Below, piece by piece: positions 1-64,000 of a stretch of DNA of 64,000 nucleotides. A model generated the notes under the pieces. That model was not told the origin of the DNA and searched no databases. It was given only the letters and a program-made list of their open reading frames with translations. The stretch is from Candidatus Melainabacteria bacterium (GTDB taxonomy: Bacteria; Cyanobacteriota; Vampirovibrionia; Vampirovibrionales; Vampirovibrionaceae). Within the stretch, counting starts at the first letter, position 1. The number at the start of each line of letters is the position of its first letter. The translations under genes and the position numbers were made by a program. The stretch is from positions 661,687 through 725,686 of the forward strand of contig JBFWUP010000001.1 of assembly GCA_050247195.1 (NCBI GenBank). The letters run 5' to 3'.

Positions 1-1
1 G

Positions 2-865
2 ATTGTGGCGCTGATGCTGCTGCTGGCCACCAAGCTGTTCGGCACCACGGCCAACGGCAGCGAACGTTGGATTCCCCTGCCGTTTGGCTTTCAGCTGCAA
101 TCCAGCGATTTCGCCAAAATCGCCGCTGTGTTTCTGCTGGCCCAGGCGGCCTGTAACATGCGGTTTTTCAGTCCCGGGCTGTACATCAACCTGGTGATGG
201 TGGCGGCCATGATGGTCCTCATCATTCAGCAGCCCAACCTGAGCGTGACGCTGATGATTGGCGCACTCACCGGCGCCACCCTCTTTGTGGCGGGCCTTCC
301 CTGGATTCTGATGGCGGCCTCCACCCCGTTGATAGGTTTGGTGGTGTACCAGAAAATTATGAACACCGCCTACCAGAAGCGCCGGATTGTCGGCTGGCTG
401 AACCCCTGGAAGGATCCGATGGATGCCGGGTATAACCTCATCCAGTCCTATTACGCCATTGGCTCCGGCGGGGTGCTGGGCGCCGGTCTGGGCAACTCGA
501 TTCAGAAACTCTACTACCTGCCCTTTCAGCATACGGATTTTATTTTCGCCGTGATTTGTGAAGAGCTGGGTTTTCCCGGGGCGCTGCTGGTGCTGGGGCT
601 GTTCGGTTTTCTGGTCTGGCGCGGTTTCAGTATTGCCCTTTCCTGCCCCAATCGTTTCGGGCAGATGGTGGCTTTCGGGATGACGTTTCTGATCGCCGCC
701 CAGACGCTGGTGAATATCGCCGTGACGGTCGGGCTCTTTCCCGTGACCGGGGTCACGCTCCCATTAATTAGTTATGGCGGCACGTCGGCCATTGTCACCC
801 TGATGATGATCGGCATTCTGCTCAACATTTCCCGCTACCGTCAGACGCCTGCAGGAAGCCGCTGA
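2..865 (+). CDS. ftsW: FtsW/RodA SEDS-family peptidoglycan polymerase (5' truncated by window edge)
   Basis: Motifs GSERWI, Q-S-D/E-F-A-K, QQPNLS, HTDFIFAVICEELG and LPLISYGGTS; stop codon overlaps the murG start. Confidence 0.95.
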   Translation: MVALMLLLATKLFGTTANGSERWIPLPFGFQLQSSDFAKIAAVFLLAQAACNMRFFSPGLYINLVMVAAMMVLIIQQPNLSVTLMIGALTGATLFVAGLPWILMAASTPLIGLVVYQKIMNTAYQKRRIVGWLNPWKDPMDAGYNLIQSYYAIGSGGVLGAGLGNSIQKLYYLPFQHTDFIFAVICEELGFPGALLVLGLFGFLVWRGFSIALSCPNRFGQMVAFGMTFLIAAQTLVNIAVTVGLFPVTGVTLPLISYGGTSAIVTLMMIGILLNISRYRQTPAGSR

Positions 866-2001
866 TGCGCATTGCCGTGACCGGAGGCGGAACCGGCGGA
901 CATATCTACCCGGCGCTGGCTGTGGCGGAAGCTTTACGTGCTGAAGGCCATACGCTGCTCTATGTGGGCAACCGCACGCATGGCGGTCAGGCAAGTCTGG
1001 AATCGCGTCTGGCGCCCGAGCGCGGCTTTGCATTTGAATGCGTGTCGTTTTACGGCATGCCGCGCGCGCTGAGTCTCTCTCTGCTGAAATGGTTGTGGGC
1101 CCTGCGTCGGGCGCGCGAAGTAGCCAGGGAGATTCTGGCGACGTTTCAGCCGGATGCGGTTCTGGGGACTGGCGGTTATGTGAGTGCGCCGGTGCTGCTG
1201 GCGGCCCAGAGCCTGAAGATTCCAACCGTGATCCACGAGCCGGATGCCCACCCCGGTCTGGCCAACCGGCAGGCTGCGCGCCGCGCCACGCGCGTGACGG
1301 CCGCTTTCGCCCAGAGTGGGAATTTGCTGGGCCTTTCCGGCAGTGATCGGTTTTTTGTGACGGGTAACCCGGTTGCCGCTGGCCTGGGGACAATTCCCCG
1401 GGCTGAGGCGTTGCAGACACTGGGCTGGGACTGGCCGGCTGAAGGCCCGGTGCTGCTGGTCACCGGGGGCTCTCAGGGGGCGCGGCGCATTAACGAAGCC
1501 GTGGTGGAGGCCCTGCCAACGCTTCGCCAGACGACGCCCGCCGTCCGGGTCATCCATGTTAGTGGTCCTAAGTTATTTGAGGAAACGCAGACAAGATTGG
1601 CGTCCGTTTACCCGGACTGGGCCGGTGACCCGGGTTACCGGCTGATGGCTTACACTGCGGACATGCCGCTGCTGATGGCGGTTTCCACGGTGGCTTTGTG
1701 CCGTGCCGGCTCCATGACTCTCTCGGAAATGATGGTTTGTGGCCTGCCCACGGTGCTGATTCCCTACCCGCACGCCGCTGCCGATCACCAGACCCTGAAT
1801 GCCCGCGCCAGTGAGACCACAGGAGCGTCGCTGGTGATTCCCGATTCGGCGCTGACCGGCGAACGCCTGCTCTCGGTTCTGCTGCCGCTGCTGGCGGATA
1901 CCCCGCGTCTGGCGGCCATGGCGCAGGCGGCCCGCGCCCAGGCCCACCCGGAAGCCACAGCGGCCATTGCCGGCCATGTGCTGGCTGCGGCGCGTGGGTA
2001 A
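865..2001 (+). CDS. murG: UDP-GlcNAc:lipid I N-acetylglucosaminyltransferase
   Basis: GGGTGGHIYP, GTGGYVS, TGNPV, GGSQGA, RAGSMT and HQTLNA motifs; directly after ftsW. Confidence 0.97.
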   Translation: MRIAVTGGGTGGHIYPALAVAEALRAEGHTLLYVGNRTHGGQASLESRLAPERGFAFECVSFYGMPRALSLSLLKWLWALRRAREVAREILATFQPDAVLGTGGYVSAPVLLAAQSLKIPTVIHEPDAHPGLANRQAARRATRVTAAFAQSGNLLGLSGSDRFFVTGNPVAAGLGTIPRAEALQTLGWDWPAEGPVLLVTGGSQGARRINEAVVEALPTLRQTTPAVRVIHVSGPKLFEETQTRLASVYPDWAGDPGYRLMAYTADMPLLMAVSTVALCRAGSMTLSEMMVCGLPTVLIPYPHAAADHQTLNARASETTGASLVIPDSALTGERLLSVLLPLLADTPRLAAMAQAARAQAHPEATAAIAGHVLAAARG

Positions 2002-2089
2002 GAGCGGATTGATTTTAGGCTTGGATGGCATACAATGGGAGGCACTTCAGAGAGCGTCTCAACTCTCCCCCAGCCTCTGTCGTCCTTAT

Positions 2090-2164
2090 TGGGGCGTCGC
2101 CAAGCGGTAAGGCAGCTGGTTTTGGTCCAGCCATTCGGAGGTTCGAATCCTTCCGCCCCAGCCA
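2090..2164 (+). tRNA. tRNA-Gln (anticodon TTG)
   Basis: Cloverleaf TGGGGCG..CGCCCCA acceptor stem, D-arm GCCAAGCGGTAAGGC, anticodon stem GCTGG-TTTTGGT-CCAGC, GGTTCGAATCC T-loop, encoded CCA. Confidence 0.97.
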
Positions 2165-2168
2165 ATCA

Positions 2169-2200
2169 CCCTTCAGCGTTTGCTGAGGGGTTGTTTGTTT
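2169..2200 (+). terminator. Intrinsic terminator after tRNA-Gln
   Basis: CCCTTCAGC-GTTT-GCTGAGGGG hairpin followed by TTGTTTGTTT. Confidence 0.75.
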
Positions 2201-3324
2201 CTGAGAGGGTGGGCGCTCAGAATGGCGTTCATCTGGGCCTCGGTCACGGCCTCGGCGACGGCTTCATACAGGGGCGTGAGGGTATCCGGGTGCAGTGTGG
2301 TGGCGTCCACTGTTTGCGCTGCTCCCGGTCCGACACGCACCAGCCGGGCGGTGCTGAATGCAATCACCCCGTCCCCGCTGGTGGTGTTCATCACGCCACC
2401 CATGGCCCCGATGCCCAGCACAGCCCGCCGGCACAGCGCATCCAGCGCCGTGGGGTTCAGCGGGGCATCCGTGGCCACGATGATGATGATGGACCCCTGA
2501 CGCGGTCCGGACGAATCGGCGCGCCGGGCCCGGTCGGCGTTGTCCTGTGTGCGGATGCTCTCCAGGGACCTGCCGAGTGCCTGCTCCAGGGCCTGCCGGA
2601 CTGACGGGCTGAGCTGCTCCAGGCGGCTGTGGTTGCTGTTGACCAGGACTCCCAGGGTAAACCTCTGTCCACCGATCGGGACGGTTCTGCTGGCGGTGCC
2701 GATACCTGCATGGAGTTCGAAGGAACGCATTCCCGTACCTGCCCCCACCCGGCCGGTTGCCACGGGACCGCCGCCGGCTGTTTCCAGGGCCTGCACGCCA
2801 TGGCCTGGCTGAATGACGTTGGGATGTTCGATGGTATTGAAATAACCGTCCCAGCATTCGCCAACCACCGGTAACTGGCCCGGCCATTCCGTGCTGTCCG
2901 GGGTATCGCCGGGGTGGTGCTTGCGGTAAAAATCCATCACCCCGGTATGGACGGCGCCAATCGCCAGCGTGTTGGTCAGGAGGATGGGCGCATTCAGTAA
3001 ACCGGTATCGTTGATAAAGGCAAGTCCGGTCAGTTCGCCGTTGCCGTTCAGCATCCGTCCGGCGGCCCATACGGCCTGTGTGGCCAGGTTACCGCTGTGC
3101 GGCACAATGGCTGTGACCCCCGTGCGAATCCGCACGGGCTCCTCTGAAGAGAGCGTGACATGCCCCACGCGCACACCGGGGACATCTGTAATTGCGTTAA
3201 GCGCGCCGGTGGGCAGGCGCCATGCCGGCAGGGTGGCGCGGGGGTGAGTCCGTCCGCTCAGGGAGAACAGGAGTATCACCAGTATCAGACAGGCGGCAGG
3301 GAGGCGTCTTTGCTTTTGATGCAT
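2173..3324 (-). CDS. P1/DmpA-family (S58) aminopeptidase, probably exported
   Basis: NAITDVPGVRVGH, NGNGELTG, LTNT, GRVGAGTGM, QG|SII autoprocessing site and SGD motifs; hydrophobic N-terminus. Confidence 0.9.
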   Translation of the reverse strand: MHQKQRRLPAACLILVILLFSLSGRTHPRATLPAWRLPTGALNAITDVPGVRVGHVTLSSEEPVRIRTGVTAIVPHSGNLATQAVWAAGRMLNGNGELTGLAFINDTGLLNAPILLTNTLAIGAVHTGVMDFYRKHHPGDTPDSTEWPGQLPVVGECWDGYFNTIEHPNVIQPGHGVQALETAGGGPVATGRVGAGTGMRSFELHAGIGTASRTVPIGGQRFTLGVLVNSNHSRLEQLSPSVRQALEQALGRSLESIRTQDNADRARRADSSGPRQGSIIIIVATDAPLNPTALDALCRRAVLGIGAMGGVMNTTSGDGVIAFSTARLVRVGPGAAQTVDATTLHPDTLTPLYEAVAEAVTEAQMNAILSAHPLRNKQPLSKR

Positions 3325-3424
3325 CGGGTCACTTTCCTTCCGGGGGGGATGCCGGGTATGCTGGCATTATACGGCAGGCCCCGGAGCTCCCGAACCTTGC
3401 GGACTGCCGGGCGTCTGTACAGGC

Positions 3425-4387
3425 ATGTTTGGTATGTTGGCGAATCTGATTGGCAGTGTGGTCTGGCTGGCCAGCGCCGTGGCCAGCGTGTTGTGCGTGG
3501 CCGGGTATTTTTATACGGGCCACCCCCTGCTGGATCTCGCCAGCCAGTTTTACTGGGCCTATGCTGTGGTGCTGGCCTGTGGTCTGCTGTGGATGGTTTA
3601 CCGTGTGAACACCATGGGAACCATTCTGCTGGCGCTCTGCCTGGGGTTGAGTCTCGGGAAGGTGGTTCCCACCTTCCTGCCCCTGGTGACGACCGGCAAT
3701 GCGGTGGCGTTGGGGGAACCGATCAAAATCCTGTCGTTCAACACCTGGGCCAGCAATGTGGATGCTGCTGCGATTGAACACCTGCTGGTTCAGGAACAGC
3801 CGGATCTCGCCGCGCTGATTGAAATCAGCAAGGAGAACCGGGCAAAGCTGGAAGCCACCGATATCTTTCAGCGTTACCCGGTGCATGTCCGTCTGCCGGG
3901 CAGTCAGTTGCTGCTGCTCAGTCGTTTTCCACTACAGGGCGCCCCGCGTGAATTTGGCGATCCCCCCGCACTGCAGGTGCCGCTTCGGATCCAGGGGAAA
4001 ACCGTCACGCTGCTGGTGACCCACACCACCCGGCCCATTGCCGGGTTCGGTCACTTCTCGCGGCATCTGGCGAATCTCGCTGAGCGTGTCCTCGCGTTGA
4101 AGACACCGGTCATCCTGCTTGGCGATCTCAACACCGGCCCCTGGTCAAGAGATTTTCAAAGCCTGCTGTATAAAACCGGGCTGATTAATACCCAACAGGG
4201 TTTTGGCGCACTGCCCACGTATCCGGTCAAAATTCCCAGAACGCATGTGGACTGGCCGGTTCCCGTACTGCCAATTGACCACGTGCTGGTCAGCCCGGAC
4301 TGGCGTGTACAGAGTCGCCGGGTGGGGTCGCCCGCCGGCTCGGATCACCTGCCGCTGATTCTGGAGTTGGGGCTGCAGAAACTTTAG
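3425..4387 (+). CDS. Endonuclease/exonuclease/phosphatase family protein with N-terminal TM helices (YafD-like)
   Basis: ILSFN, PDL..L.E, LLGDLN, PIDHVL and GSDHLP motifs. Confidence 0.88.
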   Translation: MFGMLANLIGSVVWLASAVASVLCVAGYFYTGHPLLDLASQFYWAYAVVLACGLLWMVYRVNTMGTILLALCLGLSLGKVVPTFLPLVTTGNAVALGEPIKILSFNTWASNVDAAAIEHLLVQEQPDLAALIEISKENRAKLEATDIFQRYPVHVRLPGSQLLLLSRFPLQGAPREFGDPPALQVPLRIQGKTVTLLVTHTTRPIAGFGHFSRHLANLAERVLALKTPVILLGDLNTGPWSRDFQSLLYKTGLINTQQGFGALPTYPVKIPRTHVDWPVPVLPIDHVLVSPDWRVQSRRVGSPAGSDHLPLILELGLQKL

Positions 4388-4391
4388 CAGG

Positions 4392-5069
4392 TCAGATACA
4401 GGAGCTAAGTTCCGTCTGGCGGATCAGGCCCTCGGCAATAGGCGCCTGTGCCTGCGCCAGCGGTGAGAACTGACCCTGCTCCGGATTGTAGGCAAACACT
4501 TCGCCGGATTCAATTTTGTAGACCCACCCGTGCAGGTTGAGTTCGCCTTTCACCATGCGAGAAGCAACCGAAGGCAGGGTACGAATGTTTTCCAGCTGTA
4601 CCAGCACATTTTCCTGAATGGCGATGTTCACACGGTCGTTATCCGTGTGGTCCTGGTAGTTCTCTTCCAGAATGCGCCGGGTGGCCTCGGCGTGTTGCAG
4701 CCATTGTCTGACGGCCGGCATTTTTTCATAACTCGCCGGATTCAGCAGACTGTTCATGGCGCCGCAATGGCTGTGGCCGCAGATAATAATGTCCTTGATG
4801 CCCAGCGCCATGACGGCATACTCAATGGTGGCCCCTTCGCCGCCGTTGGAAGCGCCATGGGGCGGGACGATATTGCCGGCATTGCGCAGAATGAACAGCT
4901 CGCCCGGGGCAGTCTGGGTAATCAGGTTGGGGTTAATCCGGGAGTCGGAACAGGTAATGAACAGGGCATCGGGACTCTGGCCATGCTGGCTGAGCCGGTG
5001 AAAAAGCTCCTCCTGGGCACTGAAAACGTGGCTCTGGAAATGGTGCAGACCATGAATCAGTTTTTGCAC
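4392..5069 (-). CDS. can: Beta-class carbonic anhydrase
   Basis: Zn ligands in CSDSR and GHSHCG; GTG start with AGGAG Shine-Dalgarno. Confidence 0.95.
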
Positions 5070-5169
5070 GGGATGACTCCTTCTGTGGCGGCCGGAAAAC
5101 GGCGGCTGACATATAAGAAATAATTAATATGATAACTGTCCGACAGTGTAGATGAACCGTCGGGTGGGG

Positions 5170-5742
5170 TCAAACACCTGGCCACAGGAGGGTGGCCATG
5201 CCCATCATAGCAAGGATCAGTGCAGTGACCATTCGGATGGCATTGAGTGGCAGGCGACTGGCCATGGCGTTGCCCAGGTAGACCACCGGCACATTGGCGG
5301 CCAGCATACCCAGCGTACTGCCCACCACCACAGCCACAACATCGTGAAAACGCGCCGCCATGGCCAGGGTGGCCACCTGGGTTTTGTCGCCCATTTCCGC
5401 CATAAAAAACAGCCACGTGGTAACCCACAGAATATTCGCCGTACCTGCGTCATCCGTGAGGGTGTCTTCATCCGCTGTGTCGGGAATGAGAATCCAGACG
5501 GCCACGGCGAAAAAGGAAACCGCCAGGCCCCAGCGCATCCATTCGGGATTCAGGGAGGCGCGCAGCCAGTAACCCACGGCGCCCGTGCCGGCGTGATTGA
5601 GCAGCGTGGCCAGAAAAATGCCGGCAATGAGGGGCAGGGGACGCCCGTAGCGAACCGATAGCATGAGGGTGAGCAGCTGGGTTTTGTCGCCCATTTCCGC
5701 CAGACAGACCAGCGCCAGAGAGGTGATGAGTGCTGTGAGCAT
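5170..5742 (-). CDS. TMEM165/GDT1 (UPF0016) Mn2+/Ca2+ transporter
   Basis: Two E-M-G-D-K-T-Q signature motifs and about six TM segments. Confidence 0.93.
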   Translation of the reverse strand: MLTALITSLALVCLAEMGDKTQLLTLMLSVRYGRPLPLIAGIFLATLLNHAGTGAVGYWLRASLNPEWMRWGLAVSFFAVAVWILIPDTADEDTLTDDAGTANILWVTTWLFFMAEMGDKTQVATLAMAARFHDVVAVVVGSTLGMLAANVPVVYLGNAMASRLPLNAIRMVTALILAMMGMATLLWPGV

Positions 5743-5769
5743 GATATTCAGTATAGAGGAAAGCGGCGT

Positions 5770-5798
5770 TTGACAGTGCGGGACCCGATGGTTATACT
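5770..5798 (+). promoter_or_regulatory. Sigma70-type promoter of the Met-leader/DUF62 unit
   Basis: TTGACA (5770-5775), 17-nt spacer, TATACT (5793-5798). Confidence 0.85.
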
Positions 5799-5831
5799 CA
5801 CGGTTACGTTATAGGATACGTTTTGATTTTG

Positions 5832-5903
5832 ATGCGCACTGCAGCAGCCAGTATGGCCATGATGGCGATGATGATGCCGGTTACAGACCGGGATCGGCCG
5901 TAA
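5832..5903 (+). CDS. Methionine-rich attenuator leader peptide MRTAAASMAMMAMMMPVTDRDRP (23 aa; not in ORF track)
   Basis: Six internal ATG codons within eight codons (5853-5876); lies between a consensus promoter and a terminator; its last codons carry the antiterminator arm. Confidence 0.8.
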   Translation: MRTAAASMAMMAMMMPVTDRDRP

Positions 5904-5965
5904 GCTGCTACAAACGCATTGCAGTTTTTCTGAAGGCCCGATCCCGGATCGGGCTTTCTGTTTTG
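5888..5965 (+). promoter_or_regulatory. Antiterminator/terminator switch of the Met attenuator
   Basis: Terminator GCCCGATC-CCG-GATCGGGC (5936-5954) plus TTTCTGTTTT; CCGGGATCGG (5888-5897) is the exact reverse complement of 5938-5947, so the two stems are mutually exclusive. Confidence 0.8.
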
Positions 5966-5990
5966 TCATTCAGCATAAAGGAACGCCACC

Positions 5991-7241
5991 ATGGTTACCT
6001 CACCCGTTTTTGGATTGTCTCTGCCGCAACCGTCGCCGTTTCAGGGGGTGAATATCATCACCGATTGCAGTGACGGGTTGACCACGGCCCGCATTGACCG
6101 CCGTCTGGGCGAAGTGGCGGAAGGTGTGCAGAACAAACGAAAAGCACTCTCGGATGCCTTTCCGGATCTGTCCTTTCTGGAGGTGAAACAGGAGGGAGGC
6201 AGCCGGGAACTACATACCCGCACCGTTCCGGATATCCTGCCGGGTTCCGTGGCGTGTGCCGGGCGGGCCTTGATGGAGCTGGCCGGAACCCCGAACCGGG
6301 ATGTGTTTGTCCATGTGACCGACCCCGGTGTGGGTGGCCGCCGGATTCACGACCGCGCCATTCTGGTCACCGAAAACAACGGCGTTCACATTGGCCCGAA
6401 CAACGGTCTCTTCTCGGCGCTGTATCAGGACCTCGTGCGGCAGGGACAGAAGCCCGAACTGCTGACCATTGATCTGGATAAAGTCCAGCGGTTTGAGCAG
6501 GTGCGCACCGATGACCCGGATTACCGGACGGCTGATACGTTTCACGGCAAAAGCGTGTTTGGCGTGATTGGTGGTGCGCTGGCCGGTGGGGTGGATCCTC
6601 ATTTCTTTGCAGACCAGAGACCCGAGGCCCGGCAGAAAGTGGTTGATTCTCCATTCTTCAGGGAGTTAGGCGATTTGAATGTCGATAAGCTTTTGTCTGG
6701 TGAGGCATTGCCGGTGCGTGGTATTGAGGACCGCACCATGGGCAATGTACAGCTGAATGTCCATCTGCCGCGGGAAGCTGCCGACCGGCTGCGCAGCGTG
6801 GATGAACAACCCGGCGCGTTTCCCGTGCTGCAGATCCGTAATCCGGCGGACCCGGAAAAATCCCTGACGCTGCCGTTGCGTCGTTTCTTTGGCCAGGTGG
6901 GCGTGGGTGAGCCCCTGATTTACGCCGGCAGCACCCTGGCCAGCATGCCCGGTAACCGCTTCAACGGTGGGTTGCTGGAAGTGGCCGTCAACGGGGATCA
7001 TGCGGCCCGAAAGCTCGGATTCCCTGAACCTGACACGCGGGTGCTGGAAACCGCCAAATCCATTAAACGCGAGCAGAAGGCGGGTGACGATGTGCCGGAT
7101 GGCAGCGTGCCCCTGGAAATCCGTTTAACAGACGCGGGTGATCCCACCGTCTGGCTGGGCCGGCAGGACAGGGAAGACACCGGCCTTCACAAGGCTGAGA
7201 AACAGCAGCAACCGGGCACCCACTTGTCACACCTGGCCTGA
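5991..7241 (+). CDS. SAM hydroxide adenosyltransferase (DUF62; SAM hydrolase/halogenase superfamily) with N- and C-terminal extensions
   Basis: VTDPGVGGRR, GPNNGLF, TFHGK and LEVAVNG..AA..LG motifs; Asp/Arg/His hydrolase residues present. Confidence 0.85.
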   Translation: MVTSPVFGLSLPQPSPFQGVNIITDCSDGLTTARIDRRLGEVAEGVQNKRKALSDAFPDLSFLEVKQEGGSRELHTRTVPDILPGSVACAGRALMELAGTPNRDVFVHVTDPGVGGRRIHDRAILVTENNGVHIGPNNGLFSALYQDLVRQGQKPELLTIDLDKVQRFEQVRTDDPDYRTADTFHGKSVFGVIGGALAGGVDPHFFADQRPEARQKVVDSPFFRELGDLNVDKLLSGEALPVRGIEDRTMGNVQLNVHLPREAADRLRSVDEQPGAFPVLQIRNPADPEKSLTLPLRRFFGQVGVGEPLIYAGSTLASMPGNRFNGGLLEVAVNGDHAARKLGFPEPDTRVLETAKSIKREQKAGDDVPDGSVPLEIRLTDAGDPTVWLGRQDREDTGLHKAEKQQQPGTHLSHLA

Positions 7242-7287
7242 TGCGCGATAGTGGACGGGTTCACCATGATTTGTGAGGGATTCGTCC

Positions 7288-8286
7288 ATGAGCGCCACTG
7301 CCGGAGACATGTGCCAGAGCCCCCGGGCTGTTGCTGAGAATATTCTTGACCTGGTGGGCCATACCCCGCTGGTGCGCATTAACAGGCTGGCCAAAGGGCT
7401 GCCGGTGACGGTATACGCCAAGCTGGAAATGCTGAATCCGGGCGGCAGCGCCAAGGACCGCATTGCCATTGCCATGATTGATGCGGCTGAAAAGGAAAGC
7501 CGTATCCGCCCGGGCGATACCATTGTGGAGGCCACCGCCGGTAATACCGGGGCAGGCCTTGCCCTGGTGGCTGCCCAGCGCGGATACCGCTGCATTTTTA
7601 CGATGCCCGATAAGATGAGCGAGGACAAAGTGCGCCTGCTGAAAGCGTTTGGCGCTGAGATTGTGATGACCCCCACCAACGTGGCGCCCGATGATCCGGA
7701 AAGCTACAACGGCAAGGCGGATCAGATCGCCCGCGATATCGGTGGTTTTCGCCCCGGGCAGTTTACCAACCCCAACAATCCGCTGGCGCACTACCTCACC
7801 ACCGGCCCGGAGATCTGGGAAGCGCTGGCAGGGCGGGTGGATTACTACGTGGCGGGCATGGGGACTGGCGGCAGTATTTCCGGCACGGGTAAATTTCTGA
7901 AGGAAAAGAATCCCAATCTCACCGTGATTGGCGCCGACCCGGAAGGGTCAATCCTTTCCGGCGATGAGCCGCGCAGTTACAAGGTGGAAGGGATTGGGGA
8001 GGATTTCTTTCCGGAAACCTTTGACCCCACCGTGGTGGATACCATGGTGCGTGTCTCGGACGCCCAGTCCTTTACCATGGCGCGTCGCCTGGCGAAGGAG
8101 GAAGGCATCCTGGCCGGGGGTTCCTGCGGGACGGCCATGCATGCCGCACTGAGCTATGCCAGTGGTCTGCCCAATGATGGCCCGCTAAAAAACATGGTGG
8201 TGCTGCTGCCGGATACCGGGCGGAATTATCTCTCCAAAATATTCAACGATGACTGGATGCGCGACAACGGGTTTCCGTTGGATTAA
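7288..8286 (+). CDS. PLP-dependent cysteine synthase / short cystathionine beta-synthase
   Basis: NPGGSAKDR (PLP Lys), EATAGNTG, GMGTGG, KVEGIGEDF and RNYLSK motifs; ATG 7288 has a GAGGGA SD. Confidence 0.92.
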   Translation: MSATAGDMCQSPRAVAENILDLVGHTPLVRINRLAKGLPVTVYAKLEMLNPGGSAKDRIAIAMIDAAEKESRIRPGDTIVEATAGNTGAGLALVAAQRGYRCIFTMPDKMSEDKVRLLKAFGAEIVMTPTNVAPDDPESYNGKADQIARDIGGFRPGQFTNPNNPLAHYLTTGPEIWEALAGRVDYYVAGMGTGGSISGTGKFLKEKNPNLTVIGADPEGSILSGDEPRSYKVEGIGEDFFPETFDPTVVDTMVRVSDAQSFTMARRLAKEEGILAGGSCGTAMHAALSYASGLPNDGPLKNMVVLLPDTGRNYLSKIFNDDWMRDNGFPLD

Positions 8287-8291
8287 GCCCG

Positions 8292-9035
8292 ATGACGACT
8301 GTTGCCATCTGTCAGTCCAACTACATTCCCTGGAAGGGGTATTTTGATCTGATTGCCCGTGCGGATGCCTTTGTCCTGCTGGATGACGTGCAGTACACCC
8401 GGCGTGACTGGCGTAACCGCAACCAGATTCTGACCGTCGGTGGCCTGCAGTGGCTGACCATTTCCGTGGCGAGCAAAGGCCATTATACGGACCGGATTGA
8501 TGAGATTCGGATCAGCGAGCCGCAGTGGGCAGCGGATCACTGGAAAACACTGACCCACGTTTACGGTAAAGCCGACGGGTTTGCCTGGATGGCCGATGAA
8601 ATGGCGGACCTGTATACCGCGCTGGCCGCAGAGCCCCTGCTGTGCCGGGTCAACCATGCCCTGCTGGCGGTCTTGCTGCGCCGTCTGGCGATTGCAACGC
8701 CGGTGCATCATGCCTCGGATCTCGACCCGCTGAGCACAGAGATTGCCGGGCGGGAAAAGAGTGGCCGCCTTCTCCGGCTTTGCCAGAAACTGAAAGCCAC
8801 GCGGTATCTCTCCGGCCCGGCGGCCAAAGCCTATCTGGATGTGGCCGCCTTTGAAACCGCCGGGATTGCGGTTGAGTGGATGACCTATGATCATTATCCG
8901 GCGTATCCCCAGTTGCACCGACCTGAAGGGGAGACCTGCGTTCATACGGTCAGCGTGCTGGATCTTCTATTTAACCTGGGGCCCGATGCGGCGTATTATT
9001 TAAGAAACGCAGCAATGGCCTCCACCACCCGGTGA
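8292..9035 (+). CDS. WbqC-family protein (putative aminoacyl transfer to amino sugars)
   Basis: QSNYIPWKGYFDLI, LDDVQY..RDWRNRN, YLSGPAA.AY and SVLDLLFN motifs. Confidence 0.93.
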   Translation: MTTVAICQSNYIPWKGYFDLIARADAFVLLDDVQYTRRDWRNRNQILTVGGLQWLTISVASKGHYTDRIDEIRISEPQWAADHWKTLTHVYGKADGFAWMADEMADLYTALAAEPLLCRVNHALLAVLLRRLAIATPVHHASDLDPLSTEIAGREKSGRLLRLCQKLKATRYLSGPAAKAYLDVAAFETAGIAVEWMTYDHYPAYPQLHRPEGETCVHTVSVLDLLFNLGPDAAYYLRNAAMASTTR

Positions 9036-10186
9036 CAATCCCCCGTGGTCATTCCCTGCCAGAGTGGCAGGCGCAACAACGTGGCGCTGATGGCATCCGT
9101 CACCGGCAGCTGGCCGCTGGCGTTGCCCACCCGGCCGAATTTCAGGCCGGCGGGTGCGCTGTGGAGGGGCACATAATGAAAGACCGCATTAATGCCCTGG
9201 CTGTTGAGGTGCGCCATCAGGGCGTCGCGGGTTTCCCCGGCGTGAAGGCGGATGGCGTAGACGTGGGCGTTCTGCTGGGTGCCTTCGGGAATCACAGGAC
9301 GGCGCAGGCGACCCCGCTGTTCCAGATCCTGCAGCCCGCTGTGGTAGGCATGCCATAAAGAGAGCCGGTGGCGGGTGATGGCTTCCGCGCATTCCAGCTG
9401 CGCCCATAAAAAGGCGGCGTTGAGTTCGCTGGGCATCATGGAGGATCCGACATCCTGCCAGGTGTACTTGTCCACCTCGCCGCGGTAAAAGCGCGCGCGG
9501 TCCGTGCCTTTGCGGGCGATGATTTCCGCGCGTTCAGTAAGGGACGGGTTGTTGATGAGGAGCGCCCCGCCTTCACCGGCGGTCACATTCTTGGTTTCAT
9601 GAAAACTCAGCGTGGCGAGATCTCCGAAACCGGCCAGCGGCTTGCCGCCAAAAGCGGCCATCAGTCCCTGGGCGCAGTCGGCGATGATCATCGGCCTGGG
9701 GCCCGGGGCGGCTGCCACCACCGACTCCAGTTCAGCCATGGCGCAGGCCACGCCCGCGTAATGCACCGGGGCAATGGCGCGGGTTTTTGGCGTCAGGGCC
9801 GCCGCCACGGCCGCCGGGTCAAGCGTGGCGGTGTCATCGGTCACTTCCGCAAAAACGGGCACGCCGCCGCAGCGCACAAAAGCGGTGGCCGTGGAGACAA
9901 ACGTGAACGAGGGCATAATGACTTCATCGCCCGGCTGAATGTTGGCGAGCAGCGCCGCCATCTCCAGGGCTGCCGTGCAGGAGTGGGTGAGGATGGCCTG
10001 CCTGGTGTTGGTGTTGGCTTTCAGCCAGGCCTCACAGCGTTGCGTGAAAGGGCCGTCGGCGGCCAGGTGGCCGTTGGCCAGGGCTTCTTCAATGTAGCGC
10101 AGTTCATTGCCGGTCATCACCGCGCGGTTAAAAGGCAAATGGTCGGTCTGCGTGCGCGTGGATGCCGCTGTGGTTACTTCAGTCAC
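8996..10186 (-). CDS. wecE: dTDP-4-amino-4,6-dideoxygalactose transaminase (DegT/DnrJ family)
   Basis: SCTAALEM, PSFTFVSTA, SFHETKN..GEGG, KGTDR..F.RG.VDKYTW and FHYVPLH motifs. Confidence 0.92.
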   Translation of the reverse strand: MTEVTTAASTRTQTDHLPFNRAVMTGNELRYIEEALANGHLAADGPFTQRCEAWLKANTNTRQAILTHSCTAALEMAALLANIQPGDEVIMPSFTFVSTATAFVRCGGVPVFAEVTDDTATLDPAAVAAALTPKTRAIAPVHYAGVACAMAELESVVAAAPGPRPMIIADCAQGLMAAFGGKPLAGFGDLATLSFHETKNVTAGEGGALLINNPSLTERAEIIARKGTDRARFYRGEVDKYTWQDVGSSMMPSELNAAFLWAQLECAEAITRHRLSLWHAYHSGLQDLEQRGRLRRPVIPEGTQQNAHVYAIRLHAGETRDALMAHLNSQGINAVFHYVPLHSAPAGLKFGRVGNASGQLPVTDAISATLLRLPLWQGMTTGDCHRVVEAIAAFLK

Positions 10187-10213
10187 GAAATTGTTTTCCC
10201 GCTCACAACACCA

Positions 10214-11167
10214 TCAAGCCGTCAGGGGCTGGCGCGCCAAGCCAATGCCGGTACGCCCGTAGCCGTTGCCATTATAAAGCATCCAGCGCTGTCCGCCGTG
10301 TGTAAACACGTGGGCGTAACAGCGCGCTTCGCTTTCCCAGGCTTCCCGGTCCTCCGGCAGGCCGGTCGTCTCGGCGCGCTGCCAGGGTTGTTCCCGGGTG
10401 CGGGTGGCCAGCGCCAGCTGGTAGTCGCTGCCCCGTTCACTGTACCAGAGCTCAGTCCGTTCTCCATCCCTCACCACACAGGGTCGGCTGTAAGCAAAAA
10501 TGTCGGGCCGTTGGCTGTCCAGATTCAGGGCGGGCGTGGCTTCAGGTTGCCAGTGAACGCCATCGGCGGATGTGGCGTGACGCAGGATGTGTTCCATGCG
10601 TATCGGGTCACGGTTAGTGCCGGGCTCCCACACGGTGCTGCTGCCATACCACATCCGCCAGCCGTCTGCGTTGTGGATGACCCAGGGGTAGGACAACGAA
10701 TGCGGATCCACGGCTGAGCGGCCGAGGATGGGTGTTTTGCTGTAACGGGTGAAGGGCGTATCCGGCTCACCGGCCGGCCGGGTGGCCAGGCCAAGCCAGC
10801 ATCGCCAGGGAATGTCGGTCTGCCGCTGCCAGCCCACATAGTAAAGGTACTGTTGATTGCCCACGGTGACCACATTGCCCAGGCTGACGCCATGCTCGTC
10901 AAAGCCTCCCGGTTCACCGGGCATCAGCAGGGGCTGGGCGCCGATGGCCACGATGGCGGGCTGAGGGCCCAGTTCCAGGGTGACCGCCGCAATGCCGGAA
11001 CGGTTGTCGCCATCGCGGAAGTTCAGCAGCACCTGAACGTGATTGTCATTGAACGGCAGCGCGATGGGGTTGGCTGCATGCGAAACCCACCAGTCAGGTC
11101 TGCCAGGCAATGCGCCGGGATCCAGAATCCGCCCCAGACACGCCCATGTGTGGGTTGCAATTGTCAC
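10214..11167 (-). CDS. Five-bladed beta-propeller glycoside-hydrolase-like protein
   Basis: Repeated blade motifs (YLYYVGW, WRMWYGS, SRPCV, WMLYNGNGYGRTGIG) typical of GH43/130-like proteins in glycan clusters. Confidence 0.7.
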   Translation of the reverse strand: MTIATHTWACLGRILDPGALPGRPDWWVSHAANPIALPFNDNHVQVLLNFRDGDNRSGIAAVTLELGPQPAIVAIGAQPLLMPGEPGGFDEHGVSLGNVVTVGNQQYLYYVGWQRQTDIPWRCWLGLATRPAGEPDTPFTRYSKTPILGRSAVDPHSLSYPWVIHNADGWRMWYGSSTVWEPGTNRDPIRMEHILRHATSADGVHWQPEATPALNLDSQRPDIFAYSRPCVVRDGERTELWYSERGSDYQLALATRTREQPWQRAETTGLPEDREAWESEARCYAHVFTHGGQRWMLYNGNGYGRTGIGLARQPLTA

Positions 11168-11841
11168 AGCCGGACCCGTTCACCGGGCAGGGGAGCGGCC
11201 TGGGTGACCGGCCCGGGGTAAACCTGCCGGGCTTCCGCATCATTCATCATCACCGCGCCGGCGCCAATGATGGCGGCTTCGCCGACAGTGATGCCGTCGC
11301 GCAGGGTGGCGTTGACGCCGAGAAAAACGTTGTTCTGTATCGTGACGTGTCCGGAGATGACCACATGGCTGCTGATGAACACATGATCGCCGATGGCGCC
11401 ATGGTGGCCGATGTGGTTGCCGCTCCACAACACGCAGTTGTCGCCGATACGCGTGCAGGGCTGGATGGTGTTGTCTTCCATAATGATGGTGTTCTCACCC
11501 ACCGGTGTGCCGTAATAGGTGGCATGTCTGCTGATATAACCGGGCATGGCGTAGCCCATGGACCGGCAGGCCTCGAATTTGGCCTGGCGTATTTTATTGC
11601 GTTTGGAATACCCGATGGCCACCAGCACCTGATATTGACCGGGCGGATGGGTTTCGCTCAGGCTTTCGAAATTCACCACCGGCAAGCCCGCAAAGTCGCC
11701 GCCGGTGTTGTAAGCACTGTCCACGCTGAAGGCGGCCACGGGGGAGGTGGTCTCATGGGTGAGGTAATGGTGCATCACTTCGGCGAAATCACCTGTGCCC
11801 ACAATAATCCAGGGTCTGGATTGTGTGTTGTTGTCTGGCAT
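11164..11841 (-). CDS. NeuD/PglD-family sugar N/O-acetyltransferase
   Basis: N-terminal IIVGTG..A Rossmann-like start and C-terminal hexapeptide repeats; GHH active-site region. Confidence 0.9.
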   Translation of the reverse strand: MPDNNTQSRPWIIVGTGDFAEVMHHYLTHETTSPVAAFSVDSAYNTGGDFAGLPVVNFESLSETHPPGQYQVLVAIGYSKRNKIRQAKFEACRSMGYAMPGYISRHATYYGTPVGENTIIMEDNTIQPCTRIGDNCVLWSGNHIGHHGAIGDHVFISSHVVISGHVTIQNNVFLGVNATLRDGITVGEAAIIGAGAVMMNDAEARQVYPGPVTQAAPLPGERVRL

Positions 11842-11930
11842 GCATCGCCCTCCGCCAATGTGAACCTATCTTAACACAGTGACTGTCTGCATTTGGCGTT
11901 GGTGGCTTTCCGTGCGGGTATGGACGGGGT

Positions 11931-13367
11931 ATGATGCCCCCCATGGAGCTCTTGCTGGACAAAGTGGCGCGTACCGTGGTCCTCACTCATGGGCTGATGG
12001 CGATTGCCCTGGTGGTTTTTTTCGCCTTCGCCGGGCTGCTGATCCGTGAGTGGTGGTCACGCCCTCCCCGCGAGCGGCTGGCTGTCGGCCTGGTGGTGAT
12101 GCTGGGTCTGGTTGCCCGGGTGGTGTGGGCGCTGCAAACCCAACCGCTGCCGCACAGTGATTTTGCCGTGTACTGGCAGTTTGCCCAGTCTTTTGCCCAG
12201 GGGGATTACCGCTTCGAAGAAATCAGTCGGCACCCGGGGTTGAGTTTGTGGCTGTCCTGGTTCCTGCGGCTGTTTGGTCCCTCCCTGGAAACGGTCTGGT
12301 TTTTTAATGGTCTGATTTCTCTGGTGATGATGCTGTTGTTTTATGTCCTGGGGAAACATCTTGGCGGCCGGGTTGCCGGTGGGCTGGCTTTGTTTCTGGG
12401 CGCGTTTCATCCCCAGATGGTGGCGTACACGGCTCTGGTGGCGACCGAAATTCCTGCGATCACAGTTTTACTGTTGGCGATTTGGGCGGTTATCCGCACG
12501 CGCGAGAATCCCAGCGGATTGATTTACTGGCTGGGTCTGGGTTTTCTGATCTACGGCGCCGTGCTGATCCGATCCAGTCATCTGATTCTGCTGGGTCTGA
12601 TTCCCGTTCTGTTTGTTCTTTACCGGCGGGCTTTCTGGCAGGCGGGTCTGCGCATTACGCTGCTGCTGTGGGTTACAGTGGGGATTCTGTTGTCAGCCTG
12701 GATAGGCCATCAGTATGTCATCGGGGGCAGCCCCAAGTTGTTCTGGGGGAGTGAACTGTGGCTGAGCTGCGCCATTCAGTACGACCGTGATGGTCGCTAC
12801 ACGGACCCGGTGGACATGGCGTTTTATCCCAAAGTGAAGCCTCATTTTGAGGCGTTTGGCCGGACGGGCCAGGTGCAGCATATGATCCGCGCTTATGAGG
12901 TGATTGGCGAAGAGTCGATGGCCGTCATTCGCCAGGACCCGGTGAAGTACCTGCTGTTTGGCTTTACCCGCATGCGCTACATTCTGGGCACTTCCCAGAG
13001 CGGGGTGACCTGGAGTTTCCAGCAGTCGCGCATTCTGCCGCATGAGGCGATGCCCCGGTGGCTGAAGGTGATCCGCAACGTGTCCACCATCAGCTGGCAG
13101 GTCCTGCTGTGGATCAGTCCTCTGGGTCTGCTGGCCCTGCGGCCCCGCCAGCAGAATGAACGCCAGGAACTCATGTTTCTGCTGGTGAGCTACGGTCTGA
13201 TCTGGCTGGTCTTTCATTTTCTGGTGGCTGTGGCCAGTGAGCGGTATGCCATGCAGTTCCTGCCGGTGGTCTTCCTGATGGATGCCGCTGCCGTGGCGCA
13301 ACTGCTGGGCTGGCTGATGCCGGCCAGACAGCCCGCCGTCAGCCGTCGCATCGGGCTGGCCCGGTGA
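11931..13367 (+). CDS. ArnT/PMT-like (GT-C fold) membrane glycosyltransferase
   Basis: About 11-12 TM segments, first-loop SDF..Y motif, HPG..L, late ERY motif. Confidence 0.65.
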
Positions 13368-14242
13368 GCGCCCCGGAGTTGACGGGGAACTGTAGCCGCC
13401 GGGATTCCGCCTGGCTTGAAATCGCCCTTCAGACCCTGGCGCAGGACGGTTACGTCGTGCTGGGCGGTGTGCTGGATGCCGGGACGATCGCCGCGACCCG
13501 CAACGCCATGTATGCCGTGCAGGAAGCCATCCGGCGCGATATCGGACCGGATCGACTGACGCGCGCCGGTGAGGTGGGTGTGCTGCGGCTGATGATGCAG
13601 TATGACCGCCATTTTCTGCGTTTCCTTGAATTGCCGGAACTGCTGGCGGTGGTGGATGCCACGGTTTCACCCACGGCCATTATGCACCTGCAGAACGGGT
13701 TTATTCTGCCTTCTCAGAACGGGTCAGCCGCCCTGTTTCAGGGAAAGCTGCACCGGGATTTCCCCCGGCTGATGAACGGGTATCTGGCGAGCGTCAACTG
13801 TTATCTGACGATCGATGATTTTTCTGAGGACAACGGGGCGACCTGGGTGATTCCGGGTTCACATCAGACAGAAGCGCCCATTGATCCGGCAACCAACACG
13901 GTCACTGACGAGAGTCTGGGTGATCTGCTCCGTGAGCGGGGCGTGCCGGTAGTATGCCCGGCGGGGAGTCTGATTGTTTTTGATTCCACCCTGCTGCATG
14001 CGGCCGGGGTGAACCAATCGGGCGCCGATCGTCTGAGCGTCAATCATCAGTTCACACGCTCTTTTATCAAGCAGCAGCTGGATTACCCGCGCGCACTGAC
14101 GGCGCAATACGGCCAGGGTTGGGAACAGGCGCTGCCCGAGCGGACCCAGCAACTGCTGGGGTACTTCTCCCGGCCGCCCGAGAGTCTTGATGCCTACTAC
14201 CAGCCGGAGGAAAAACGCTGGTATCGCCGTGGACAGGGTTGA
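13364..14242 (+). CDS. Phytanoyl-CoA dioxygenase (PhyH)-family Fe(II)/2OG oxygenase
   Basis: LHRD (HxD), [29 protein letters not shown] motifs. Confidence 0.9.
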
Positions 14243-14422
14243 CTCCTCTGTCTGGTATAGGCTAAACGGCTTTATTTTTAAAAAAAGCACTATTTTCCTA
14301 GTACTTTAGTTCTACTTTCGTCTTTTTGAGCGAACACGGTCTGGGGCTGATTGTTAGAGTATGTTTACAGGCGTGGCGTTTAGTCCCGTACGCTGTTCAC
14401 AGAATAATGAGGCAATACAGCA

Positions 14423-16414
14423 ATGGTTATCAGTCCACAATTTGTCGACAAAACTTCTCGCGGTGGTGCAGTGAATACTGCAATCCGGGAACGCCTGCAG
14501 TTTCTGATGATGGATGAACAAACAATTAATGTGTTGATTGATTTTTCGCGACAGCTGCCACAACTATTACCTGAGGTGTTAGACAGTTTTTACCAGCATA
14601 TCGCTCAGGTTCCTGAACTGCAAAACCTCATCGCAAAAAGCGGCACCTCCATTGAGTATTTAAAATCAGCGCAGTCTAAACACTGGGATAAACTTTTTAA
14701 CGCTGAATTTGATGATGAGTTTATTTCGCAAATCTCCAGAATCGGCCAGGCGCATCTGGATCAGAAACTATCTGAAAAATGGTTTTATGGTGGGTATTGC
14801 ATGATTCTGAACAAGTTAACGCAAGTCATTTTGAAGAATAATATGATACGACCGAAGAAAGCGGCTGAGTATATTGAAGCTGTTAATAAGGCGGTTTTTC
14901 TGGACATGGAGTTGATCCTGTCGACCATGGTCAATGAATATTCAGCCAAAGTTGTCGCTTTGGATAGTTCTCAGGCTGCCATTGAATTCAATATGGATGG
15001 AACCATTGTTACTGCCAATGAGAATTTTTTAAGTACCCTGGGTTATAGCATCGGGGAAATCAAGGGAAAGCACCACAGTATGTTTTGCGACCCGGGTTAT
15101 GTAAAGAGCCCGGATTATCCGGCGTTCTGGGATAAGCTGAACCGCGGTGAGTTCGATACAGGGGAATACAAGCGTCTCGGTAAAAATGGAAAAGAAGTCT
15201 GGATTCAGGCAACATACAACCCCATCAGAGACATATACGGAAAACTGGTGAAAGTGGTCAAATTCGCATCGGATGTGACCAGCAAAAAAACCGAGTATAC
15301 GGACTTGCTGGGCAAGGTCGAGGCCATTCAGAAATCCCAGGCTGTCATCGAGTTCAACATGGATGGTACCGTAAGAACAGCCAATGATAACTTCCTGCAG
15401 ACTCTGGGTTATTCTTTGCCGGAGATTCAGGGCAAACATCACAGTATGTTCTGTGACCAGACCTATACAGCAAGCGCCGATTACAGAAAATTCTGGGAAG
15501 ACCTGAATAAGGGTCAGTTCCAGTCTGCCGAATACAAGCGTTTCGGGAAGGGCAACAAGCCTGTCTGGATTCAGGCTTCTTATAACCCGGTTCTGGATCT
15601 GAACGGGAAGCCTGTGAAGGTGGTGAAATATGCAACCGACCTGACCCCGCAGAAAATGGCGAACGCCAAAATGGCAGATGATTTTGAGAAAAATGTGAAG
15701 TCAGTCGTTCAGTCCGTTACCACCTCTTCTTCTGAGATGCAGGTGACCTCACAGACACTCTCAGCCGCCGCTGAGGAAACCAGTCAGCAGTCTTCAGTGG
15801 TCGCCAGCACTGCCGAAGAGCTGTCATCTTCGATCAACGAAATCTCAAGGCAGTTGTCACAGGCGACGGCTGTGGTTGGTACCGCAGTGAACGAAACTCA
15901 GAACTCGTCAAGAATGGTTGCGACGCTTTTGTCGTCATCAGAGAAGATTGGCTCGGTTGTCCAGATTATTAAAACGATCGCCGCACAGACAAACCTTTTG
16001 TCGCTCAACGCCACAATTGAAGCGGCCAGTGCTGGCGATGCCGGAAAAGGATTTGCTGTTGTCGCCAATGAGGTTAAAGAGCTGGCGAAGCAGACAGCTG
16101 CACAGACTCAGGAAATTGAGCAGCTGATTAGTGAGATCCAGGAGGCTAGTTCTTTTACGGCAGACGCTATTAAAGAGATTGAGCAGTCGATTTCTCAGGT
16201 GAGTAATATCAGCAATTCCATTGCATCGGCTGTGGAAGAGCAGTCTGCGGCGACCCAGGAAGTGTCAAAAAACATCATCGGCGTCACTCAGGCCGCTGGC
16301 GACACAGGGCAGGCCTCAAACAGCGTCCTGCTGGCTGCGGATTCATTATTAAGTCTTTCTGAGGATCTTAATAAGCGCGTTGATGACTTTCTGCAGAGTG
16401 TCCGGACCATGTAA
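14423..16414 (+). CDS. Soluble chemoreceptor: protoglobin + two PAS/PAC + MCP signalling domain (start uncertain)
   Basis: Globin helices (FY.HI...P, Q.KHW..LF, IG.AH); duplicated AIEFNMDGT...[11 protein letters not shown]; [20 protein letters not shown] hairpin; no TM. Confidence 0.92.
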
Positions 16415-16433
16415 GCTGTTATTCTCTGACTTC

Positions 16434-16467
16434 AGAAGCCTGGTGATACGCCAGGCTTCTTTGTTTT
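16434..16467 (+). terminator. Intrinsic terminator
   Basis: AGAAGCCTGG-TGATACG-CCAGGCTTCT followed by TTGTTTT. Confidence 0.85.
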
Positions 16468-16722
16468 GTGCGACTGTCAAAAGACTGAGAACGTTCATCC
16501 TCGGGTGTTGTGGGCTGACCCTGTCTCCTCAGAATGGAGGAGGTTGTTGACCAAACAGTCAAGACTAAAGTATCTATTTTTCTGGTCATTACGCCTGTAT
16601 TGTTAAATTTTCTTCACATTGGGTGCCAAACACTTGGTAGACTGATGATCAACCGGATCTGATTGTTTCAGATCGAGTTGTCATTATTTTTAAGTATTTA
16701 GTGAGGACGAAGGACACCCATC

Positions 16723-18306
16723 ATGACAGACGTGAACAATTTCGATCGCGAAGACAGAATGCGGTTTTTACAAATCACTCCCACGGACAGTAACAACATG
16801 CGGGAGTTCCTTCCTACTCTGATGCCGCAACTGGATCCGGTACTCAATGATTTTTATGCCCATGTGGGTCAGTGGCAGATGCTGGTTCAGAAACTGGGCA
16901 CCGCTTCCAACATTGAACGGGTGAAGGGGATTCAGAAGCAACACTGGGAAACCCTGTTCTCCGGTCAGTTTGATGCGAATTATTTCTCCCGGATTAACAC
17001 CATTGGCCGTACGCACGAAAAAAACGCCCTGGAGCCCCGGTATTACCTGGGTGGTTATGCTTTTGTTCTGAAAAAGCTGATTGACCTGGTGATTGGCACG
17101 TATACGACTGACCCCAAGAAAAAAGGAGCCTCCGATCCGGGTGCGCAGAAAGCCGCTGATGTCTTGAAATCAATGGTTGGCGCAATTTTTCTGGATATGG
17201 ACATTGCCATTACGGTTTACAACGATACGGTTCGTGAAACAGCCGGTTCGAAGCTGTCTGAGATCACGGTCTCTCTGGATGAAGTGCTGACCAGCGTTTC
17301 CCGTCTGGATCAGAACATCAGCACGACCGCTGCGGCCATTGAACAGATGAACGCCAACATCAGTCAGGTTCACCTGGGCAGCGCCCAGGTCAGCGGTAAT
17401 ATTCAGACCGTGGACGCCAGTGCCGTGGAACTTTCCGACAGCATGCGCTCCATGGCGGCTGCTGCCGAGGAGATGTCGGTCTCGGTCAACAACGTGGCGG
17501 ATTCTATCAAGCAGATGTCACTGGCGATGAATGAGGTGTCGAAAAACGCCACCCATGCCTCATCCATTACCGCCAAAGCTGCTGAGAAAGCCGAAAGTAC
17601 GAAAAATATTGTGGAGACACTGGGACAGTCTACCCGACAGATTGATCAGGTGGTTGAGCTCATTAAAGGCATTGCCTCCCAGACCAACCTGCTGGCGCTG
17701 AACGCCACGATTGAAGCCGCCAGTGCTGGGGAAGCCGGTAAAGGCTTTGCGGTGGTTGCCAATGAGGTAAAGGAACTGGCCAAGCAGTCTTCCACCGCTA
17801 CGGAAGACATCCGCCGCCAGGTCGAGGCCATGCAGGTCAACATGAACGAATCGATGTCAGCCATTGTGGATATTACCGAGATTATTTCCGAGATTGACCA
17901 GATCAGCAACAATATCGCCAGCGCTGTGGAAGAGCAGTCGGCCACGATTCAGGAGCTGACGACCAATGTTTCCAGCGTCGCCACGGTCACCACGGAAGTC
18001 AGTCAGACGGTTCAGAGCGCTGCGGTGAATGCTGAAAAGATTACCGATCTGATGACGGTGTCGAACGAGGCGATGTCCGGCATTACCCGCAACATCGAGG
18101 AGCTTAACCAGGGTTCCAAGGAAGTGGCGAGAACGTCGGCCGATGTGGCTCAGAGCGCCGGTTCCATTACCGAGAACCTGACCCAGGTGAACCAGATGAC
18201 CCACGCCACCATTGCGGAAGTCACCCAGGGTGCCACCAGCAAAAAAGTCGAATCTTCGGGTGGTTTTGCCGCCACAAAGGTCGGCGCTTTTGGAAAAACA
18301 GCTTAG
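16723..18306 (+). CDS. Globin-coupled chemoreceptor (HemAT-like protoglobin + MCP)
   Basis: DFYAHV, Q.QHWE.LF, IGRTH globin motifs; [30 protein letters not shown]. Confidence 0.92.
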
Positions 18307-18330
18307 CTGACAATGCAAATGTATTAAATG

Positions 18331-18354
18331 AGACCCGGGCGGAAGCCCGGGTCT
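18331..18354. terminator. Hairpin between convergent genes (likely bidirectional terminator)
   Basis: AGACCCGGGC-GGAA-GCCCGGGTCT, perfect 10-bp stem. Confidence 0.75.
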
Positions 18355-18360
18355 GTTGTG

Positions 18361-19290
18361 TTACTGGCAAACCAGGCCGTTGTCGTTGCCATTACCGATG
18401 TCACAGATTGAAATAGTGCGAACGAGGGTCTGTTCCGAAGCGGCAGTCTGCACGTATTGCCCTGGGGTTACTTCGCCGTTTTCAGTCATGGAAACCACGT
18501 GTTCTGAAGTTTCAGCAAGAATATTGATATCATCAACCAGCTTGGTGACCACAGCGTTGATGCTGGCGTTCTTCATCAACGGGCTGGTTGTTTTCAGGGT
18601 GTTGTAGGTCGACACAAAATCCTTTTGTATTGCATTGGCGCCATAGAGGCTGCCGGTATCTTTCATGGTGGCGGTGACCACAATCTCATAGCCAATCAGG
18701 TTGGACAGTTCACTCAGGTTGTAGGTTCTGCCTTCAAAGCTCGCCTGATACCCGGTTAACTGGCTGCTGTTGCTGATCTGGCTCATCCCCACTTCCAGCA
18801 GCGATTCCACATTGGCAATGCGGTGGCCATGGTTGGAGAGCGCTTTGAGCTGATTGAGAGTGTTGGTGTCGGCTTCATTGCTGGCCTGCAGCTGGGCAAT
18901 CAGTTCATCCAGTTGCGCCAGTGCGATGGCGCTGGAGCCGTTCACGCCGGCGGTTTCCACCAGCTTCTGCAGATCGGTGGGCACGCCCTGCAGGCTGATT
19001 GTTTTCCCACTGTTCAGCGTCATGGTGACGTTGGATGTGCCGCCCACGACCGACTGCGTGACGGTATTGCCTGCCGGTCCCGGCGTAGGCCCTGTGCTGA
19101 TATCCGGGAGGGGCTCCACAATAGCAAGGTGCCCCTGCTGAGAGGTCATGGTGGTTTTCATATCGCCCATATTGCTGAACAGACTGTCACCAAACAGCAT
19201 CAGCGTGGGTAACGCAACCACAGCGACCAGAGCGACCGCCAGCCCCATTTCGGTGCTTGCCTGACCGTGATGACTTCTTTGGAACGCCAT
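18361..19290 (-). CDS. Hypothetical protein with Flp/TadE-type prepilin N-terminus
   Basis: HHG|QASTE followed by hydrophobic MGLAVALVAVVALPTLMLFG; remainder Ser/Thr/Asn-rich. Confidence 0.7.
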   Translation of the reverse strand: MAFQRSHHGQASTEMGLAVALVAVVALPTLMLFGDSLFSNMGDMKTTMTSQQGHLAIVEPLPDISTGPTPGPAGNTVTQSVVGGTSNVTMTLNSGKTISLQGVPTDLQKLVETAGVNGSSAIALAQLDELIAQLQASNEADTNTLNQLKALSNHGHRIANVESLLEVGMSQISNSSQLTGYQASFEGRTYNLSELSNLIGYEIVVTATMKDTGSLYGANAIQKDFVSTYNTLKTTSPLMKNASINAVVTKLVDDINILAETSEHVVSMTENGEVTPGQYVQTAASEQTLVRTISICDIGNGNDNGLVCQ

Positions 19291-19450
19291 GACATTGACC
19301 TCCGGCTATCGATGCTCAGGTATCGGTTATTCGGAGGACAACTGAATCTTTCTAATCATTTTGTTGAGTGTTTGTTACAAATATCCTCCAAGCCCTGTAG
19401 AACCAGTGGCCGATGACGGCCAGAAGCCCCAATGGCATACTGAGAGAGCG

Positions 19451-19798
19451 ATGAACCACGCCAAAACGTACAGGGTATCTCTGATGAATCCCAACATGAA
19501 CCTGAACGAGCTGTGTCTGCTGGAATTTCTGGCCCATGTCAAGCAGAATCAGCCTGAACAGCCGGTTTTCACCGTTGGCCCCGGCCCCGAAGCCCAGGTA
19601 CCCAATCTGGTGGCAGGCACTGCAACGGGTATTTCCCCGATGAGCTGGGATAATTTCTCACGCCATAAACCGTTTAACCGCCATGAGCAGGCTGACGGCG
19701 TTCCTGTGCCCGTAACCGGCCAGGAGAGTGACCAGCAGGCCTCTGCCCGCAAGTCTGTGCCGCCTCCAGGCGCCAGCGACCCCATTACGGGCGGCTAG
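19451..19798 (+). CDS. Possible small hypothetical protein (start uncertain)
   Basis: Fills the intergenic gap and is followed by a strong terminator; no recognisable motif. Confidence 0.3.
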   Translation: MNHAKTYRVSLMNPNMNLNELCLLEFLAHVKQNQPEQPVFTVGPGPEAQVPNLVAGTATGISPMSWDNFSRHKPFNRHEQADGVPVPVTGQESDQQASARKSVPPPGASDPITGG

Positions 19799-19816
19799 AA
19801 AAGACGGTTGTATTAT

Positions 19817-19853
19817 TGAAAAGCCCCGATCGCAATCCGGTCGGGGCTTTTCA
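19817..19853. terminator. Bidirectional terminator
   Basis: TGAAAAGCCCCGA ... TCGGGGCTTTTCA perfect inverted repeat between convergent genes. Confidence 0.85.
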
Positions 19854-19860
19854 GTATTCT

Positions 19861-19886
19861 GGATTCCCGCCGTTGCGGGAATGACG
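19861..19886. repeat. REP-like palindrome ATTCCC-N8-GGGAAT with CGTC tag on the minus strand
   Basis: GGATTCCCGCCGTTGCGGGAATGACG; one copy seen in this window. Confidence 0.55.
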
Positions 19887-19897
19887 AGGGATAGAAG

Positions 19898-20944
19898 CTA
19901 GTTCTTGTCGCGGTCGACGAACTTGCCTTCCTTCAGCCAGCTCATCATGCCGCGCAGCTTGCTGCCCACCACTTCCAGCGGGTGCTGGCGGTCGGCTTCC
20001 ATCAGTTTGGCCATGGTCGGGCAGCCGTTGTTGTACTCGGCAATCCAGGTTTTGGCGAAGCTGCCGTCCTGAATGGCTGTGAGCACTTCTTTCATGCGGG
20101 TTTTCACTTCCGGGCCGATGACTTTCGGGCCGCTGGTGAGATCGCCCCAGCGGGCGGTATCGCTGATGGAATAACGCATGTCTTCCATGCCGCCTTCATA
20201 CATCAGGTCCACAATCAGCTTCAGTTCATGCAGACACTCAAAGTAAGCGAGTTCCGGCGGGTAACCGGCTTCCACCAGGGTTTCAAACCCGGCTTTCACC
20301 AGGGCAGTGGCGCCGCCGCACAGTACGGCCTGCTCGCCGAAGAGATCGGTCTCGGTTTCGTTTTTAAAGCTCGTTTCAATCACGCCGCCACGACCCGAGC
20401 CGATGCAGGCGGCATAGCCCAGCGCCAGATCCCGGGCTTTGCCGGAGGCGTCCTGGTGAATGGCGATGAGTGCGGGAACGCCGCGGCCACGCTGAAACTC
20501 ACCGCGCACCAGGTGGCCGGGGCCCTTGGGAGCGATGAGGAAAACATCCACATCGGCCGGCGGCTTGATTTCACCGTAGTGAATGCTGAAGCCGTGGCTG
20601 AAGACCAGAGCCTGGCCGGGCTTCATTTTGCCTTCGAGGTGTTTTTCATAAATCTCTTTGTGCTTCACATCCGGGGCGAGAAACATGATCATGTCGGCCC
20701 ATTCGGTGAGTGCATCCAGGCTGATGGTCTCCAGGCCGGCGGCTTTCGCTTTGGCGTCTGAGGCGCTGCCGGGACGCAGGGCGATTTTCACCGTGGCGCC
20801 GGATTCCTTCAGGTTGACGCTCTGACCAAACCCCTGGCTGCCGAAGCCAATGACGGCCACTTTTTTGGTGAGAAAGAGGGTGGTGTCGATGTCTTTGTCG
20901 TAATAGGCCTTCATGGCGCCGGGCTTATCAAGAGTGGTTTGCAT
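19898..20944 (-). CDS. ilvC: Ketol-acid reductoisomerase
   Basis: VAVIGFGSQG, FSHGF.IH, IAPKGPGH and ETETDLFGEQAVLCGG motifs; start at MQTTLDK. Confidence 0.97.
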   Translation of the reverse strand: MQTTLDKPGAMKAYYDKDIDTTLFLTKKVAVIGFGSQGFGQSVNLKESGATVKIALRPGSASDAKAKAAGLETISLDALTEWADMIMFLAPDVKHKEIYEKHLEGKMKPGQALVFSHGFSIHYGEIKPPADVDVFLIAPKGPGHLVRGEFQRGRGVPALIAIHQDASGKARDLALGYAACIGSGRGGVIETSFKNETETDLFGEQAVLCGGATALVKAGFETLVEAGYPPELAYFECLHELKLIVDLMYEGGMEDMRYSISDTARWGDLTSGPKVIGPEVKTRMKEVLTAIQDGSFAKTWIAEYNNGCPTMAKLMEADRQHPLEVVGSKLRGMMSWLKEGKFVDRDKN

Positions 20945-21293
20945 AGGTTTCTTTCCTTTCCATAACGTCAACCGCGGCCTGATCCTTTTTGAAGAGGGAG
21001 ACAAAGACGGTCGATTTTTCTGAGTGAGTCTGATCGGGCGCATTGGCTGACGGGTCATCCATGCGGAACGCTTCCATCACGTAGACCTGGCGCTTGAGGA
21101 GTTTAACCAGCCTGCCGATGGCAGCGGCATCGGCGTCGGTTTCAAAGGTGACGGCCACACGAATCTCAGCGCGGTCCTCATCCATGCGGGCTTCAAAATG
21201 TTCGGGCAGAAAGCCCTGGTGGGTCAGGATGCCCAGAATACGGTCCAGTGCGCCAAGGCGGTTCTGGGCGGCGCACATCAGTGTGACTTTCAT
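20928..21293 (-). CDS. ilvN: ACT-domain acetolactate synthase small (regulatory) subunit
   Basis: NRLGALDRILGI..HQGF ACT motif; lies between ilvB and ilvC. Confidence 0.75.
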   Translation of the reverse strand: MKVTLMCAAQNRLGALDRILGILTHQGFLPEHFEARMDEDRAEIRVAVTFETDADAAAIGRLVKLLKRQVYVMEAFRMDDPSANAPDQTHSEKSTVFVSLFKKDQAAVDVMERKETYANHS

Positions 21294-21359
21294 GACTCAG
21301 GTCTCCTGGTTACGGTGATGGTTGCATGCATCAGGGAGTACATTGGTATTGCGGCCACA

Positions 21360-23150
21360 CTAGCCGCCCACTTTGGACTGCTTGTTTAATAACATATCTT
21401 CGTTGCCGGCGCCACCGGGCACCCACGGGTAAACGTCCGACTCGCGGTGGACGCGGAAGTCGATGAGCACCGGGCCCGGGTGGGCAAAGGCTGCCTGCAG
21501 GGTGCTGTCCACCTCATCCGGGTGGTTCACCACAAACCCTTTGGCGCCATAGGCTTCGGCCAGTTTCACGTAATCCGGGTTGCTCATCCGCGCCTCGCTT
21601 TCGTGGCGGAAAAAGCGACCCTGCCACTGGCGGATCATGCCCAGGTAGTTGTTGTTGATGATGGCCACTTTGACCGGCAGGTTGTAATCCACGGCGCAGG
21701 CCAGCTCCTGCAGGGTCATCTGGAAGCTGCCGTCCCCGGCGATATCGACCACCAGTTTATCCGGGCAGGCCACCTGCGCGCCAATGGCGGCGGGGAAGCC
21801 AAAACCCATGGTGCCCAGCCCCCCGGAAGTGATGAAGCTGCGCGGGCGGTTGAGGTTATAACGCTGGGCGGCCCACATCTGGTGCTGGCCCACTTCGGTG
21901 GCCACAATGCCGTCCTCGGGCATGTTGGCGAACACGCGTTCAATCACGTATTCCGGGCAGAGAAAGCCTTCCGGCGGGGTGTCTTTTTCGGTGCGGCGGT
22001 TCTTCCAGTCGTTGATTTTCTCCAGCCACTCTCCCCGGCTTTCCAGTGAGTCGGCAAAGGGCGTCATATCCTCCGTGCGGGCCAGCAGGTGGTTCAGCAC
22101 GGTGGGAATGTTCCCCTGAATGGGCAGGGCCGACTGCACGACTTTATCCAGCGTGGTCGGGTCAAGATCAATGTGGATAATACGCGCGTTGCGTGCAAAG
22201 CGGTCCGGCTTGCCGGTCTGGCGTTCGTTCAGGCGGTTGCCCACAATCACCAGCACATCCGCATTGGCAATGGCGATGTTGGCCCAGTACCAGCCGTGCA
22301 TGCCGCAGAAGCCGATAAACTGCGGGTGGTTGGCCGGAAAGCCTCCCAGGCCCATCAGAGAGCAGGCCACAGGCAGTTTTAAGCGTTCGGCAATGGCCAG
22401 CAGTTCACGGTGGGCGCCGCTAGAGACCACCCCGCCGCCGGCCAGCAGTAAGGGCTGTCTGGCGTTTTTAATGAGTTCCAGGGCGGCGTCGAGATCCGAG
22501 CCGGTGAAGGTGTCGAGGTTCTGGTAGCCGGGCAGGTCAATGCGGGCCTGGCTGTAATCCAGGCTGGCCAGGTCGGCGGTCAGCACGTCTTTGGGAATAT
22601 CCACCAGCACCGGGCCGGGACGGCCGGTGGTGGCCACGTGGAAGGCCTCTTTGATGGCGGCCGGCAGGTCTGTGATGTCCCGCACGCAGATGTTGTGCTT
22701 AGTACAGGCGCGCGTCATGGAAACAATGTCGGCTTCCTGGAAGGCGTCGCTGCCCAACAGGTTTTTGGGCACGTTGCCGGTGAATACCACCAGCGGGATG
22801 GAATCGTAGTAGGCATCGGCAATGCCGGTAATGGTGTTGGTGGCGCCGGGGCCGCTGGTGACCAGCACCACGCCGGGTTTGCCGGTGGCGCGGGCATAGC
22901 CCTCGGCGGCATGGGTGGCGCCCTGTTCGTGGCGCACCAGGTAATGCTTGATGGGGTAATTGGGTAGGTAATCGTACAGAGAGAGCACCACGCCGCCGGG
23001 ATAGCCAAAGATGGTGTCCACGCCTTCTTCCACGAGGCATTCCAGCATCACCTCGGAGCCCTTGAGCTTGCGCGCACCGCGTTCGGTACTGGGCTGGCTT
23101 TGCGCCTGGGTGGCATCGGTTTCAGTGGTCGGGTTCATGGTCATCCCCAT
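21360..23150 (-). CDS. ilvB: Acetolactate synthase large subunit
   Basis: FGYPGG, RHEQGA, TSGPGATN, GMHG, VGQHQMW and GDGSFQM motifs; ATG 23150 has a GGAG SD. Confidence 0.97.
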   Translation of the reverse strand: MGMTMNPTTETDATQAQSQPSTERGARKLKGSEVMLECLVEEGVDTIFGYPGGVVLSLYDYLPNYPIKHYLVRHEQGATHAAEGYARATGKPGVVLVTSGPGATNTITGIADAYYDSIPLVVFTGNVPKNLLGSDAFQEADIVSMTRACTKHNICVRDITDLPAAIKEAFHVATTGRPGPVLVDIPKDVLTADLASLDYSQARIDLPGYQNLDTFTGSDLDAALELIKNARQPLLLAGGGVVSSGAHRELLAIAERLKLPVACSLMGLGGFPANHPQFIGFCGMHGWYWANIAIANADVLVIVGNRLNERQTGKPDRFARNARIIHIDLDPTTLDKVVQSALPIQGNIPTVLNHLLARTEDMTPFADSLESRGEWLEKINDWKNRRTEKDTPPEGFLCPEYVIERVFANMPEDGIVATEVGQHQMWAAQRYNLNRPRSFITSGGLGTMGFGFPAAIGAQVACPDKLVVDIAGDGSFQMTLQELACAVDYNLPVKVAIINNNYLGMIRQWQGRFFRHESEARMSNPDYVKLAEAYGAKGFVVNHPDEVDSTLQAAFAHPGPVLIDFRVHRESDVYPWVPGGAGNEDMLLNKQSKVGG

Positions 23151-23200
23151 CGTGAAGGTCTCCAAATCATTTCCACGGTTGTGACTGGTTAACGGGTCTT

Positions 23201-23243
23201 AAACGAAAAACCGCCGGTCTCTGGTGAGGGCCGGCGGTTTTTT
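23201..23243 (-). terminator. ilvB attenuator terminator
   Basis: Minus strand AAAAAACCGCCGG...CCGGCGGTTTTT followed by CGTTT, about 50 nt upstream of ilvB. Confidence 0.88.
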
Positions 23244-23272
23244 GAATCTTTGTTGCGCTTAGCACAGCATCA

Positions 23273-23365
23273 TCAAAAGCCACCGGCGGGCCCAATAAGT
23301 ACGAGGAGCACAAGGAGGCTTGTGCCGAGGTTGGTGGTGACGAAGCTGCTTGACGTCTGTGTCAT
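23273..23365 (-). CDS. ilvB leader peptide MTQTSSSFVTTNLGTSLLVLLVLIGPAGGF (30 aa; not in ORF track)
   Basis: LLVLLVLI control codons; the leader 3' end GCCGGTGGCTTTT can pair with the terminator 5' arm AAAAACCGCCGGC. Confidence 0.88.
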   Translation of the reverse strand: MTQTSSSFVTTNLGTSLLVLLVLIGPAGGF

Positions 23366-23521
23366 TGGTGTATGACGGGTCCTGGGTCAACGGCGCATCC
23401 TTGCCGTATACAGTGACTTGTGTGCATGAAACCGACTTTACCCAAAAACGTGCCGGATTGCAATGCGTTTTGACGGCTTTTTAACCGAATTGTTTACATT
23501 TATAATGTTAGGAACTAAAGA

Positions 23522-24154
23522 TTAATTGTGTGATTGAACCCAGTCCAATGCAAATGAAATCTCTTCTATGGGGCTGAAGCCTGATTTTACGGGGATTTGC
23601 TCAATGTTTGATTCCGGGGATCTGGCTGCCTGATCATGCAGTGCCTGAACGCCCGCAATAACCTCTTCGGGTGTTGGGTTGTGCGTGCCTTTTGAATGGG
23701 GCTTTTGATAATCGCCGTGACCCCAGTGCCTGTAATATGAGCCTTCATATACATGGCCTTCACATCCCGGCAGATTGGATATATTGCCATATAGAGCGGT
23801 TGCCAGGGGCTCACCCATATCGCTGGTGCTGATGAAAACACGTGTCCCTTCCAGGGCGGTGGTGTCATTACCACCAACCGAATAAAATACATTGAATGCA
23901 TAAACAGGTTTGTCGTTCACGCCCATGTAGGGGCTGTATTCCTGGTGGATATTATGAACTGGCCCCAATGTTTGAACCTGTTGAACCACTTCAGGAAATG
24001 TGATGTCGCAGGGTCCTTTGGGTGATGAAGATGATGTCCCGCTGCAGGCGGTTAAGAGGCCTGCTCCTGCCAAAGCAGCGGTGCCAAGGCCAACCCGGCG
24101 TTGCGTTCTGGAAAGCTGGCCAAACGTGGGGGCGGTGGATACGGCGGATATCAT
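23522..24154 (-). CDS. Hypothetical lipoprotein-like protein with N-terminal APTFG motif
   Basis: MISAVSTAPTFG, basic RTQRR, hydrophobic stretch, LLTAC lipobox; AT-richer DNA. Confidence 0.7.
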   Translation of the reverse strand: MISAVSTAPTFGQLSRTQRRVGLGTAALAGAGLLTACSGTSSSSPKGPCDITFPEVVQQVQTLGPVHNIHQEYSPYMGVNDKPVYAFNVFYSVGGNDTTALEGTRVFISTSDMGEPLATALYGNISNLPGCEGHVYEGSYYRHWGHGDYQKPHSKGTHNPTPEEVIAGVQALHDQAARSPESNIEQIPVKSGFSPIEEISFALDWVQSHN

Positions 24155-24220
24155 GTCAGGCGTCCTGATTGGGGATTTTCTGAATAAAACCCGCCCGCAC
24201 CCCGGATTGCCCGCTGGCGG

Positions 24221-24802
24221 CTAGCGCACCAGATCGGCAAACTCACTGGCAATGTCGTTCTGGTAGATAATTCCATAGGGGCTGGTGATGGTCGCCTGGC
24301 CGGTGAGCATCTTTTTCTCGGTATCCTCGAGCAGCAGGCCCAGCTCGAAGACCATCTGGGTTCGAAAGTAAGATGGTGCTGGCAGGCCGTTGGATTCAAA
24401 CTGAATGGGTTCAGCGGGTGTTTCCCTGAAGATTTTGTCGGTCAGGGGTTTGTCACAGTCAAAATAGATGGTGCCGGTCACAGAATGCTCGCCACCCGGA
24501 ACCGCCCGGGAAAAGATGGCATACTGCCCAGCCGGGGAATTCATAAACAAAAACCGGGGATTTCCAAGGAAATCAGCGTTGACTGAAAAGGGGTTAATTG
24601 TCGTTTGGCTGGCGGGCTGGCGGACAATTTTAGCAACGCCGTCGGCAAAACTCTCCGGGCAGGTGGCGGCCGTACCGGATTGCTGAGAATAGGCTGTGCC
24701 AGCCGACGGGGTGGAAGCCGCCTGGGCGCCCGCCGTCGCTGTGCAACCCGCCAGGCCCAAAGCGCCGGTCAGCGCCAGTGCTGACCCTGAAAGAACACGC
24801 AT
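24221..24802 (-). CDS. Hypothetical lipoprotein
   Basis: Signal peptide ending in LAGC lipobox; GGGAGA SD. Confidence 0.7.
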   Translation of the reverse strand: MRVLSGSALALTGALGLAGCTATAGAQAASTPSAGTAYSQQSGTAATCPESFADGVAKIVRQPASQTTINPFSVNADFLGNPRFLFMNSPAGQYAIFSRAVPGGEHSVTGTIYFDCDKPLTDKIFRETPAEPIQFESNGLPAPSYFRTQMVFELGLLLEDTEKKMLTGQATITSPYGIIYQNDIASEFADLVR

Positions 24803-24876
24803 TTTAAAATCTCCCGTTTAAACCTGAATTCAGGCTCAGTATATGGGTTCAAGGCAGGTTGTCATGCCCGGGCGGG

Positions 24877-26589
24877 TTACACGCCGCAGTGGGCGTACTC
24901 ATGGCTGTGCGCGCCGGGGTGCGTGAGCGCCCCATGGCTGGCGCAGCCCACCAGCTTGGCGTATTTATAAAGCGCGCCGCTCGGGTAGTTGGGCGGGGGC
25001 GCGTGCCAGCGGGCATGGCGTGCGAGCAGCTCATCCTCGCTCAGCAGCACGTCCAGCGTGCCGGCTTCGGCGTCAATGCGGATCATATCCCCGTCGTGCA
25101 CCAGGGCGATATTGCCGCCCACGTATGCTTCCGGGCACACATGCCCAATCATCAGGCCGCGCGTGCCGCCACTGAAACGACCATCGGTAATAAGGGCCAC
25201 ATGCTCGCCGAGGCCCTGGCCGTATATGGCGGCCGTCACGCTCAGCATCTCGCGCATGCCGGGGCCACCCTGCGGGCCTTCGTAGCGGATCACCACCACA
25301 TCGCCCTTCTTGATTTTATGGTGCAGCACCGCCTCCAGGCAGTCCTCCTCGCGGTTAAACACGCGGGCGGGGCCTTCGTGTTTCATTTTGGCGAGACCCG
25401 CCACCTTCACCACGGCGCCCATGGGGGCCAGGTTCCCAAACAGCACTTTCAGGCCGCCCGTGGGGCGGATAGGGTCACTGACGGGGCGAACCACATCCTG
25501 ATCCTTGGGCAGAACCACGTCTTTCAGGTTTTCCGCCAGGGTTTTTCCGGTCACCGTCATGCACTCGCCGTGCAACAGGCCGGCATCCAGCAAAACCTTT
25601 AACACCACAGAGACACCGCCCACTTTGTACAGGTCGACCATCAGGTAACGGCCGCCCGGTTTGAGATCGGCAATGTGCGGCGTGTCGTCAAACAGGTGGC
25701 CCATTTCCGCATAGGTCAGCTTAATGCCGATTTCGTGCGCGATGGCGGGCAGGTGCAGCAGCGCATTGGTGGATCCACCGGTGGCGGCCACCACGCGGAT
25801 GGCGTTTTCAAAGGATTTACGCGTCAGAATATCGCTGGGACGCAGGTTGTCGTGCAGCAGGCGCATCACTGTTTCGCCGCAGCGCCGGTTCAGTTCCCTG
25901 CGTTCTTCGGCTTCGGCGGGTATGCCGCTGCTACCGGGCAGGGAGAGACCCAGCGCTTCTGAGACGCAGGCCATGGTGTTGGCGGTGAACTGCCCGCCGC
26001 AGGAGCCGGCGCCGGGACAGGCGTTTTTCTCAATGTTGTAAAGCGTTTCATCATCCATACGGCCGGAGGCATGGGCGCCGACGGCTTCAAACACATCGAC
26101 CAGGTTAATGTCCTTGCCGTCCAGATGGCCCGGCATGATGGTGCCGCCGTACATAAACAGGCTGGGCAGATTCAGACGGCACATGGCCATCATCATCCCG
26201 GGCAGGCTTTTATCGCAACCGGCAATGCCCACCAGCGCATCGTACTGATGTGCGTGCATCACCAGTTCCACGCTGTCGGCAATCAGGTCGCGGGTCATCA
26301 GAGAGGCCTTCATGCCCTCGTGGCCCATGGCGATGGCGTCACTGACCGAGATGGCGGTGAATTCCCGGCCGGTGCCGCCCGCTTTGGTAATACCCTCTTT
26401 GACGCGCACCGCCTGATCGTGCAGGGTGATGTTGCAGGGGGTCACTTCGTTCCAGGTAGAAGCCACGCCAATCAGTGGTTTGCTGAGGTCGTCATCCGTA
26501 AGGCCCATGGCGCGGTACATGCTGCGGTGCGGGGCCCAGGTGAATCCTTCGGTCACCTTGCGGCTTTTGTGGCGTAAATCATGGCTCAT
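24877..26589 (-). CDS. ilvD: Dihydroxy-acid dehydratase
   Basis: [40 protein letters not shown] and ITDGRFSG motifs; start MSHDL with SD. Confidence 0.97.
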
Positions 26590-26768
26590 GGCGGGTTCCT
26601 CTCCGGCGCGGTTACACACTCAGCGCGATTTCAGCTGCCTTTTCAATAAAGCACAAGCAAGCCCGGCGTAACAGAGCCTATTAGGCTAGGCAGTTGGGCC
26701 AGAGAATGGAAAAAAAACCGTGTTGTTTCTACAATGGCGGCAGTCAGGCAGCGAAGGAAAAGACAGCA

Positions 26769-28016
26769 ATGAGCGAGAAAGTCGTTCTGGCATACTCCGG
26801 GGGACTGGATACCACGGTGATCATCCCCTGGCTGAAAGAAAACTATGATTGTGAGGTCATTGCCGTTTGCGTGGAGCTTGGCCTGGGCAGTGAGACCGAG
26901 GGGCTGGAAGCCCGCGCGCTGAAATCCGGCGCCAGCAGGTTTTACCTGGAACAGGCGCAGGAGGAATTTGTCACCGAATACGTTTACCCCTGCCTGAAAG
27001 CCGGCGCCAAGTATGAGGGCCACTACCTGCTGGGCACGTCCATGGCGCGTCCGCTTATTGCCAAGCGCCTGGTGGCCATTGCTGAAAAAGAAGGCGCCAC
27101 CACCATCTGCCATGGCGCCACGGGCAAGGGGAATGATCAGGTCCGGTTTGAACTCTCGATCAAGGCGCTGGCGCCGGATATGACGATCATCGCGCCATGG
27201 CGGGTGTGGAATATCCGCTCGCGCGAAGACGTGATTGATTACCTGGCCGAGCGCAACATTGAAGTACCCTTCAAAAAAGAAACCAGTTACAGCCGCGACC
27301 GCAACCTCTGGCACCTCAGCCACGAGGGACTGGAGCTGGAAAGCCCGGCCAACTCGCCGGATTACGACCATTTGCTGCAGCTGTCGGTCAGCCCATTCAA
27401 AGCCCCAGATACGCCTGAGCGGGTGGAGCTCACCTTTGAGAAGGGACTACCGACCCATCTCAACGGCAAGGCCCTGGGCCCGGTTGACATGGTGGATACG
27501 CTGAATCAGATTGGCGGCCGCCACGGCATCGGGATTGTGGATCTGGTGGAAAACCGTGTGGTGGGCCTGAAAGCGCGCGGCGTGTATGAAACGCCCGGCG
27601 GCGCCATCCTCTACGCCGCGCACGATGCTTTGGAACAGCTCTGTCTGGATCGCCAGACCAACCAGTACAAGCGCCAGGTGGCCCTGAAGTACGCTGAACT
27701 GGTCTACACGGGCGAGTGGTTCACCCCCCTGCGCGAAGCGCTGGACGGGTTTGTGGAGGCAACCCAGCAAACCATTACGGGAACGGTGGCTTTTCAGCTG
27801 TACAAGGGTAATCTCATACCGGCCGGCATGAGCTCACCCTACTCCCTGTATGACGAAGAACTGGCCAGCTTCACCACCGGAGAGCTGTATCATCATCAGG
27901 ATGCCCAGGGCTTTATCACGCTGTTCGGCCTGCCGCTGAAAGTCCGCGCTAAAATGATGGCGCGGGCCAAGGCCCAGTTTGCGTCTCAGCTGGAAGCCCA
28001 GGTGGAAGCGGAATAG
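26769..28016 (+). CDS. argG: Argininosuccinate synthase
   Basis: [38 protein letters not shown] and GVYETPGG motifs. Confidence 0.98.
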
Positions 28017-28030
28017 AGGAAGGTGCAGCG

Positions 28031-29350
28031 ATGGCAAAGTTATGGGCGGGCAGACTGTCGGGCAACGCGCATGCCGATACCGAGGCGCTGAACCGCTCCA
28101 TCGCCTTTGATCAGCGTCTGTTCCGCCAGGACATTCGCGGCAGCATGGCCCATGCCCGCATGCTGGGCAAACAGGGCATTCTGGACGAAAATCAGGCCAG
28201 GCAGATCATACTGACCCTGGAAGACATGCTGGCCGAACTGAAGCAGGGGCAGCTCGCTGTTGACCCCAAAGCCGAGGACATCCACAGCTTTGTGGAAGCC
28301 GAACTGACCCGTCGTATCGGGGATGTGGGCAAACGGCTGCACACCGGCCGCAGCCGCAACGATCAGGTGGCGCTCGACCTGAGGCTGTATCTGCGCGATG
28401 AAACCGACGCGCTGGTGGCGAAATTATCGCAACTCAGCCAGACGCTGAACGACATTGCCGGCGCTCACACCCAGACCATCCTGCCGGGTTACACGCATCT
28501 GCAGCGCGCGCAGCCCATCACCCTGGCCATGCACATGCAGGCCTACGTGGCGATGATTGAACGCGATACCGGGCGCCTGCAGGACGCCCGTCGCCGGATG
28601 AACCAATCCCCTCTGGGCGCCGGTGCGCTGGCCGGCAGCACCTTTCCGCTGGACCGGGCCATGGTGGCGCAGGAGCTGGGTTTTGACGGCGTGGCGGTGA
28701 ATCCGCTGGATGCCGTCTCGGACCGGGATTTTGTCCTGGAGCTGCTGTCGGCTGTGTCCATTCTGATGATGCACCTGAGCCGTCTGGCGGAAGAGGTGAT
28801 TCTCTGGTGCTCGCAGGAGTTCGGGTTTGTCTCGCTGGATGACGCCTACAGCACGGGCAGCAGCATGATGCCGCAGAAGAAAAACCCGGATGTGGCCGAG
28901 CTGGTGCGCGGCAAAACCGGCCGGGTGTATGGCCACCTGCTGGCGCTGCTGACCACCATGAAGGCCCTGCCGCTGGCCTACAACAAGGACATGCAGGAAG
29001 ACAAGGAAGCGATTTTTGACACCCTGGATACGGTGAATACCCTTCTGCCCGCCTTTACGGGCATGCTGGCCACCATGACGATCCGGACGGAACGCATGCG
29101 CGAAGCAGCCGGCGGCGGTTTTGTGAACGCCACGGATCTCGCCGATTACCTGGTGGGCAAAGGCCTGCCCTTCCGCGATGCCTACCAGGTGGTGGGGCAG
29201 GTGGTGCAGCATTGCGTTGAAAACAAACGCACCCTGGAAACCCTGCCGTTGGAAGACTACCGGCAGTTTTCCGACCGGTTTGCGCCGGACCTGTTTGCAG
29301 CCATTGCCCTGGAGCAGTGTGTGGCTGCCCGGCAGCCCTCCCCCCGTTAG
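28031..29350 (+). CDS. argH: Argininosuccinate lyase
   Basis: LHTGRSRNDQ, PGYTHLQ, GSSMMPQKKNPD and YNKDMQEDK motifs. Confidence 0.98.
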   Translation: MAKLWAGRLSGNAHADTEALNRSIAFDQRLFRQDIRGSMAHARMLGKQGILDENQARQIILTLEDMLAELKQGQLAVDPKAEDIHSFVEAELTRRIGDVGKRLHTGRSRNDQVALDLRLYLRDETDALVAKLSQLSQTLNDIAGAHTQTILPGYTHLQRAQPITLAMHMQAYVAMIERDTGRLQDARRRMNQSPLGAGALAGSTFPLDRAMVAQELGFDGVAVNPLDAVSDRDFVLELLSAVSILMMHLSRLAEEVILWCSQEFGFVSLDDAYSTGSSMMPQKKNPDVAELVRGKTGRVYGHLLALLTTMKALPLAYNKDMQEDKEAIFDTLDTVNTLLPAFTGMLATMTIRTERMREAAGGGFVNATDLADYLVGKGLPFRDAYQVVGQVVQHCVENKRTLETLPLEDYRQFSDRFAPDLFAAIALEQCVAARQPSPR

Positions 29351-29525
29351 TGGATTTCCGGTCGGACAGGGGTGATCCGCACACCAAGGACTATGAATCA
29401 GCCGCGCGATCCGTTACAATAAGGATATTCAGGAACCCGGGTTCGTGTTGTGAGTCTGAGGATTGGGTCAGGGCGAGCGTGATTAACCGGCAAGCCTGAG
29501 CTGACGTGTATGGAGGAGTGCCCGG

Positions 29526-30530
29526 GTGTTCTCAGTGGACATATTGCCGATGCTGGAGACAACCAACGCGTGGTTGGCCCTTTTCGGCACTGACACCGGG
29601 GCGTTTCTGAAAGGCTTACTGCAGGTGGGGGTGCTGGTTGCAGTATTCTCCATGATCTATTCCCGGTTTATTCGCCGCAGTCAGGCCGAGCAGCTGGTGA
29701 AGGGCGTTTTCGTGACGCTGATGGTGTTTGTTCTGCTCTGGGTGGGTGCGCGCATTCTGGATCTCACGATTCTGGAGATCATATTTGCCGCGAGCATTCA
29801 GATTCTGTTCATCGGAATGATTGTGATTTTTCAGCCGGAACTGCGCCGCATGCTGATGATGCTGGGCCAGGGAGAGCTGTTCGGCTTTCAGGTTTTCTCC
29901 GGTGGCGTGAAGGATACCAATGCGGAATATCTGGTGCATGAACTGGTGGAAGCCGTGCGTTATCTCAGTAAGTCCCGCCACGGGGCGCTGATTGTGCTGG
30001 AAGCCGAAAACGCCACCCGCAGCGATTACCTGGAAGTGGGTACGGCGCTGGATGCCAAAATCAGCACCGAACTGATTCTGACCATTTTTCATCCCACCAC
30101 GCCGTTGCATGATGGCGCCCTGGTGGTGAGTAACGACAACCGCATTATTGCCGCCGGGGTCTTACTGCCGCTTACGGAGAACCCGGAGCTGAGCTGGCAG
30201 TATGGGACGCGTCACCGCGCCGCCATTGGGTTGACGGAGGTTTCCGACAGCCGTTGCCTGGTGGTTTCCGAGGAAACGGGATCCATCTCCCTGGTGCATG
30301 ACGGCAAGCTGCAGAAGATTGAAAATACGGAAGACCTGAAAAAAGCGCTCGAAAAAATATACCACGTCAACAAAGGCCTGGAGGCCGGTATGGTGGTGGC
30401 GGGCGCGGGGGGTCGTTTCAGCGACCTGATGGAACTTTCCAGCCACGTGCAACGGATGTTCCAGTCCGCCACGGGCGGTCGTGGCGATGGCGACGAGCGC
30501 TCCGAGAAGCGCCGCTCGGGTCGCGGTTAA
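29526..30530 (+). CDS. dacA: Membrane diadenylate cyclase (CdaA/DacA)
   Basis: Three TM helices, IFQPELRR, GALIV, HDGA and GTRHRAA motifs. Confidence 0.95.
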   Translation: MFSVDILPMLETTNAWLALFGTDTGAFLKGLLQVGVLVAVFSMIYSRFIRRSQAEQLVKGVFVTLMVFVLLWVGARILDLTILEIIFAASIQILFIGMIVIFQPELRRMLMMLGQGELFGFQVFSGGVKDTNAEYLVHELVEAVRYLSKSRHGALIVLEAENATRSDYLEVGTALDAKISTELILTIFHPTTPLHDGALVVSNDNRIIAAGVLLPLTENPELSWQYGTRHRAAIGLTEVSDSRCLVVSEETGSISLVHDGKLQKIENTEDLKKALEKIYHVNKGLEAGMVVAGAGGRFSDLMELSSHVQRMFQSATGGRGDGDERSEKRRSGRG

Positions 30531-30554
30531 AAGCAGCGTATTTCTGAAGGGCGA

Positions 30555-32870
30555 TCAGGCGACCTTTCCTGCAAACGGATTGGCAGTCAGGCTGGCGCGT
30601 ACTGCATCCAGTGCCTCTTTGACATCCAGGGCCACCTGACCGTCGGCGGTCGGATCACCGGTGCTGATCAGAATTTCCTTGATCTTCTGGAAGGGGAGTG
30701 CCGGGTTCAGCTCTTTCATCATGGCAACCACACCACTGAGCGCCGGGGCGGCAAATGATGTGCCGGCAATGGCGCCATTGCCGTTCAGGGCATCCTGCGG
30801 ATCTACGGTGATGGCGTAACCGCTGGTGGCAATATCGCCTTTGGCGGAGTAAACAGCCGTAGTGTCGTCAGTGGCATCCTGTGTCCCTCTGGGATTCAGG
30901 GCCCCGACAGTAATGACGTTCTCGCTGCGGCCCAGGAAATTTCTGTCCTGACCATCCACGGCGCCGAATGCTTTGGCGATTTCCGCGCCATTGCCTGCTG
31001 AAACGACAACCACTGTGCCGTTATCAGCCACGGATTTGGCGGCGGCATCAAAATCCTTCAGGCCTGTGGTCACCATACCGTCAGCAGTCACCTGCAACAC
31101 ACGGTTCAGTTTCAGGTCGCCATCTCCGTGGAGTTCGCCGATCAGATCGGGGCGACCTTCAATACCGACAAAGGTGCCGCCGAGGCTTTCCAGAATCGGC
31201 GCATTTTCACGCAGGAAGGCATCCTTGGCGGCCATCTGGGCTTCATTGATCCACATGGTTTCCTGAGCCGCCGGCAGGCTGTCAGTCATATCCTCACCGT
31301 TGAGAATGCGGCGGTCCCCTTTGAGGACCACCAGGTCATCAAAATTCAGGGGCTCTGCGGCATCCTGCATTCTGGCCGCATCGGAGGCGAAAGCACCGTC
31401 CACAAACTCGCGTATCCTGGCGCGTTTTTCATCGGCAGTCAGTTCCGCCGTGGCATCGCCAAACACCTGTTCGCGCATGCTGGCGCGTAAGTTGTTTACT
31501 TTGGTGATCCGCGCGGTTTCCGCATCCAGGGTCGCTTTCAGGTCATCGGCGTTGGGAATCGTGATCTGATCGCCCAGACTCTCGGTGATGGTTTTCAGCA
31601 TATCGCCGATTTCCGGTGGCAGTTCGGTGCCGTCCGGAAGATTGAGTTCGCTCACGTCGCCATTTTTAATGGCATTCAGCACCTTCCCGATCTCCTCGGG
31701 TGTTGCCTGGGATCCTTCAGGCAGAACCTCATCAGGTTCGGCCAGTTCGGCTTCCAGTTTCAGGTAGAATTCGGCGTTGCTGACGCCATAGGACATGTTG
31801 ATGATATCGGGATCATCAGCCGGGTCAGCCGCATCGGCGCCGGCGCCAATGGTGCGCAGGTTGTCGGCGGCAAAATGCAGGCTGTCTGCCACGCTGGCCT
31901 GCAGCTCGGCTTTCAGATCAATCGTATCCGGTAATTCATCAGCGGACAGTTTTTCAATAAAGAACAGATTGGTGGATGGGTCGGGCGGTTCCAGTTCCGG
32001 GTTGACCACCGGCATCGCCCGGGTCACGGTGGCGTCTTTCGCAATGCTGGAGACGACTTTACCGGTAGCCCCGATGTGAATCAGGCCATCTTCATTGGAA
32101 ATCGGGTCAGTTTCGTCTGACACCATTTCGTTCATCACCACCCGGACACCTTTGCCGGTGGGTGTGGATGGGTCAGCCAAGAGGTCTTTGTTGAGTGCGT
32201 CAAACGTGTTGCTGCTGGCGTAGCTTCCCTCCCCCTGTACAAGTTCACCGCCCAGCGGGTCGTTTCGGCGGCGGATGATCATCGGGACTTCATCGGCAAA
32301 CAGGTTGCCGGTTTTATCGCCGAACGTGTAATTTCCGTTGCCGTCCACACGGCCGATGGTGCTGGGCTTGCCGTCGGGCGAGGTCATAAAATCCTGGCTG
32401 ATTAGATAGCCATCCTGATCGCCGTCATTGTCTTCATCCGTGCTTTCAGTATTTTTACTGCTCAGCGTGTTCTGTATGGACACGCCCTGGCCGTCAATAA
32501 TGGCAAAACCTTCCAGGCCGGGGGGGCCAAGCAGGGCTTCCAGAATTTTGTCGGTGCTTGATTTGGGCTTCTCTTCGGCCGGATCGGCAGGTTGCTCTGC
32601 CGGCGTTTCAGCTGCCGGATCCGCAGGCGCTTCTGCAGGCGCGTCAGCAGCCGCCGCCTCATCCGGGACGGGTTCACCGGTATCGGCGGCAGTGGATACG
32701 TTGTCTCCGTTCAGCCCCAATGGGTCGTCAATGGACACACTGTCAGACGGGGTGGGTTCCGGCGCGGGCGGCGGAGTCGGTGTGGTCTCGGCCGGGGTCG
32801 TTTCGGCCAGCGTGCTGAAAGGTTTCTCAACCGCTGTCGTACTCAGGGATCCGGCTAAACCAACGCTCAT
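30555..32870 (-). CDS. S8 (subtilase)-family protease with acidic Pro/Ala-rich N-terminus and a large internal insertion
   Basis: GKGVRV, DIINMSYG, VVVSAGNG, ITVGA and GTSFAAP motifs; no Sec signal peptide. Confidence 0.8.
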   Translation of the reverse strand: MSVGLAGSLSTTAVEKPFSTLAETTPAETTPTPPPAPEPTPSDSVSIDDPLGLNGDNVSTAADTGEPVPDEAAAADAPAEAPADPAAETPAEQPADPAEEKPKSSTDKILEALLGPPGLEGFAIIDGQGVSIQNTLSSKNTESTDEDNDGDQDGYLISQDFMTSPDGKPSTIGRVDGNGNYTFGDKTGNLFADEVPMIIRRRNDPLGGELVQGEGSYASSNTFDALNKDLLADPSTPTGKGVRVVMNEMVSDETDPISNEDGLIHIGATGKVVSSIAKDATVTRAMPVVNPELEPPDPSTNLFFIEKLSADELPDTIDLKAELQASVADSLHFAADNLRTIGAGADAADPADDPDIINMSYGVSNAEFYLKLEAELAEPDEVLPEGSQATPEEIGKVLNAIKNGDVSELNLPDGTELPPEIGDMLKTITESLGDQITIPNADDLKATLDAETARITKVNNLRASMREQVFGDATAELTADEKRARIREFVDGAFASDAARMQDAAEPLNFDDLVVLKGDRRILNGEDMTDSLPAAQETMWINEAQMAAKDAFLRENAPILESLGGTFVGIEGRPDLIGELHGDGDLKLNRVLQVTADGMVTTGLKDFDAAAKSVADNGTVVVVSAGNGAEIAKAFGAVDGQDRNFLGRSENVITVGALNPRGTQDATDDTTAVYSAKGDIATSGYAITVDPQDALNGNGAIAGTSFAAPALSGVVAMMKELNPALPFQKIKEILISTGDPTADGQVALDVKEALDAVRASLTANPFAGKVA

Positions 32871-33127
32871 ACAAGTTCTCCTTCTCGGGTATCCTGTCTC
32901 AGGGGTTTCGGCCTATTCAACCCAAGGCCCGCAACCGCAAAGCGCAAGTCCACGGTCAGGTGGTTTGGCCAAACGCGTTTTTCAAATTCTCTCTCGGGGT
33001 CGGGTCAGGCTGGGGATGTGTGCTCATTCCGGCAGGAAAAACCTGCTTTAATAATAAAAACAAACATAAGATGAAAATTGCTTGGCGCTGGATCAGACAC
33101 AATACCGATATCACCGGGATATCAACC

Positions 33128-33784
33128 TCAGCGGTTGTGGCCGATTTTACCCTGGGCGACGTTATTGCGCGTGAGCGCCATGTTGACCAGGTTGACCATG
33201 ATGCCCAGTGTGGCGACGGTGGCCACCATGCCGGCCAGCATGTTCAGCTGCCGGTATTTCATGGCGCCCTCAATCCGGCGCACCAGATCCTCGGCTTCCG
33301 GGGTATGGAGGCCAGTGTTTTTAATCTGCCGCAGCCGGTCGGTCAGCTGCTCCTTGGTGGTGGTGGAATAGCGTGCTGCCGGGTTAATCCGCCAGGAAAG
33401 GCGTCTGAGGGAGGCCATCCTCCCTGTTCCCTGCGGCATGGGTTTTTCGTGGCGCAACAGCTCGCGGTAGCGGGCCGGGGTGGCCAGCCCGATGAACAGG
33501 CGCGAAAGAATGGGGATGGTGAACAGATAGAAGAAATAGCCCAGGCCGTCGCGCAGAATGTGCTCTCTGGCCTCGTTATAGCTGCGGATGGCGCCTGCGG
33601 CGATCCGCGAGAAAATCATACCGGCATAGACCACGCCCACCTGTTTGGCGGTAATGTTGCCGCCGTGGGTGAACGCGTCAAAATCAAACCGGGAGAGAAC
33701 CCGCCCGGGGCGCAGGGTTTCCGCCATGGATTCAAAGGGCTGGCTGCTCAGACCAAAGGTGGGTGACTGGACGGGACGAATCAT
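33128..33784 (-). CDS. Hypothetical membrane protein, paralog 1 of four-gene cluster
   Basis: N-terminal SPTFG; SR-x6-R...EHILRD followed by TM; C-terminal TM; overlaps upstream gene by 4 nt. Confidence 0.75.
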   Translation of the reverse strand: MIRPVQSPTFGLSSQPFESMAETLRPGRVLSRFDFDAFTHGGNITAKQVGVVYAGMIFSRIAAGAIRSYNEAREHILRDGLGYFFYLFTIPILSRLFIGLATPARYRELLRHEKPMPQGTGRMASLRRLSWRINPAARYSTTTKEQLTDRLRQIKNTGLHTPEAEDLVRRIEGAMKYRQLNMLAGMVATVATLGIMVNLVNMALTRNNVAQGKIGHNR

Positions 33785-35085
33785 GATGCGGGCACTCCTT
33801 CCGGCTGACGGGCAGAGGCCTTTTTCAGATCAAACAGCTGAAAGGCGGTGGGTTTGTGGAATGAGGGATCCAGTGGGCGGGTTTCCGTCGGTTTGGCGCG
33901 GATAATGGGCAGGCTGCTTTTACCTTTGGTCAGCGTCGGCTGGGCGCCCACCATGTCGCCGGGAAAGAAGACTTTGCCGCCGTTCTCGTGTTTGGTAATC
34001 AGGATATTCACAAAGGCCACACTCATGGCGGCAATGCTGGTAACCGCCAGGGCCACCTTGGTTTGCCAGGTTTTGGCCACCATGGCGTGTATCAGGGAGC
34101 CATCGCCGACGCGGGGGATGAACTTACGCACAAAACCACCGGCGGACCGCAGAAACAGCCGGTCGTGAACCAGCCGGCCGGCCGCCTCGCTCAGGGGTTC
34201 GGTGGCGGACAGCCCGGTAAAGGCCCGGCTGAGATGCACATCATCAAAACGGAACGCTTCGCTGAGCAGGTGGGCGAGCGAGGCTTCTTCGCGGTGCAGC
34301 AGGCCGGCCCCGGCCCGGGTGGGCTGGTAGGTCATATTGACCGAGCTGCTGAGCCCGTGCTCCACGGCCACGGCATGGGCTTTGTGGGTCAGCGCCTTGT
34401 CTGTTTTCTGGCCTTCGCTCAGGTGAGCGAACAGGAAGCGCCGCAGGCCTTTCAACTCCTGGCCGAGTTTGCTGGCTTCTTCGCCGGTGGCGCCGGCCAT
34501 CAGCTGGTCCACCAGTTGGCTGACGCCGGTTCCGTCGAGCCGGGCATCGGTCTGAAACCGTTTGGCGGCTTCAGGCAGCAGGCGGTTAATGGTCTGTGTG
34601 TTCTGAGGATCGGCCGCCTGCAGGCTGGCGGCAAAGCGGGTATAAAAGTTGCGCCGGATGTCTTGCGGGCTGCCGCCATCCTTCAGCGCATCCTCAAACA
34701 TATTGGCCAGCACATGCATGCTGTTGGCGTTAATCCAGCGCGACAGGTCCAGACCATAGGGATTGACCAGGCGGCTGTTGCGGATCATGCGCGTTGCCAG
34801 CCAGCTGGTGTGGGCCAGCATGAAGGACAACGAGTAAAAACCGCTGAACTCGCGGATGGCCACTTCCTGCCCGTCGGCCTTACCGCGCATCAGGAAAGCC
34901 AGCAGGGTCCGCGGGCCCACCATGCCCATCAGATCGGCAGCCACCAGCTGCGCGTACTGGTTTCCGTCCAGCACACTCAGGGCTTTGGGCAGCAGGCCAG
35001 CGCCCGCCCCGGCAAATTGGGGCGATGGGTTCAAACGGGTTTTCTCCCCGCCAACGGACATTGATACTGGTAACAATGGACTCAC
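33781..35085 (-). CDS. Hypothetical membrane protein, paralog 2 (start uncertain: 35148, 35085 or 35061)
   Basis: SPQFAG near N-terminus; PR-x7-R...EVAIRE followed by TM; C-terminal TM. Confidence 0.75.
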   Translation of the reverse strand: MSPLLPVSMSVGGEKTRLNPSPQFAGAGAGLLPKALSVLDGNQYAQLVAADLMGMVGPRTLLAFLMRGKADGQEVAIREFSGFYSLSFMLAHTSWLATRMIRNSRLVNPYGLDLSRWINANSMHVLANMFEDALKDGGSPQDIRRNFYTRFAASLQAADPQNTQTINRLLPEAAKRFQTDARLDGTGVSQLVDQLMAGATGEEASKLGQELKGLRRFLFAHLSEGQKTDKALTHKAHAVAVEHGLSSSVNMTYQPTRAGAGLLHREEASLAHLLSEAFRFDDVHLSRAFTGLSATEPLSEAAGRLVHDRLFLRSAGGFVRKFIPRVGDGSLIHAMVAKTWQTKVALAVTSIAAMSVAFVNILITKHENGGKVFFPGDMVGAQPTLTKGKSSLPIIRAKPTETRPLDPSFHKPTAFQLFDLKKASARQPEGVPAS

Positions 35086-35352
35086 CGGTCTGCAAAGCTC
35101 ACAGGGTGCAGAAGCGTTGGGAATACAGGAATACTGCGATTGTGACAAGAAGGTATTACAACAAATAAACTCCCCCCATGGAAGAAGTTGCGGGTCTGCG
35201 GGCGGGTTTGTTACAAAGGCGGGATGTCCAGAGTATTGACGCCAGTGACTTCACAAAATGAAACAATGTATCACAATTTAATCTTTTACAGCGTAATACT
35301 ATTGAGCGCATCTGTGCCTGTACTGCTTTACCAACCCAGACCCGCCTCCGGT

Positions 35353-36522
35353 ATGACCGTTCACGCCTTATCCCAGATTACCCGCGCCCCGGCACCATTG
35401 CCGCCGGGGCGTTTAAATGCGCCGCCGCCCGCCCAGGCCAGCAGAACGCCGGCTCCGGTGACGTTCGGCTTGTCCGGCCAGCAGGTCACCAATACGTTGA
35501 TTCCTGTGTTTCAGAAAATCAATGAGCAGTATGTCTGGGGCTTTCTCGCTGTGGATGCCCTGGCTTTCTGGATGATGCGGACCGTGGGCGGCCTGATTCG
35601 CGGTCGTGAGAAATATGATGCCCGCCAGGACCCCACCAATCAGAATCTGTCGCCTTTTCAGCTGATGCGAAAATCGCTCCAAAAAAATGCCACTGGTCTC
35701 AACTGGGGTTTTGCCGGTGAGGAGATGATCCGCGAATCCCTGACGGCGCCCCTAAGCTTTTGTATTCCCGCTTCCGTGATGGGTGTGGCCGCCGGTCGTT
35801 CCTTTAAATCAGCAGTGGGTCTGGGGTATCACCCCATGACGAATCTGAAGAATACCTGGGTGCATCAGCTCAGGCAGCGCAGCACACCGCTGAGCGAGGA
35901 GGGAATGCGCGATCATCTGAAACAGTTTGTGGAAGAACTCCTGACCCGGGGCGAACCCGATTTACTGTCGCTGAAAACCTCGTCCGGAAAACCGTTCTCC
36001 AGGGTGGTGAAGCAGTGGGCAGACGACTGGTCGGCGCTGGTGGCCGAGCACCTGAATGACGCGGCGCTTGGGCTGAAATCCGATCGCGAGGCGCGTAAAA
36101 TTCTGGATGCCAGGCTGGAAACTCTGAATGGACGCCTGCAAACCGTACTGATTGAAGAGTTCAACCGGGTGCATCACCTGGGTGACAGGCTTTACCGGCC
36201 GGAATACCTGAATGTGGGCGTGGTGGAAAACGGTCAGTGGACGCGTCTGGAACAGCCTATTCAGCAGACCCTGGATCAGCTGATCCGTTTTAAAGATTTT
36301 ATGGCGGCAGCTCTGCCGCAGCAACAACGCAACCCGGGTATTCCGCTGGCGGAACTGGTTGAGAAAAGTTACCGCAAACTCGTGGGTCTCAAGTTTGGCT
36401 TTGGCCTGCTGGCGGCCAGTACCGTCCTGATGATGCTCAGTGTGGTGCCGAAGATCTCTCAGCACAGCAAACGTTACCCGGCCAATCGTCTCTACTATAA
36501 CCAGGGTGGGCAGCCGGCATGA
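35353..36522 (+). CDS. Hypothetical membrane protein, paralog 3 (probable start ATG 35353)
   Basis: Pro-rich N-terminus ending PVTFG; MR-x6-R...EEMIRE followed by hydrophobic segment; C-terminal TM. Confidence 0.75.
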   Translation: MTVHALSQITRAPAPLPPGRLNAPPPAQASRTPAPVTFGLSGQQVTNTLIPVFQKINEQYVWGFLAVDALAFWMMRTVGGLIRGREKYDARQDPTNQNLSPFQLMRKSLQKNATGLNWGFAGEEMIRESLTAPLSFCIPASVMGVAAGRSFKSAVGLGYHPMTNLKNTWVHQLRQRSTPLSEEGMRDHLKQFVEELLTRGEPDLLSLKTSSGKPFSRVVKQWADDWSALVAEHLNDAALGLKSDREARKILDARLETLNGRLQTVLIEEFNRVHHLGDRLYRPEYLNVGVVENGQWTRLEQPIQQTLDQLIRFKDFMAAALPQQQRNPGIPLAELVEKSYRKLVGLKFGFGLLAASTVLMMLSVVPKISQHSKRYPANRLYYNQGGQPA

Positions 36523-37754
36523 GCCTTCCTCTGACAGGTCAGCCGGTTCCCGGATACAACGCCGCTTCGGAAAGCCTCTTCCGCATGGCGCGGTGGTCTT
36601 ATGACACCATGCCGAAGAAACTGGACGCCTGGAAGCAGGCCACGCACAGCGCTGCGGATGCCAGTCAGGCCACCCGCATTGCCAATCGCCTGAAACGCGG
36701 GCCGTTGTGGTTGCTCGACAAAATGGTGCGGATCGATTATTCGGAATACGTGAAGCTGGGGAAGCTGAAATTTGCGCAACTGCCGCTGGGCTTTGTGATG
36801 ACGACCTTCTTCCTGGGCACCATGGTGCCCCGGTCTTACCAGGCCATTAAGCGATCCAAGGATCACGATTTCTCCGAAGTGGGCGATATTGTGCGCCGGG
36901 ATCTGGTGGCGGTGACCTGCCTGATTTTCCTGCTGGACATTGTGAAAAAGTACGTTAATAAACTCAAACAGCCGGCCGATGGCATCCGTAACCTTTTTCA
37001 TCCCTTGCAGGGCGAGGAGCAGGTGCTGACTTACAGCCAGCGCGCCCGGGTGTTTCGCATGGACAGCCCCGAGGCCATCTACGAGATGGCCCGCCAGGGC
37101 AACACGGGCGGGATGTCGCGGGCTGTGGACAAGGCTCTGAAATCCTGGCGCAAGCAGATTGGCGATCAGTTCCCAGAAGTCCAGGGGCATCTGGATGCCG
37201 TGGAACAGCAGCTGAAGAACCTGGTGGGCGCTGTCAAGACCGGCGCTGCCGGTGACAGCGATACGGCCGCACGCAAGGCAGCCGAAGCCCTGTTCGAGCA
37301 CATCCGCGTTCTGGATACATTCCGTACGGCGCAGATGGACAATACGGTCTTTGGTCGCAAGGCGGTTGATAAACTCTCCCGCATGCTGCCGGAACTGGGC
37401 AACGTGGTGGTGAACTACGCCAAGTCCCGCAAGCTGCCGGGTGATATTTTTGGTTATCTGTTTACCGTGGGGTTTGTGGGTTTTCTGCCGGTCTGGTTTA
37501 ACAACTACTGGAACCGTCGCAAGTTTGAGCGGAAGGCGTCCGAAGGGGTTTTTCCCATCCAGCCGCCGGCAAACACCCAGCCCCCCAAAGCACCGGTCCC
37601 GTCGGCGCCGTCAGTTACTGGCGGATTGAGCCCGGTGGGTCTGCCGGGCCTGCAACCGCCTCAGTCGCCTCCTGTGGAGCAGAATGCGCGTCAGGTGTAT
37701 GCTGCCCTCAGGCAGTCTTCCCGGCCCTATATGGCGCAGCAGCAGGTACGCTGA
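36519..37754 (+). CDS. Hypothetical membrane protein, paralog 4
   Basis: PR-x6-R...DIVRRD followed by TM; C-terminal TM and Pro/Gln-rich tail; ATGA overlap with paralog 3. Confidence 0.75.
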   Translation: MSLPLTGQPVPGYNAASESLFRMARWSYDTMPKKLDAWKQATHSAADASQATRIANRLKRGPLWLLDKMVRIDYSEYVKLGKLKFAQLPLGFVMTTFFLGTMVPRSYQAIKRSKDHDFSEVGDIVRRDLVAVTCLIFLLDIVKKYVNKLKQPADGIRNLFHPLQGEEQVLTYSQRARVFRMDSPEAIYEMARQGNTGGMSRAVDKALKSWRKQIGDQFPEVQGHLDAVEQQLKNLVGAVKTGAAGDSDTAARKAAEALFEHIRVLDTFRTAQMDNTVFGRKAVDKLSRMLPELGNVVVNYAKSRKLPGDIFGYLFTVGFVGFLPVWFNNYWNRRKFERKASEGVFPIQPPANTQPPKAPVPSAPSVTGGLSPVGLPGLQPPQSPPVEQNARQVYAALRQSSRPYMAQQQVR

Positions 37755-37786
37755 CCGACTCCCGCCAGGCATTTCTGTGGCCGGCC

Positions 37787-39154
37787 TTACTTTTTCTGGC
37801 TCCGTTCCAGGTGCACCAGGTTGCTGCGCGCCTGCTCATGCATGGCGTCAATACTGAGCACTTTTTTATACATGGCCATGGCTTTGTTGTATTGCTTTTG
37901 CCGCTCCAGCGCCACGCCCAGGTTGTAAATGGCGTCAGCGAAATTCGGATCGGCCTTAATGCACCGCGTCAGGTAGTCAACGGCTTTGTCCATATCGCCG
38001 CGCACCCCGTACAGTGACCCCAGTGCGAAGTTGGCGTTCACGTGCTCGGGATCTTTGGCCAGCACTTTTTCATAATAGTCCACAGCTTCGCCAAACTGTC
38101 CTGTCTGGTCAGCGATGACGCCCAGTTCGTAGAGACTGGCGAGATCATCGGGCAGCAGCGCGATAACGGATTTAAAGTTGCGGGCGGCTTTTTCCAGGTT
38201 GTTTTCTGCCATGTAGGCTTTGCCCAGGTTGAAGTAGATGTCCGGGTTGTGCTCGTCGTAGGAGAGGGCCTCCTTGTAATTCTGGAGCGCCGCCACGTTG
38301 TCGCCGGCATCAAACAGACGGACCCCCTCATTACAGAGGGCGGCTGCAAACTGGCTGCGGAGTTCCTGGTTGTCAGCCAGCGCGTCTTCCGACTGCATAA
38401 TGGGACGGATGTACTGAATCGCTTCCAGATACAGGCCTTCAGCCAGCGCCATGCGCCCCAGGTGGCAGTCAAACAGAAAGCGGTCCTCGGGAAACAGACG
38501 GCTCAGCTGGGTAAACGCCTCGCGGGCTTCCTCGGTTCGGTTGGCTTTATACAGGTGCTCGGCGTACGCCATGCGGATCTTCTTGTCGGCGCGTTGCGTG
38601 TCAATCAGATGTTTCAGGATGGGCAGCGTGTCCTGATAGCGTTCCAGCTGCGCGAGAATCTTGAGTTTCAGTTTGATGGAAGGCTCATGGCCTGCCTGAA
38701 CGGCCAGCCCGCCATCCAGAAATTCCAGGGCTTTCTCCGGCTTGTTCTGCAGCATGCCCAACCGCGCCAGCTCATAATACGCCTCGACCTGCTCGGGGTT
38801 GAGCTTGATGACCTGCCGGAAGTAGACCTCGGCGTTGGCGGGATCTTCCTTCTGCAGGTATACCCGACCAATTTTGAAGTGCAGCGCGGGATCCACGTTG
38901 TTGATTTTCATGGCCATCTGAAAATGACGCATGGCTTTGTCATACTCATAACTGCTGAGGTACTGATTGCCCCGGTTAATGTGGCCGTGATAATCCAGCA
39001 CCTCCTCGGGTTCCGGGGGCTCTTCCGGGCTGTCGGACATTTCTTTGCCCAGCACCCGCGAGGCCGTCGGGTTGGTCATCACCACCCAGACCACCACCAG
39101 GATGACCACCAGCAGCAGCAGCAATGCAATCGGGGATTCGAATAAACCGTTCAA
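37787..39154 (-). CDS. Membrane-anchored multi-TPR protein
   Basis: N-terminal TM (LLLLVVILVVVWVV) followed by about 10 TPR-like repeats. Confidence 0.9.
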   Translation of the reverse strand: MNGLFESPIALLLLLVVILVVVWVVMTNPTASRVLGKEMSDSPEEPPEPEEVLDYHGHINRGNQYLSSYEYDKAMRHFQMAMKINNVDPALHFKIGRVYLQKEDPANAEVYFRQVIKLNPEQVEAYYELARLGMLQNKPEKALEFLDGGLAVQAGHEPSIKLKLKILAQLERYQDTLPILKHLIDTQRADKKIRMAYAEHLYKANRTEEAREAFTQLSRLFPEDRFLFDCHLGRMALAEGLYLEAIQYIRPIMQSEDALADNQELRSQFAAALCNEGVRLFDAGDNVAALQNYKEALSYDEHNPDIYFNLGKAYMAENNLEKAARNFKSVIALLPDDLASLYELGVIADQTGQFGEAVDYYEKVLAKDPEHVNANFALGSLYGVRGDMDKAVDYLTRCIKADPNFADAIYNLGVALERQKQYNKAMAMYKKVLSIDAMHEQARSNLVHLERSQKK

Positions 39155-39287
39155 AAAAGCACTTTCCGCAATACAACGCCCGGCACAGGCCTGAAGACGG
39201 GTGGCCAGCCTGGAGTTGGTATGATACTGACAATATTATACTTTTTTTTCACCTTCGTTTTACCGTTTCACTGTCTGGCGCCCGTCC

Positions 39288-40430
39288 ATGTCCCCGCCCC
39301 CCCCGCAAAACCGAATCCTGATCAGTCGTCTCAGTGCGCACGGGGACGTGGTGCAGACCCTGCCGCTCGTCACAGCCCTGAAAGCCTGGGATCCCCACTG
39401 TTCGGTCGGTTGGCTGGTGGAAGCCAGCGCCGCGCCGCTGCTGGCGGATCATCCGCTGATTGACCGGCTGCATATCAGCGAAAGGAAGCGCTGGCTCGCT
39501 TCCTGGCGTCATCCCACCCAGTGGGGAGACAGCCTGAACGGTTTCCGTCGTTTACTGCAGGGCCTGCGCGAGGCGCAGTACACACACAGCCTGGATGTGC
39601 AGGGTCTGCTGAAAAGCGCGGTTCTGCCCTGGCTGGTGGGGATTCCCAACCGGTACGGCAATGCCGGGGCCCGGGAAGGGGCGGCGCGTTTCTACAACCA
39701 CTGCCTGCCACCCCATGCCCATACCAGCACCACGGCGCCTGCCGTGTGCCAGTACCTGCGTTTTGCCGAGGCGCTCCGCGCCGGGAGCGCTGAGGCGCCT
39801 GTACCCTCGTGGAATGATGCCGCCGGGTGGCGTATCCCGCCGCCAACCTCGGAAACCGTCTCGCGGGTGAACCGACTGCTGGCTGATATTCCAGAGAACA
39901 AGCCTGTGATCGCCCTGGCGCCGGGAACCATGTGGGTCAGCAAGCATTGGCATGCGCCTTACTGGGGCCGCCTGTTGAAGGAACTGCTGGATCTGGAGGT
40001 CACCCTGATTCTGCTGGGAGGGCCTTCGGAGTCGGATCGTGTGCTGAATGAAGCGATGACCCGGACCCTGACCGAGGCCGAAGCGGATCGCGTGTGGAAT
40101 CTCTGCGGTAAAACGGAGCTGGCGGATCTGTACCGGCTGTTTCAGCGCGTGGATGTGCTGGTGGCTCCTGACAGCGCGCCGATGCACATTGCCAACGCGG
40201 CCGGCCGGCCCCGCATTGTCGGGTTGTTTGGCCCCACCTCGCCGCTGAGGACGGGACCTCTGGGTGAGGGCCATGTCTCGCTGAGTACCGCTCTGGACTG
40301 TCAGCCCTGCTTCCGTAAGCGCTGCCCCCTCCCGGCGCAGCAGTGCATGACGGAGATCACCCCGGCCATGGTTCTGCAGGCGGTGCAGCCCCTGCTGAAC
40401 GCCCGGCCCATGGGAGCGCCGCATGGCTGA
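39288..40430 (+). CDS. GT9 LPS heptosyltransferase (WaaC/WaaF-like)
   Basis: RLSAHGDVV, SLDVQGLLKSA, APDSAPMHIA and GLFGPT motifs. Confidence 0.92.
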   Translation: MSPPPPQNRILISRLSAHGDVVQTLPLVTALKAWDPHCSVGWLVEASAAPLLADHPLIDRLHISERKRWLASWRHPTQWGDSLNGFRRLLQGLREAQYTHSLDVQGLLKSAVLPWLVGIPNRYGNAGAREGAARFYNHCLPPHAHTSTTAPAVCQYLRFAEALRAGSAEAPVPSWNDAAGWRIPPPTSETVSRVNRLLADIPENKPVIALAPGTMWVSKHWHAPYWGRLLKELLDLEVTLILLGGPSESDRVLNEAMTRTLTEAEADRVWNLCGKTELADLYRLFQRVDVLVAPDSAPMHIANAAGRPRIVGLFGPTSPLRTGPLGEGHVSLSTALDCQPCFRKRCPLPAQQCMTEITPAMVLQAVQPLLNARPMGAPHG

Positions 40431-41475
40431 ACCCATCATTGCCAGGCTGCTGGTCATCCGCTTTGGGGCCATGGGGGATCTGCTCCATGTTGCCCCCTCG
40501 CTGGCGGCGGTGGGTCGCGTTTCGCCGCAAACGGAAATTCATGTGCTGACCGCCCCGCTGTATGAACCGCTGATGCAGGCGCTGCCCGATGTGGCCCGGG
40601 TATGGACCTGGGATAAAGCCACCGGCTGGCCCGGGTTGTGGCGGCTGGCCGGCCCGCTTCGGGTGCAGGGGTTTGAGGCGGTGGTGAATCTGCACCCGTC
40701 ACTGCGGACCTGGCTGTTCAGCCACTGGGTGGGCGCCGCGCGCCAGGCGACCTACCGCAAGGAAAAGCTTGCCCGGCGCGGAGCGGCCCAGCGGTCCCTC
40801 ACCCGTCTGCATGCCGTGGATGACTTTGCCCGGCCCTTTCGTCATCTGTTTGCGGCAATGGGCGACCTGAGGCCGCCGACCCTGCCGGTACACCCGCTTT
40901 CCCCGGATCTCTCTCGCTCAGGCCGATGGATCGGCCTCATTCCGGGTGTGGGGCATCACCGTGCCAACCGGGCATGGCCGCAGCCAACCTGGCAGGAACT
41001 GATGCACGGCCTGACGGGTCTGGATCCGGACCTGAACCTGGTTCTTCTGGGCGGGCCGGATGAAGCCGGTCTGGCCGGGCAGTTGAGAGACGCCCTGCCG
41101 CCAGCGCTCCGGGCGCGTGTCACTGTTGCCTGTGGTCCGCAGAGCATACTGGAGACGGCGGCGATGATGGCCGCGTGTGAGCTGGTGGTGGGTGGCGATA
41201 CGGGCCCCCTGCATCTGGCTGCGGCTGCGGGGGTGCCGGTGATTGGGCTGTATGGCCCCACCAGCGCGCAACGGACCGGCCCTCGGGGCGTGAACGCCCT
41301 GAATACCGAACTGACACCGCCCACAGAACTGGCCTGCTGGCCCTGTGAGGCACCCTTCTGCCCGCTGCGCGGAGCGGAGGAACTGGCCTGCATGCGCGAG
41401 ATGACGCCGGCGTCCGTGCTGGCCGCATGTCGCCGTGTTCTGGCCGGGGAACAGCAAAAAGCCCTGGGCTGGTAG
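40423..41475 (+). CDS. GT9 LPS heptosyltransferase (WaaF-like)
   Basis: RFGAMGDLL, GGDTGPLHLA and GLYGPT motifs. Confidence 0.92.
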   Translation: MAEPIIARLLVIRFGAMGDLLHVAPSLAAVGRVSPQTEIHVLTAPLYEPLMQALPDVARVWTWDKATGWPGLWRLAGPLRVQGFEAVVNLHPSLRTWLFSHWVGAARQATYRKEKLARRGAAQRSLTRLHAVDDFARPFRHLFAAMGDLRPPTLPVHPLSPDLSRSGRWIGLIPGVGHHRANRAWPQPTWQELMHGLTGLDPDLNLVLLGGPDEAGLAGQLRDALPPALRARVTVACGPQSILETAAMMAACELVVGGDTGPLHLAAAAGVPVIGLYGPTSAQRTGPRGVNALNTELTPPTELACWPCEAPFCPLRGAEELACMREMTPASVLAACRRVLAGEQQKALGW

Positions 41476-41508
41476 CCAGGGCTTTTATCAGTGGGTATTG
41501 CCGGGGCG

Positions 41509-41778
41509 TCAGGCGCTGGCGGCGCTGAGGGCCTTGGCGGCGCGGGCCTTGTAACGGGCGCCGGTATTCTTTTTCAGGATGCCCTTCAGCACGCCGCGGT
41601 CCACCAGACTGTACACCTCGCTCAGGAGGGTGGTCTGATCCTTCTGTTCGGCGCTGGTTTTCACGGCTTCCAGCAGTTTTTTAATGGCGGTGCGCATGCT
41701 GGATTTAAAGGCCACGTTGCGCTTGCGGTTGCGCTCGGCCACCAGAACACGTTTTTCAGCAGATTTAATATTTGGCAA
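41509..41778 (-). CDS. rpsT: 30S ribosomal protein S20
   Basis: PNIKSAEKR...RNVAFKSSMRTAIKK...KGILKKNTGARYK; TTG start with AAGGA SD. Confidence 0.96.
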   Translation of the reverse strand: MPNIKSAEKRVLVAERNRKRNVAFKSSMRTAIKKLLEAVKTSAEQKDQTTLLSEVYSLVDRGVLKGILKKNTGARYKARAAKALSAASA

Positions 41779-41813
41779 GGGTCCATTCCTTATGGGCAGT
41801 GAGGGGAAAAGTA

Positions 41814-41835
41814 CATCTTGTATACCATCAAGATG
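41814..41835. promoter_or_regulatory. Inverted repeat overlapping the probable rpsT -10 box
   Basis: CATCTTG-N8-CAAGATG; minus strand contains TGGTATACA. Confidence 0.35.
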
Positions 41836-42052
41836 TTTTGACCGCAAGGGTGGCCCGGGCGCCTTCCGGCCGGGTGATGACCCGTTCGGGGCCCGGCAGC
41901 CCGGGAAGGCTCCCCTCTGGATGGTTGATGTGCATTCTCCCCCAGACAAGGTAAGCTGAAAACAGGAAATGAGGTGGCAACCCGCCGCAGGGCCGGCCCG
42001 GATCCGGCAGGGACCCTGTGCAGCGCGGCGCCTGAGACAGGATTGCGAATGG

Positions 42053-43501
42053 ATGATGATCGGACTCACCCAGCTGAAAGGTGAGGAACCGGCCGAGCGG
42101 CCGGGGCATTCCGCCGTGGCTTCCGCCGGCCAGCAGGCGCCTGTGGATGACCTGATGCGCTGGGCCGGGACTCTGACAGACTCTCTAAGCGAGGCAATCG
42201 CCGCTTTCTGGGAGCAGCCGGTGGTGGTGCGGTTGTTTTCCGTCTCCGAGCGTCAGCTGTATTACTGGCGCCCCGATGATTTTTACGTCAGTCAGCTGGC
42301 GCTGGATGAAGCGCAGTCTGACGGCGAAACCGAGAGCCAGCACAATCTGGAGCTCAGATTGTCGGACGCTTTGTGTGAACGCTTCTTTACCCAGGTTCTG
42401 GGTCAAGCCCCACCGCGGATGGGGCTGTCCGGCAAGCCCACGGCCTTCTCATTTCAGTGGTTGAGCGATGTGGAGCAGGAGGTGCTGCAGGCCTTCTCCG
42501 CCAGCGTGTTGCGCTGGTCCGCAGCAAATCTGCTGAGAAAGAGCGCCAAAGCCCGCCCCGCCCGCCGGGGCTTGAAGCAGTCCCCGCCACCGACCGTTTA
42601 CATGGTGTGGCTGGTCAGCCTTGCCGGGTCTGCCGCGCCGGCCGGCAAACTGATTCTCTCGGCCCCTCTGCCGTCACTGGCCTGGGAATCCCCGGCAGCC
42701 GGCATGCCGGAAAAACAGCCCGCAGAGCCAACGACCCGCGGCGTCTCGGAGGCGGCGATTCTGGATGCCCTGTCCACCGTAACGCTCTCCCTGGGCAGCA
42801 CTCAGGCCTCACTGAGCGATCTTCAGCAGTTGTCCGCAGGCGACTGGGTGGTTCTGGAGAACAGCCGTATTCAGCGCATGGCGCTCCTGACGCCCGACGG
42901 GCCGGCAGAATTTCCCGTGATGCTGGCGCCGGCCACCATTGAAAACTATCACGTGGATCTCCCCGTGAATGCCCCGTTTGATGAAACCCGACAGGAGGTG
43001 TCCATGTCCCCTTCCGCCACAACGGCTTCCCAGCCGCTCTGGGATACGCTGATGATTGATGTGCGGGCGGAATTCGATCCGCTGCAGCTGCCTTTGCGCC
43101 AGATCCGCGAAATGGTTCAGGGTTCAGTCGTTCAGGTTGGCGATCTGCTGAGCACGCCGGTTCATCTGCGCCTGGATGACAGCACCCTGGCCACCGGCTC
43201 GCTGGTGATTGTGGGCGATCAGTTCGGCGTGCGGATTGACCAGATTCACGCCCAGATGCATGCACCGGCCGCTCAGACAGAGACTGCTGCGGGTGCGCCG
43301 GATTCGGCCGGCCCGATTACCGGCTCGGCCGTCGGCCAGATTCCCGGTCTGCCGGAGTCCCCGATGCCGCAGCAGGAGCAGGCCCAGGCGCCACCCCAGC
43401 CGGAAGGCCAGGCCGCGCCGGCGGAGACGCCGGCCGGGGGTGAGGAGGAGTTGTTTGACGCGGAAATGGATGACGACAATTTTGATGAGGATGACTGGTA
43501 A
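42053..43501 (+). CDS. FliM/FliN (SpoA-domain) switch or sorting-platform-like protein
   Basis: Two SpoA-like segments (LG....L.DL..L..GD.V.L and G.LV.VGDQFGVRI); first gene of the fliO-P-Q-R operon; acidic tail. Confidence 0.8.
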   Translation: MMIGLTQLKGEEPAERPGHSAVASAGQQAPVDDLMRWAGTLTDSLSEAIAAFWEQPVVVRLFSVSERQLYYWRPDDFYVSQLALDEAQSDGETESQHNLELRLSDALCERFFTQVLGQAPPRMGLSGKPTAFSFQWLSDVEQEVLQAFSASVLRWSAANLLRKSAKARPARRGLKQSPPPTVYMVWLVSLAGSAAPAGKLILSAPLPSLAWESPAAGMPEKQPAEPTTRGVSEAAILDALSTVTLSLGSTQASLSDLQQLSAGDWVVLENSRIQRMALLTPDGPAEFPVMLAPATIENYHVDLPVNAPFDETRQEVSMSPSATTASQPLWDTLMIDVRAEFDPLQLPLRQIREMVQGSVVQVGDLLSTPVHLRLDDSTLATGSLVIVGDQFGVRIDQIHAQMHAPAAQTETAAGAPDSAGPITGSAVGQIPGLPESPMPQQEQAQAPPQPEGQAAPAETPAGGEEELFDAEMDDDNFDEDDW

Positions 43502-43938
43502 TGGGCATGTTGCTGACCCAGACCACCTGGCATTACCTGGCGGCGTTCACCGTGTATACGGTGGCGGCAGTGGTGGTGATGTACATTATTTACTTTGCCG
43601 TTAAGCGGGATCCAGTCCGGCTGGCCCGCCTGCAGGCCATGGCCGGGGGCTCTGCCCACGGGGCGGCTTTGGGACAGTTACCGCCCAGTGCCAGGGTCTT
43701 TCCGGAAACCCTGCTGGCGGCCCTGAAGCATGGGCTGAAACGGCTGGACCTGAAAACCGGCGCTGCGGAGCGCCAGACGCCCCAACCCAGCCTGGTGATT
43801 GAAGAAGCCCGCATGCTGGATACGCTGAATACAGTGAGCGTGCTCCGTGTGGGTGAGGCGCGCTACCTGGTGGCCAGTGGTCCGCAGGGGGTCTCCCTGC
43901 TGACGCCACTGGATGCGACGAAACCTCAGGAAGGCTAG
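43501..43938 (+). CDS. FliO-like export protein
   Basis: N-terminal TM and C-terminal ...SVLRVGEARYLVASG..GVSLL FliO pattern; lies between the FliN-like gene and fliP. Confidence 0.7.
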   Translation: MGMLLTQTTWHYLAAFTVYTVAAVVVMYIIYFAVKRDPVRLARLQAMAGGSAHGAALGQLPPSARVFPETLLAALKHGLKRLDLKTGAAERQTPQPSLVIEEARMLDTLNTVSVLRVGEARYLVASGPQGVSLLTPLDATKPQEG

Positions 43939-43940
43939 TT

Positions 43941-44585
43941 TTGGACAGTTTTCTCAAAAGCATGGATCCTGCCCTGCAGCTGATCATTCTGATGTCGGCG
44001 CTCAGTCTGCTGCCCTTCATTGTGGTCAGCATGACCAGTTTCCTGCGCTACATCATTGTCCTGTCCATCCTCAAAACCGCGCTGGGCACCCAGCAGGTGC
44101 CGCCGGCCATCGTGCTGGTGGGCATGGCGCTCATTCTCACGGGTTATACCATGTCGCCTGTACTGGGGGAGATGTACGAAGCCGCCGCCCCGGCCCTGAA
44201 CAACAAGGCGCCCATCACCGAGGTGTTTGACCGGGGCAGCCGTCCTCTGAAAAACTTTATGATGCGCCAGACGCGCCAGGCCGATCTCGCCTTTTTTGTG
44301 GAGATGTCTCGCAAGGGAAAAATGCCGGAAAGCCCCGAACAGCTGACCCTGATGGAAGTGGCCCCCGCGTATATGATCAGCGAACTGCGGACGTCCTTTG
44401 AAATCGGGTTTGTGATTTTTATTCCCTTCATTGTTCTGGATCTCGTGGTGGCCAACATTCTGCTGGCGCTGGGGATGTTTATGTTGTCGCCAACCATCAT
44501 TTCCCTGCCGTTTAAAATTCTCATTTTTGTGGCGGTGGATGGCTGGGGTCTGATCATCAACGGCCTGGTCCAGAGTTTTAACTAG
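43941..44585 (+). CDS. fliP: Flagellar/type III export gate protein FliP
   Basis: TSFLRYIIVL, ALGTQQVPP, PAYMISELRTSFEIG, LGMFMLSP and LPFKILIFVAVDGW motifs. Confidence 0.97.
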   Translation: MDSFLKSMDPALQLIILMSALSLLPFIVVSMTSFLRYIIVLSILKTALGTQQVPPAIVLVGMALILTGYTMSPVLGEMYEAAAPALNNKAPITEVFDRGSRPLKNFMMRQTRQADLAFFVEMSRKGKMPESPEQLTLMEVAPAYMISELRTSFEIGFVIFIPFIVLDLVVANILLALGMFMLSPTIISLPFKILIFVAVDGWGLIINGLVQSFN

Positions 44586-44597
44586 GAAGCGCAACGG

Positions 44598-45125
44598 ATG
44601 GAAGTCCTCCTACTCGAACATGTCGGACACGGACTGGGGCTGATGCTCACCCTGTCGCTGCCCGCTGTGCTGCTGGCGGCCACCATCGGTCTGGTGGTGG
44701 GTATTATTCAGGCGGTCACCCAGGTGCAGGAACAAACCATTTCGGCGGCGCCGAAAATTCTGCTGGTGTTTATGCTCGTTATTTTTGGCGGCGGCCTCAT
44801 GGTGAACATGCTGAGTGACTACCTGCGTGAATCGTTTCACATTGCCTTTACCACCATTCCGCAGATGGAACAGATGGTGATGCCGCCCCTGGCCGGTGAT
44901 GAAGAACGCTCGCGTATCCGATCATTCTTTAAACGCCAGGTGGGCAGCACACGGGCGGATTTTGATGAGGCCGCCCGCATGCGGGACGGATTCAAACTGT
45001 CGGATCAGGCGATGGATGCCAACGGTAAGCGGGTGATCCCGAATGGCGGACGACCGGCCGCTGGTGGCCTGGGTATTGCCGAGCAGATGCGACTCAGACA
45101 GGATCAGAACAATGCGGGACGCTGA
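44598..45125 (+). CDS. fliQ: Export gate protein FliQ with C-terminal extension
   Basis: GLVVGIIQAVTQVQEQTISAAPK motif; about 85 extra hydrophilic residues after the FliQ core. Confidence 0.93.
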   Translation: MEVLLLEHVGHGLGLMLTLSLPAVLLAATIGLVVGIIQAVTQVQEQTISAAPKILLVFMLVIFGGGLMVNMLSDYLRESFHIAFTTIPQMEQMVMPPLAGDEERSRIRSFFKRQVGSTRADFDEAARMRDGFKLSDQAMDANGKRVIPNGGRPAAGGLGIAEQMRLRQDQNNAGR

Positions 45126-45130
45126 GACGC

Positions 45131-45955
45131 ATGTCGTTTGATGCCGCACTGAACGGCCTGGCGGGTCTTCTCAGCCAGTTTGCCCCCCAGCTGGATGCCA
45201 TGCTGCTGGTTTTCGCCCGGGTGCTGGCTTTCCTGGTGACCGGTCCCGTCTTTAACCGGCGCAACATTCCCATCGTGGTCAAGGTCTCCATGGCGGTTAT
45301 GCTGACCGGTTCGCTCTGGGGCAGTGTGTCCCTGGCGCATGCATTGCCCGCAACGGATGCGTTGTACGGGGCGTTTCACAAAGGCTATGCCAGCGTTTTT
45401 TACCTGCAGCTGGCCATGAACGTGACCGTGGGCGTGGTGATTGGTTTTATCGCCAGCATGGTGCTGGAGGTGATTTATTCAGCGGGCAACCTGATGAACA
45501 ACCAGATTGGTCTGTCATCGGCCGTGTTTTTTGATCCCGCCTCGGGCCGGCAGACCATGGTGCTGGAGTCGCTGTTCTCCTACATGGCCATTGTCACGTT
45601 TATGGAGCTGGGTGGTTTGCACTGGATGGTGCTGGCGCTGCAGAAGAGCTTTGTGACCTTTCCGCTGCTGTATACCCGTCAGCCTCTGTTTGAGGTGATT
45701 GACATGAGTTACTTTGTGGGCCTCTCCGGGGATGTGTTTACCGTGGCCGTGCAGATGATGGCGCCCGTTCTGGTGGTCACCATGGCGATGGACCTCATTC
45801 TGGGGATCGTGAACCGGGCCGCCCAGCAGATGCCCGTGTTTCAGCTGAGTTTTGCCCTGAAGCCGGCCGTGGGGGTGGCGGTTCTGCTGATGACGCTGCC
45901 CATCTTCGTGCAGACGATGGTGCACTTTCTGAGCGATTACGCCGACATTTTTTAG
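45131..45955 (+). CDS. fliR: Export gate protein FliR
   Basis: FARV..F....PVF, AG.LMN.QIGLS..FDP and RAAQQMPVF.L.F..K motifs. Confidence 0.95.
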   Translation: MSFDAALNGLAGLLSQFAPQLDAMLLVFARVLAFLVTGPVFNRRNIPIVVKVSMAVMLTGSLWGSVSLAHALPATDALYGAFHKGYASVFYLQLAMNVTVGVVIGFIASMVLEVIYSAGNLMNNQIGLSSAVFFDPASGRQTMVLESLFSYMAIVTFMELGGLHWMVLALQKSFVTFPLLYTRQPLFEVIDMSYFVGLSGDVFTVAVQMMAPVLVVTMAMDLILGIVNRAAQQMPVFQLSFALKPAVGVAVLLMTLPIFVQTMVHFLSDYADIF

Positions 45956-47244
45956 GCGAGATAGCGCCACCAGAGGTACAGTGAGGCGATGGCCAGCGAT
46001 TCCAGCATGATGACTGCGCCGACGGCCATAAACTGGAAAAACCCGATACGCTGGCCGCATTTGTAGGCGGCAATGTCGGCGGCCACCACGTTGGCGGTGG
46101 CGCCAATCAGCGAGCCGTTTCCGCCGAGGCAGGCGCCCAGGGACAATGCCCACCACAGTGGCTGAATGTTGTTGTAGTGACTGGCCAGGTTCTGCACCAG
46201 GGGGATCATGGTGGCCGTGTAGGGGATGTTGTCGATGACGGCCGACAGAATGCCTGAAACCCAGAGGAGGGTCATAGCGATCAGCGGGAAGTTGCCGTTG
46301 GTCAGCTGAAACAGCAGGTTGCCCAGGTAATCCAGGGTGCCCACCTGATCCACCGCCCCAACAATGATAAAGAGGCCGATAAAGAAGAAGATGGTATCCC
46401 ACTCCACATCATCCCAGATGCTCTTGGGGTCTTCAAACAGCATCAGGACGCTGGCGCCCGCCAGGGCGATTGTGCCCACCTCCAGGTGAATGGCGTGGTG
46501 GAGCACAAAGCCGCTCAGCACCAGACTGAGGACCAGCCCGGAGACGATCAGCAGACGCCGGTCCCGGATAACCCCCTCCAGGGACATATCGGCCAGCAGG
46601 CTGCGGGTTTCCGGGCTGATCTGCAACTGGTTGCGGTAGATCAGATACAGCGTCCCGAGGGCAACCGGGAGAATGACGGCGATGACCGGAGCGATATGGA
46701 TGAGGAAATCGTTAAAGGAGAGCCCGGCGCCGCTGGCGATGAGGATATTCGGTGGGTCGCCGATGAGGGTGGCCGTACCCCCGATATTGGAGACGATGAC
46801 CTCTGAAATGAGGAGCGGGATGGGGTTGATGCGCAGTTTTTCCGCCAGGGCGCAGCTGATGCTGGCCATAAACAACACAGTGGTGACGTTGTCCAGAAAG
46901 GCGGAGCAGATGGCCGTGATCATGCAGAGCATCACCATCAGCACACCGCCACGCCCCCGGGAAAGCCGTGCCGTGGCGTAAGCCAGCCATTCAAACGCGC
47001 CGGTTTGCTTCACGATGTTGACAATAATCATCATGCCCACCAGCAGGGCTATCACATTGAAATCCACGTGGTGCAGGGCTTGTTCCTGCGGCAGGATGCC
47101 CAGGATCATGACGGCCGAGGCGCCCAGCAGCGCCACCACCACTTTGGGGAAACGCTCCCAGATGAACAGGATGTAGACGCCGGCGAAAATCAGGTTGGCG
47201 ATCAGCTCGGCATGCGGTATGAGTGTGTGCGGGTGGTCAATCAT
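45952..47244 (-). CDS. ArsB/NhaD (SLC13-like) ion transporter
   Basis: SAFLDNVTT, SNIGGTATLIGDPPN, DNIP and GGNGSLIGATAN motifs. Confidence 0.92.
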   Translation of the reverse strand: MIDHPHTLIPHAELIANLIFAGVYILFIWERFPKVVVALLGASAVMILGILPQEQALHHVDFNVIALLVGMMIIVNIVKQTGAFEWLAYATARLSRGRGGVLMVMLCMITAICSAFLDNVTTVLFMASISCALAEKLRINPIPLLISEVIVSNIGGTATLIGDPPNILIASGAGLSFNDFLIHIAPVIAVILPVALGTLYLIYRNQLQISPETRSLLADMSLEGVIRDRRLLIVSGLVLSLVLSGFVLHHAIHLEVGTIALAGASVLMLFEDPKSIWDDVEWDTIFFFIGLFIIVGAVDQVGTLDYLGNLLFQLTNGNFPLIAMTLLWVSGILSAVIDNIPYTATMIPLVQNLASHYNNIQPLWWALSLGACLGGNGSLIGATANVVAADIAAYKCGQRIGFFQFMAVGAVIMLESLAIASLYLWWRYLA

Positions 47245-47282
47245 TGGCAGCGGACAGGGATGACAGTACAATCACTTGACGG

Positions 47283-48362
47283 ATGATGAGAGTATGGGCG
47301 TTGGTGACCCCCATCTTAACGCAGCCGGGCAGTGTCCCAAACCCAGGGCGGAAAAATTTGTTTGATTTGGAAGACAACCGGTCCTTTGAGGAGATTGGCG
47401 TTCAGCTGGTGAAGGAAGGCTCCCTCACGCTGGACTACATGATTCTGTCCTTTCTTTCGGCCATTATCGCCTCGTTCGGTCTGCTGCTCAACAGCAGCGC
47501 CATTATCATTGGCGCTATGATTCTGGCGCCGCTGATGACGCCCATTCTCTCCCTGTCTTTTTCAGGGCTGATTTACCGGCGTGATCTGATGATCCGTTCG
47601 GTAATCGCTATTGTGGTGGGAATTTTCATCGCCTGCAGCACCAGTTTTGTCATCGGTATTATTTTTTCGGGCGTTGGTCTCACCAGTGAAATTCTGGCGC
47701 GCACCAAGCCCAATATTATGGATCTGTTCGTGGCGCTGGCCGCCGGGTTTCTGGGTGGATATGTGATGATCCGCAAGCCCCTGGCCGAGAGCATGCCGGG
47801 GGTGGCCATCTCTATCTCCTTAATGCCGCCCCTGTGCGTAACGGGTATCGGCCTGGCCGTGGGAGAGCCCAATGTATTTGTGGGCGCCAGTCTGCTGTTT
47901 GTCACCAACCTGGCATGCATCGTGTTGAGCGGTTTGCTGGCCTTTCTGCTGGTGGACTTCAAGTATCTGGACAAAAAGTTCAAGGTCTTCACCTGGCCGG
48001 GCCTGGTGTCGCTTCTGCTGGCTGTGCCGCTGTTCTTTAATTTCTGGACGCTGACCGAAGAGGGCCGCCTGCGACGGGAGGTGACCCACCTGCTGCGCGA
48101 TAAGACTTATACCTTCCAGGATGTGGATATTGATAACCTGCAGATCGATCTCTATCAGAAGCCGATTCTGGTGACAGTGACGGTGAACACCACCCAGCCG
48201 GATTTCACCCCCAAACAGATCCGTCAGGTCAAACAGTATCTCACACGGTCTATCGGCCGTCCGGTCAGTTTGGTGGTGAATATCAGTCCGATCATCCGGA
48301 TGACCGATGCCGATGAGGAGCCCGTGTCGATGCCCATGGTGGAAAGCACCCTGGCTCGGTAA
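47283..48362 (+). CDS. DUF389 / TIGR00341-family membrane protein (start uncertain)
   Basis: IIGAMILAPLM, EILARTKP...DL.VALAAG and GVAISISLMPPL motifs. Confidence 0.92.
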   Translation: MMRVWALVTPILTQPGSVPNPGRKNLFDLEDNRSFEEIGVQLVKEGSLTLDYMILSFLSAIIASFGLLLNSSAIIIGAMILAPLMTPILSLSFSGLIYRRDLMIRSVIAIVVGIFIACSTSFVIGIIFSGVGLTSEILARTKPNIMDLFVALAAGFLGGYVMIRKPLAESMPGVAISISLMPPLCVTGIGLAVGEPNVFVGASLLFVTNLACIVLSGLLAFLLVDFKYLDKKFKVFTWPGLVSLLLAVPLFFNFWTLTEEGRLRREVTHLLRDKTYTFQDVDIDNLQIDLYQKPILVTVTVNTTQPDFTPKQIRQVKQYLTRSIGRPVSLVVNISPIIRMTDADEEPVSMPMVESTLAR

Positions 48363-48523
48363 GATCCTCCGTTTGCAGGAGTTACCAATATTCTCGCTGT
48401 AACGGGTTACTGGACAAAAGAGGCCCCTCTTTTCACAGGATCTACCCCATTGGGGGGGTCTCTTTGGCTTGGAAAATCGATATTTTGGATAGTAGACCCC
48501 AAACTTAATCAGGAGCACAGTCC

Positions 48524-50767
48524 ATGCTTTTTTCTACGCTTACGATGGCCCGCACGGCGGAGCGGAACGGTAAGGCCCCTGTGAACAGTCAGCTGGACGA
48601 GTCCCGTCAGAACACCCAGGCTCTGCTCGGCGTGATTCAGAAGCTGATGGCTGCAAAAAGCCGTGAAGAAGTCCTGATGTCGGCGTTGATGCACATCTGC
48701 GATCAGTTTGGCTGGGCTTACGGGTCATTCTGGCAGCTGGATGCCGGTGCGCAGGTGCTGCGCTTCAGTCTGGAGTCCGGCTCTGTCACCCCTGAATTTT
48801 CTCAGGTGACCCGCTCGGCCAGTTTTGCTAAAGGTGTCGGCCTGAGTGGTAAGACATGGCAGCGCATGGATCTGATGTTTGTTGAGGACCTGGGCGAGAT
48901 GGTGGACTGCTGTCGCCGTGAGCCCGCCCAGCGCGCCGGTGTGAAGTCCGGGATTTGTTTCCCCATTGTCGTCAACGGTGAGTTCCAGGGCACCATGGAC
49001 TTTTTCGCCACGGAAACGCTGACCCTGTCTGAGAACCGTCTGGATGTCCTGAGGAATGTGGGCCAGCTCGTGTCTTCTTCTCTGGAGCGGATTCTTGATG
49101 CGGAAGCCTCCCGTGATGTGGCGCTGAATGCCGAAGCCCTGAGCGAAGTGCTGGGTAAACTGTCTACGCAGTCCACAACGGAGAGCGCTGTGACAACGGC
49201 CCTGAACACCGTTAAAGAGACCTTCGGCTGGGCTTACGGGTCCTTCTGGCGCCTGGATGAAGTGGCCCAGGTACTGCGTTTCAGCGTTGAGACCGGCAGT
49301 GTGACCCCCGAGTTCACCAAAGTGACCCGCGAAGCCAGTTTTGCCAAAGGCGTTGGCCTGAGCGGTAAAACCTGGCTGAAAAACGAACTGGTTTTTGTTG
49401 AGGATCTGGGTGAGATGGTGGACTGCTGCCGCCGCGAACCGGCCCAGCGCGCCGGCGTGAAATCCGGGATCTGCTTTCCGATTGTGGTGGATGGGGTTTT
49501 TATCGGGACGATGGACTTTTTCGCCACCGAGACTTTGACGCTGTCGGCAGACCGGCTGCGGATCCTGAAAAATGTGGGCCAACTGGTTTCCTCTACCCTG
49601 GAGCGGATTAAACGCTCCGAAGCCGCCCAGGAAGTGGCGCAGAACGCAGAAGCCCTGAACCAGGTGCTGGGTACCCTGGCCAGCCAGACCGATCAGGATG
49701 AGGCCATTATCGCTGCGCTGAGCACCGTCAAGCAGGCGTTCGCCTGGGCGTACGGGTCCTTCTGGCGCCTGGATGAAGCGGCCCAGGTACTGCGTTTTAA
49801 GGTGGAAACGGGCAGCGTGACCCCTGAATTCACCAGAGTGACCCGCGAAGCCAGTTTCGCCAAGGGCGTTGGGCTTAGCGGCAAAACCTGGCAGAAAATG
49901 GAACTGATGTTTGTGAAGGATCTCGGCGAGATGGTGGACTGCTGCCGCCGTGAGCCTGCCCAGCGCGCCGGCGTGAAGTCTGGAATCTGTTTTCCGATTG
50001 TGGTGAATGGTGAAATGCGCGGCACCATGGACTTTTTCGCCACGGAAACGCTGACGCTTTCCGAGGAACGTCTGAATGTGCTCCGCAGTGTGGGCCGGCT
50101 CGTGTCCTCCGCCCTGGAGCGTATTGAAAAAGCCCAGGCCGACAAGGAAAAGGCCGAGCTGCTGATTGTGCAGGCCAAAAGCATCGCCAACGCGTCAGAG
50201 ACGGTCAGTAACCACCTGCAGAGCGTTTCCAGCGCCACAGAGGAGATGTCCACCAGTGTGATGGAGATTGCCAAGAATGCGGCCTCCGCAGCGGATATGT
50301 CGTCCACGGCAGTGACTTTATCCGAGGAGTCCCAGGCGCATATGAATATGCTGGGGAAGTCGGTTCAGGAAATCAGTAAGATTTCGGATCTGATTAAGAG
50401 CATTGCCGCCCAGACCAACCTGCTGGCGCTGAACGCCACCATTGAAGCCGCCAGCGCCGGCGAGGCCGGTCGCGGGTTCACTGTGGTTGCCAATGAGGTC
50501 AAGGAACTGGCCAAGCAGTCCACTGCCTCTACCGAGACCATTCAGAAACGGATTGAGGAGATTCTGCGCAATACCCAGGAGACGCTCGCTTCCATGGGGC
50601 AGATCACCGACCTGATCTCACAGATGAACAACATCAACACCACCATTGCCGGCGCCGTGGAGGAACAGTCTGCCGTGACCAACGAGATCACGAAATCGGT
50701 GAGCGATGCGGCGATGAACAGTAGTCTGGTGACCGAGGATGTGATGAAAATGGCCGGCATCGGTTAA
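48524..50767 (+). CDS. Soluble chemoreceptor with three tandem GAF domains
   Basis: Three repeats of WAYGSFW.LD...GVGLSGKTW...DLGEMVDCCRREPAQRAGVKSGICFPIVV.G...GTMDFF; C-terminal MCP hairpin. Confidence 0.93.
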   Translation: MLFSTLTMARTAERNGKAPVNSQLDESRQNTQALLGVIQKLMAAKSREEVLMSALMHICDQFGWAYGSFWQLDAGAQVLRFSLESGSVTPEFSQVTRSASFAKGVGLSGKTWQRMDLMFVEDLGEMVDCCRREPAQRAGVKSGICFPIVVNGEFQGTMDFFATETLTLSENRLDVLRNVGQLVSSSLERILDAEASRDVALNAEALSEVLGKLSTQSTTESAVTTALNTVKETFGWAYGSFWRLDEVAQVLRFSVETGSVTPEFTKVTREASFAKGVGLSGKTWLKNELVFVEDLGEMVDCCRREPAQRAGVKSGICFPIVVDGVFIGTMDFFATETLTLSADRLRILKNVGQLVSSTLERIKRSEAAQEVAQNAEALNQVLGTLASQTDQDEAIIAALSTVKQAFAWAYGSFWRLDEAAQVLRFKVETGSVTPEFTRVTREASFAKGVGLSGKTWQKMELMFVKDLGEMVDCCRREPAQRAGVKSGICFPIVVNGEMRGTMDFFATETLTLSEERLNVLRSVGRLVSSALERIEKAQADKEKAELLIVQAKSIANASETVSNHLQSVSSATEEMSTSVMEIAKNAASAADMSSTAVTLSEESQAHMNMLGKSVQEISKISDLIKSIAAQTNLLALNATIEAASAGEAGRGFTVVANEVKELAKQSTASTETIQKRIEEILRNTQETLASMGQITDLISQMNNINTTIAGAVEEQSAVTNEITKSVSDAAMNSSLVTEDVMKMAGIG
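48713..50130 (+). repeat. Intragenic tandem triplication with 516-bp (172-aa) period
   Basis: TGGGC(T/G)TACGG at 48713, 49229 and 49745. Confidence 0.92.
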
Positions 50768-50791
50768 ATAGAACCCACCATGGTTATTCCG

Positions 50792-50818
50792 ACAGGCATC
50801 CGTTTGGCTGCCTGTTTT
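50792..50818 (+). terminator. Probable intrinsic terminator
   Basis: ACAGGCATCC-GTTT-GGCTGCCTGT followed by TTT. Confidence 0.55.
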
Positions 50819-51301
50819 GGTTTGACATCAAACCGGATCGTCAACCCTAAAAGTTCACAGAAAACTTCATATATTCTGGATCATAGTAGGGTTTTTTCGG
50901 TACCCTGATCCTCCCGCTACACAGGCTTGCCGCAAGGTGTTTATCGGTTTTTCGGAAATGCCGGCCCGGGCAGGTGCTTGTCTTCTGCCGGTGATCAATG
51001 GGATAATCATTTGGGATTACTATTGAGGAACGGGTAGTCACTTGCTTGTTGAGTTATCGGGGCCGAACCCGCTGCAATACCATCGAGAGTGAGTGGCTGA
51101 TTCCGGCAATCCACCAGGACACAACACCCAATCCCCGCTGATGTCGAAGGGCTGCGGTTTACCACCCGTCACTCCCCGGATACATCATCAGGCAAACCCT
51201 CCCCCACGATCAGGCTGGGCAGGGTTGTTTCCGGTCCTTCTCCGGGCCGGGCATCCCAGGAAACGAGAAACTTCTGTAAGCAGCGATAGAGAGGCGAGAA
51301 C

Positions 51302-54300
51302 ATGAGCGTTCCGGTCAGTAACATTCCCCAACAAACCACGTTGGACAGCGTGCTGGAAGATGAGTTGACGATCAAGGACTCGAAAGACGGCCCTGTGGCT
51401 CAGTCCTTTGCCCAGGTCAACCCGGCCGGAATGGTGTTTGACCGACGGTTCACCTCGCCCGATGTGCATCCGTTCGACGCCATTGAATATGAATACCGTA
51501 CCTCCAAAATCACCGAGCCGGATGGCACTGTGATTTTTGAGATGAAAAACGTGGAAGTGCCCAAAAGCTGGTCCCAGCTGGCCACGGATATCGCTGTCTC
51601 CAAGTACTTCCGTAAGGCCGGCGTGCCCGGCACCGGTTCTGAAGTCAGCGCCAAACAACTGGTGAAGCGCGTGGCCCATACCATCCGTGTGGAAGGCCAG
51701 GCCCGCGGTTACTTTGCCTCTGCCGAGGATGCGGAAACCTTTGAAATGGAACTCTCCCACCTGCTCATCACCCAGAAGGGCGCGTTCAACTCGCCGGTGT
51801 GGTTTAACTGCGGCCTGCACCACGAGTACGGCATTGCCGGCAGCGGCGGCAACTGGTACTGGGATGAAGCGGCTCACGGCCTGAAAGAGTCCACCAACTC
51901 GTATGAACACCCACAGTGTTCCGCCTGCTTTATTCAGTCCGTGGAAGACGACCTGATGAGCCTGTTTGATCTTGCCAAGAACGAGGCGCGGCTCTTCAAG
52001 TTCGGCTCCGGCACGGGCACCAACTTCTCCAAAATCCGCGGTCGTCAGGAGAAACTCTCCGGCGGCGGCACTTCTTCGGGGCTGATGTCTTTCCTGGAAG
52101 TCCTGGATCGCGGCGCCGGGGCGACGAAATCCGGCGGCACCACGCGCCGTGCGGCCAAAATGGTCTGTCTGGATATGGATCACCCCGAGATTGAAGACTT
52201 TATCAACTGGAAGCTGAAGGAAGAGAAAAAGGTGAAGGTGCTGATTGATGCCGGGTATTCCTCGGACTTCAACGGCGAAGCCTACCACACGGTCGCCGGG
52301 CAGAACTCCAACAACTCGGTGCGCATCAGTGACGCCTTTATGGATGCCTTTCTGACAGACGGTGACTGGCAGACGACCTTCCGCACCACCGGCGAGGTGA
52401 GCGAGACTTTCAAAGCCAAAGACCTGATGGAACAGATTGCCTACGCCGCCTGGGCCTGTGCGGATCCCGGCGTGCAGTTTGACGACATTATTAACGACTG
52501 GAACACCTGCCTGGACACCGAGCGCATTTACGGCAGCAACCCCTGTTCAGAATACCACTTCCTCAACAACACGGCCTGCAACCTGGCATCCATCAACCTG
52601 CTGAAGTTTCTGGATGACAAGGACGTGTTTGACGTGGAGGGCTACCGCCATGCCTGCCGCGTGTTCTTCACCGCGCAGGAGATTCTGGTGGATTTCGCCT
52701 CCTACCCCACCGAGCAGATTGCCGGCAACAGCCACCGCTACCGCCCTCTGGGGCTGGGTTACGCCAACCTGGGCACCATGCTGATGGTGCTGGGCATTCC
52801 CTATGACAGCCCGCAGAGCTACGCCATTACCGGTGCGGTGACCGCCCTGATGCACGGTCAGGCCTACCTCACCTCCGCTGAGCTGGCCGCCGTGAAAGGC
52901 CCGTTTGCCGCTTATGAGGAAAACAAACAATCCACCCTGCGCGTGATGAAAAAGCACCGCGACGCCTGCTGGGATATCAGTGCGGCCGACTGCCCGGCCA
53001 CCCTGCTGAAATCCGCCAAGGCGCTGTGGGATGACCTGCTGAACCAGGGCTATGAATATGGGTATCGCAACGCCCAGGCCACGGTGCTGGCGCCCACCGG
53101 CACCATCGGGTTGCTGATGGATTGCGACACCACCGGGATTGAACCGGATTTCTCCCTGGTGAAGTGGAAGAAGCTTGCCGGGGGCGGCTACTTCAAAATT
53201 ATCAACCAGAGCGTGCCGCGCGCCCTGAAAAAACTGGGCTACACCGAAGCCCAGATTACCGGGATACAGCACTATATTCTGGGCACCGGCACCCTTAAAG
53301 GCGCGCCGTTTATTTCGGAGGCCGTTCTGAAAGAACGCGGCTTTACGGATGAACAGATTAAAGAGGCCTACGAGAGTGTGAAACTATCCAGCAGCTTCAA
53401 CGAGTGGACGGCGGGCATCACGCCCGACATGCTCAAGAAAAGCGGCATGCCCGGCGCTGAAGTGAAGGCGGTGGTGAACTACGTGAACGGCACGCAGACC
53501 ATTGAGGGCGCGCCGCACATGAAGGATGAACACCTGGCCGTGTTTGACTGCGCCAACCGCTGCGGTGAAGGCAAACGCTTTATTGATCCGATGGCCCACA
53601 TCAAGATCATGGCCGCAGCCCAGCCCTTCCTGTCGGGCGCCATCTCCAAAACGGTCAACCTGCCGGGCTCGGCCACGGTGGAGGACATCAAGGAGATTTA
53701 CGTGGATGCCTGGAAGATGGGCCTCAAGTGTGTGGCCCTCTACCGCGACGGCAGCAAATTCTCCCAGCCGCTTAGCAGCGCTAAGTCTTCGGATGACGAT
53801 GATGACGAGCCGGCGGTCGCTTCAGCGGCTGAAACGGCGGCGGCTGAACCCGCTGCGCCCATGGTGGTGTGGGGCCAGAAGAAACACCTACCCCAGCGTC
53901 GCGACGGGATGACCGTGGAAGCCAACGTGAGCGGCCACAAGGTATACCTGCGTACGGGCGAGTATGAGGATGGCCGACTGGGCGAGATCTTTATTGATAT
54001 GTTCAAGGAAGGCGCCGCCTACCGGAGCATGGTCAACTGTCTCGCCGTGGCGGTTTCGCTGGGCCTGCAGTACGGCGTGCCGCTGGAGAAGTTTGTGGAC
54101 TCGTTCACCTTCACCAAGTTTGAGCCGGCCGGCGTGACCGATCACCCGAACATCAAGATGTCCACCTCCATTGTGGACTTCATCTTCCGGGTGCTGGGCA
54201 TGGAGTACCTGGGCCGCACGGACTTTGTGCAGATTCCGCCTTCGGAAGGCAAAACCCGCTCCGAGCTGACGGCCATGATTGCCGAGTCCGCCGTGAGCGT

Positions 54301-54505
54301 GCCGATCCAGAAGCGGCTGGAGCTGGATGACATGCCGGTGAAGCCCATTGCCAACCCGGAGCTGGCCAGCGTGCAGATGCGCAACGAGCAGCTGAAGAGT
54401 ATGATGGGCGATGCGCCCTTCTGCAGCGAGTGCGGGAGTATCACGGTCCGCAACGGGGCGTGTTACAAGTGCACCAACTGCGGCAACTCGGAAGGGTGCT
54501 CGTAA
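51302..54505 (+). CDS. nrdJ: Adenosylcobalamin-dependent (class II) ribonucleotide reductase with C-terminal TSCPD and Zn-finger regions
   Basis: FNSPVWFN, CSACFI, GSGTGTN, SNPCSEY..L.NTACNLAS, APTGTIG, GAISKTVN, YRDGSK and C-terminal CxxC..CxxC motifs. Confidence 0.96.
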   Translation: MSVPVSNIPQQTTLDSVLEDELTIKDSKDGPVAQSFAQVNPAGMVFDRRFTSPDVHPFDAIEYEYRTSKITEPDGTVIFEMKNVEVPKSWSQLATDIAVSKYFRKAGVPGTGSEVSAKQLVKRVAHTIRVEGQARGYFASAEDAETFEMELSHLLITQKGAFNSPVWFNCGLHHEYGIAGSGGNWYWDEAAHGLKESTNSYEHPQCSACFIQSVEDDLMSLFDLAKNEARLFKFGSGTGTNFSKIRGRQEKLSGGGTSSGLMSFLEVLDRGAGATKSGGTTRRAAKMVCLDMDHPEIEDFINWKLKEEKKVKVLIDAGYSSDFNGEAYHTVAGQNSNNSVRISDAFMDAFLTDGDWQTTFRTTGEVSETFKAKDLMEQIAYAAWACADPGVQFDDIINDWNTCLDTERIYGSNPCSEYHFLNNTACNLASINLLKFLDDKDVFDVEGYRHACRVFFTAQEILVDFASYPTEQIAGNSHRYRPLGLGYANLGTMLMVLGIPYDSPQSYAITGAVTALMHGQAYLTSAELAAVKGPFAAYEENKQSTLRVMKKHRDACWDISAADCPATLLKSAKALWDDLLNQGYEYGYRNAQATVLAPTGTIGLLMDCDTTGIEPDFSLVKWKKLAGGGYFKIINQSVPRALKKLGYTEAQITGIQHYILGTGTLKGAPFISEAVLKERGFTDEQIKEAYESVKLSSSFNEWTAGITPDMLKKSGMPGAEVKAVVNYVNGTQTIEGAPHMKDEHLAVFDCANRCGEGKRFIDPMAHIKIMAAAQPFLSGAISKTVNLPGSATVEDIKEIYVDAWKMGLKCVALYRDGSKFSQPLSSAKSSDDDDDEPAVASAAETAAAEPAAPMVVWGQKKHLPQRRDGMTVEANVSGHKVYLRTGEYEDGRLGEIFIDMFKEGAAYRSMVNCLAVAVSLGLQYGVPLEKFVDSFTFTKFEPAGVTDHPNIKMSTSIVDFIFRVLGMEYLGRTDFVQIPPSEGKTRSELTAMIAESAVSVPIQKRLELDDMPVKPIANPELASVQMRNEQLKSMMGDAPFCSECGSITVRNGACYKCTNCGNSEGCS

Positions 54506-54517
54506 GCCAGAGACTTT

Positions 54518-54542
54518 GAGGGGAGCGTGAAAACGCTCCCCT
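54518..54542 (+). terminator. Hairpin downstream of nrdJ
   Basis: AGGGGAGCGT-GAAA-ACGCTCCCCT. Confidence 0.7.
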
Positions 54543-54632
54543 TATCCAATTTTAGGTTCAAATTCACCTCTCTCATTTCTCCCCGAGTGGGACAGGTAGT
54601 TAAATGGGGAAAACAATAAGGAGGATTTGTCA

Positions 54633-54812
54633 ATGAAAGACAAAACCTACAAACCGGGACAGGAGGTCCCTAAATCCGGACAGTACGGTGTCTATGGCCC
54701 GAAAGGTGGTTACCAAGGACACGAGGTAACCGCAACTAAGGGTGAACCATTCTGCCCAACGCAAAAGCCGGGCCAGCAGTTTAAGCTGCACGACCCGACC
54801 AAGCACAAATAA
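54633..54812 (+). CDS. YjzC-family small protein
   Basis: KPGQEVPKSGQY...GP.GG....EVT...GEPF.PT.KPGQ pattern; AAGGAGG SD. Confidence 0.85.
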   Translation: MKDKTYKPGQEVPKSGQYGVYGPKGGYQGHEVTATKGEPFCPTQKPGQQFKLHDPTKHK

Positions 54813-54830
54813 TCCATACGTTTTTGGATT

Positions 54831-54872
54831 AAAGACGCGTTGAGGCTGACTCCCTCACGCGTCTTTTCTTTT
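54831..54872 (+). terminator. Terminator of the yjzC-like gene
   Basis: AAAGACGCG..TGAGG...CCTCA.CGCGTCTTTTCTTTT. Confidence 0.8.
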
Positions 54873-54917
54873 TAACACGCTACATCTGCGAGGGGAATCG
54901 TTGCATAACAATTCTTA

Positions 54918-54958
54918 CCCCTCACCCCCTGCCCCCTCTCCCGCAAGGGGAGAGGGGG
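54918..54958 (-). repeat. BoxC-like hairpin+tail element, copy A (inverted relative to B)
   Basis: CCCCTCACCCCCTG-CCCCCTCTCCC-GCAAG-GGGAGAGGGGG. Confidence 0.9.
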
Positions 54959-55061
54959 TGAAGGTTACCCGCAAGAGTGTGGAGAAAGAGCTCAAGGTCA
55001 TTTTTGGTGGTTCATGTCTTTTGTGGCTTGCAAAGCATTGTGGCGGAGAAACAACCAACGG

Positions 55062-55105
55062 CTCCCCCTCTCCCCTTGCGGGAGAGGGGGCCGGGGGGTG
55101 AGGGG
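55062..55105 (+). repeat. BoxC-like element, copy B
   Basis: CTCCCCCTCTCCCCTTGCGGGAGAGGGGGCCGGGGGGTGAGGGG (11-bp stem, 5-nt loop, G-rich tail). Confidence 0.92.
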
Positions 55106-55141
55106 CATTCCGGAGATGGAGGGTATTACGAGGAATCTAAC

Positions 55142-55477
55142 CTACAGACGATCCAATGTCTCCCTAATCCGCATAAGTACACTGTCGCGATGGTGAAGCA
55201 CCTCGGCCGTGGTGAAGCGAATGACTGTCAAACCCAGAGCCTTCAGGAAATCCTGGCGGGCGATGTCATTGCCGCGTTGTTCGGCTTCCAGATGGATGCC
55301 GCCATCAATCTCAATCACCAGTTTTTTGGCAGGGCAGAAGAAATCGACAATGTAACGTTCAATCGGCTGTTGTCTCCGGAAACGATAGCCGCCCAATTGC
55401 TGATTCCGAAGTTCACGCCAGAGCAATGCTTCGGTCTTGGTCTGGTCCCGCCGCAAGATTCTCGCCACGTCTTTCAT
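55142..55477 (-). CDS. DUF559 / YcjD-like (Vsr-like) endonuclease-domain protein
   Basis: AR.LRR..T..E..LW..LR, FRRQ.PI..YIVDF.C, LVIEIDG..H and D..R..FL...G..V.RF motifs. Confidence 0.95.
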   Translation of the reverse strand: MKDVARILRRDQTKTEALLWRELRNQQLGGYRFRRQQPIERYIVDFFCPAKKLVIEIDGGIHLEAEQRGNDIARQDFLKALGLTVIRFTTAEVLHHRDSVLMRIRETLDRL

Positions 55478-55489
55478 GGTGCCATTGTA

Positions 55490-55533
55490 CTCCCCCTCTA
55501 CCCTTGCGGGAGAGGGGGTCGGGGGGTGAGGGG
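55490..55533 (+). repeat. BoxC-like element, copy C (direct repeat of B, 12 bp upstream of the DUF559 start)
   Basis: CTCCCCCTCTACCCTTGCGGGAGAGGGGGTCGGGGGGTGAGGGT; about 3 differences from B. Confidence 0.92.
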
Positions 55534-55690
55534 TATTCGGGGCAGTCAGTGGCGTGGGGTATTGCTGGGAAGACTCGGAGGAGTGGGCTGAGTGGAGTCA
55601 GTACTGATCCACAGAGATATACCCCGTATACTTTTTCTTGCGAAGCGTAAAGTTTGGGGCGGGATTTAAAACTATTCGTGTAATATGTGG

Positions 55691-55767
55691 GAGCCTATCC
55701 GAAAGGGTTGTTTCACCACAACCTCAAAACCCCCACCGATCAGGATGATCACCGGGGGTTTTTGTTT
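55691..55767 (+). ncRNA. Candidate orphan small RNA
   Basis: TAATAT -10-like box at 55681; stems CC-GAAA-GG and GGTTGT-TTCACC-ACAACC; terminator AAAACCCCC...GGGGGTTTTT with no credible plus-strand gene to terminate. Confidence 0.3.
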
Positions 55768-55789
55768 GCCGGTCTTTTCCAAAACCAGA

Positions 55790-55815
55790 GCCCCCTCAAC
55801 GCGGGTTGAAGGGGC
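55790..55815 (-). terminator. Hairpin downstream of the 55839-56318 gene
   Basis: GCCCCCTCAAC-GCGG-GTTGAAGGGGC. Confidence 0.55.
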
Positions 55816-55838
55816 CTGATATGAGTCAGTCTGAGTTC

Positions 55839-56318
55839 TTAGAGCTTGTCGGGGAACATATAGCCCTTGGCCGTACCGTAGCCGGTGCCGGCCACCGTGC
55901 CGCCCACAGCGCCCACAGGAATGGCGAACAGTGTGCCCACAACGCCAGCGGGAATGAGGAAGGGTGCTTTCATAATCACCGCCGCGGCATCCACAAACGG
56001 GTCTTTGCTATTCTTGGCATCTAGGTTGCCAAAGGTATTGCGGGCTACCCAGCTCACGGATTCCGCCGTACCCTTACCCATGCCATATACTGCGCCCACG
56101 GGAGCGCCGGCAGCACCGGTCACCACACGTAGCGGAGTGGTCATAATGCGGCTTTCCACCGGCTTGGCGGTGGTGTATTCACCCTTTTCCCAGCAGACAG
56201 GGCATTCCTTGGCTTCAGCAGTCGGTTCTTCGCCCGGCGCCGGGGTTTCCTCAGCCATGGCCACCAGAGGTTGAGCCGACAGGGCCAGCAGGCTGAGCAG
56301 GGTAAAAAGTTTGCGCAT
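55839..56318 (-). CDS. Exported hypothetical protein with glycine-zipper-like hydrophobic segments
   Basis: Sec signal MRKLFTLLSLLALSAQPLVAMA; GxxxG repeats GAAGAPVGAVYG and GAVGGTVAGTGYG; AGGAG SD. Confidence 0.75.
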   Translation of the reverse strand: MRKLFTLLSLLALSAQPLVAMAEETPAPGEEPTAEAKECPVCWEKGEYTTAKPVESRIMTTPLRVVTGAAGAPVGAVYGMGKGTAESVSWVARNTFGNLDAKNSKDPFVDAAAVIMKAPFLIPAGVVGTLFAIPVGAVGGTVAGTGYGTAKGYMFPDKL

Positions 56319-56449
56319 GGGTTCGTTCTCCTGATTGATAATAAGCACCCCGGGGTCAACCGGCGATGATTGCAGTCTTCGTTCAGAAATCAGGAGAATT
56401 GAATTTCCAAAATGACGAGGCTGAGCAAATGGTTAGAACGAACTATTCG

Positions 56450-57436
56450 TTACACCACAAAGCCGTTGAGTGCGCAGGCCGCATCCGTGGTGGGGCGGCC
56501 CTGAGCATCCATGATCGGGGTTTCTGCCGGGGTGGTCTGCTGAAATGTGGACACGTTGCCGGCGAGAATCTCGCTGAAGGTGGGCTTGCGAATTTGCCAG
56601 AAGGTGCCCAGCGCTACCTGCGCCTCTGCCTGATAGGCCCGCGCCAGGGCAGCGGCGCGCTTGCTCTCCACTTCAGCCGCGTCATCCGGGTTGCTGACCT
56701 CGCCGTTGTAGCCTTCATCCTCCAGGTACTTCACGCGTGGCATTTCCTGGCCGTTCAGGGTGACGGTCTCGGCGTAAAAATCCTTGGTGTGCAGATCGTT
56801 GTAAGTGGGGCAGGGCTGCAGCACATCCACCAGCGCCATACCGGGGTGATCAATCGCCGCCTTAATCGTGGCTTTCAGGTGTCGGGCGTCAAACGCGTAG
56901 CTGCGCGCCACAAAGGTGTAGCCACTGGCAATGGCCAGCGCCAGCGGGTTAATGCCCTGCACCGGGTTGGGCAGGCTGAGCGATTTGGGTTGCGCGCCCT
57001 GGGGGAGCGTGGGCGAGGCCTGCCCTTTGGTCAGTCCGTACACTTCGTTGTTGAAGACCACATAGGTCATATCCAGATTGCGGCGTCCGGCGTGCATAAA
57101 ATGCCCGGCGCCAATGCCGTAACCATCCCCGTCACCCCCACCGGCGATGACCGTCATTCTGGGATTGCTGATTTTAGCCCCGGCGGCAAAGGCCAGTACA
57201 CGGCCATGGAGCGTGTGCGCGCCATACACCTGCACATAATGAGACGTCTTGCCGGAGCAGCCCACGCCAGTGAAGAAATAGGTTTCCCAGGGTTTACAGC
57301 CCAACTCTGCCACGGCGGACTGAATGGCGTTGGTGATGCCGAAGTCGCCGCAACCGGGGCACCAGTCCGGGTGCGCGTCGGATTTCAGCAGGCTGTTTTT
57401 CAGCGGTGTGGTGAGTTTCTCGCGGTTAGAGACCAT
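56450..57436 (-). CDS. korB: 2-oxoacid:ferredoxin oxidoreductase beta subunit
   Basis: WCPGCGDFG, GVGCSG, TLHGR, GGDGDG..IG, NNEVYGLTKGQ.SPT and LQPCPTYN motifs. Confidence 0.95.
   Translation of the reverse strand: MVSNREKLTTPLKNSLLKSDAHPDWCPGCGDFGITNAIQSAVAELGCKPWETYFFTGVGCSGKTSHYVQVYGAHTLHGRVLAFAAGAKISNPRMTVIAGGGDGDGYGIGAGHFMHAGRRNLDMTYVVFNNEVYGLTKGQASPTLPQGAQPKSLSLPNPVQGINPLALAIASGYTFVARSYAFDARHLKATIKAAIDHPGMALVDVLQPCPTYNDLHTKDFYAETVTLNGQEMPRVKYLEDEGYNGEVSNPDDAAEVESKRAAALARAYQAEAQVALGTFWQIRKPTFSEILAGNVSTFQQTTPAETPIMDAQGRPTTDAACALNGFVV

Positions 57437-64000: not shown

Follow-up and report, generated by a model that had tools for sequence, protein, structure and literature searches.

A gene of the SAM-cleaving type in a 64,000-nt stretch of Candidatus Melainabacteria DNA (hereafter the window) is preceded by what is probably a ribosome-mediated (leader-peptide) transcription attenuator with methionine as its main control codon. 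We found the same module upstream of seven members of one divergent DUF62-like clade, that of the window and those of six further loci, and judging from the sequences compared it is very probably a Met-codon variant of classical leader-peptide attenuation, new for methionine. Textbook cases of leader-peptide attenuation concern Trp, His, Leu, Ile/Val, Thr, and Phe; for Met, to our knowledge, control has always seemed to rest with repressors, SAM riboswitches, and T-boxes. The preliminary description of this DNA, made from the sequence alone, knew of no characterised Met leader attenuator. A targeted literature search likewise found none described, and the 14 leader peptides of Deinococcus deserti might include one.

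All elements of the module lie on the plus strand. The sigma-70-like promoter at 5770-5798 (TTGACA at 5770-5775, an N17 spacer, and TATACT at 5793-5798) is the top-scoring promoter-like site across 5000-9200, with 11 of 12 matches, and would place the start of transcription near 5805. It is followed by a leader ORF of 23 codons at 5832-5903 (MRTAAASMAMMAMMMPVTDRDRP and a stop codon), which contains the stretch MAMMAMMM, six ATG in eight codons at 5853-5876. Promoter and ORF can both be read directly in the sequence, as had been described. Throughout the 64-kb window and in all six frames, 5853-5876 is the single site with at least five Met in eight codons. Two other sites have four Met in eight codons, and both were discarded: one, at 2468, is out of frame within a minus-strand gene and is an artefact, and the second, at 26196-26205, is a conserved IlvD motif.

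The start of the leader peptide needs some rereading. The AGGA at 5813-5816, which the preliminary description took for a Shine-Dalgarno sequence 15 nt from the ATG, has an in-frame TTG, at 5823, 6 nt downstream, so that 5813-5825 may be an alternative start; ORF calling sets the leader frame at 5823-5903 from this TTG. A start with no well-placed Shine-Dalgarno sequence would fit the related upstream ORFs (uORFs), since none was found before the uORF in the six other loci or before an ilv leader in the same window. Methionine starvation limits initiation too, which could blunt a Met-codon sensor.

The leader RNA can be divided into four segments. Region 1 coincides with the control codons (5853-5876) and forms the 5′ half of a hairpin by which region 2 is sequestered when no ribosome is present. 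Region 2 (5887-5899), the 5′ arm of the antiterminator, has a 10-nt core at 5888-5897 (CCGGGATCGG) that is the exact reverse complement of 5938-5947, the match that had been claimed for it. An intrinsic terminator, likewise where it had been expected shortly before the gene, occupies 5932-5965: region 3 (5932-5943), the loop CCG (5944-5946), region 4 (5947-5958), and a U-rich tail to 5965. Its stem, 5932-5958, has 12 pairs, seven of them G-C, and is followed by TGTTTTG; it is the highest-ranked terminator-like site in the scan. The enzyme gene, encoding 416 amino acids, follows at 5991-7241, with a Shine-Dalgarno sequence AAGGAA at 5978-5983, 7 nt ahead of the ATG. The start codon follows the terminator tail by only ∼25 nt, and the gene would therefore depend on read-through.

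These elements suggest the following course of events. A ribosome would translate the short leader ORF as RNA polymerase heads for the terminator. With ample Met-tRNA(Met), it would clear the six Met codons and either cover region 2 or let regions 1 and 2 re-pair, whereupon the terminator hairpin would form and transcription would end near 5960-5965. With charged elongator tRNA-Met scarce, the ribosome would stall within 5853-5876 and occupy region 1, leaving region 2 free to pair with the 5′ arm of the terminator once this has been made. The terminator would thus be blocked, and polymerase would enter the 416-aa gene and, in this genome, the gene for a cystathionine beta-synthase (CBS)-like pyridoxal-phosphate (PLP) enzyme behind it. 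If the leader is not translated at all, pairs 1:2 and 3:4 would both form and transcription would terminate.

Folding calculations are in keeping with this geometry, which had been proposed as classical attenuation. The full leader of the window folds better than shuffled sequences (z = -2.9), its terminator hairpin has a free energy of -18.9 kcal/mol, and its duplex of regions 2 and 3 reaches -21.1 kcal/mol, a value equalled by four of 1000 shuffles. Over all seven loci, the cognate duplexes of regions 2 and 3 average -18.9 kcal/mol versus -13.2 kcal/mol for noncognate ones, and the true assignment of regions 2 to regions 3 is the best among all 5040 permutations. This supports co-variation of each antiterminator arm with its own terminator across the seven loci; taken individually, the duplexes of L089 and L007 are such that 9-17% of shuffles do as well.

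We then asked where along the leader a ribosome would have to stand, cutting each transcript before the 3′ arm of the terminator and folding it under a 29-nt ribosome mask. For the window leader, a ribosome with its A site at M11-M15 leaves nine to 10 pairs between regions 2 and 3, and one at P16 through the stop codon leaves none. The other loci behave in a similar manner. The ribosome-free cut-back RNA has zero to two antiterminator pairs in five out of seven loci; ribosomes positioned no further than the last codon of the run give six to 11 pairs, those directly beyond it zero to three (the boundary in L003 lies three codons beyond the run), and those on the stop codon zero to four. L005 is an exception, in that its antiterminator forms even in the ribosome-free cut-back RNA and with the ribosome on the stop codon. 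In all seven loci, the computed switch point is at, or at most about three codons from, the end of the codon run. When the full-length leader is instead folded to equilibrium under the same kind of mask, the terminator is nearly always retained at any position of the ribosome. The model therefore requires kinetic competition between the two structures, as in trp.

Conservation of the arrangement is seen against strongly diverged sequences. The proteins encoded at the seven leader-bearing loci (the window, L003, L005, L006, L007, L089, and L097) share 27%-38% identity, the GC content of the loci ranges from 49% to 62%, and their nucleotide sequences differ; three of the six further loci belong to Vampirovibrionales metagenome-assembled genomes (MAGs). 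Nevertheless, each locus has a uORF with a dense run of Met/Cys(/Ile) codons (20-36 codons long in the related loci), a strong intrinsic terminator, and a complementary antiterminator segment of its own, and in every one region 2 overlaps the 3′ part of the uORF. In six of the seven, a sigma-70-like promoter precedes the uORF by 26-49 nt, that of L007 reading TTGACA-N17-TATAAC. From the uORF stop to the gene start there are 81-103 nt. Each of the seven main genes has a Shine-Dalgarno sequence of the AAAGGAG type about 25-45 nt after the terminator, too close for a separate promoter to fit in between. A conserved Met-rich uORF before orthologs, put forward as a check on the original reading, is thus borne out, with Cys and Ile added to the run.

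Two controls gave no such leader elsewhere. Among 66 canonical DUF62 loci from a metagenome scan, none reaches five Met/Cys/Ile, or three Met, in eight codons. A screen of ∼478 kb on both strands for a short ORF with at least five Met/Cys or at least six Met/Cys/Ile per eight codons and a terminator within 90 nt returned exactly the seven leaders. The subfamily as a whole is rare: 17 proteins were found in a search space of 5.8 billion clusters (13 from the profile search, the protein P0002, and three known only from DNA loci). Their lengths are 337-428 aa, those of the leader-bearing members 354-428 aa. In seven other members of the subfamily, there is no space for a leader or the leader is absent. 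The sequencing runs found to contain the window locus are all of DNA, none of RNA; they come from landfill, sludge, and biofilm metagenomes, and because the sole contig overlapping the leader is identical to it, they offer no natural leader variants.

The composition of the runs varies. The leaders of the window (MAMMAMMMP) and L005 (AMMMSTMMMP) have Met without Cys; L003 (MCCSMMMP), L089 (SCQMMMCSP), and L097 (SMPMMPSCLMC) combine the two, and L007 (IMMICIICLP) and L006 (ICSIICPMI) are dominated by Ile, with Ile and Cys rather than Met. Cys codons thus occur in five of the seven leaders. The family appears from these codons to read more than Met, so that “Met only” is too narrow; since related leaders add Cys, and two of them Ile, we infer that it senses sulfur amino acids more broadly. 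For the Met-starvation switch that had been proposed, this means that the Met-codon anatomy, its conservation, and its folding held up in the window leader, and the restriction to Met did not carry over to its relatives.

The same runs bear on a different account of ribosome stalling, which we consider unlikely: a ligand-dependent arrest peptide of the TnaC, SpeFL, or plant CGS1/MTO1 type, in which high SAM or Met would stall the ribosome on the run and its Pro. The regulated enzyme would be catabolic for SAM, as tryptophanase under TnaC is for its substrate, a Pro stands after or inside the run in all seven leaders, and the RNA switch would respond alike to any stall inside the run. If this were true, the substrate would itself induce the SAM-degrading enzyme, and non-photosynthetic cyanobacteria would have a SAM homeostat built on the ribosome. 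However, the seven peptides share only their composition and one Pro, with no alignable motif or spacing, and the arrest peptides that we know of have fixed motifs. Runs of a single codon are the signature of tRNA-charging sensing, and a pause at the Pro codon itself would fall on the termination side of the computed switch. In addition, the ilv leader in the same genome is of like design, its Leu/Val/Ile run leading into G-P.

We give only slight credence to the possibility that the small ORF is a gene in its own right, for instance for a Met/Cys-rich metal-binding peptide or a precursor peptide for the neighbouring enzyme, and that the hairpin is a plain or a partial, stoichiometry-setting terminator with no sensing. 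Short Met/Cys-rich peptides can bind Cu(I), pairs of precursor and enzyme with a hairpin between them are common in peptide natural-product clusters, and for P0002, the closest homologue of the window protein, one gene caller places a 40-aa gene at the same position, 110 nt upstream. Yet the peptides are unconserved, at 20-36 aa, and have neither a signal nor a leader/core organisation, and no peptide is known as a substrate of the enzyme family. Complementarity between region 2 and the arm of its own terminator would be needless for a plain terminator, and the computed switch point lies no more than about three codons from where the run ends.

A riboswitch, a T-box, or a protein-dependent attenuator in the leader, with the ORF incidental, deserves even less weight. 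RNA control of Met/SAM genes is usually exerted by SAM riboswitches and Met T-boxes; like the module described here, these act in cis through the choice between terminator and antiterminator, a pair common to all such mechanisms, and the T-box also takes tRNA-Met charging as its input. The leader transcript is short (∼160 nt, starting near 5805 and ending about 5965) and consists mostly of ORF, however, and what the seven loci share is limited to the ORF with its codon run and the stems. Rfam scores at the gathering level give one tRNA and nothing else in the whole window. Between 5700 and 6050, there is no family match up to E 10 apart from noise (E ≥ 0.4), a weak match of Thr_leader to part of the terminator being not significant. 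With no aptamer or T-box architecture to be seen, sensing would pass through the translating ribosome, unlike in either of those systems.

A functional minus strand, on which the ATG codons become a run of His (RHHHRHHGH) within a 73-aa ORF at 5969-5748 that ends 5 nt before a GDT1-family gene (5742-5170, minus strand) and so resembles a His leader, can practically be dismissed as a mirror artefact of the plus-strand run: any run of ATG is CAT on the opposite strand, the minus-strand hairpin precedes the His run and has an A-rich rather than a U-rich tail, the ORF crosses the plus-strand promoter, and in the other loci the upstream neighbours are different genes or plus-strand ones, and no coherent minus-strand run results from the Cys/Ile codons.

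The product of the enzyme gene belongs to the superfamily of SAM hydroxide/halide adenosyltransferases (DUF62, SalL, fluorinase) as a divergent member. Pfam assigns its N-terminal domain to SAM_HAT (PF01887) with 36.2 bits against a threshold of 26.3; its C-terminal domain (PF20257) scores 22.3 bits, below the threshold of 25.5. A sequence search of the PDB returned PH0463, TTHA0338, MJ1651, and SalL (E 1e-17). An AlphaFold2 model of the 416-aa protein (pLDDT 81.9, pTM 0.81) indicates the two-domain SAM_HAT fold: all 29 Foldseek matches to it with E < 1e-3 are DUF62, SalL, ClA, or fluorinase, with TM scores to the target of 0.63-0.74. The NCBIfam (R)-SAM hydrolase equivalogs NF058624 and NF053629 are not reached (51.7 bits against 350 and 35.8 against 470, respectively), and by these scores, the protein represents a separate subfamily and not an (R)-SAM hydrolase equivalog.

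The catalytic Asp-Arg-His triad of PhDUF62 is matched ambiguously at its Arg. D111 (in DPGVG) and H185 (in FHG) are invariant in the alignment, and the motifs TDF..D and PNNG are kept; R122, almost invariant, falls opposite the second Arg of the canonical RR, and D121 opposite the first. More generally, the subfamily resembles DUF62 (PH0463, MJ1651, TTHA0338), SalL, and FlA in its two-domain fold, in the motifs TDF..D, V.DPGVG, P(D/N)NG, and TFHG(R/K), in a basic residue seven to 10 positions after V.DPGVG, and in a C-terminal GS...E.A.N. It differs from these proteins of about 260 aa in being longer, with an N-terminal extension and an insertion of 40-90 residues after the TDF motif, and in having PNNG for PDNG and DR for RR. 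The identification as a SAM hydrolase (DUF62) in the preliminary description is therefore sound as to fold and motifs and too specific otherwise, given a distant relative with a subthreshold C-terminal domain and a missed equivalog cut-off.

The characterised reactions of the superfamily (hydrolase, chlorinase, and fluorinase) attack C5′ of SAM and release L-Met, and by analogy, the 416-aa enzyme is predicted to cleave SAM with release of L-methionine. Because these reactions free L-Met from SAM, shortage of sulfur amino acids would induce Met release from SAM, with the inactive (R)-epimer as a possible source. The way a gene is regulated also gives independent evidence of what it does: One induced by scarcity of Met-tRNA probably serves the supply of Met, and a rare, divergent DUF62/SAM hydrolase clade would gain a testable role in recovering it. 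The attenuator had been expected to give DUF62 a physiological role; one has already been proposed, that of (R)-SAM hydrolase (bioRxiv 10.1101/2025.08.29.672840), the name that NCBIfam uses too. We rejected a further reading, SAM scavenging by a predator auxotrophic for Met, Cys, and Ile: Vampirovibrio chlorellavorus is reported to make all three (PMC4451040), and the window itself encodes ilvBCD and argGH.

Downstream of the enzyme gene, after a gap of 46 nt, lies the PLP enzyme gene (7288-8286, plus strand), whose product has the catalytic core of cystathionine beta-synthase without the CBS-pair domain. Since the gap contains no terminator, the two genes are probably co-transcribed. A CBS-like gene is absent downstream in the other loci, and we therefore rejected it as part of a conserved unit; it appears from its distribution to be a local addition, outside the core logic of the switch.

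Compared with trpL, hisL, leuL, ilvL/ivbL, thrL, and pheL, the module has the same plan: a promoter, a short ORF with a run of the sensed codons, four segments forming mutually exclusive 1:2, 2:3, and 3:4 hairpins, a leader stop codon that adjoins region 2, and a terminator before the first structural gene. By contrast, Met supplies the control codons, joined by Cys or Ile in relatives; the uORFs have no Shine-Dalgarno sequence; and the regulated gene is here a single enzyme of predicted SAM-cleaving type and not a biosynthetic operon. The lineage differs as well, being probably Vampirovibrionia, non-photosynthetic Cyanobacteriota, and not Proteobacteria.

The nearest parallel for the sensed amino acids comes from Actinobacteria, in which Cys-rich leader ORFs precede cys/cbs operons (PMC1262725), and from mycobacteria with polycysteine leaderless uORFs (bioRxiv 10.1101/834739). 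These leaders, proposed or shown to be Cys-responsive, likewise place a run of a sulfur amino acid before sulfur-metabolism genes, and five of the seven leaders here also have Cys codons beside the Met run. However, the actinobacterial leaders sense Cys alone, some being leaderless, whereas Met dominates in the window leader; and they have no recognisable intrinsic terminator/antiterminator pair (PMC1262725), whereas the pair is explicit here. A conserved Met (and Cys) leader would thus bring sulfur amino acids, under a complete terminator/antiterminator switch, within the range of attenuation.

The mechanism would also extend to Vampirovibrionia, where the ilvB-type leader points to its general use. 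This leader (LLVLLVLIGPAGGF and a stop codon; 23365-23211, minus strand) has its Leu/Val/Ile run and G-P before a terminator of like design, and its antiterminator also forms in the ribosome-free cut-back RNA. The Vampirovibrionales MAG L007 has a homologous ilv leader, and the occurrence of both leaders indicates that the lineage uses leader-peptide attenuation. For the taxonomic placement, this shared leader and the 65% identity of the IlvB proteins compared are better evidence than ArgG, which gave just a loose indication. The Met leader itself is short and self-contained and could serve as a Met-responsive genetic part.

The promoter, Met-rich leader ORF, terminator and complementary arm that the preliminary description had placed before the DUF62-like gene (5991-7241, plus strand) were all recovered at their positions by reading the sequence. 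On the plus strand, TTGACA at 5770 is followed by a 17-nt spacer and a TATACT ending at 5798; the leader ORF (5832-5903) encodes MRTAAASMAMMAMMMPVTDRDRP and a stop codon; the terminator is a 12-pair hairpin (5932-5958) followed by TGTTTTG; and the antiterminator arm (5888-5897, CCGGGATCGG) complements 5938-5947 exactly. A site scan of 5000-9200 returned this promoter and this terminator as its top-scoring ones, and the full leader folds more stably than its shuffled versions (z = -2.9). Across the six frames of the 64-kb window, at least five Met in eight codons are found in the leader run alone; four in eight occur at two places, one being the conserved IlvD motif GMMMAMC and the other an artefact of reading out of frame.

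The decisive part of the case is comparative. We collected subfamily genes from public assemblies and GTDB representative genomes; the four representative genomes that carry the gene are all Vampirovibrionales MAGs, and the window assembly is a landfill-metagenome MAG. A conserved Met-rich uORF and stems had been proposed as the feature to look for upstream of relatives, and the seven loci, window included, that have about 230-300 nt of intergenic sequence upstream all carry the same module: a sigma-70-like promoter, a uORF and a strong intrinsic terminator, with the enzyme gene and its good SD following 25-45 nt later. The uORFs start with ATG and have 20-36 codons (that of L006 has an in-frame GTG one codon upstream of the ATG). 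Besides the window peptide, they encode MLTLAIQTAAQTTAMMMSTMMMPFLVEVGTCSAGSR (L005), MLFSLMCCSMMMPTPPLGALFVENGCR (L003), MTFSIRISCQMMMCSPLEGVVVR (L089), MFTPVYSMPMMPSCLMCLALRSDRMRMCQ (L097), MSNHSIMMICIICLPNAAGT (L007) and MIVLTAICSIICPMITSGGV (L006). The seven loci differ in nucleotide sequence, peptide sequence and GC content (49-62%); the features they retain are the dense Met/Cys(/Ile) run, a neighboring Pro and the RNA stems. A blind screen of all the sequence collected (about 478 kb, both strands) asked for a Met/Cys(/Ile) run in a short ORF that has a terminator no more than 90 nt away; it matched the seven leaders and nothing else. Upstream of 66 canonical DUF62 loci, no short ORF (0/66) has more than four Met/Cys/Ile or more than two Met in eight codons.

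A leader-type ORF is likewise absent from seven other subfamily members, which lie in AT-rich and apparently different genomic contexts, often with a NUDIX gene next, and have upstream gaps of 0-140 nt. In this branch the NUDIX hydrolase gene follows the enzyme gene closely, the junction ranging between an overlap of 17 nt and a gap of 2 nt (L093, 3562-3984; L096, 3571-4008; L098, 1414-1872), and in L090 the enzyme gene overlaps an upstream thioredoxin-reductase-like gene. The leaderless branch hints at a different operon logic, possibly in nucleoside or redox metabolism. For P0002 (JGI 3300071358), a subfamily protein 35%-38% identical to the window enzyme, gene calling places a 40-aa gene 110 nt upstream, a position that fits the leader ORFs.

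In every locus, a segment beginning 5-13 nt past the last codon of the run complements the 5′ arm of its own terminator. Cognate duplexes have a mean energy of -18.9 kcal/mol vs. -13.2 for non-cognate ones, and the true assignment of arms to leaders ranks best of 5040. Equilibrium folds of the complete leaders nearly always keep the terminator, as expected for a kinetic switch, and we therefore folded truncated transcripts instead, cut before the terminator 3′ arm and with 29 nt masked as the assumed footprint of a ribosome (A site -15 to +13). Without a ribosome, the antiterminator 5′ arm is held in a hairpin by the codons of the run, leaving zero to two antiterminator pairs in five of the seven loci. 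The antiterminator forms when the A site is at any codon as far as the last of the run, with nine to 10 pairs at M11-M15 in the window and six to 11 elsewhere; immediately past the run it falls to zero to three pairs (in L003 it lasts three codons beyond), and at the stop codon to zero to four. L005 is the exception: Its ORF extends beyond the arm, and the antiterminator also forms in free RNA and with the ribosome at the stop. In 7/7 loci the computed boundary is no more than about three codons away from where the run ends, and the layout is that of the classical trp/his design.

Two other readings would keep the ORF and change its role. A ligand-sensing arrest peptide, through which the enzyme would be induced at high SAM, seems to us unlikely; that the ORF is a small-protein gene of its own or encodes a precursor peptide is very unlikely. 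A riboswitch or T-box, for which there was no Rfam match, has an equally slim or slimmer chance. A minus-strand ORF of 73 aa (5969-5748, with RHHHRHHGH) ends 5 nt before a GDT1-family gene (5742-5170), and we judged it the mirror of the ATG run; that it is a His-run leader for this divergent gene can practically be dismissed, as a mirror artefact that is not conserved.

Ribosome-mediated attenuation appears to be in use elsewhere in this lineage, since ilv leaders of the same design occur in the window and in L007. On the minus strand of the window, an ilvB-type leader ORF (23365-23273) encodes MTQTSSSFVTTNLGTSLLVLLVLIGPAGGF and a stop, and its terminator (23243-23211) lies about 45 nt before ilvB-ilvC (ilvB extending to 21360; ilvC, 21058-19898). 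It has no Rfam match and behaves like the enzyme leader under the mask, the antiterminator forming when the ribosome sits on codons 1-22 and failing to form when it sits on G25-F30. In L007, a Vampirovibrionales MAG with an IlvB 65% identical to that of the window, a homologous leader encoding MTHLNSLVIVLIIILSGAAGGVI and a stop lies with its terminator (ACCGCCGGCC...CCGGCGGTTTTTT) before ilvB (together 4293-4431); a further ORF with WVVLLV (4472-4627) lies right before that gene. The window itself thus probably comes from Vampirovibrionia, a placement on which ArgG alone was uninformative. The objection that the AGGA of the enzyme leader is too distant from its start is eased in part: An in-frame TTG (5823) comes 6 nt after the AGGA, so that a normally spaced start is available. 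Related leaders are without any SD, as is the ilv leader, and SD-less leader ORFs therefore appear normal for the lineage.

The proposal that Met codons are sensed fits the window run and, less well, its relatives. Cys codons stand beside the Met run in five leaders, and in L006 (2373-2435) and L007 (2634-2696) Ile (ATT/ATC) and Cys dominate and internal Met number no more than one or two. Within the leader family, the amino acid that is sensed seems to shift; "sulfur amino acids" would cover Met and Cys, and the Ile of L006 and L007 stays outside that reading. Every leader has a Pro directly after or inside the run (MMMP, MMMCSP, MPMMPS, IICLP, IICP; 5877-5879 in the window), and in the ilv leaders the run is followed by G-P or S-G. 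The Pro may reflect stem GC content only, or may act as a slow or stalling codon.

On the 416-aa product, Pfam SAM_HAT_N scores over threshold and SAM_HAT_C slightly under. The subfamily profile matches PH0463, TTHA0338, MJ1651 (now deposited as an (R)-SAM hydrolase) and the chlorinase SalL with E from 1e-17 to 1e-9, and an AlphaFold2 model (pLDDT 82) has 29 PDB matches, in this superfamily only (TM to target 0.63-0.74). No sequence in the alignment departs from DPGVG or from the FHG core of TFHG, and the subfamily keeps TDF..D and a C-terminal GS...E.A.N. Its peculiarities are an extension at the N terminus, an insertion of 40-90 residues, PNNG for PDNG and DR for RR. The enzyme belongs to a separate, rare subfamily, of which 17 proteins were found among 5.8 billion clusters (13 with the profile, P0002 in the initial search and three seen in DNA loci only). 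Because the subfamily is separate and scores far under the NCBIfam equivalog cut-offs, we infer SAM cleavage by analogy: The characterized reactions of the superfamily (fluorinase, chlorinase and DUF62 hydrolases) release L-methionine from SAM.

In the proposed mechanism, scarcity of Met-tRNA(Met) would stall the leader ribosome within 5853-5876, the antiterminator 5′ arm (5887-5899) would pair with 5936-5947, and the terminator would fail, so that the enzyme gene is transcribed. The physiological role would be to free Met from SAM during a shortage of sulfur amino acids. Recent work gives canonical DUF62 enzymes the role of removing the inactive (R)-SAM epimer (bioRxiv 10.1101/2025.08.29.672840; PMC12120602), and NCBIfam names likewise give them as (R)-SAM hydrolases. 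If the predicted enzyme shares this selectivity, Met salvage would cost nothing. In full-text literature available without subscription, we came across no leader-peptide attenuator for methionine. The closest precedents are the Cys-rich leader ORFs of Actinobacteria, which unlike the present leader are without a terminator/antiterminator pair (PMC1262725; bioRxiv 10.1101/834739). The amino-acid specificity, the type of target (a single predicted SAM-cleaving enzyme) and the lineage would be new, and the proposed attenuator has the support of conservation and covariation.

Read-through in the window genome would also transcribe a CBS-core PLP enzyme gene, which lies 46 nt further on without an intervening terminator. 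This gene is absent from the other loci and is a local addition; among the subfamily loci compared, no conserved partner gene lies downstream of the enzyme. In L008 the downstream gene encodes a RimK-family ATP-grasp ligase (1004-2122), and in L003 a 431-aa protein with no family match (1462-2757). Within 7288-10186 of the window, the CBS-core gene, whose product lacks a CBS-pair domain, comes first. After a 5-nt gap there is a WbqC-family gene (8292-9035), whose end overlaps by about 40 nt that of a convergent DegT-type aminotransferase gene (10186-8996, minus strand). Farther along, two neighboring genes (14423-16414 and 16723-18306) encode protoglobin-MCP proteins (globin-coupled chemotaxis sensors), the first also with PAS domains.

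Follow-up and report, generated by a model that had tools for sequence, protein, structure and literature searches.

The window, i.e. the whole stretch of 64,000 nucleotides that was analysed, comes from contig JBFWUP010000001.1 of a Candidatus Melainabacteria bacterium, and it carries four genes, termed A to D, in two divergent operons. X and Y denote the two types of subunit distinguished below, and the Phe-box is a short P-x-F-G motif. The features are the following, with positions counted from the first nucleotide of the window.

33128–33784, minus strand: gene A, an open reading frame (ORF) of 218 aa; Y-type (short) subunit, second gene of the B-A operon
33479–33643, minus strand: shared core of A, residues 48–102, with helix 1 ending in S-R60, a loop with R67, E71, E74 and R78-D79, and helix 2
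33752–33766, minus strand: Phe-box of A, S-P-T-F-G, with P8 invariant in A orthologues
33781–35148, minus strand: gene B, X-type subunit, 455 aa from the TTG at 35148; it ends in the ATGA at which A begins
34786–34956, minus strand: shared core of B, residues 65–121, with helix 1 containing D72 and P79-R80, a loop with R88-G89, E95 and R99-E100, and helix 2
35008–35025, minus strand: Phe-box of B, S-P-Q-F-A-G, with F45 nearly invariant in B orthologues
35062–35352, no strand: divergent intergenic region, 47% GC versus about 59%, for which homologous spacers were compared
35353–36522, plus strand: gene C, X-type subunit, 389 aa from the ATG at 35353
35455–35469, plus strand: Phe-box of C, P-V-T-F-G, with F93 invariant in C orthologues
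35524–35799, plus strand: shared core of C, residues 113–204 in the numbering of the long ORF, with helix 1 containing D123 and R131, a loop of 50 aa, and helix 2
36519–37754, plus strand: gene D, 411 aa, Y-type (long) subunit; it begins at the ATGA in which C ends
36777–36956, plus strand: shared core of D, residues 87–146, with helix 1 ending in P-R105, a loop with A109, R112, E120, D123 and R127-D128, and helix 2

The ORFs and the 4-nt ATGA overlaps at both intra-operon junctions (B/A and C/D) are as described in the original prediction, which had been made from the DNA letters and had recognised four genes in two overlapping pairs transcribed outward. For gene B, the ATG at 35061 is a possible alternative start. 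The longest ORF of gene C extends from a TTG at 35188 to 36522 on the plus strand, but its upstream stretch is AT-rich spacer, and since the C orthologues have 35–60 residues ahead of the F that is invariant in the F-G motif of the alignment, the ATG at 35353 is more likely to be the true start. The divergent spacer presumably carries two outward-facing promoters; sigma-70-like matches within it are weak only, a scan of the locus for sigma-70 promoters and terminators gave results no better than those for shuffled sequences, and the Vampirovibrionales-specific TGTTTTTAT promoter was not consistently present in the divergent spacers. Among sequencing runs, the locus was encountered in DNA metagenomes (landfill, sludge) only and in no RNA runs.

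The four proteins are built to a common plan, in which an R…RG…E…R[DE] loop joins a hydrophobic helix to a second helix, followed by a helical middle part and a C-terminal transmembrane helix. The loop motifs EHILRD, EVAIRE, EEMIRE and DIVRRD as well as the [SPM]R-x6-7-R spacing, on which the prediction had been built, can all be read in the translations, and according to the alignments the R, the E and the R-[DE] of the shared motif are invariant inside each of the four families. Invariant columns in the respective orthologue alignments further comprise Y53, R60, E71, E74, R78, D79 and G82 in the core of A, and D72, P79, R80, R88, E95, R99, E100 and G103 in that of B, and they also define G139, D148, N172, E178 and R182-E183 in the 50-aa loop of C, while the core of D is based on the invariant columns of the D alignment together with the helices H90–112 and H119–154 of a structural model. 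Two hydrophobic segments and a C-terminal transmembrane segment had originally been proposed: the latter is confirmed, as the C-terminal helix (KD 1.8–2.2) is the sole clear-cut transmembrane helix and has a hydrophobicity like that of an ordinary inner-membrane anchor, whereas helices 1 and 2 are merely marginally hydrophobic (KD 0.8–1.5), with a low hydrophobic moment and an Eisenberg <H> of 0.31–0.57, values also seen in exported or amphitropic membrane proteins. For the topology the positive-inside rule is uninformative, since all soluble segments have a net positive charge, and a search for Sec signals at the N-termini, which are polar and disordered, revealed no hydrophobic signal segment.

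With respect to their relatedness, pairwise BLASTP among A to D yielded no match, in line with the low overall identity that had been predicted. A search for related loci with the D protein alone gave no relative, and a protein search with the D alignment, dominated by candidates that merely shared words, yielded two proteins only. In contrast, the comparison by hhalign of profiles built from 19–20 orthologues per family linked A to D (96.9%, E = 1.5e-10, score 78), with the homology spanning the full length of A, as well as B to C (95.2%, E = 2.5e-8, score 70) and B to D (86%, E = 4.8e-6, score 53), while A and B reached a score of 32 with the motif in register; reversed profiles used as controls gave scores of only 15–25. 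The pairs C-D (28) and A-C (20) fell short of significance in direct comparison and are connected solely via the other pairs. Independently, the D profile detects A-type proteins by HMMER with values of 1e-11 to 1e-17, and there are cross-matches among the models famA, famB and famD. The four genes thus form an ancient paralogous family, as had been supposed, and by profile similarity two subtypes can be distinguished, X comprising B and C, and Y comprising A and D. Each operon consists of X and then Y, and the cluster is therefore an ancestral X-Y pair that was duplicated in inverted orientation.

The arrangement A<B<>C>D recurs in the loci of 20/20 relatives examined, which belong to three families of the order, and the set is therefore conserved as originally claimed. 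Occurrences always take the form of an X-then-Y operon (B then A, or C then D), with the Y gene translationally coupled to the X gene before it, and the Vampirovibrionales have two such pairs in head-to-head orientation. In two genomes (G010 and G001) the two operons lie 90–370 kb apart, four others (G019, G022, G027 and G029) have extra pairs, and pair numbers are expanded in the Vampirovibrionales. The gut-dwelling Gastranaerophilales have a single main unit, which is C-D-like and usually takes the form of one fused X-Y protein of about 559–755 aa (45 genomes), with split X and Y versions in L045, L046 and L050; fusions of B and A comprise those of G014 and G027 as well as P0143. In the family f4, the X halves score much better against famC than against famB, and the Y halves much better against famD than against famA, which suggests a C-D-like ancestry of the Gastranaerophilales pair. 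One mixed alignment, in which the B-A fusion of G014 was placed together with separate B and A rows, was discarded as a model of the fusion because MAFFT had laid B over the A half; the shared R/E/R/G columns are still displayed in it.

Because pairs are found apart or in extra copies, and because X-Y and B-A fusions exist, the unit is the pair and not the quartet. Of the proposal that all four proteins assemble together, the pairwise part is hence supported by the X-Y fusions and the separated or extra pairs, but the four-way part is not, the evidence being pairwise only; the B·A and C·D dimers might in addition join into a four-chain assembly (B·A·C·D).

In six families of the class (f5 and f43–f47) X-Y was not detected, and this patchy occurrence argues against a universal housekeeping function. 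The family is restricted to some lineages of Melainabacteria (Vampirovibrionia), non-predatory gut lineages included: the carriers among the Gastranaerophilales are gut MAGs from human, rumen, chicken and other sources, and gut Gastranaerophilales are not known to be predatory. The signal-less subtilase and the TPR protein with a transmembrane helix that had been noted as flanking genes are indeed present here but are not conserved as flanks, since the subtilase between cdaA and A occurs in this genome only (0/20 relatives) and the TPR gene adjoins the cluster in family f1 only; both were therefore rejected as members of the system. The TPR neighbour has 455 aa, an N-terminal transmembrane helix and generic TPR matches, with LcrH_SycD at 73 bits lying below the cut-off of 105.

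Searches of Pfam, NCBIfam, PADLOC and PHROGs returned no family matching A to D, housekeeping inner-membrane families included, and the 46 fused relatives likewise had no match in Pfam or NCBIfam. PADLOC and PHROGs gave noise only (E of 0.009 or worse), and an anti-phage defence function or a phage origin was rejected on these grounds. Inner-membrane families of the MotA/ExbB/TolQ type had no Pfam or NCBIfam match either, and TolQ chains appeared in the structural comparison with E of just 1.1–1.7 and a probability of 0.07. A sequence search of the PDB with the four profiles likewise returned nothing but noise from helical bundles (apolipophorin, de novo bundles, bS20). The AlphaFold2 model of D (pLDDT 74.9) is all helical, with the hairpin at residues 90–154, a confident bundle at 172–289 and a long C-terminal helix at 293–341, and the model of a fused X-Y protein (pTM 0.62) places the two halves in a defined arrangement. 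Foldseek comparisons of these two models with the PDB gave nothing with E < 0.05, TM-scores being about 0.1; the best ClyA-type match of D, the SmhB pore 7a0g (E 0.94, probability 0.11, TM 0.13), is noise, and the fused model had none. Among 1.84 billion representatives, only 315 clusters match the family. X-Y is an undescribed protein family with no known fold.

The Phe-box has the form [P/V/I]-x-F-[G/S/A]-G in A, B, C and several D orthologues, and a conserved [P/V/I]-x-F-[G/S/A/T]-G is found in the disordered N-terminal arm upstream of the folded part. Since several D orthologues carry R-F-G, its absence from the D protein studied here is to be regarded as a loss. The fused X-Y proteins keep both boxes (F39 and F335/G337), in segments with pLDDT < 50, and in the 46 fused proteins the conserved box of the Y half lies about 335 residues from the N-terminus in a disordered linker in the middle of the protein. 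As it is internal and yet invariant, a free N-terminus is not where this box acts from, at least in the X-Y family. Accordingly, of the P-x-F-G/A leader that had been recognised in three of the proteins, the conservation stands and the role as an N-terminal leader falls, and models that see nothing in the Phe-box but an N-terminal export leader have to be revised. We infer that it is a docking or processing motif for a partner and not a cleavable N-terminal export leader.

On balance, the four genes probably encode, with a likelihood that we put a little above even, a resident heterodimeric membrane complex of a lineage-specific X-Y family, of which two pairs exist as a result of duplication. 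X and Y would form obligate heterodimers (B·A and C·D) in the cytoplasmic membrane of the cell's own envelope, each subunit being held there by its strongly hydrophobic C-terminal helix together with the hairpin of two marginally hydrophobic helices. In the hairpin loop, the invariant Arg, Glu and Arg-Asp(Glu) might cluster at the membrane surface and provide the contact between X and Y, as judged from the sequences; a helical bundle would lie between hairpin and anchor, the ends would be disordered arms, and the Phe-box would serve as a short docking or processing site in the N-terminal one. Residence is favoured by the hydrophobicity of the C-terminal helix, by the occurrence in gut Gastranaerophilales MAGs and by the invariance of the charged residues in all families. 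Most likely, the putative role is that of a structural or a small-solute- or lipid-handling envelope complex specific to these lineages. An odd number of transmembrane helices per half would orient X and Y oppositely in a fusion, against which the identical charge patterns of the two halves speak.

Alternatively, the X-Y proteins might be exported, with the arm bearing the Phe-box acting as a signal or chaperone site, with a second, flagellar-type type III apparatus as the route, and with a pore or translocon in another cell's membrane as the product, similar to the translocator pairs of type III secretion. A second fliMN-O-P-Q-R operon lies 4–8 kb from D both here and in 15 f1 genomes, its fliPQR part being given as 7–8.6 kb away and in f1 only, and at least two FlhA-type matches were found in 5/5 X-Y-positive families versus 2/6 X-Y-negative ones, which is a weak count at the level of families. 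The lack of a Sec signal in any of the four proteins, the disordered N-termini with their Phe-box, the moderate hydrophobicity of helices 1 and 2, which is typical of exported membrane proteins, and the expansion of pair numbers in the Vampirovibrionales point in the same direction. However, X-Y no longer adjoins fliPQR in f2, f3 and f4, so that the adjacency is a matter of family-level synteny, and the Gastranaerophilales, which also have the family, show no adjacency of their X-Y genes to flagellar genes. Moreover, the C-terminal helix is strongly hydrophobic, the Y-half box remains invariant at its internal position in fusions, neither model is like a translocator or an alpha-pore-forming toxin, no profile matches, and the TPR neighbour, unconserved outside f1, looks like a membrane-anchored protein and unlike the small chaperones of class II. 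The original prediction had envisaged an exported pore, or a feeding channel, in the membrane of a target; given the lack of resemblance to toxins or translocators, the non-predatory gut carriers, the anchor-like helix and the unconserved flanks, this reading is not supported, and we consider export unlikely.

Equally improbable is an arrangement in which helices 1 and 2 are buried in a soluble bundle and the C-terminal helix is the sole anchor, so that X and Y would be tail-anchored scaffolds whose basic bundle coats or organises the cytoplasmic face of the membrane, in a cytoskeletal or membrane-shaping manner, or binds an acidic polymer. Such an arrangement would fit the Eisenberg <H> of only 0.31–0.36 of helix 1 in A, B and C, with a conserved Asp and Arg inside this helix, the net basic charge of all soluble segments, and the all-helical-bundle models with their weak apolipophorin-, talin- and BAR-like noise matches. 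On the other hand, helix 2 reaches a KD of 1.3–1.5 in B and D, and with one transmembrane helix per half the bodies of X and Y in a fused protein would lie across the membrane from each other, which clashes with the charge pattern they share.

More doubtful still is the idea that the X-Y family and the Phe-box are two halves of one Melainabacteria-specific system. In a polyprotein version of it, the box would be a recognition or cleavage site, fused X-Y proteins would be cut at the internal box, and the mature heterodimers would be delivered, possibly by the second, divergent flagellar-type apparatus, which all of the 41 sampled Vampirovibrionales genomes carry, as a new helical membrane channel; in a receptor version, an X-Y complex in the membrane would read the box on other proteins. 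That X-Y is itself the membrane receptor or channel of a Melainabacteria-specific Phe-box sorting pathway, with its own boxes used for self-assembly or autoregulation, is very unlikely, for although Melainabacteria have X-Y as well as the Phe-box and the complex would be heteromeric and membrane-bound with an invariant charged site, the case is purely circumstantial, a tag on the X-Y proteins suggests clients and not the machine, and X-Y was not detected in several families of the class.

Among non-photosynthetic bacteria, the Melainabacteria are the nearest relatives of the cyanobacteria, and to our knowledge hardly any of their lineage-specific genes has an assigned function. X-Y is a compact family of no known fold that is strongly conserved in the lineages having it, and its clear architecture, its invariant charged site and its natural fusions, which reveal the partner, make it tractable for structural and cell-biological work. 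Should a link with the second flagellar-type export system be proved, the family would indicate a novel module of the envelope or of secretion; a purely structural, lineage-specific membrane protein would be of modest interest.

In comparison with known systems, the translocator pairs of type III secretion systems (T3SS; YopB/YopD, IpaB/IpaC, PopB/PopD) resemble X-Y in being encoded by adjacent genes, in being helical with a hydrophobic hairpin, and in having a disordered N-terminus and no Sec signal, and a TPR gene is nearby in both cases, with a flagellar-type export-gate operon within about 8 kb of X-Y in f1. They share, however, neither sequence nor fold with X-Y, and they are not paralogues of each other, as X and Y are. 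X-Y proteins also differ from them in the additional strongly hydrophobic C-terminal helix, in their frequent fusion, in their presence in gut lineages without T3SS linkage, and in the large, membrane-anchored TPR neighbour.

The ClyA-family or tripartite alpha-pore-forming toxins (AhlABC, SmhABC, Nhe, Hbl), which assemble into hetero-oligomers, are likewise encoded in operons of distant paralogues of low identity and combine a bundle with a hydrophobic hairpin. In contrast, the match to SmhB is noise, no HBL-type profile matches, X-Y has no signal peptide, and nothing in these toxins corresponds to its hairpin loop with the invariant charges or to its C-terminal anchor.

UPF0016 proteins (GDT1/TMEM165/MneA) and small multidrug-resistance pairs consist of adjacent, homologous subunits with few helices that act as a heterodimer, and fused two-repeat forms of them exist elsewhere. 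They have no sequence relationship to X-Y and are three-helix modules of about 100 aa, unlike the X-Y subunits of 220–500 aa with their large helical domain and disordered arms, and an antiparallel topology is not supported by the charge bias of X-Y. What they have in common with X-Y is the evolutionary pattern, with the alternation between pair and fusion and a conserved charged motif in each repeat.

The four genes for hypothetical membrane proteins, here called A to D, lie in the window as two divergent pairs:

33128-33784, minus strand, ORF of gene A
33781-35148, minus strand, ORF of gene B, with the start codon TTG 35148 and an alternative ATG 35061
35188-36522, plus strand, longest ORF of gene C, with ATG 35353 as the likelier start
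36519-37754, plus strand, ORF of gene D

Both the B/A and the C/D junctions are ATGA overlaps of 4 nt, and the spacer between B and C (47% GC) is AT-richer than its surroundings. According to alignments of orthologues, ATG 35353 is most likely the start of C, and B may start at ATG 35061 and not at TTG 35148. All motifs quoted in the original prediction were found in the translations.

In line with the low overall identity noted there, pairwise BLASTP among the four proteins gave no match, and none of the four matched Pfam, NCBIfam, PADLOC or PHROGs. The orthologous locus was therefore gathered from 20 relatives for a comparison at the profile level, each gene being aligned separately (D in A1, A in A2, B in A3 and C in A4). 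Comparison with hhalign paired A with D over their full length (score 78, 96.9%, E = 1.5e-10), B with C (score 70, 95.2%, E = 2.5e-8) and B with D (score 53, 86%, E = 4.8e-6); A-B reached a score of 32, in register on the motif, C-D one of 28 and A-C one of 20, with reversed-profile controls (n = 12) scoring 15-25. Independently, the D profile matched A-type proteins by HMMER at 1e-11 to 1e-17 among 1.84 billion representatives, and the family models cross-match each other's proteins in other genomes. The predicted paralogy is thus borne out by the A-D, B-C and B-D alignments and by HMMER. Because of the hhalign scores above the reversed controls and the HMMER cross-matches, the proteins fall into two subtypes, X (B and C) and Y (A and D), linked via B-D and a common motif pattern. 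In the N-terminal part of this pattern a first helix ending in (P)R is followed by RG(K/R), E-x2-3-R-[DE] and a second helix; after it come a helical middle and a C-terminal hydrophobic helix with a conserved Asn at its end and then basic residues. The R, E and R-[DE] of this pattern do not vary inside any family.

In each operon the X gene precedes the Y gene, so that the cluster is a head-to-head duplication of an X-Y operon. The layout A<B<>C>D is kept in 20/20 loci from three families of the order, so that the cluster is indeed conserved across relatives, with cdaA on its A side and, in the family of the window's genus (f1), a TM-TPR gene and two heptosyltransferase genes on its D side. 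The B-A and C-D operons are 90 kb apart in one genome (G010) and 370 kb apart in another (G001), each being intact; there is an extra B-A pair in G019 and G022, tandem C-D pairs occur in G029, several C-D pairs plus a fused B-A in G027, and B-A fusions in G014 (676 aa) and in one representative protein (P0143). Taken together, these separated operons, additional pairs and fusions show that the predicted functional unit is the X-Y pair and not the quartet, and the original proposal that all four assemble together is better recast as two and two, perhaps four. G001, a complete genome, also has a D-type match with three in-frame stop codons (G001:C1:700097-700960), which may be a partly degraded or shortened copy, as well as an intact 340-aa D-type ORF nearby.

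Between cdaA and A lies a gene for a 771-aa subtilase (30555-32870, minus strand) without signal peptide, whose N-terminal part is long, acidic and Pro/Ala-rich and whose Peptidase_S8 match is limited to the C-terminal third. Since it has no counterpart beside the cluster in any of the 20 relatives, it could be ruled out as a member of the system.

With respect to distribution, the D profile matched 315 clusters in all at E <= 1e-3 among the 1.84 billion representatives. In a sample of 301 genomes of the phylum, all matches outside the window's genome, which comes from landfill metagenomes, belong to one family of the same class with small, low-GC genomes (f4), and 178 other genomes gave no match. 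According to public records, the f4 genomes are Candidatus Gastranaerophilales, Gastranaerophilaceae or Melainabacteria MAGs from human, rumen, goat, chicken and other guts, and 271 loci in total encode a relative; the locus of the window was found in none of the RNA runs. Genomes of f4 carry one main unit, as a rule a single protein of 559-755 aa with an X and a Y half (45 fusions collected), split in three genomes into two overlapping or abutting genes. As the X half is closer to C than to B and the Y half closer to D than to A, B-A is the derived copy. When the class was searched with the profile of the fusions, the family was detected in f1-f4 and f42, and f5 and f43-f47 gave no match even at E 0.01, an absence that divergence and the prefilter may partly explain; by these profile matches the family is widespread, not universal, within the class. 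Some Gastranaerophilales MAGs carry two fused copies, and a Y-like core was also seen in more distant paralogues of 500-600 aa (e.g., G139:C1:225791-226357, G139:C1:1740812-1741135, L093:1413-3080), so that the superfamily extends beyond the main X-Y unit.

A, B and C conserve the P-x-F-G box, originally taken for a leader, and several D orthologues have R-F-G. In 46 fused proteins the box of the Y half is found some 335 residues from the N-terminus in a disordered linker, with F335 and G337 invariant. Being internal yet invariant, it therefore behaves in this family as a putative short linear docking or processing motif and not as a free N-terminal signal. Among the first 120 residues of the ORFs of the window's genome, P-x-F-[GAS]-G is mildly enriched (28 observed, 19 expected), mostly in orphan-looking proteins (e.g., C2:277337, C3:258198, C4:11550, C7:33955), and several orphan neighbours of the Gastranaerophilales X-Y gene (145-690 aa; L045:10297-13836, L052:3586-5466, L049:12692-13783) start with S/P-F-x-G boxes. 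The extreme C-terminal peptide, downstream of a tail rich in Pro and Gln, is likewise conserved, and a PDZ-type or tail-recognising partner might dock on it. G-G-[I/Q/P]-[L/I/T]-A-COOH closes many orthologues of B and C (L026-L044; window positions about 33781-33800 for B and about 36505-36522 for C), and K-P-T-M-A-G-F-L the Gastranaerophilales fusions.

By its hydrophobicity, the C-terminal helix clearly qualifies as transmembrane (KD 1.3-2.2); helices 1 and 2, which contain conserved charged residues, are borderline, with KD 0.8-1.5, Eisenberg <H> 0.31-0.57 and a low hydrophobic moment. As every soluble segment is net basic, the positive-inside rule yields no topology. The AlphaFold2 model of D (alignment A1; pLDDT 74.9, pTM 0.60) is all helical, with a hairpin (90-112/119-154), a bundle (172-289, pLDDT above 90) and a long helix (293-341). 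In that of the 559-aa fusion from L052 (alignment A6, 46 rows; pLDDT 73.7, pTM 0.62) these elements are present twice, and disorder is confined to 1-46 and 320-340, the segments carrying the F-x-G boxes. Foldseek found no match to either model in the PDB (best E 0.55 and 0.05, TM-scores about 0.1), profile searches of PDB sequences returned generic helical-bundle noise only, and no A6 member matches a Pfam family.

An exported toxin pore or feeding channel, as first envisaged, finds no positive support, has several points against it and is unlikely. A to D are a new family of two subtypes with a predicted X-Y heterodimer as its unit and an inverted duplication in Vampirovibrionales. The best reading is a predicted resident heterodimeric membrane complex, in which an invariant charge cluster would lie at the X-Y interface and the arms would dock partners.

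The window also contains an operon for a second flagellar-type export gate:

41969-45955, second, divergent fliMN-O-P-Q-R operon

Its products are FliM/N-like (510 aa), FliO-like, FliP, a FliQ of 175 aa with a C-terminal extension, and FliR. The other fliP/fliR set of this genome adjoins flhA (C1:363-368 kb), and a second flhA, 36% identical, resides on C8 among rod-like and FliF-like genes. Two FliR paralogues are present in 41/41 sampled Vampirovibrionales genomes and two FHIPEP matches in most Melainabacteria families; in 15 f1 genomes 7-8.6 kb separate the second FliR from D, to which it is not close in f2, f3 or f4. Counted by family and ignoring kinship, at least two FlhA-type matches occur in all five X-Y-positive families, in contrast to two of the six X-Y-negative ones, a weak, suggestive association.

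Follow-up and report, generated by a model that had tools for sequence, protein, structure and literature searches.

We propose that positions 54918-55533 of the window, the whole 64,000-nucleotide stretch of DNA analysed here, probably constitute one copy of a widespread selfish nuclease-repeat element, in which a DUF559 gene is enclosed by ends that are its cognate triplex units. The earlier note, made from the letters of the window, had posited a nuclease-repeat system at this place: the association of gene and repeats, the pairing of their subtypes, the behaviour of both as a block and the excess of gene-less copies are all upheld, whereas a strict dependence of the repeats on the gene is not, as 2048 of 5426 E. 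coli genomes carry the BoxC repeat without the local DUF559 gene, ycjD. We further advance, tentatively and with slightly less than even confidence, a wider proposal, namely that DUF559 proteins are the missing mobilisers of the BoxC/PIT/TM repeats and define a phylum-spanning class of transposable elements, the sole protein of which is a 110-aa EDxHD/Vsr-like nuclease, and the triplex-forming hairpin ends of which would be recognised as structure and may come to lie in-frame in essential genes. That the nuclease itself moves the repeats is what we infer from the analysis presented here.

The features of the locus and of the related sequences further along the window are:

54918-54960, minus strand: unit A, which on the plus strand reads as a C-tail (54918-54929), the linker TG and a hairpin (54932-54958)
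54959-55063, no strand assigned: the A-B spacer, 105 nt, unique
55062-55105, plus strand: unit B, consisting of CT, a hairpin (55064-55090), the linker CCG and a tail (55094-55105)
55142-55477, minus strand: the DUF559 gene, an ORF of 111 aa that matches Pfam DUF559 (PF04480)
55490-55533, plus strand: unit C, consisting of CT, a hairpin (55492-55518), the linker TCG and a tail (55522-55533)
62147-62190, plus strand: unit D, with a 44-nt core identical to the core of unit B (55062-55105) and no nuclease gene nearby
62173-62280, plus strand: a tandem array of tails, in three 36-bp copies with the tail in each (GGGCYGGGGGGTGAGGGG...)
62965-62990, no strand assigned: a degenerate, tail-less hairpin of the same style, just upstream of an acyltransferase ORF

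All four 44-nt units are built as CT, an 11-bp C/G hairpin, a 2-3-nt linker and a G-rich tail, with the stem CCCCCTCTCCC/GGGAGAGGGGG and the loop CTTGC; in unit B the arms lie at 55064-55074 and 55080-55090 and the folding energy as single-stranded DNA is -16.1 kcal/mol, and unit C has one mismatch in the stem. Three of the four (A, B and C) bracket the intact DUF559 gene. Downstream of the gene, 37 nt separate the stop codon from unit B, in which the C-tail precedes the hairpin on the gene strand, as is usual for units on this side; unit C lies 12 nt upstream of the ATG, with the reading frame of the gene open across it. The direct repeat family to which these belong comprises 55058-55110 (B, the reference), 55486-55538 (C, 87%) and 62143-62195 (D, 94%). 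Unit A is inverted relative to B, C and D, reading on the minus strand as hairpin then G-tail, and has a 2-nt linker and a tail that fits the mirror/triplet rule set out below. Together A and B form a doublet with the tails outward, the inverted arms of which (54925-54958 and 55064-55097) are 34 nt long, 97% complementary and separated by 105 nt. A reading of this spacer as the remnant of a DUF559 gene, such as E. coli has, was rejected, since the spacer shows no similarity to the DUF559 gene; no other copy of it was found among the sequences compared. As C is inverted with respect to the common layout, and as A and B amount to an extra gene-less doublet, the locus in the window is probably a rearranged copy rather than a pristine element.

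Read in-frame, unit D is the C-terminal end of the acyltransferase ORF (62141-62947, minus strand), and along with its tandem tails it forms a C-terminal extension of that ORF, the adjoining array being an amplification of the tail alone. The tail 13-mer, with at most one mismatch, occurs six times in the window, in every case at position 54918 or beyond (shuffle mean 0.33, with none of 100 shuffles reaching six), and a search of the window for hairpins found no copies in its first 54 kb. The local picture drawn in the earlier note thus proves accurate in its parts: the 11-bp stem with its tail is present in the window units, B and C are direct repeats on either side of the gene (although inverted flanks are the norm across relatives and the direct arrangement of C a minority one), A pairs with B as an inverted doublet, D matches B exactly over the 44-nt core with no nuclease nearby, the first 54 kb are free of copies, and the “variant” reported near D resolves into two further tails of the 36-bp array plus the tail-less hairpin at 62965-62990. 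No HUH, DDE, recombinase, transposase or integrase gene was found within 10 kb of the locus and no intron or intein at it; the neighbours of the DUF559 gene code for a class II ribonucleotide reductase, a small YjzC-like ORF, a 159-aa protein and a 2-oxoacid:ferredoxin oxidoreductase. The window derives from a landfill-metagenome MAG (GCA_050182425.1). Comparison with known RNA families gave sub-threshold chance matches only, and no promoter or terminator signal exceeded shuffled sequences.

The assignment of the ORF to DUF559, likewise made from the letters beforehand, is secured by the match to PF04480 (E=2.8e-35; 120.9 bits, with 20.6 as the gathering score), which covers positions 4-108 of the 109 in the profile. 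Only DUF559-type models match the gene, with none for an HUH Y1 transposase, and the NCBIfam model PRK09767 scores 78.1 bits, below its cut-off of 218 bits. The closest solved structure is PDB 3HRL (E=1.7e-23), and the family profile matches the catalytic domain of I-Bth0305I (3R3P, E=1e-5), an EDxHD homing endonuclease that is the closest characterised relative. The window protein has all of E16, D45, D58, H62 and D71, and the invariant columns of the family are E16, W20, R35, D45, E56 and D58; D45, H62 and D71 align with D196, H213 and D222 of I-Bth0305I, and E16 would be the equivalent of its E170, a correspondence that falls outside the aligned stretch. As a dimer, I-Bth0305I cleaves a pseudopalindromic target (PMC3239194). 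This kinship, absent from the earlier note, makes a homing-like mechanism at least as probable as one of RAYT type. An AF2 model of the window protein (pLDDT 93.5) predicts a Vsr-like catalytic fold, with Foldseek recovering 3HRL (TM 0.76), 3R3P (E=3.5e-4, TM 0.68/0.76) and, weakly, Vsr (TM 0.46); JGI annotates homologues as Vsr very-short-patch repair endonucleases. With its 111 aa the protein comprises the catalytic domain only and has no N-terminal NUMOD/HTH DNA-binding region. We predict that the gene encodes a small homodimer-type EDxHD/Vsr-like nuclease; the active site is intact and of the homing-endonuclease type.

The unit in the window is the already described BoxC/PIT/TM intrastrand-triplex motif. 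BoxC came to notice in E. coli early in the 1990s and was subsequently renamed the PIT element and then the TM_ECO or TM motif, the papers on it including Bergler 1992, Bachellier 1999 and Hoyne/Maher 2000. All four window units satisfy the three-block triplex rule, under which the third strand mirrors the purine arm (G.G:C, T.A:T, A.A:T). The edge of the unit is CT followed by the C-rich arm, and the G-run of the tail repeats the purine arm in mirror order, A being either kept or exchanged for T: the window arm GGGAGAGGGGG reversed gives GGGGGAGAGGG, and the window tail is GGGGGTGAGGG. The E. coli member has the same three-block layout, in agreement with the resemblance to BoxC stated in the earlier note. 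Among 156 G-tailed units from related loci, 70% match the full arm under the triplet rules versus 15% of cross-unit pairs, and asymmetric arms give 119 mirror versus 16 direct matches (permutation mean 25, maximum 40). Of 70 distinct arm sequences, 43 have a perfect mirror tail, linkers measure 3 nt in 92 of 117 cases, and violations of the triplet rules are confined to 8 of 1107 triplets. We also considered a G-quadruplex reading of the purine arm and tail, which a G4 regular expression does match, and set it aside, the interruptions by A and T being explained by the mirror/triplet co-variation.

In 25 high-GC terminase/portal loci a second hairpin takes the place of the 3-nt linker. We counted the stems of these hairpins directly, the MAFFT alignment of the compound units being out of structural register, and observed a perfect 5-7-bp stem in 40 of 41 units, with 15 different stem sequences; shuffled sequences attain a 5-bp second stem in 5% of trials. 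The second stems differ between the left and right ends in all 18 readable loci. The structure of the unit is under selection, as seen in the mirror tails and in second hairpins kept by compensatory change. The single strand of E. coli BoxC folds in vitro into a stable intrastrand triplex, as established by CD and NMR, whereas DMS footprinting did not detect the triplex in vivo (Holder et al. 2015, PMC4666352). The same work recorded 23 copies of the motif in K-12, five pairs of them as inverted doublets, and the presence of the G/C-rich type in more than 260 genomes; it described the motif sites as unusually rearranged between strains and the units as tied to genomic instability, found PIT units to be inactive as promoters or terminators, and in its survey never found transposases, integrases or mobile elements beside the motif (PMC4666352).

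The association between gene and repeat is general across phyla and not a local accident. We surveyed 80 loci encoding relatives at 41-58% identity to the window protein, on contigs representing one genome per species from Bacteroidota, Chloroflexota, Desulfobacterota, Proteobacteria, Verrucomicrobiota, Nitrospirota, Cyanobacteria, Planctomycetota and CPR; the part of DUF559 covered by the survey is the subfamily with 41% or greater identity to the window protein, and the loci were retrieved with a second family profile (A2), the first (A1) being too diverse. C-rich-arm hairpins occur at 4.0/kb within ~220 bp of the 80 genes versus 0.16/kb in the rest of the loci, the rates in other intergenic DNA and in coding DNA of these loci being 0.42/kb and 0.10/kb. 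Units lie on both sides of 55 of the 80 DUF559 genes versus 4 of 758 control ORFs (Fisher p=2e-61), and on at least one side of 67 of the 80 versus 67 of the 758 (Fisher p=1e-47); small control ORFs are flanked on both sides in 2 of 240 cases. In a motif-blind test, based on the best inverted match between the flanks, 50 of 73 loci exceed the 99th percentile set by 700 control intervals, and the Flavobacterium loci missed by the detector have miniature units, such as ACCCCAGCCCTAAAGGGAGC. In the reverse direction, 6 of 120 metagenome loci with the exact window unit carry DUF559, 26-140 bp away, and these supply six of the seven DUF559 matches in 784 kb of metagenome contigs. Cultured organisms display the same layout, as in ycjD of E. 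coli K-12, plasmid pAQ6 of Picosynechococcus PCC 7002 and Deinococcus proteolyticus, and so does the N. gonorrhoeae gene that encodes PDB 3HRL.

Both tails could be called in 27 loci, of which 23 have inverted flanks and the remaining few direct ones; the inverted flanks direct their tails toward the gene in 17 loci and outward in 6. Two inverted classes along with a few direct cases are not what a single rigid transposition chemistry predicts. Gene-less units exceed gene-linked ones 10-20 to 1, judging from the 6 of 120 metagenome loci and the ~18 E. coli units per ycjD, and gene-less doublets of the same geometry adjoin genes in loci L028 and L075. The RAYT/REP-like pattern that the earlier note had discerned is hence retained, with gene-less copies far outnumbering gene-linked ones and no HUH, DDE or recombinase gene within 10 kb, as is the enrichment of units near DUF559 genes that it had put forward as a check.

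Comparison of the units with the proteins beside them shows that the pairing is subtype-specific but not absolute. A single Bacteroidales MAG has two DUF559 genes (L002 and L007) that encode proteins 50% identical and are associated with the different unit subtypes CCCCCTCTCC/GGGGGTGAGG and CCCTTCCCCC/GGGATGGGGG; each gene has its own subtype on both sides. Likewise, an Opitutales contig (L071) contains two DUF559 copies, 38% identical, each with its own subtype, and near-identical paralogues have a common one. The best partner of a flank is its own opposite flank in 31 of 50 loci, and across loci flank similarity rises with protein identity (Spearman 0.24; Mantel 0/999 permutations). Common ancestry contributes to this correlation; the paralogue cases within one genome are independent of ancestry. 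A co-variation of unit subtype with DUF559, another of the proposed checks, is therefore borne out both by the Mantel result and by paralogues that differ in subtype within a single genome. The specificity is not strict, since the exact 42-nt subtype of the window is also found beside proteins just 45% identical to that of the window.

The gene and its flanking units also behave as a single insertable block. Two Verrucomicrobiota MAGs (L056 and L061) are 82% identical over ~495 bp, and this similarity begins and ends at the outer hairpin edges, the flanks being unrelated. A Chloroflexota copy and a Binatia copy share 76% DNA identity, a degree of similarity across phyla that points to horizontal transfer. 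In Chitinophagaceae, three genomes have one site in LeuRS filled, where a fourth has it empty; at a second site two genomes are filled, one has a solo unit and one is empty. No target-site duplication is visible at the L056/L061 and LeuRS junctions, in what are comparisons between diverged genomes. Empty sites in relatives, which the earlier note had proposed looking for, thus exist at LeuRS and at the E. coli ycjD block considered below; at the window locus itself the metagenome runs yielded no clean empty-site allele, with Logan contigs breaking at the repeats. A 405-nt skip from 55103 to 55509, at depth 11 and resting on a 21-nt side only, and a read depth of 26.6 over the window gene segment versus 35-40 over the flanks are suggestive but were set aside as unusable.

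Within a population sharing an identical DUF559 protein we observed a 125-nt piece inserted between hairpin and tail, a tail duplication (L092) resembling the tail array of the window and a hairpin-to-hairpin deletion. An identical DUF559 protein, P0072, was considered as proof of recent transposition by virtue of several contexts and was discarded as such, the context being the same in all 23 contigs read. The 25 alphaproteobacterial DUF559 loci share one position, between the terminase and portal genes, and just outside the element there lies GAAC-N7-GAAC, which we take to be LexA-box-like. On the strength of the single context of P0072 and the shared position of these 25 loci, many copies are inherited vertically and stably. 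This stable inheritance, the imperfect specificity and the lack of a target-site duplication at the junctions seen are observations that run against a selfish-element reading, as are the mixed flank orientations, the failure of DMS footprinting to detect the triplex in vivo (PMC4666352) and the lack of a clean empty-site allele at the window locus in the metagenome runs.

About 20 of the 80 loci have a long host ORF that contains the DUF559 domain and both units in-frame. Host domains are recognised by Pfam on both sides of the in-frame DUF559 in LeuRS, MetH, Lhr helicase, a type ISP enzyme and an FGE-sulfatase domain protein; in a chorismate synthase (AroC) the host profile is split into 1-168 and 169-327, in HsdS the insertion falls between the two specificity domains, and at a further locus, L057, a methylpurine glycosylase has the DUF559 domain fused in-frame ahead of it. 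The in-frame units translate as linkers of the form Pro/Ser-rich ... Gly/Glu/Arg, and many free-standing homologues end in unit-encoded peptides, for example ...PHPSPLPQAGEGE. The share of solo units in long open frames was abandoned as a measure, being uninformative in GC-rich DNA, where 90% of random positions likewise fall in such frames.

In E. coli K-12, ycjD (b1289) lies between fabI and sapF, a BoxC unit is situated ~165 bp beyond its stop codon, and the 3' end of ycjD itself runs into a hairpin; the K-12 sequence thereby agrees with the statement, in the earlier note, that ycjD neighbours fabI with BoxC nearby. BoxC-like units are present in all 5426 complete E. coli genomes, with a median of 18 per genome, and ycjD is present in 3378 of these, leaving 2048 (38%) with BoxC and no ycjD. 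That these 2048 genomes keep ~18 BoxC units each is a further observation at odds with the selfish-element reading. The place of ycjD is that of the eefRABCD operon (PMC12817139). In an eef+ strain the homology to K-12 stops ~40 nt before BoxC and no BoxC is present there, from which it follows that BoxC and ycjD constitute a single indel block, made up of BoxC, a duplicated remnant of the ycjD 3' end, a hairpin and ycjD.

Under the selfish-element reading, the nuclease would nick or cut at or beside its cognate unit, present either as duplex or in folded form during replication, and repair of the break might then copy another site that carries a unit or proceed through template switching at the hairpin. 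Such copying could spread gene-bearing and gene-less units alike, and the same process may yield local indels, tail duplications and doublets around the units.

The main rival, which we regard as unlikely, treats DUF559 as a free-standing homing gene that moves only itself and uses the units as landing pads and homology arms, the units themselves spreading unaided or by means of another agent such as replication slippage, host recombination or a different enzyme. The kinship with a homing endonuclease, the gene-less doublets beside genes (L028 and L075, and the five in K-12; PMC4666352), the solo unit at the LeuRS site that is filled in other genomes and the retention of BoxC by E. coli genomes that lack ycjD fit this rival. 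However, it leaves unexplained both the possession of a distinct subtype by each nuclease lineage, even within one genome, and the spread of the units to more than 260 genomes with no other associated gene (PMC4666352); moreover, both flanking units are intact after insertion, unlike a classical homing site.

A lesser rival, which strikes us as improbable, is that DUF559 is a domesticated nuclease with a host function in handling hairpin or triplex obstacles, the units nearby being regulatory or simply accumulated. The inheritance of P0072 at a single locus in 23 contigs, the conserved terminase/portal position with its LexA-box-like GAAC-N7-GAAC and the compensatory maintenance of the hairpins are consistent with such a role. 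So is the link between the units and genomic instability, although the reported lack of promoter or terminator activity in PIT units is not (PMC4666352). The in-frame insertions in LeuRS, AroC, MetH and Lhr follow no plausible host logic, the distribution is patchy, with presence and absence varying within species, and the 76% DNA similarity across phyla argues for horizontal transfer instead. Finally, that GC-rich hairpin repeats and small accessory genes merely gather in the same permissive intergenic spots is scarcely credible, for although units are enriched in intergenic over coding DNA in general (0.42/kb vs 0.10/kb), DUF559 genes are flanked on both sides in 55 of 80 cases against 2 of 240 for small control ORFs, and the subtype pairing, the sharp block boundaries and the reverse test contradict it.

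To our knowledge, no function has been assigned to DUF559, a very large family. The literature searched, which had subscription journals outside its coverage, contained no published link between DUF559 or ycjD and repeats among 25 papers naming DUF559 and 13 naming ycjD, and the triplex-motif papers within the same coverage reported no associated gene. The triplex unit was already known, and its link to a DUF559 gene appears to be new; the earlier note had missed that the unit has been described as an intrastrand-triplex motif (PMC4666352). The pairing of gene and repeat suggests an origin for the orphan BoxC/PIT/TM repeats, and linking these repeats with DUF559 gives each a testable role. If this link holds, another nuclease family would join the few enzymes tied to the proliferation of bacterial repeats, a non-B DNA structure would gain a natural protein partner, and the nuclease-domain insertions annotated inside LeuRS, MetH, AroC, HsdS and other proteins would be explained. 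The presence of YcjD and BoxC in E. coli K-12 makes the idea testable by standard genetics.

Comparison with known systems places the element near several of them. The Vsr very-short-patch repair endonuclease is a distant relative in fold, but the structural match is weak (Foldseek TM 0.46), its genomic behaviour is entirely different and no Dcm-type cytosine methyltransferase was found adjoining the window DUF559 gene. With IS200/IS605 elements and MITEs the element shares sub-terminal hairpins, distinguishable left and right ends and non-autonomous derivatives, but here a Y1 or DDE transposase is lacking, the two ends stand inverted rather than on the same strand and no target-site duplication was seen at the junctions compared between diverged genomes. 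The Rickettsia palindromic elements (Ogata et al. 2000) reportedly lie in-frame in housekeeping genes and are translated as tolerated peptide loops; they resemble the present units as palindromic selfish DNA in such a position, and differ in being gene-less and in belonging to other phyla and sequences; the present element, by contrast, brings an entire nuclease domain in-frame.

The EDxHD homing endonucleases, typified by I-Bth0305I (3R3P), have the same catalytic fold and E/D/H/D residues and include free-standing genes (PMC3239194). Unlike them, the window protein lacks the NUMOD/HTH region, does not reside in an intron or intein and has cognate repeats on both sides of its gene. We know of no unique conserved target gene for a DUF559 element of the window type. 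The RAYT/REP systems, reported in Nunvar 2010, depend on an HUH Y1 transposase, in contrast to the PD-(D/E)XK-type EDxHD/Vsr-like enzyme predicted here, and the present units have no GTAG/CGTC tag at the foot of the hairpin and do have a triplex-forming tail. The resemblance to RAYT/REP-REPIN lies in a single-copy nuclease-type gene with short palindromic repeats of a family of its own on both sides, in gene-less singlets and inverted doublets that are far commoner and in paralogues with different repeat families (Bertels and Rainey 2011, PMC3116915).

The closest correspondence in the repeat itself is with BoxC/PIT/TM, which shares the pyrimidine arm, the purine arm and the G/T/A third strand that mirrors the purine arm over a short linker, along with the G/C-rich type, the occurrence as singles and inverted doublets, the local rearrangement and, in its E. 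coli member, the proximity to ycjD. BoxC/PIT/TM was described as an orphan, always intergenic and without a mobility gene (PMC4666352), whereas the units here enclose a nuclease gene, vary together with it and are found in-frame inside genes as well.

In both housekeeping and restriction-modification proteins, we observed in-frame insertions that comprise a DUF559 domain together with both triplex units (a hairpin, a short linker and a G-rich mirror tail), with Pfam domains of the host protein retained on either side. The comparison loci with this arrangement are:

LeuRS: L008, 8321-11569; L035; L051; L081
AroC: L025, 2919-4415
MetH: L039, 6887-11281
Lhr: L038
HsdS: L011, L024, L034, L071
type ISP: L004, L014
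a further host protein: L009

The LeuRS of L035 contains two such DUF559/unit insertions in a single protein. Repeat-derived coding sequence is also found in the window itself, where one open reading frame runs through unit D:

62141-62947, minus strand: acyltransferase (PlsC-like), reading through three tandem tails and unit D

This protein terminates in ...STPHPPAHGAAESTPHPPAPSPARGEGES*; as a result of the read-through, its C-terminal ~50 residues and its stop codon come from the repeats.

At the DUF559 gene of the window, the contig from metagenome run X1 that covers the segment 55077-55533 has a depth of 26.6, as against 35-40 in both flanks, and the same run displays a 405-nt skip from 55103 to 55509 at a depth of 11. 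Together these could reflect a gene-less allele present in about 30% of the population, but the joint is supported by only 21 nt inside a repeat. A 61-aa open reading frame (54627-54812, plus strand), located after the gene for ribonucleotide reductase and before unit A, has a weak YjzC-like match that is below the cut-off (E=6e-4).

Rearrangements beside DUF559 genes were also observed in other genomes. Across a set of strains (L084-L093, about 3900-5200) the DUF559 protein is identical while the DNA adjoining its gene differs in three ways: in L088 and L092 a 125-nt piece with a hairpin at its end is inserted between a hairpin and its tail, the other copy of this piece being partly deleted in L088; L092 additionally displays a tandem duplication of the tail; and L092 also has a hairpin-to-hairpin deletion. 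In the fabI-ycjD interval of E. coli K-12 the final ~45 nt of the DUF559 gene ycjD are duplicated (L001, 2836-2860 and 2940-2965), with the duplicate placed between ycjD's own hairpin and the BoxC unit; it resembles what would be left of a DUF559 copy that was once present there.

Further repeated stretches were recovered in the window. A 52-nt direct repeat (59344-59395 and 60488-60539, 85% identical) with the terminal hairpin CCTCC-GTTTG-GGGGAGG may serve as a leader or regulatory sequence common to two genes on the minus strand, as it lies upstream of both at a distance of ~60-75 nt. One of these genes codes for the alpha subunit of 2-oxoacid:ferredoxin oxidoreductase, the other for a protein of 330 aa without a Pfam match. 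A longer repeat (at least 300 nt), present in three copies at 516-nt spacing (48683-50014, 74-85% identical) with a related stretch at 51853, is probably a repeated protein domain, and three 300-nt stretches that are 63-72% alike (15962-16261, 17656-17955 and 50387-50686) are probably paralogous coding sequence.

In IMG/VR contigs of 6-9 kb and GC ~0.71 (L214-L239), DUF559 is part of a head gene cluster of GTA-like or prophage type, where it separates the gene for the large terminase from that for the portal protein. Its units are compound, with the linker replaced by a second hairpin, and the upstream unit is directly bordered on its outer side by a conserved GAAC-N7-GAAC that resembles the alphaproteobacterial LexA box. 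Finally, Foldseek matches of the structure model of the window's DUF559 protein (mc37e87e3dd7b) include Tetrahymena and Toxoplasma mitoribosomal proteins, at TM 0.58-0.63, which suggests that organellar ribosomes have recruited a DUF559-like fold.
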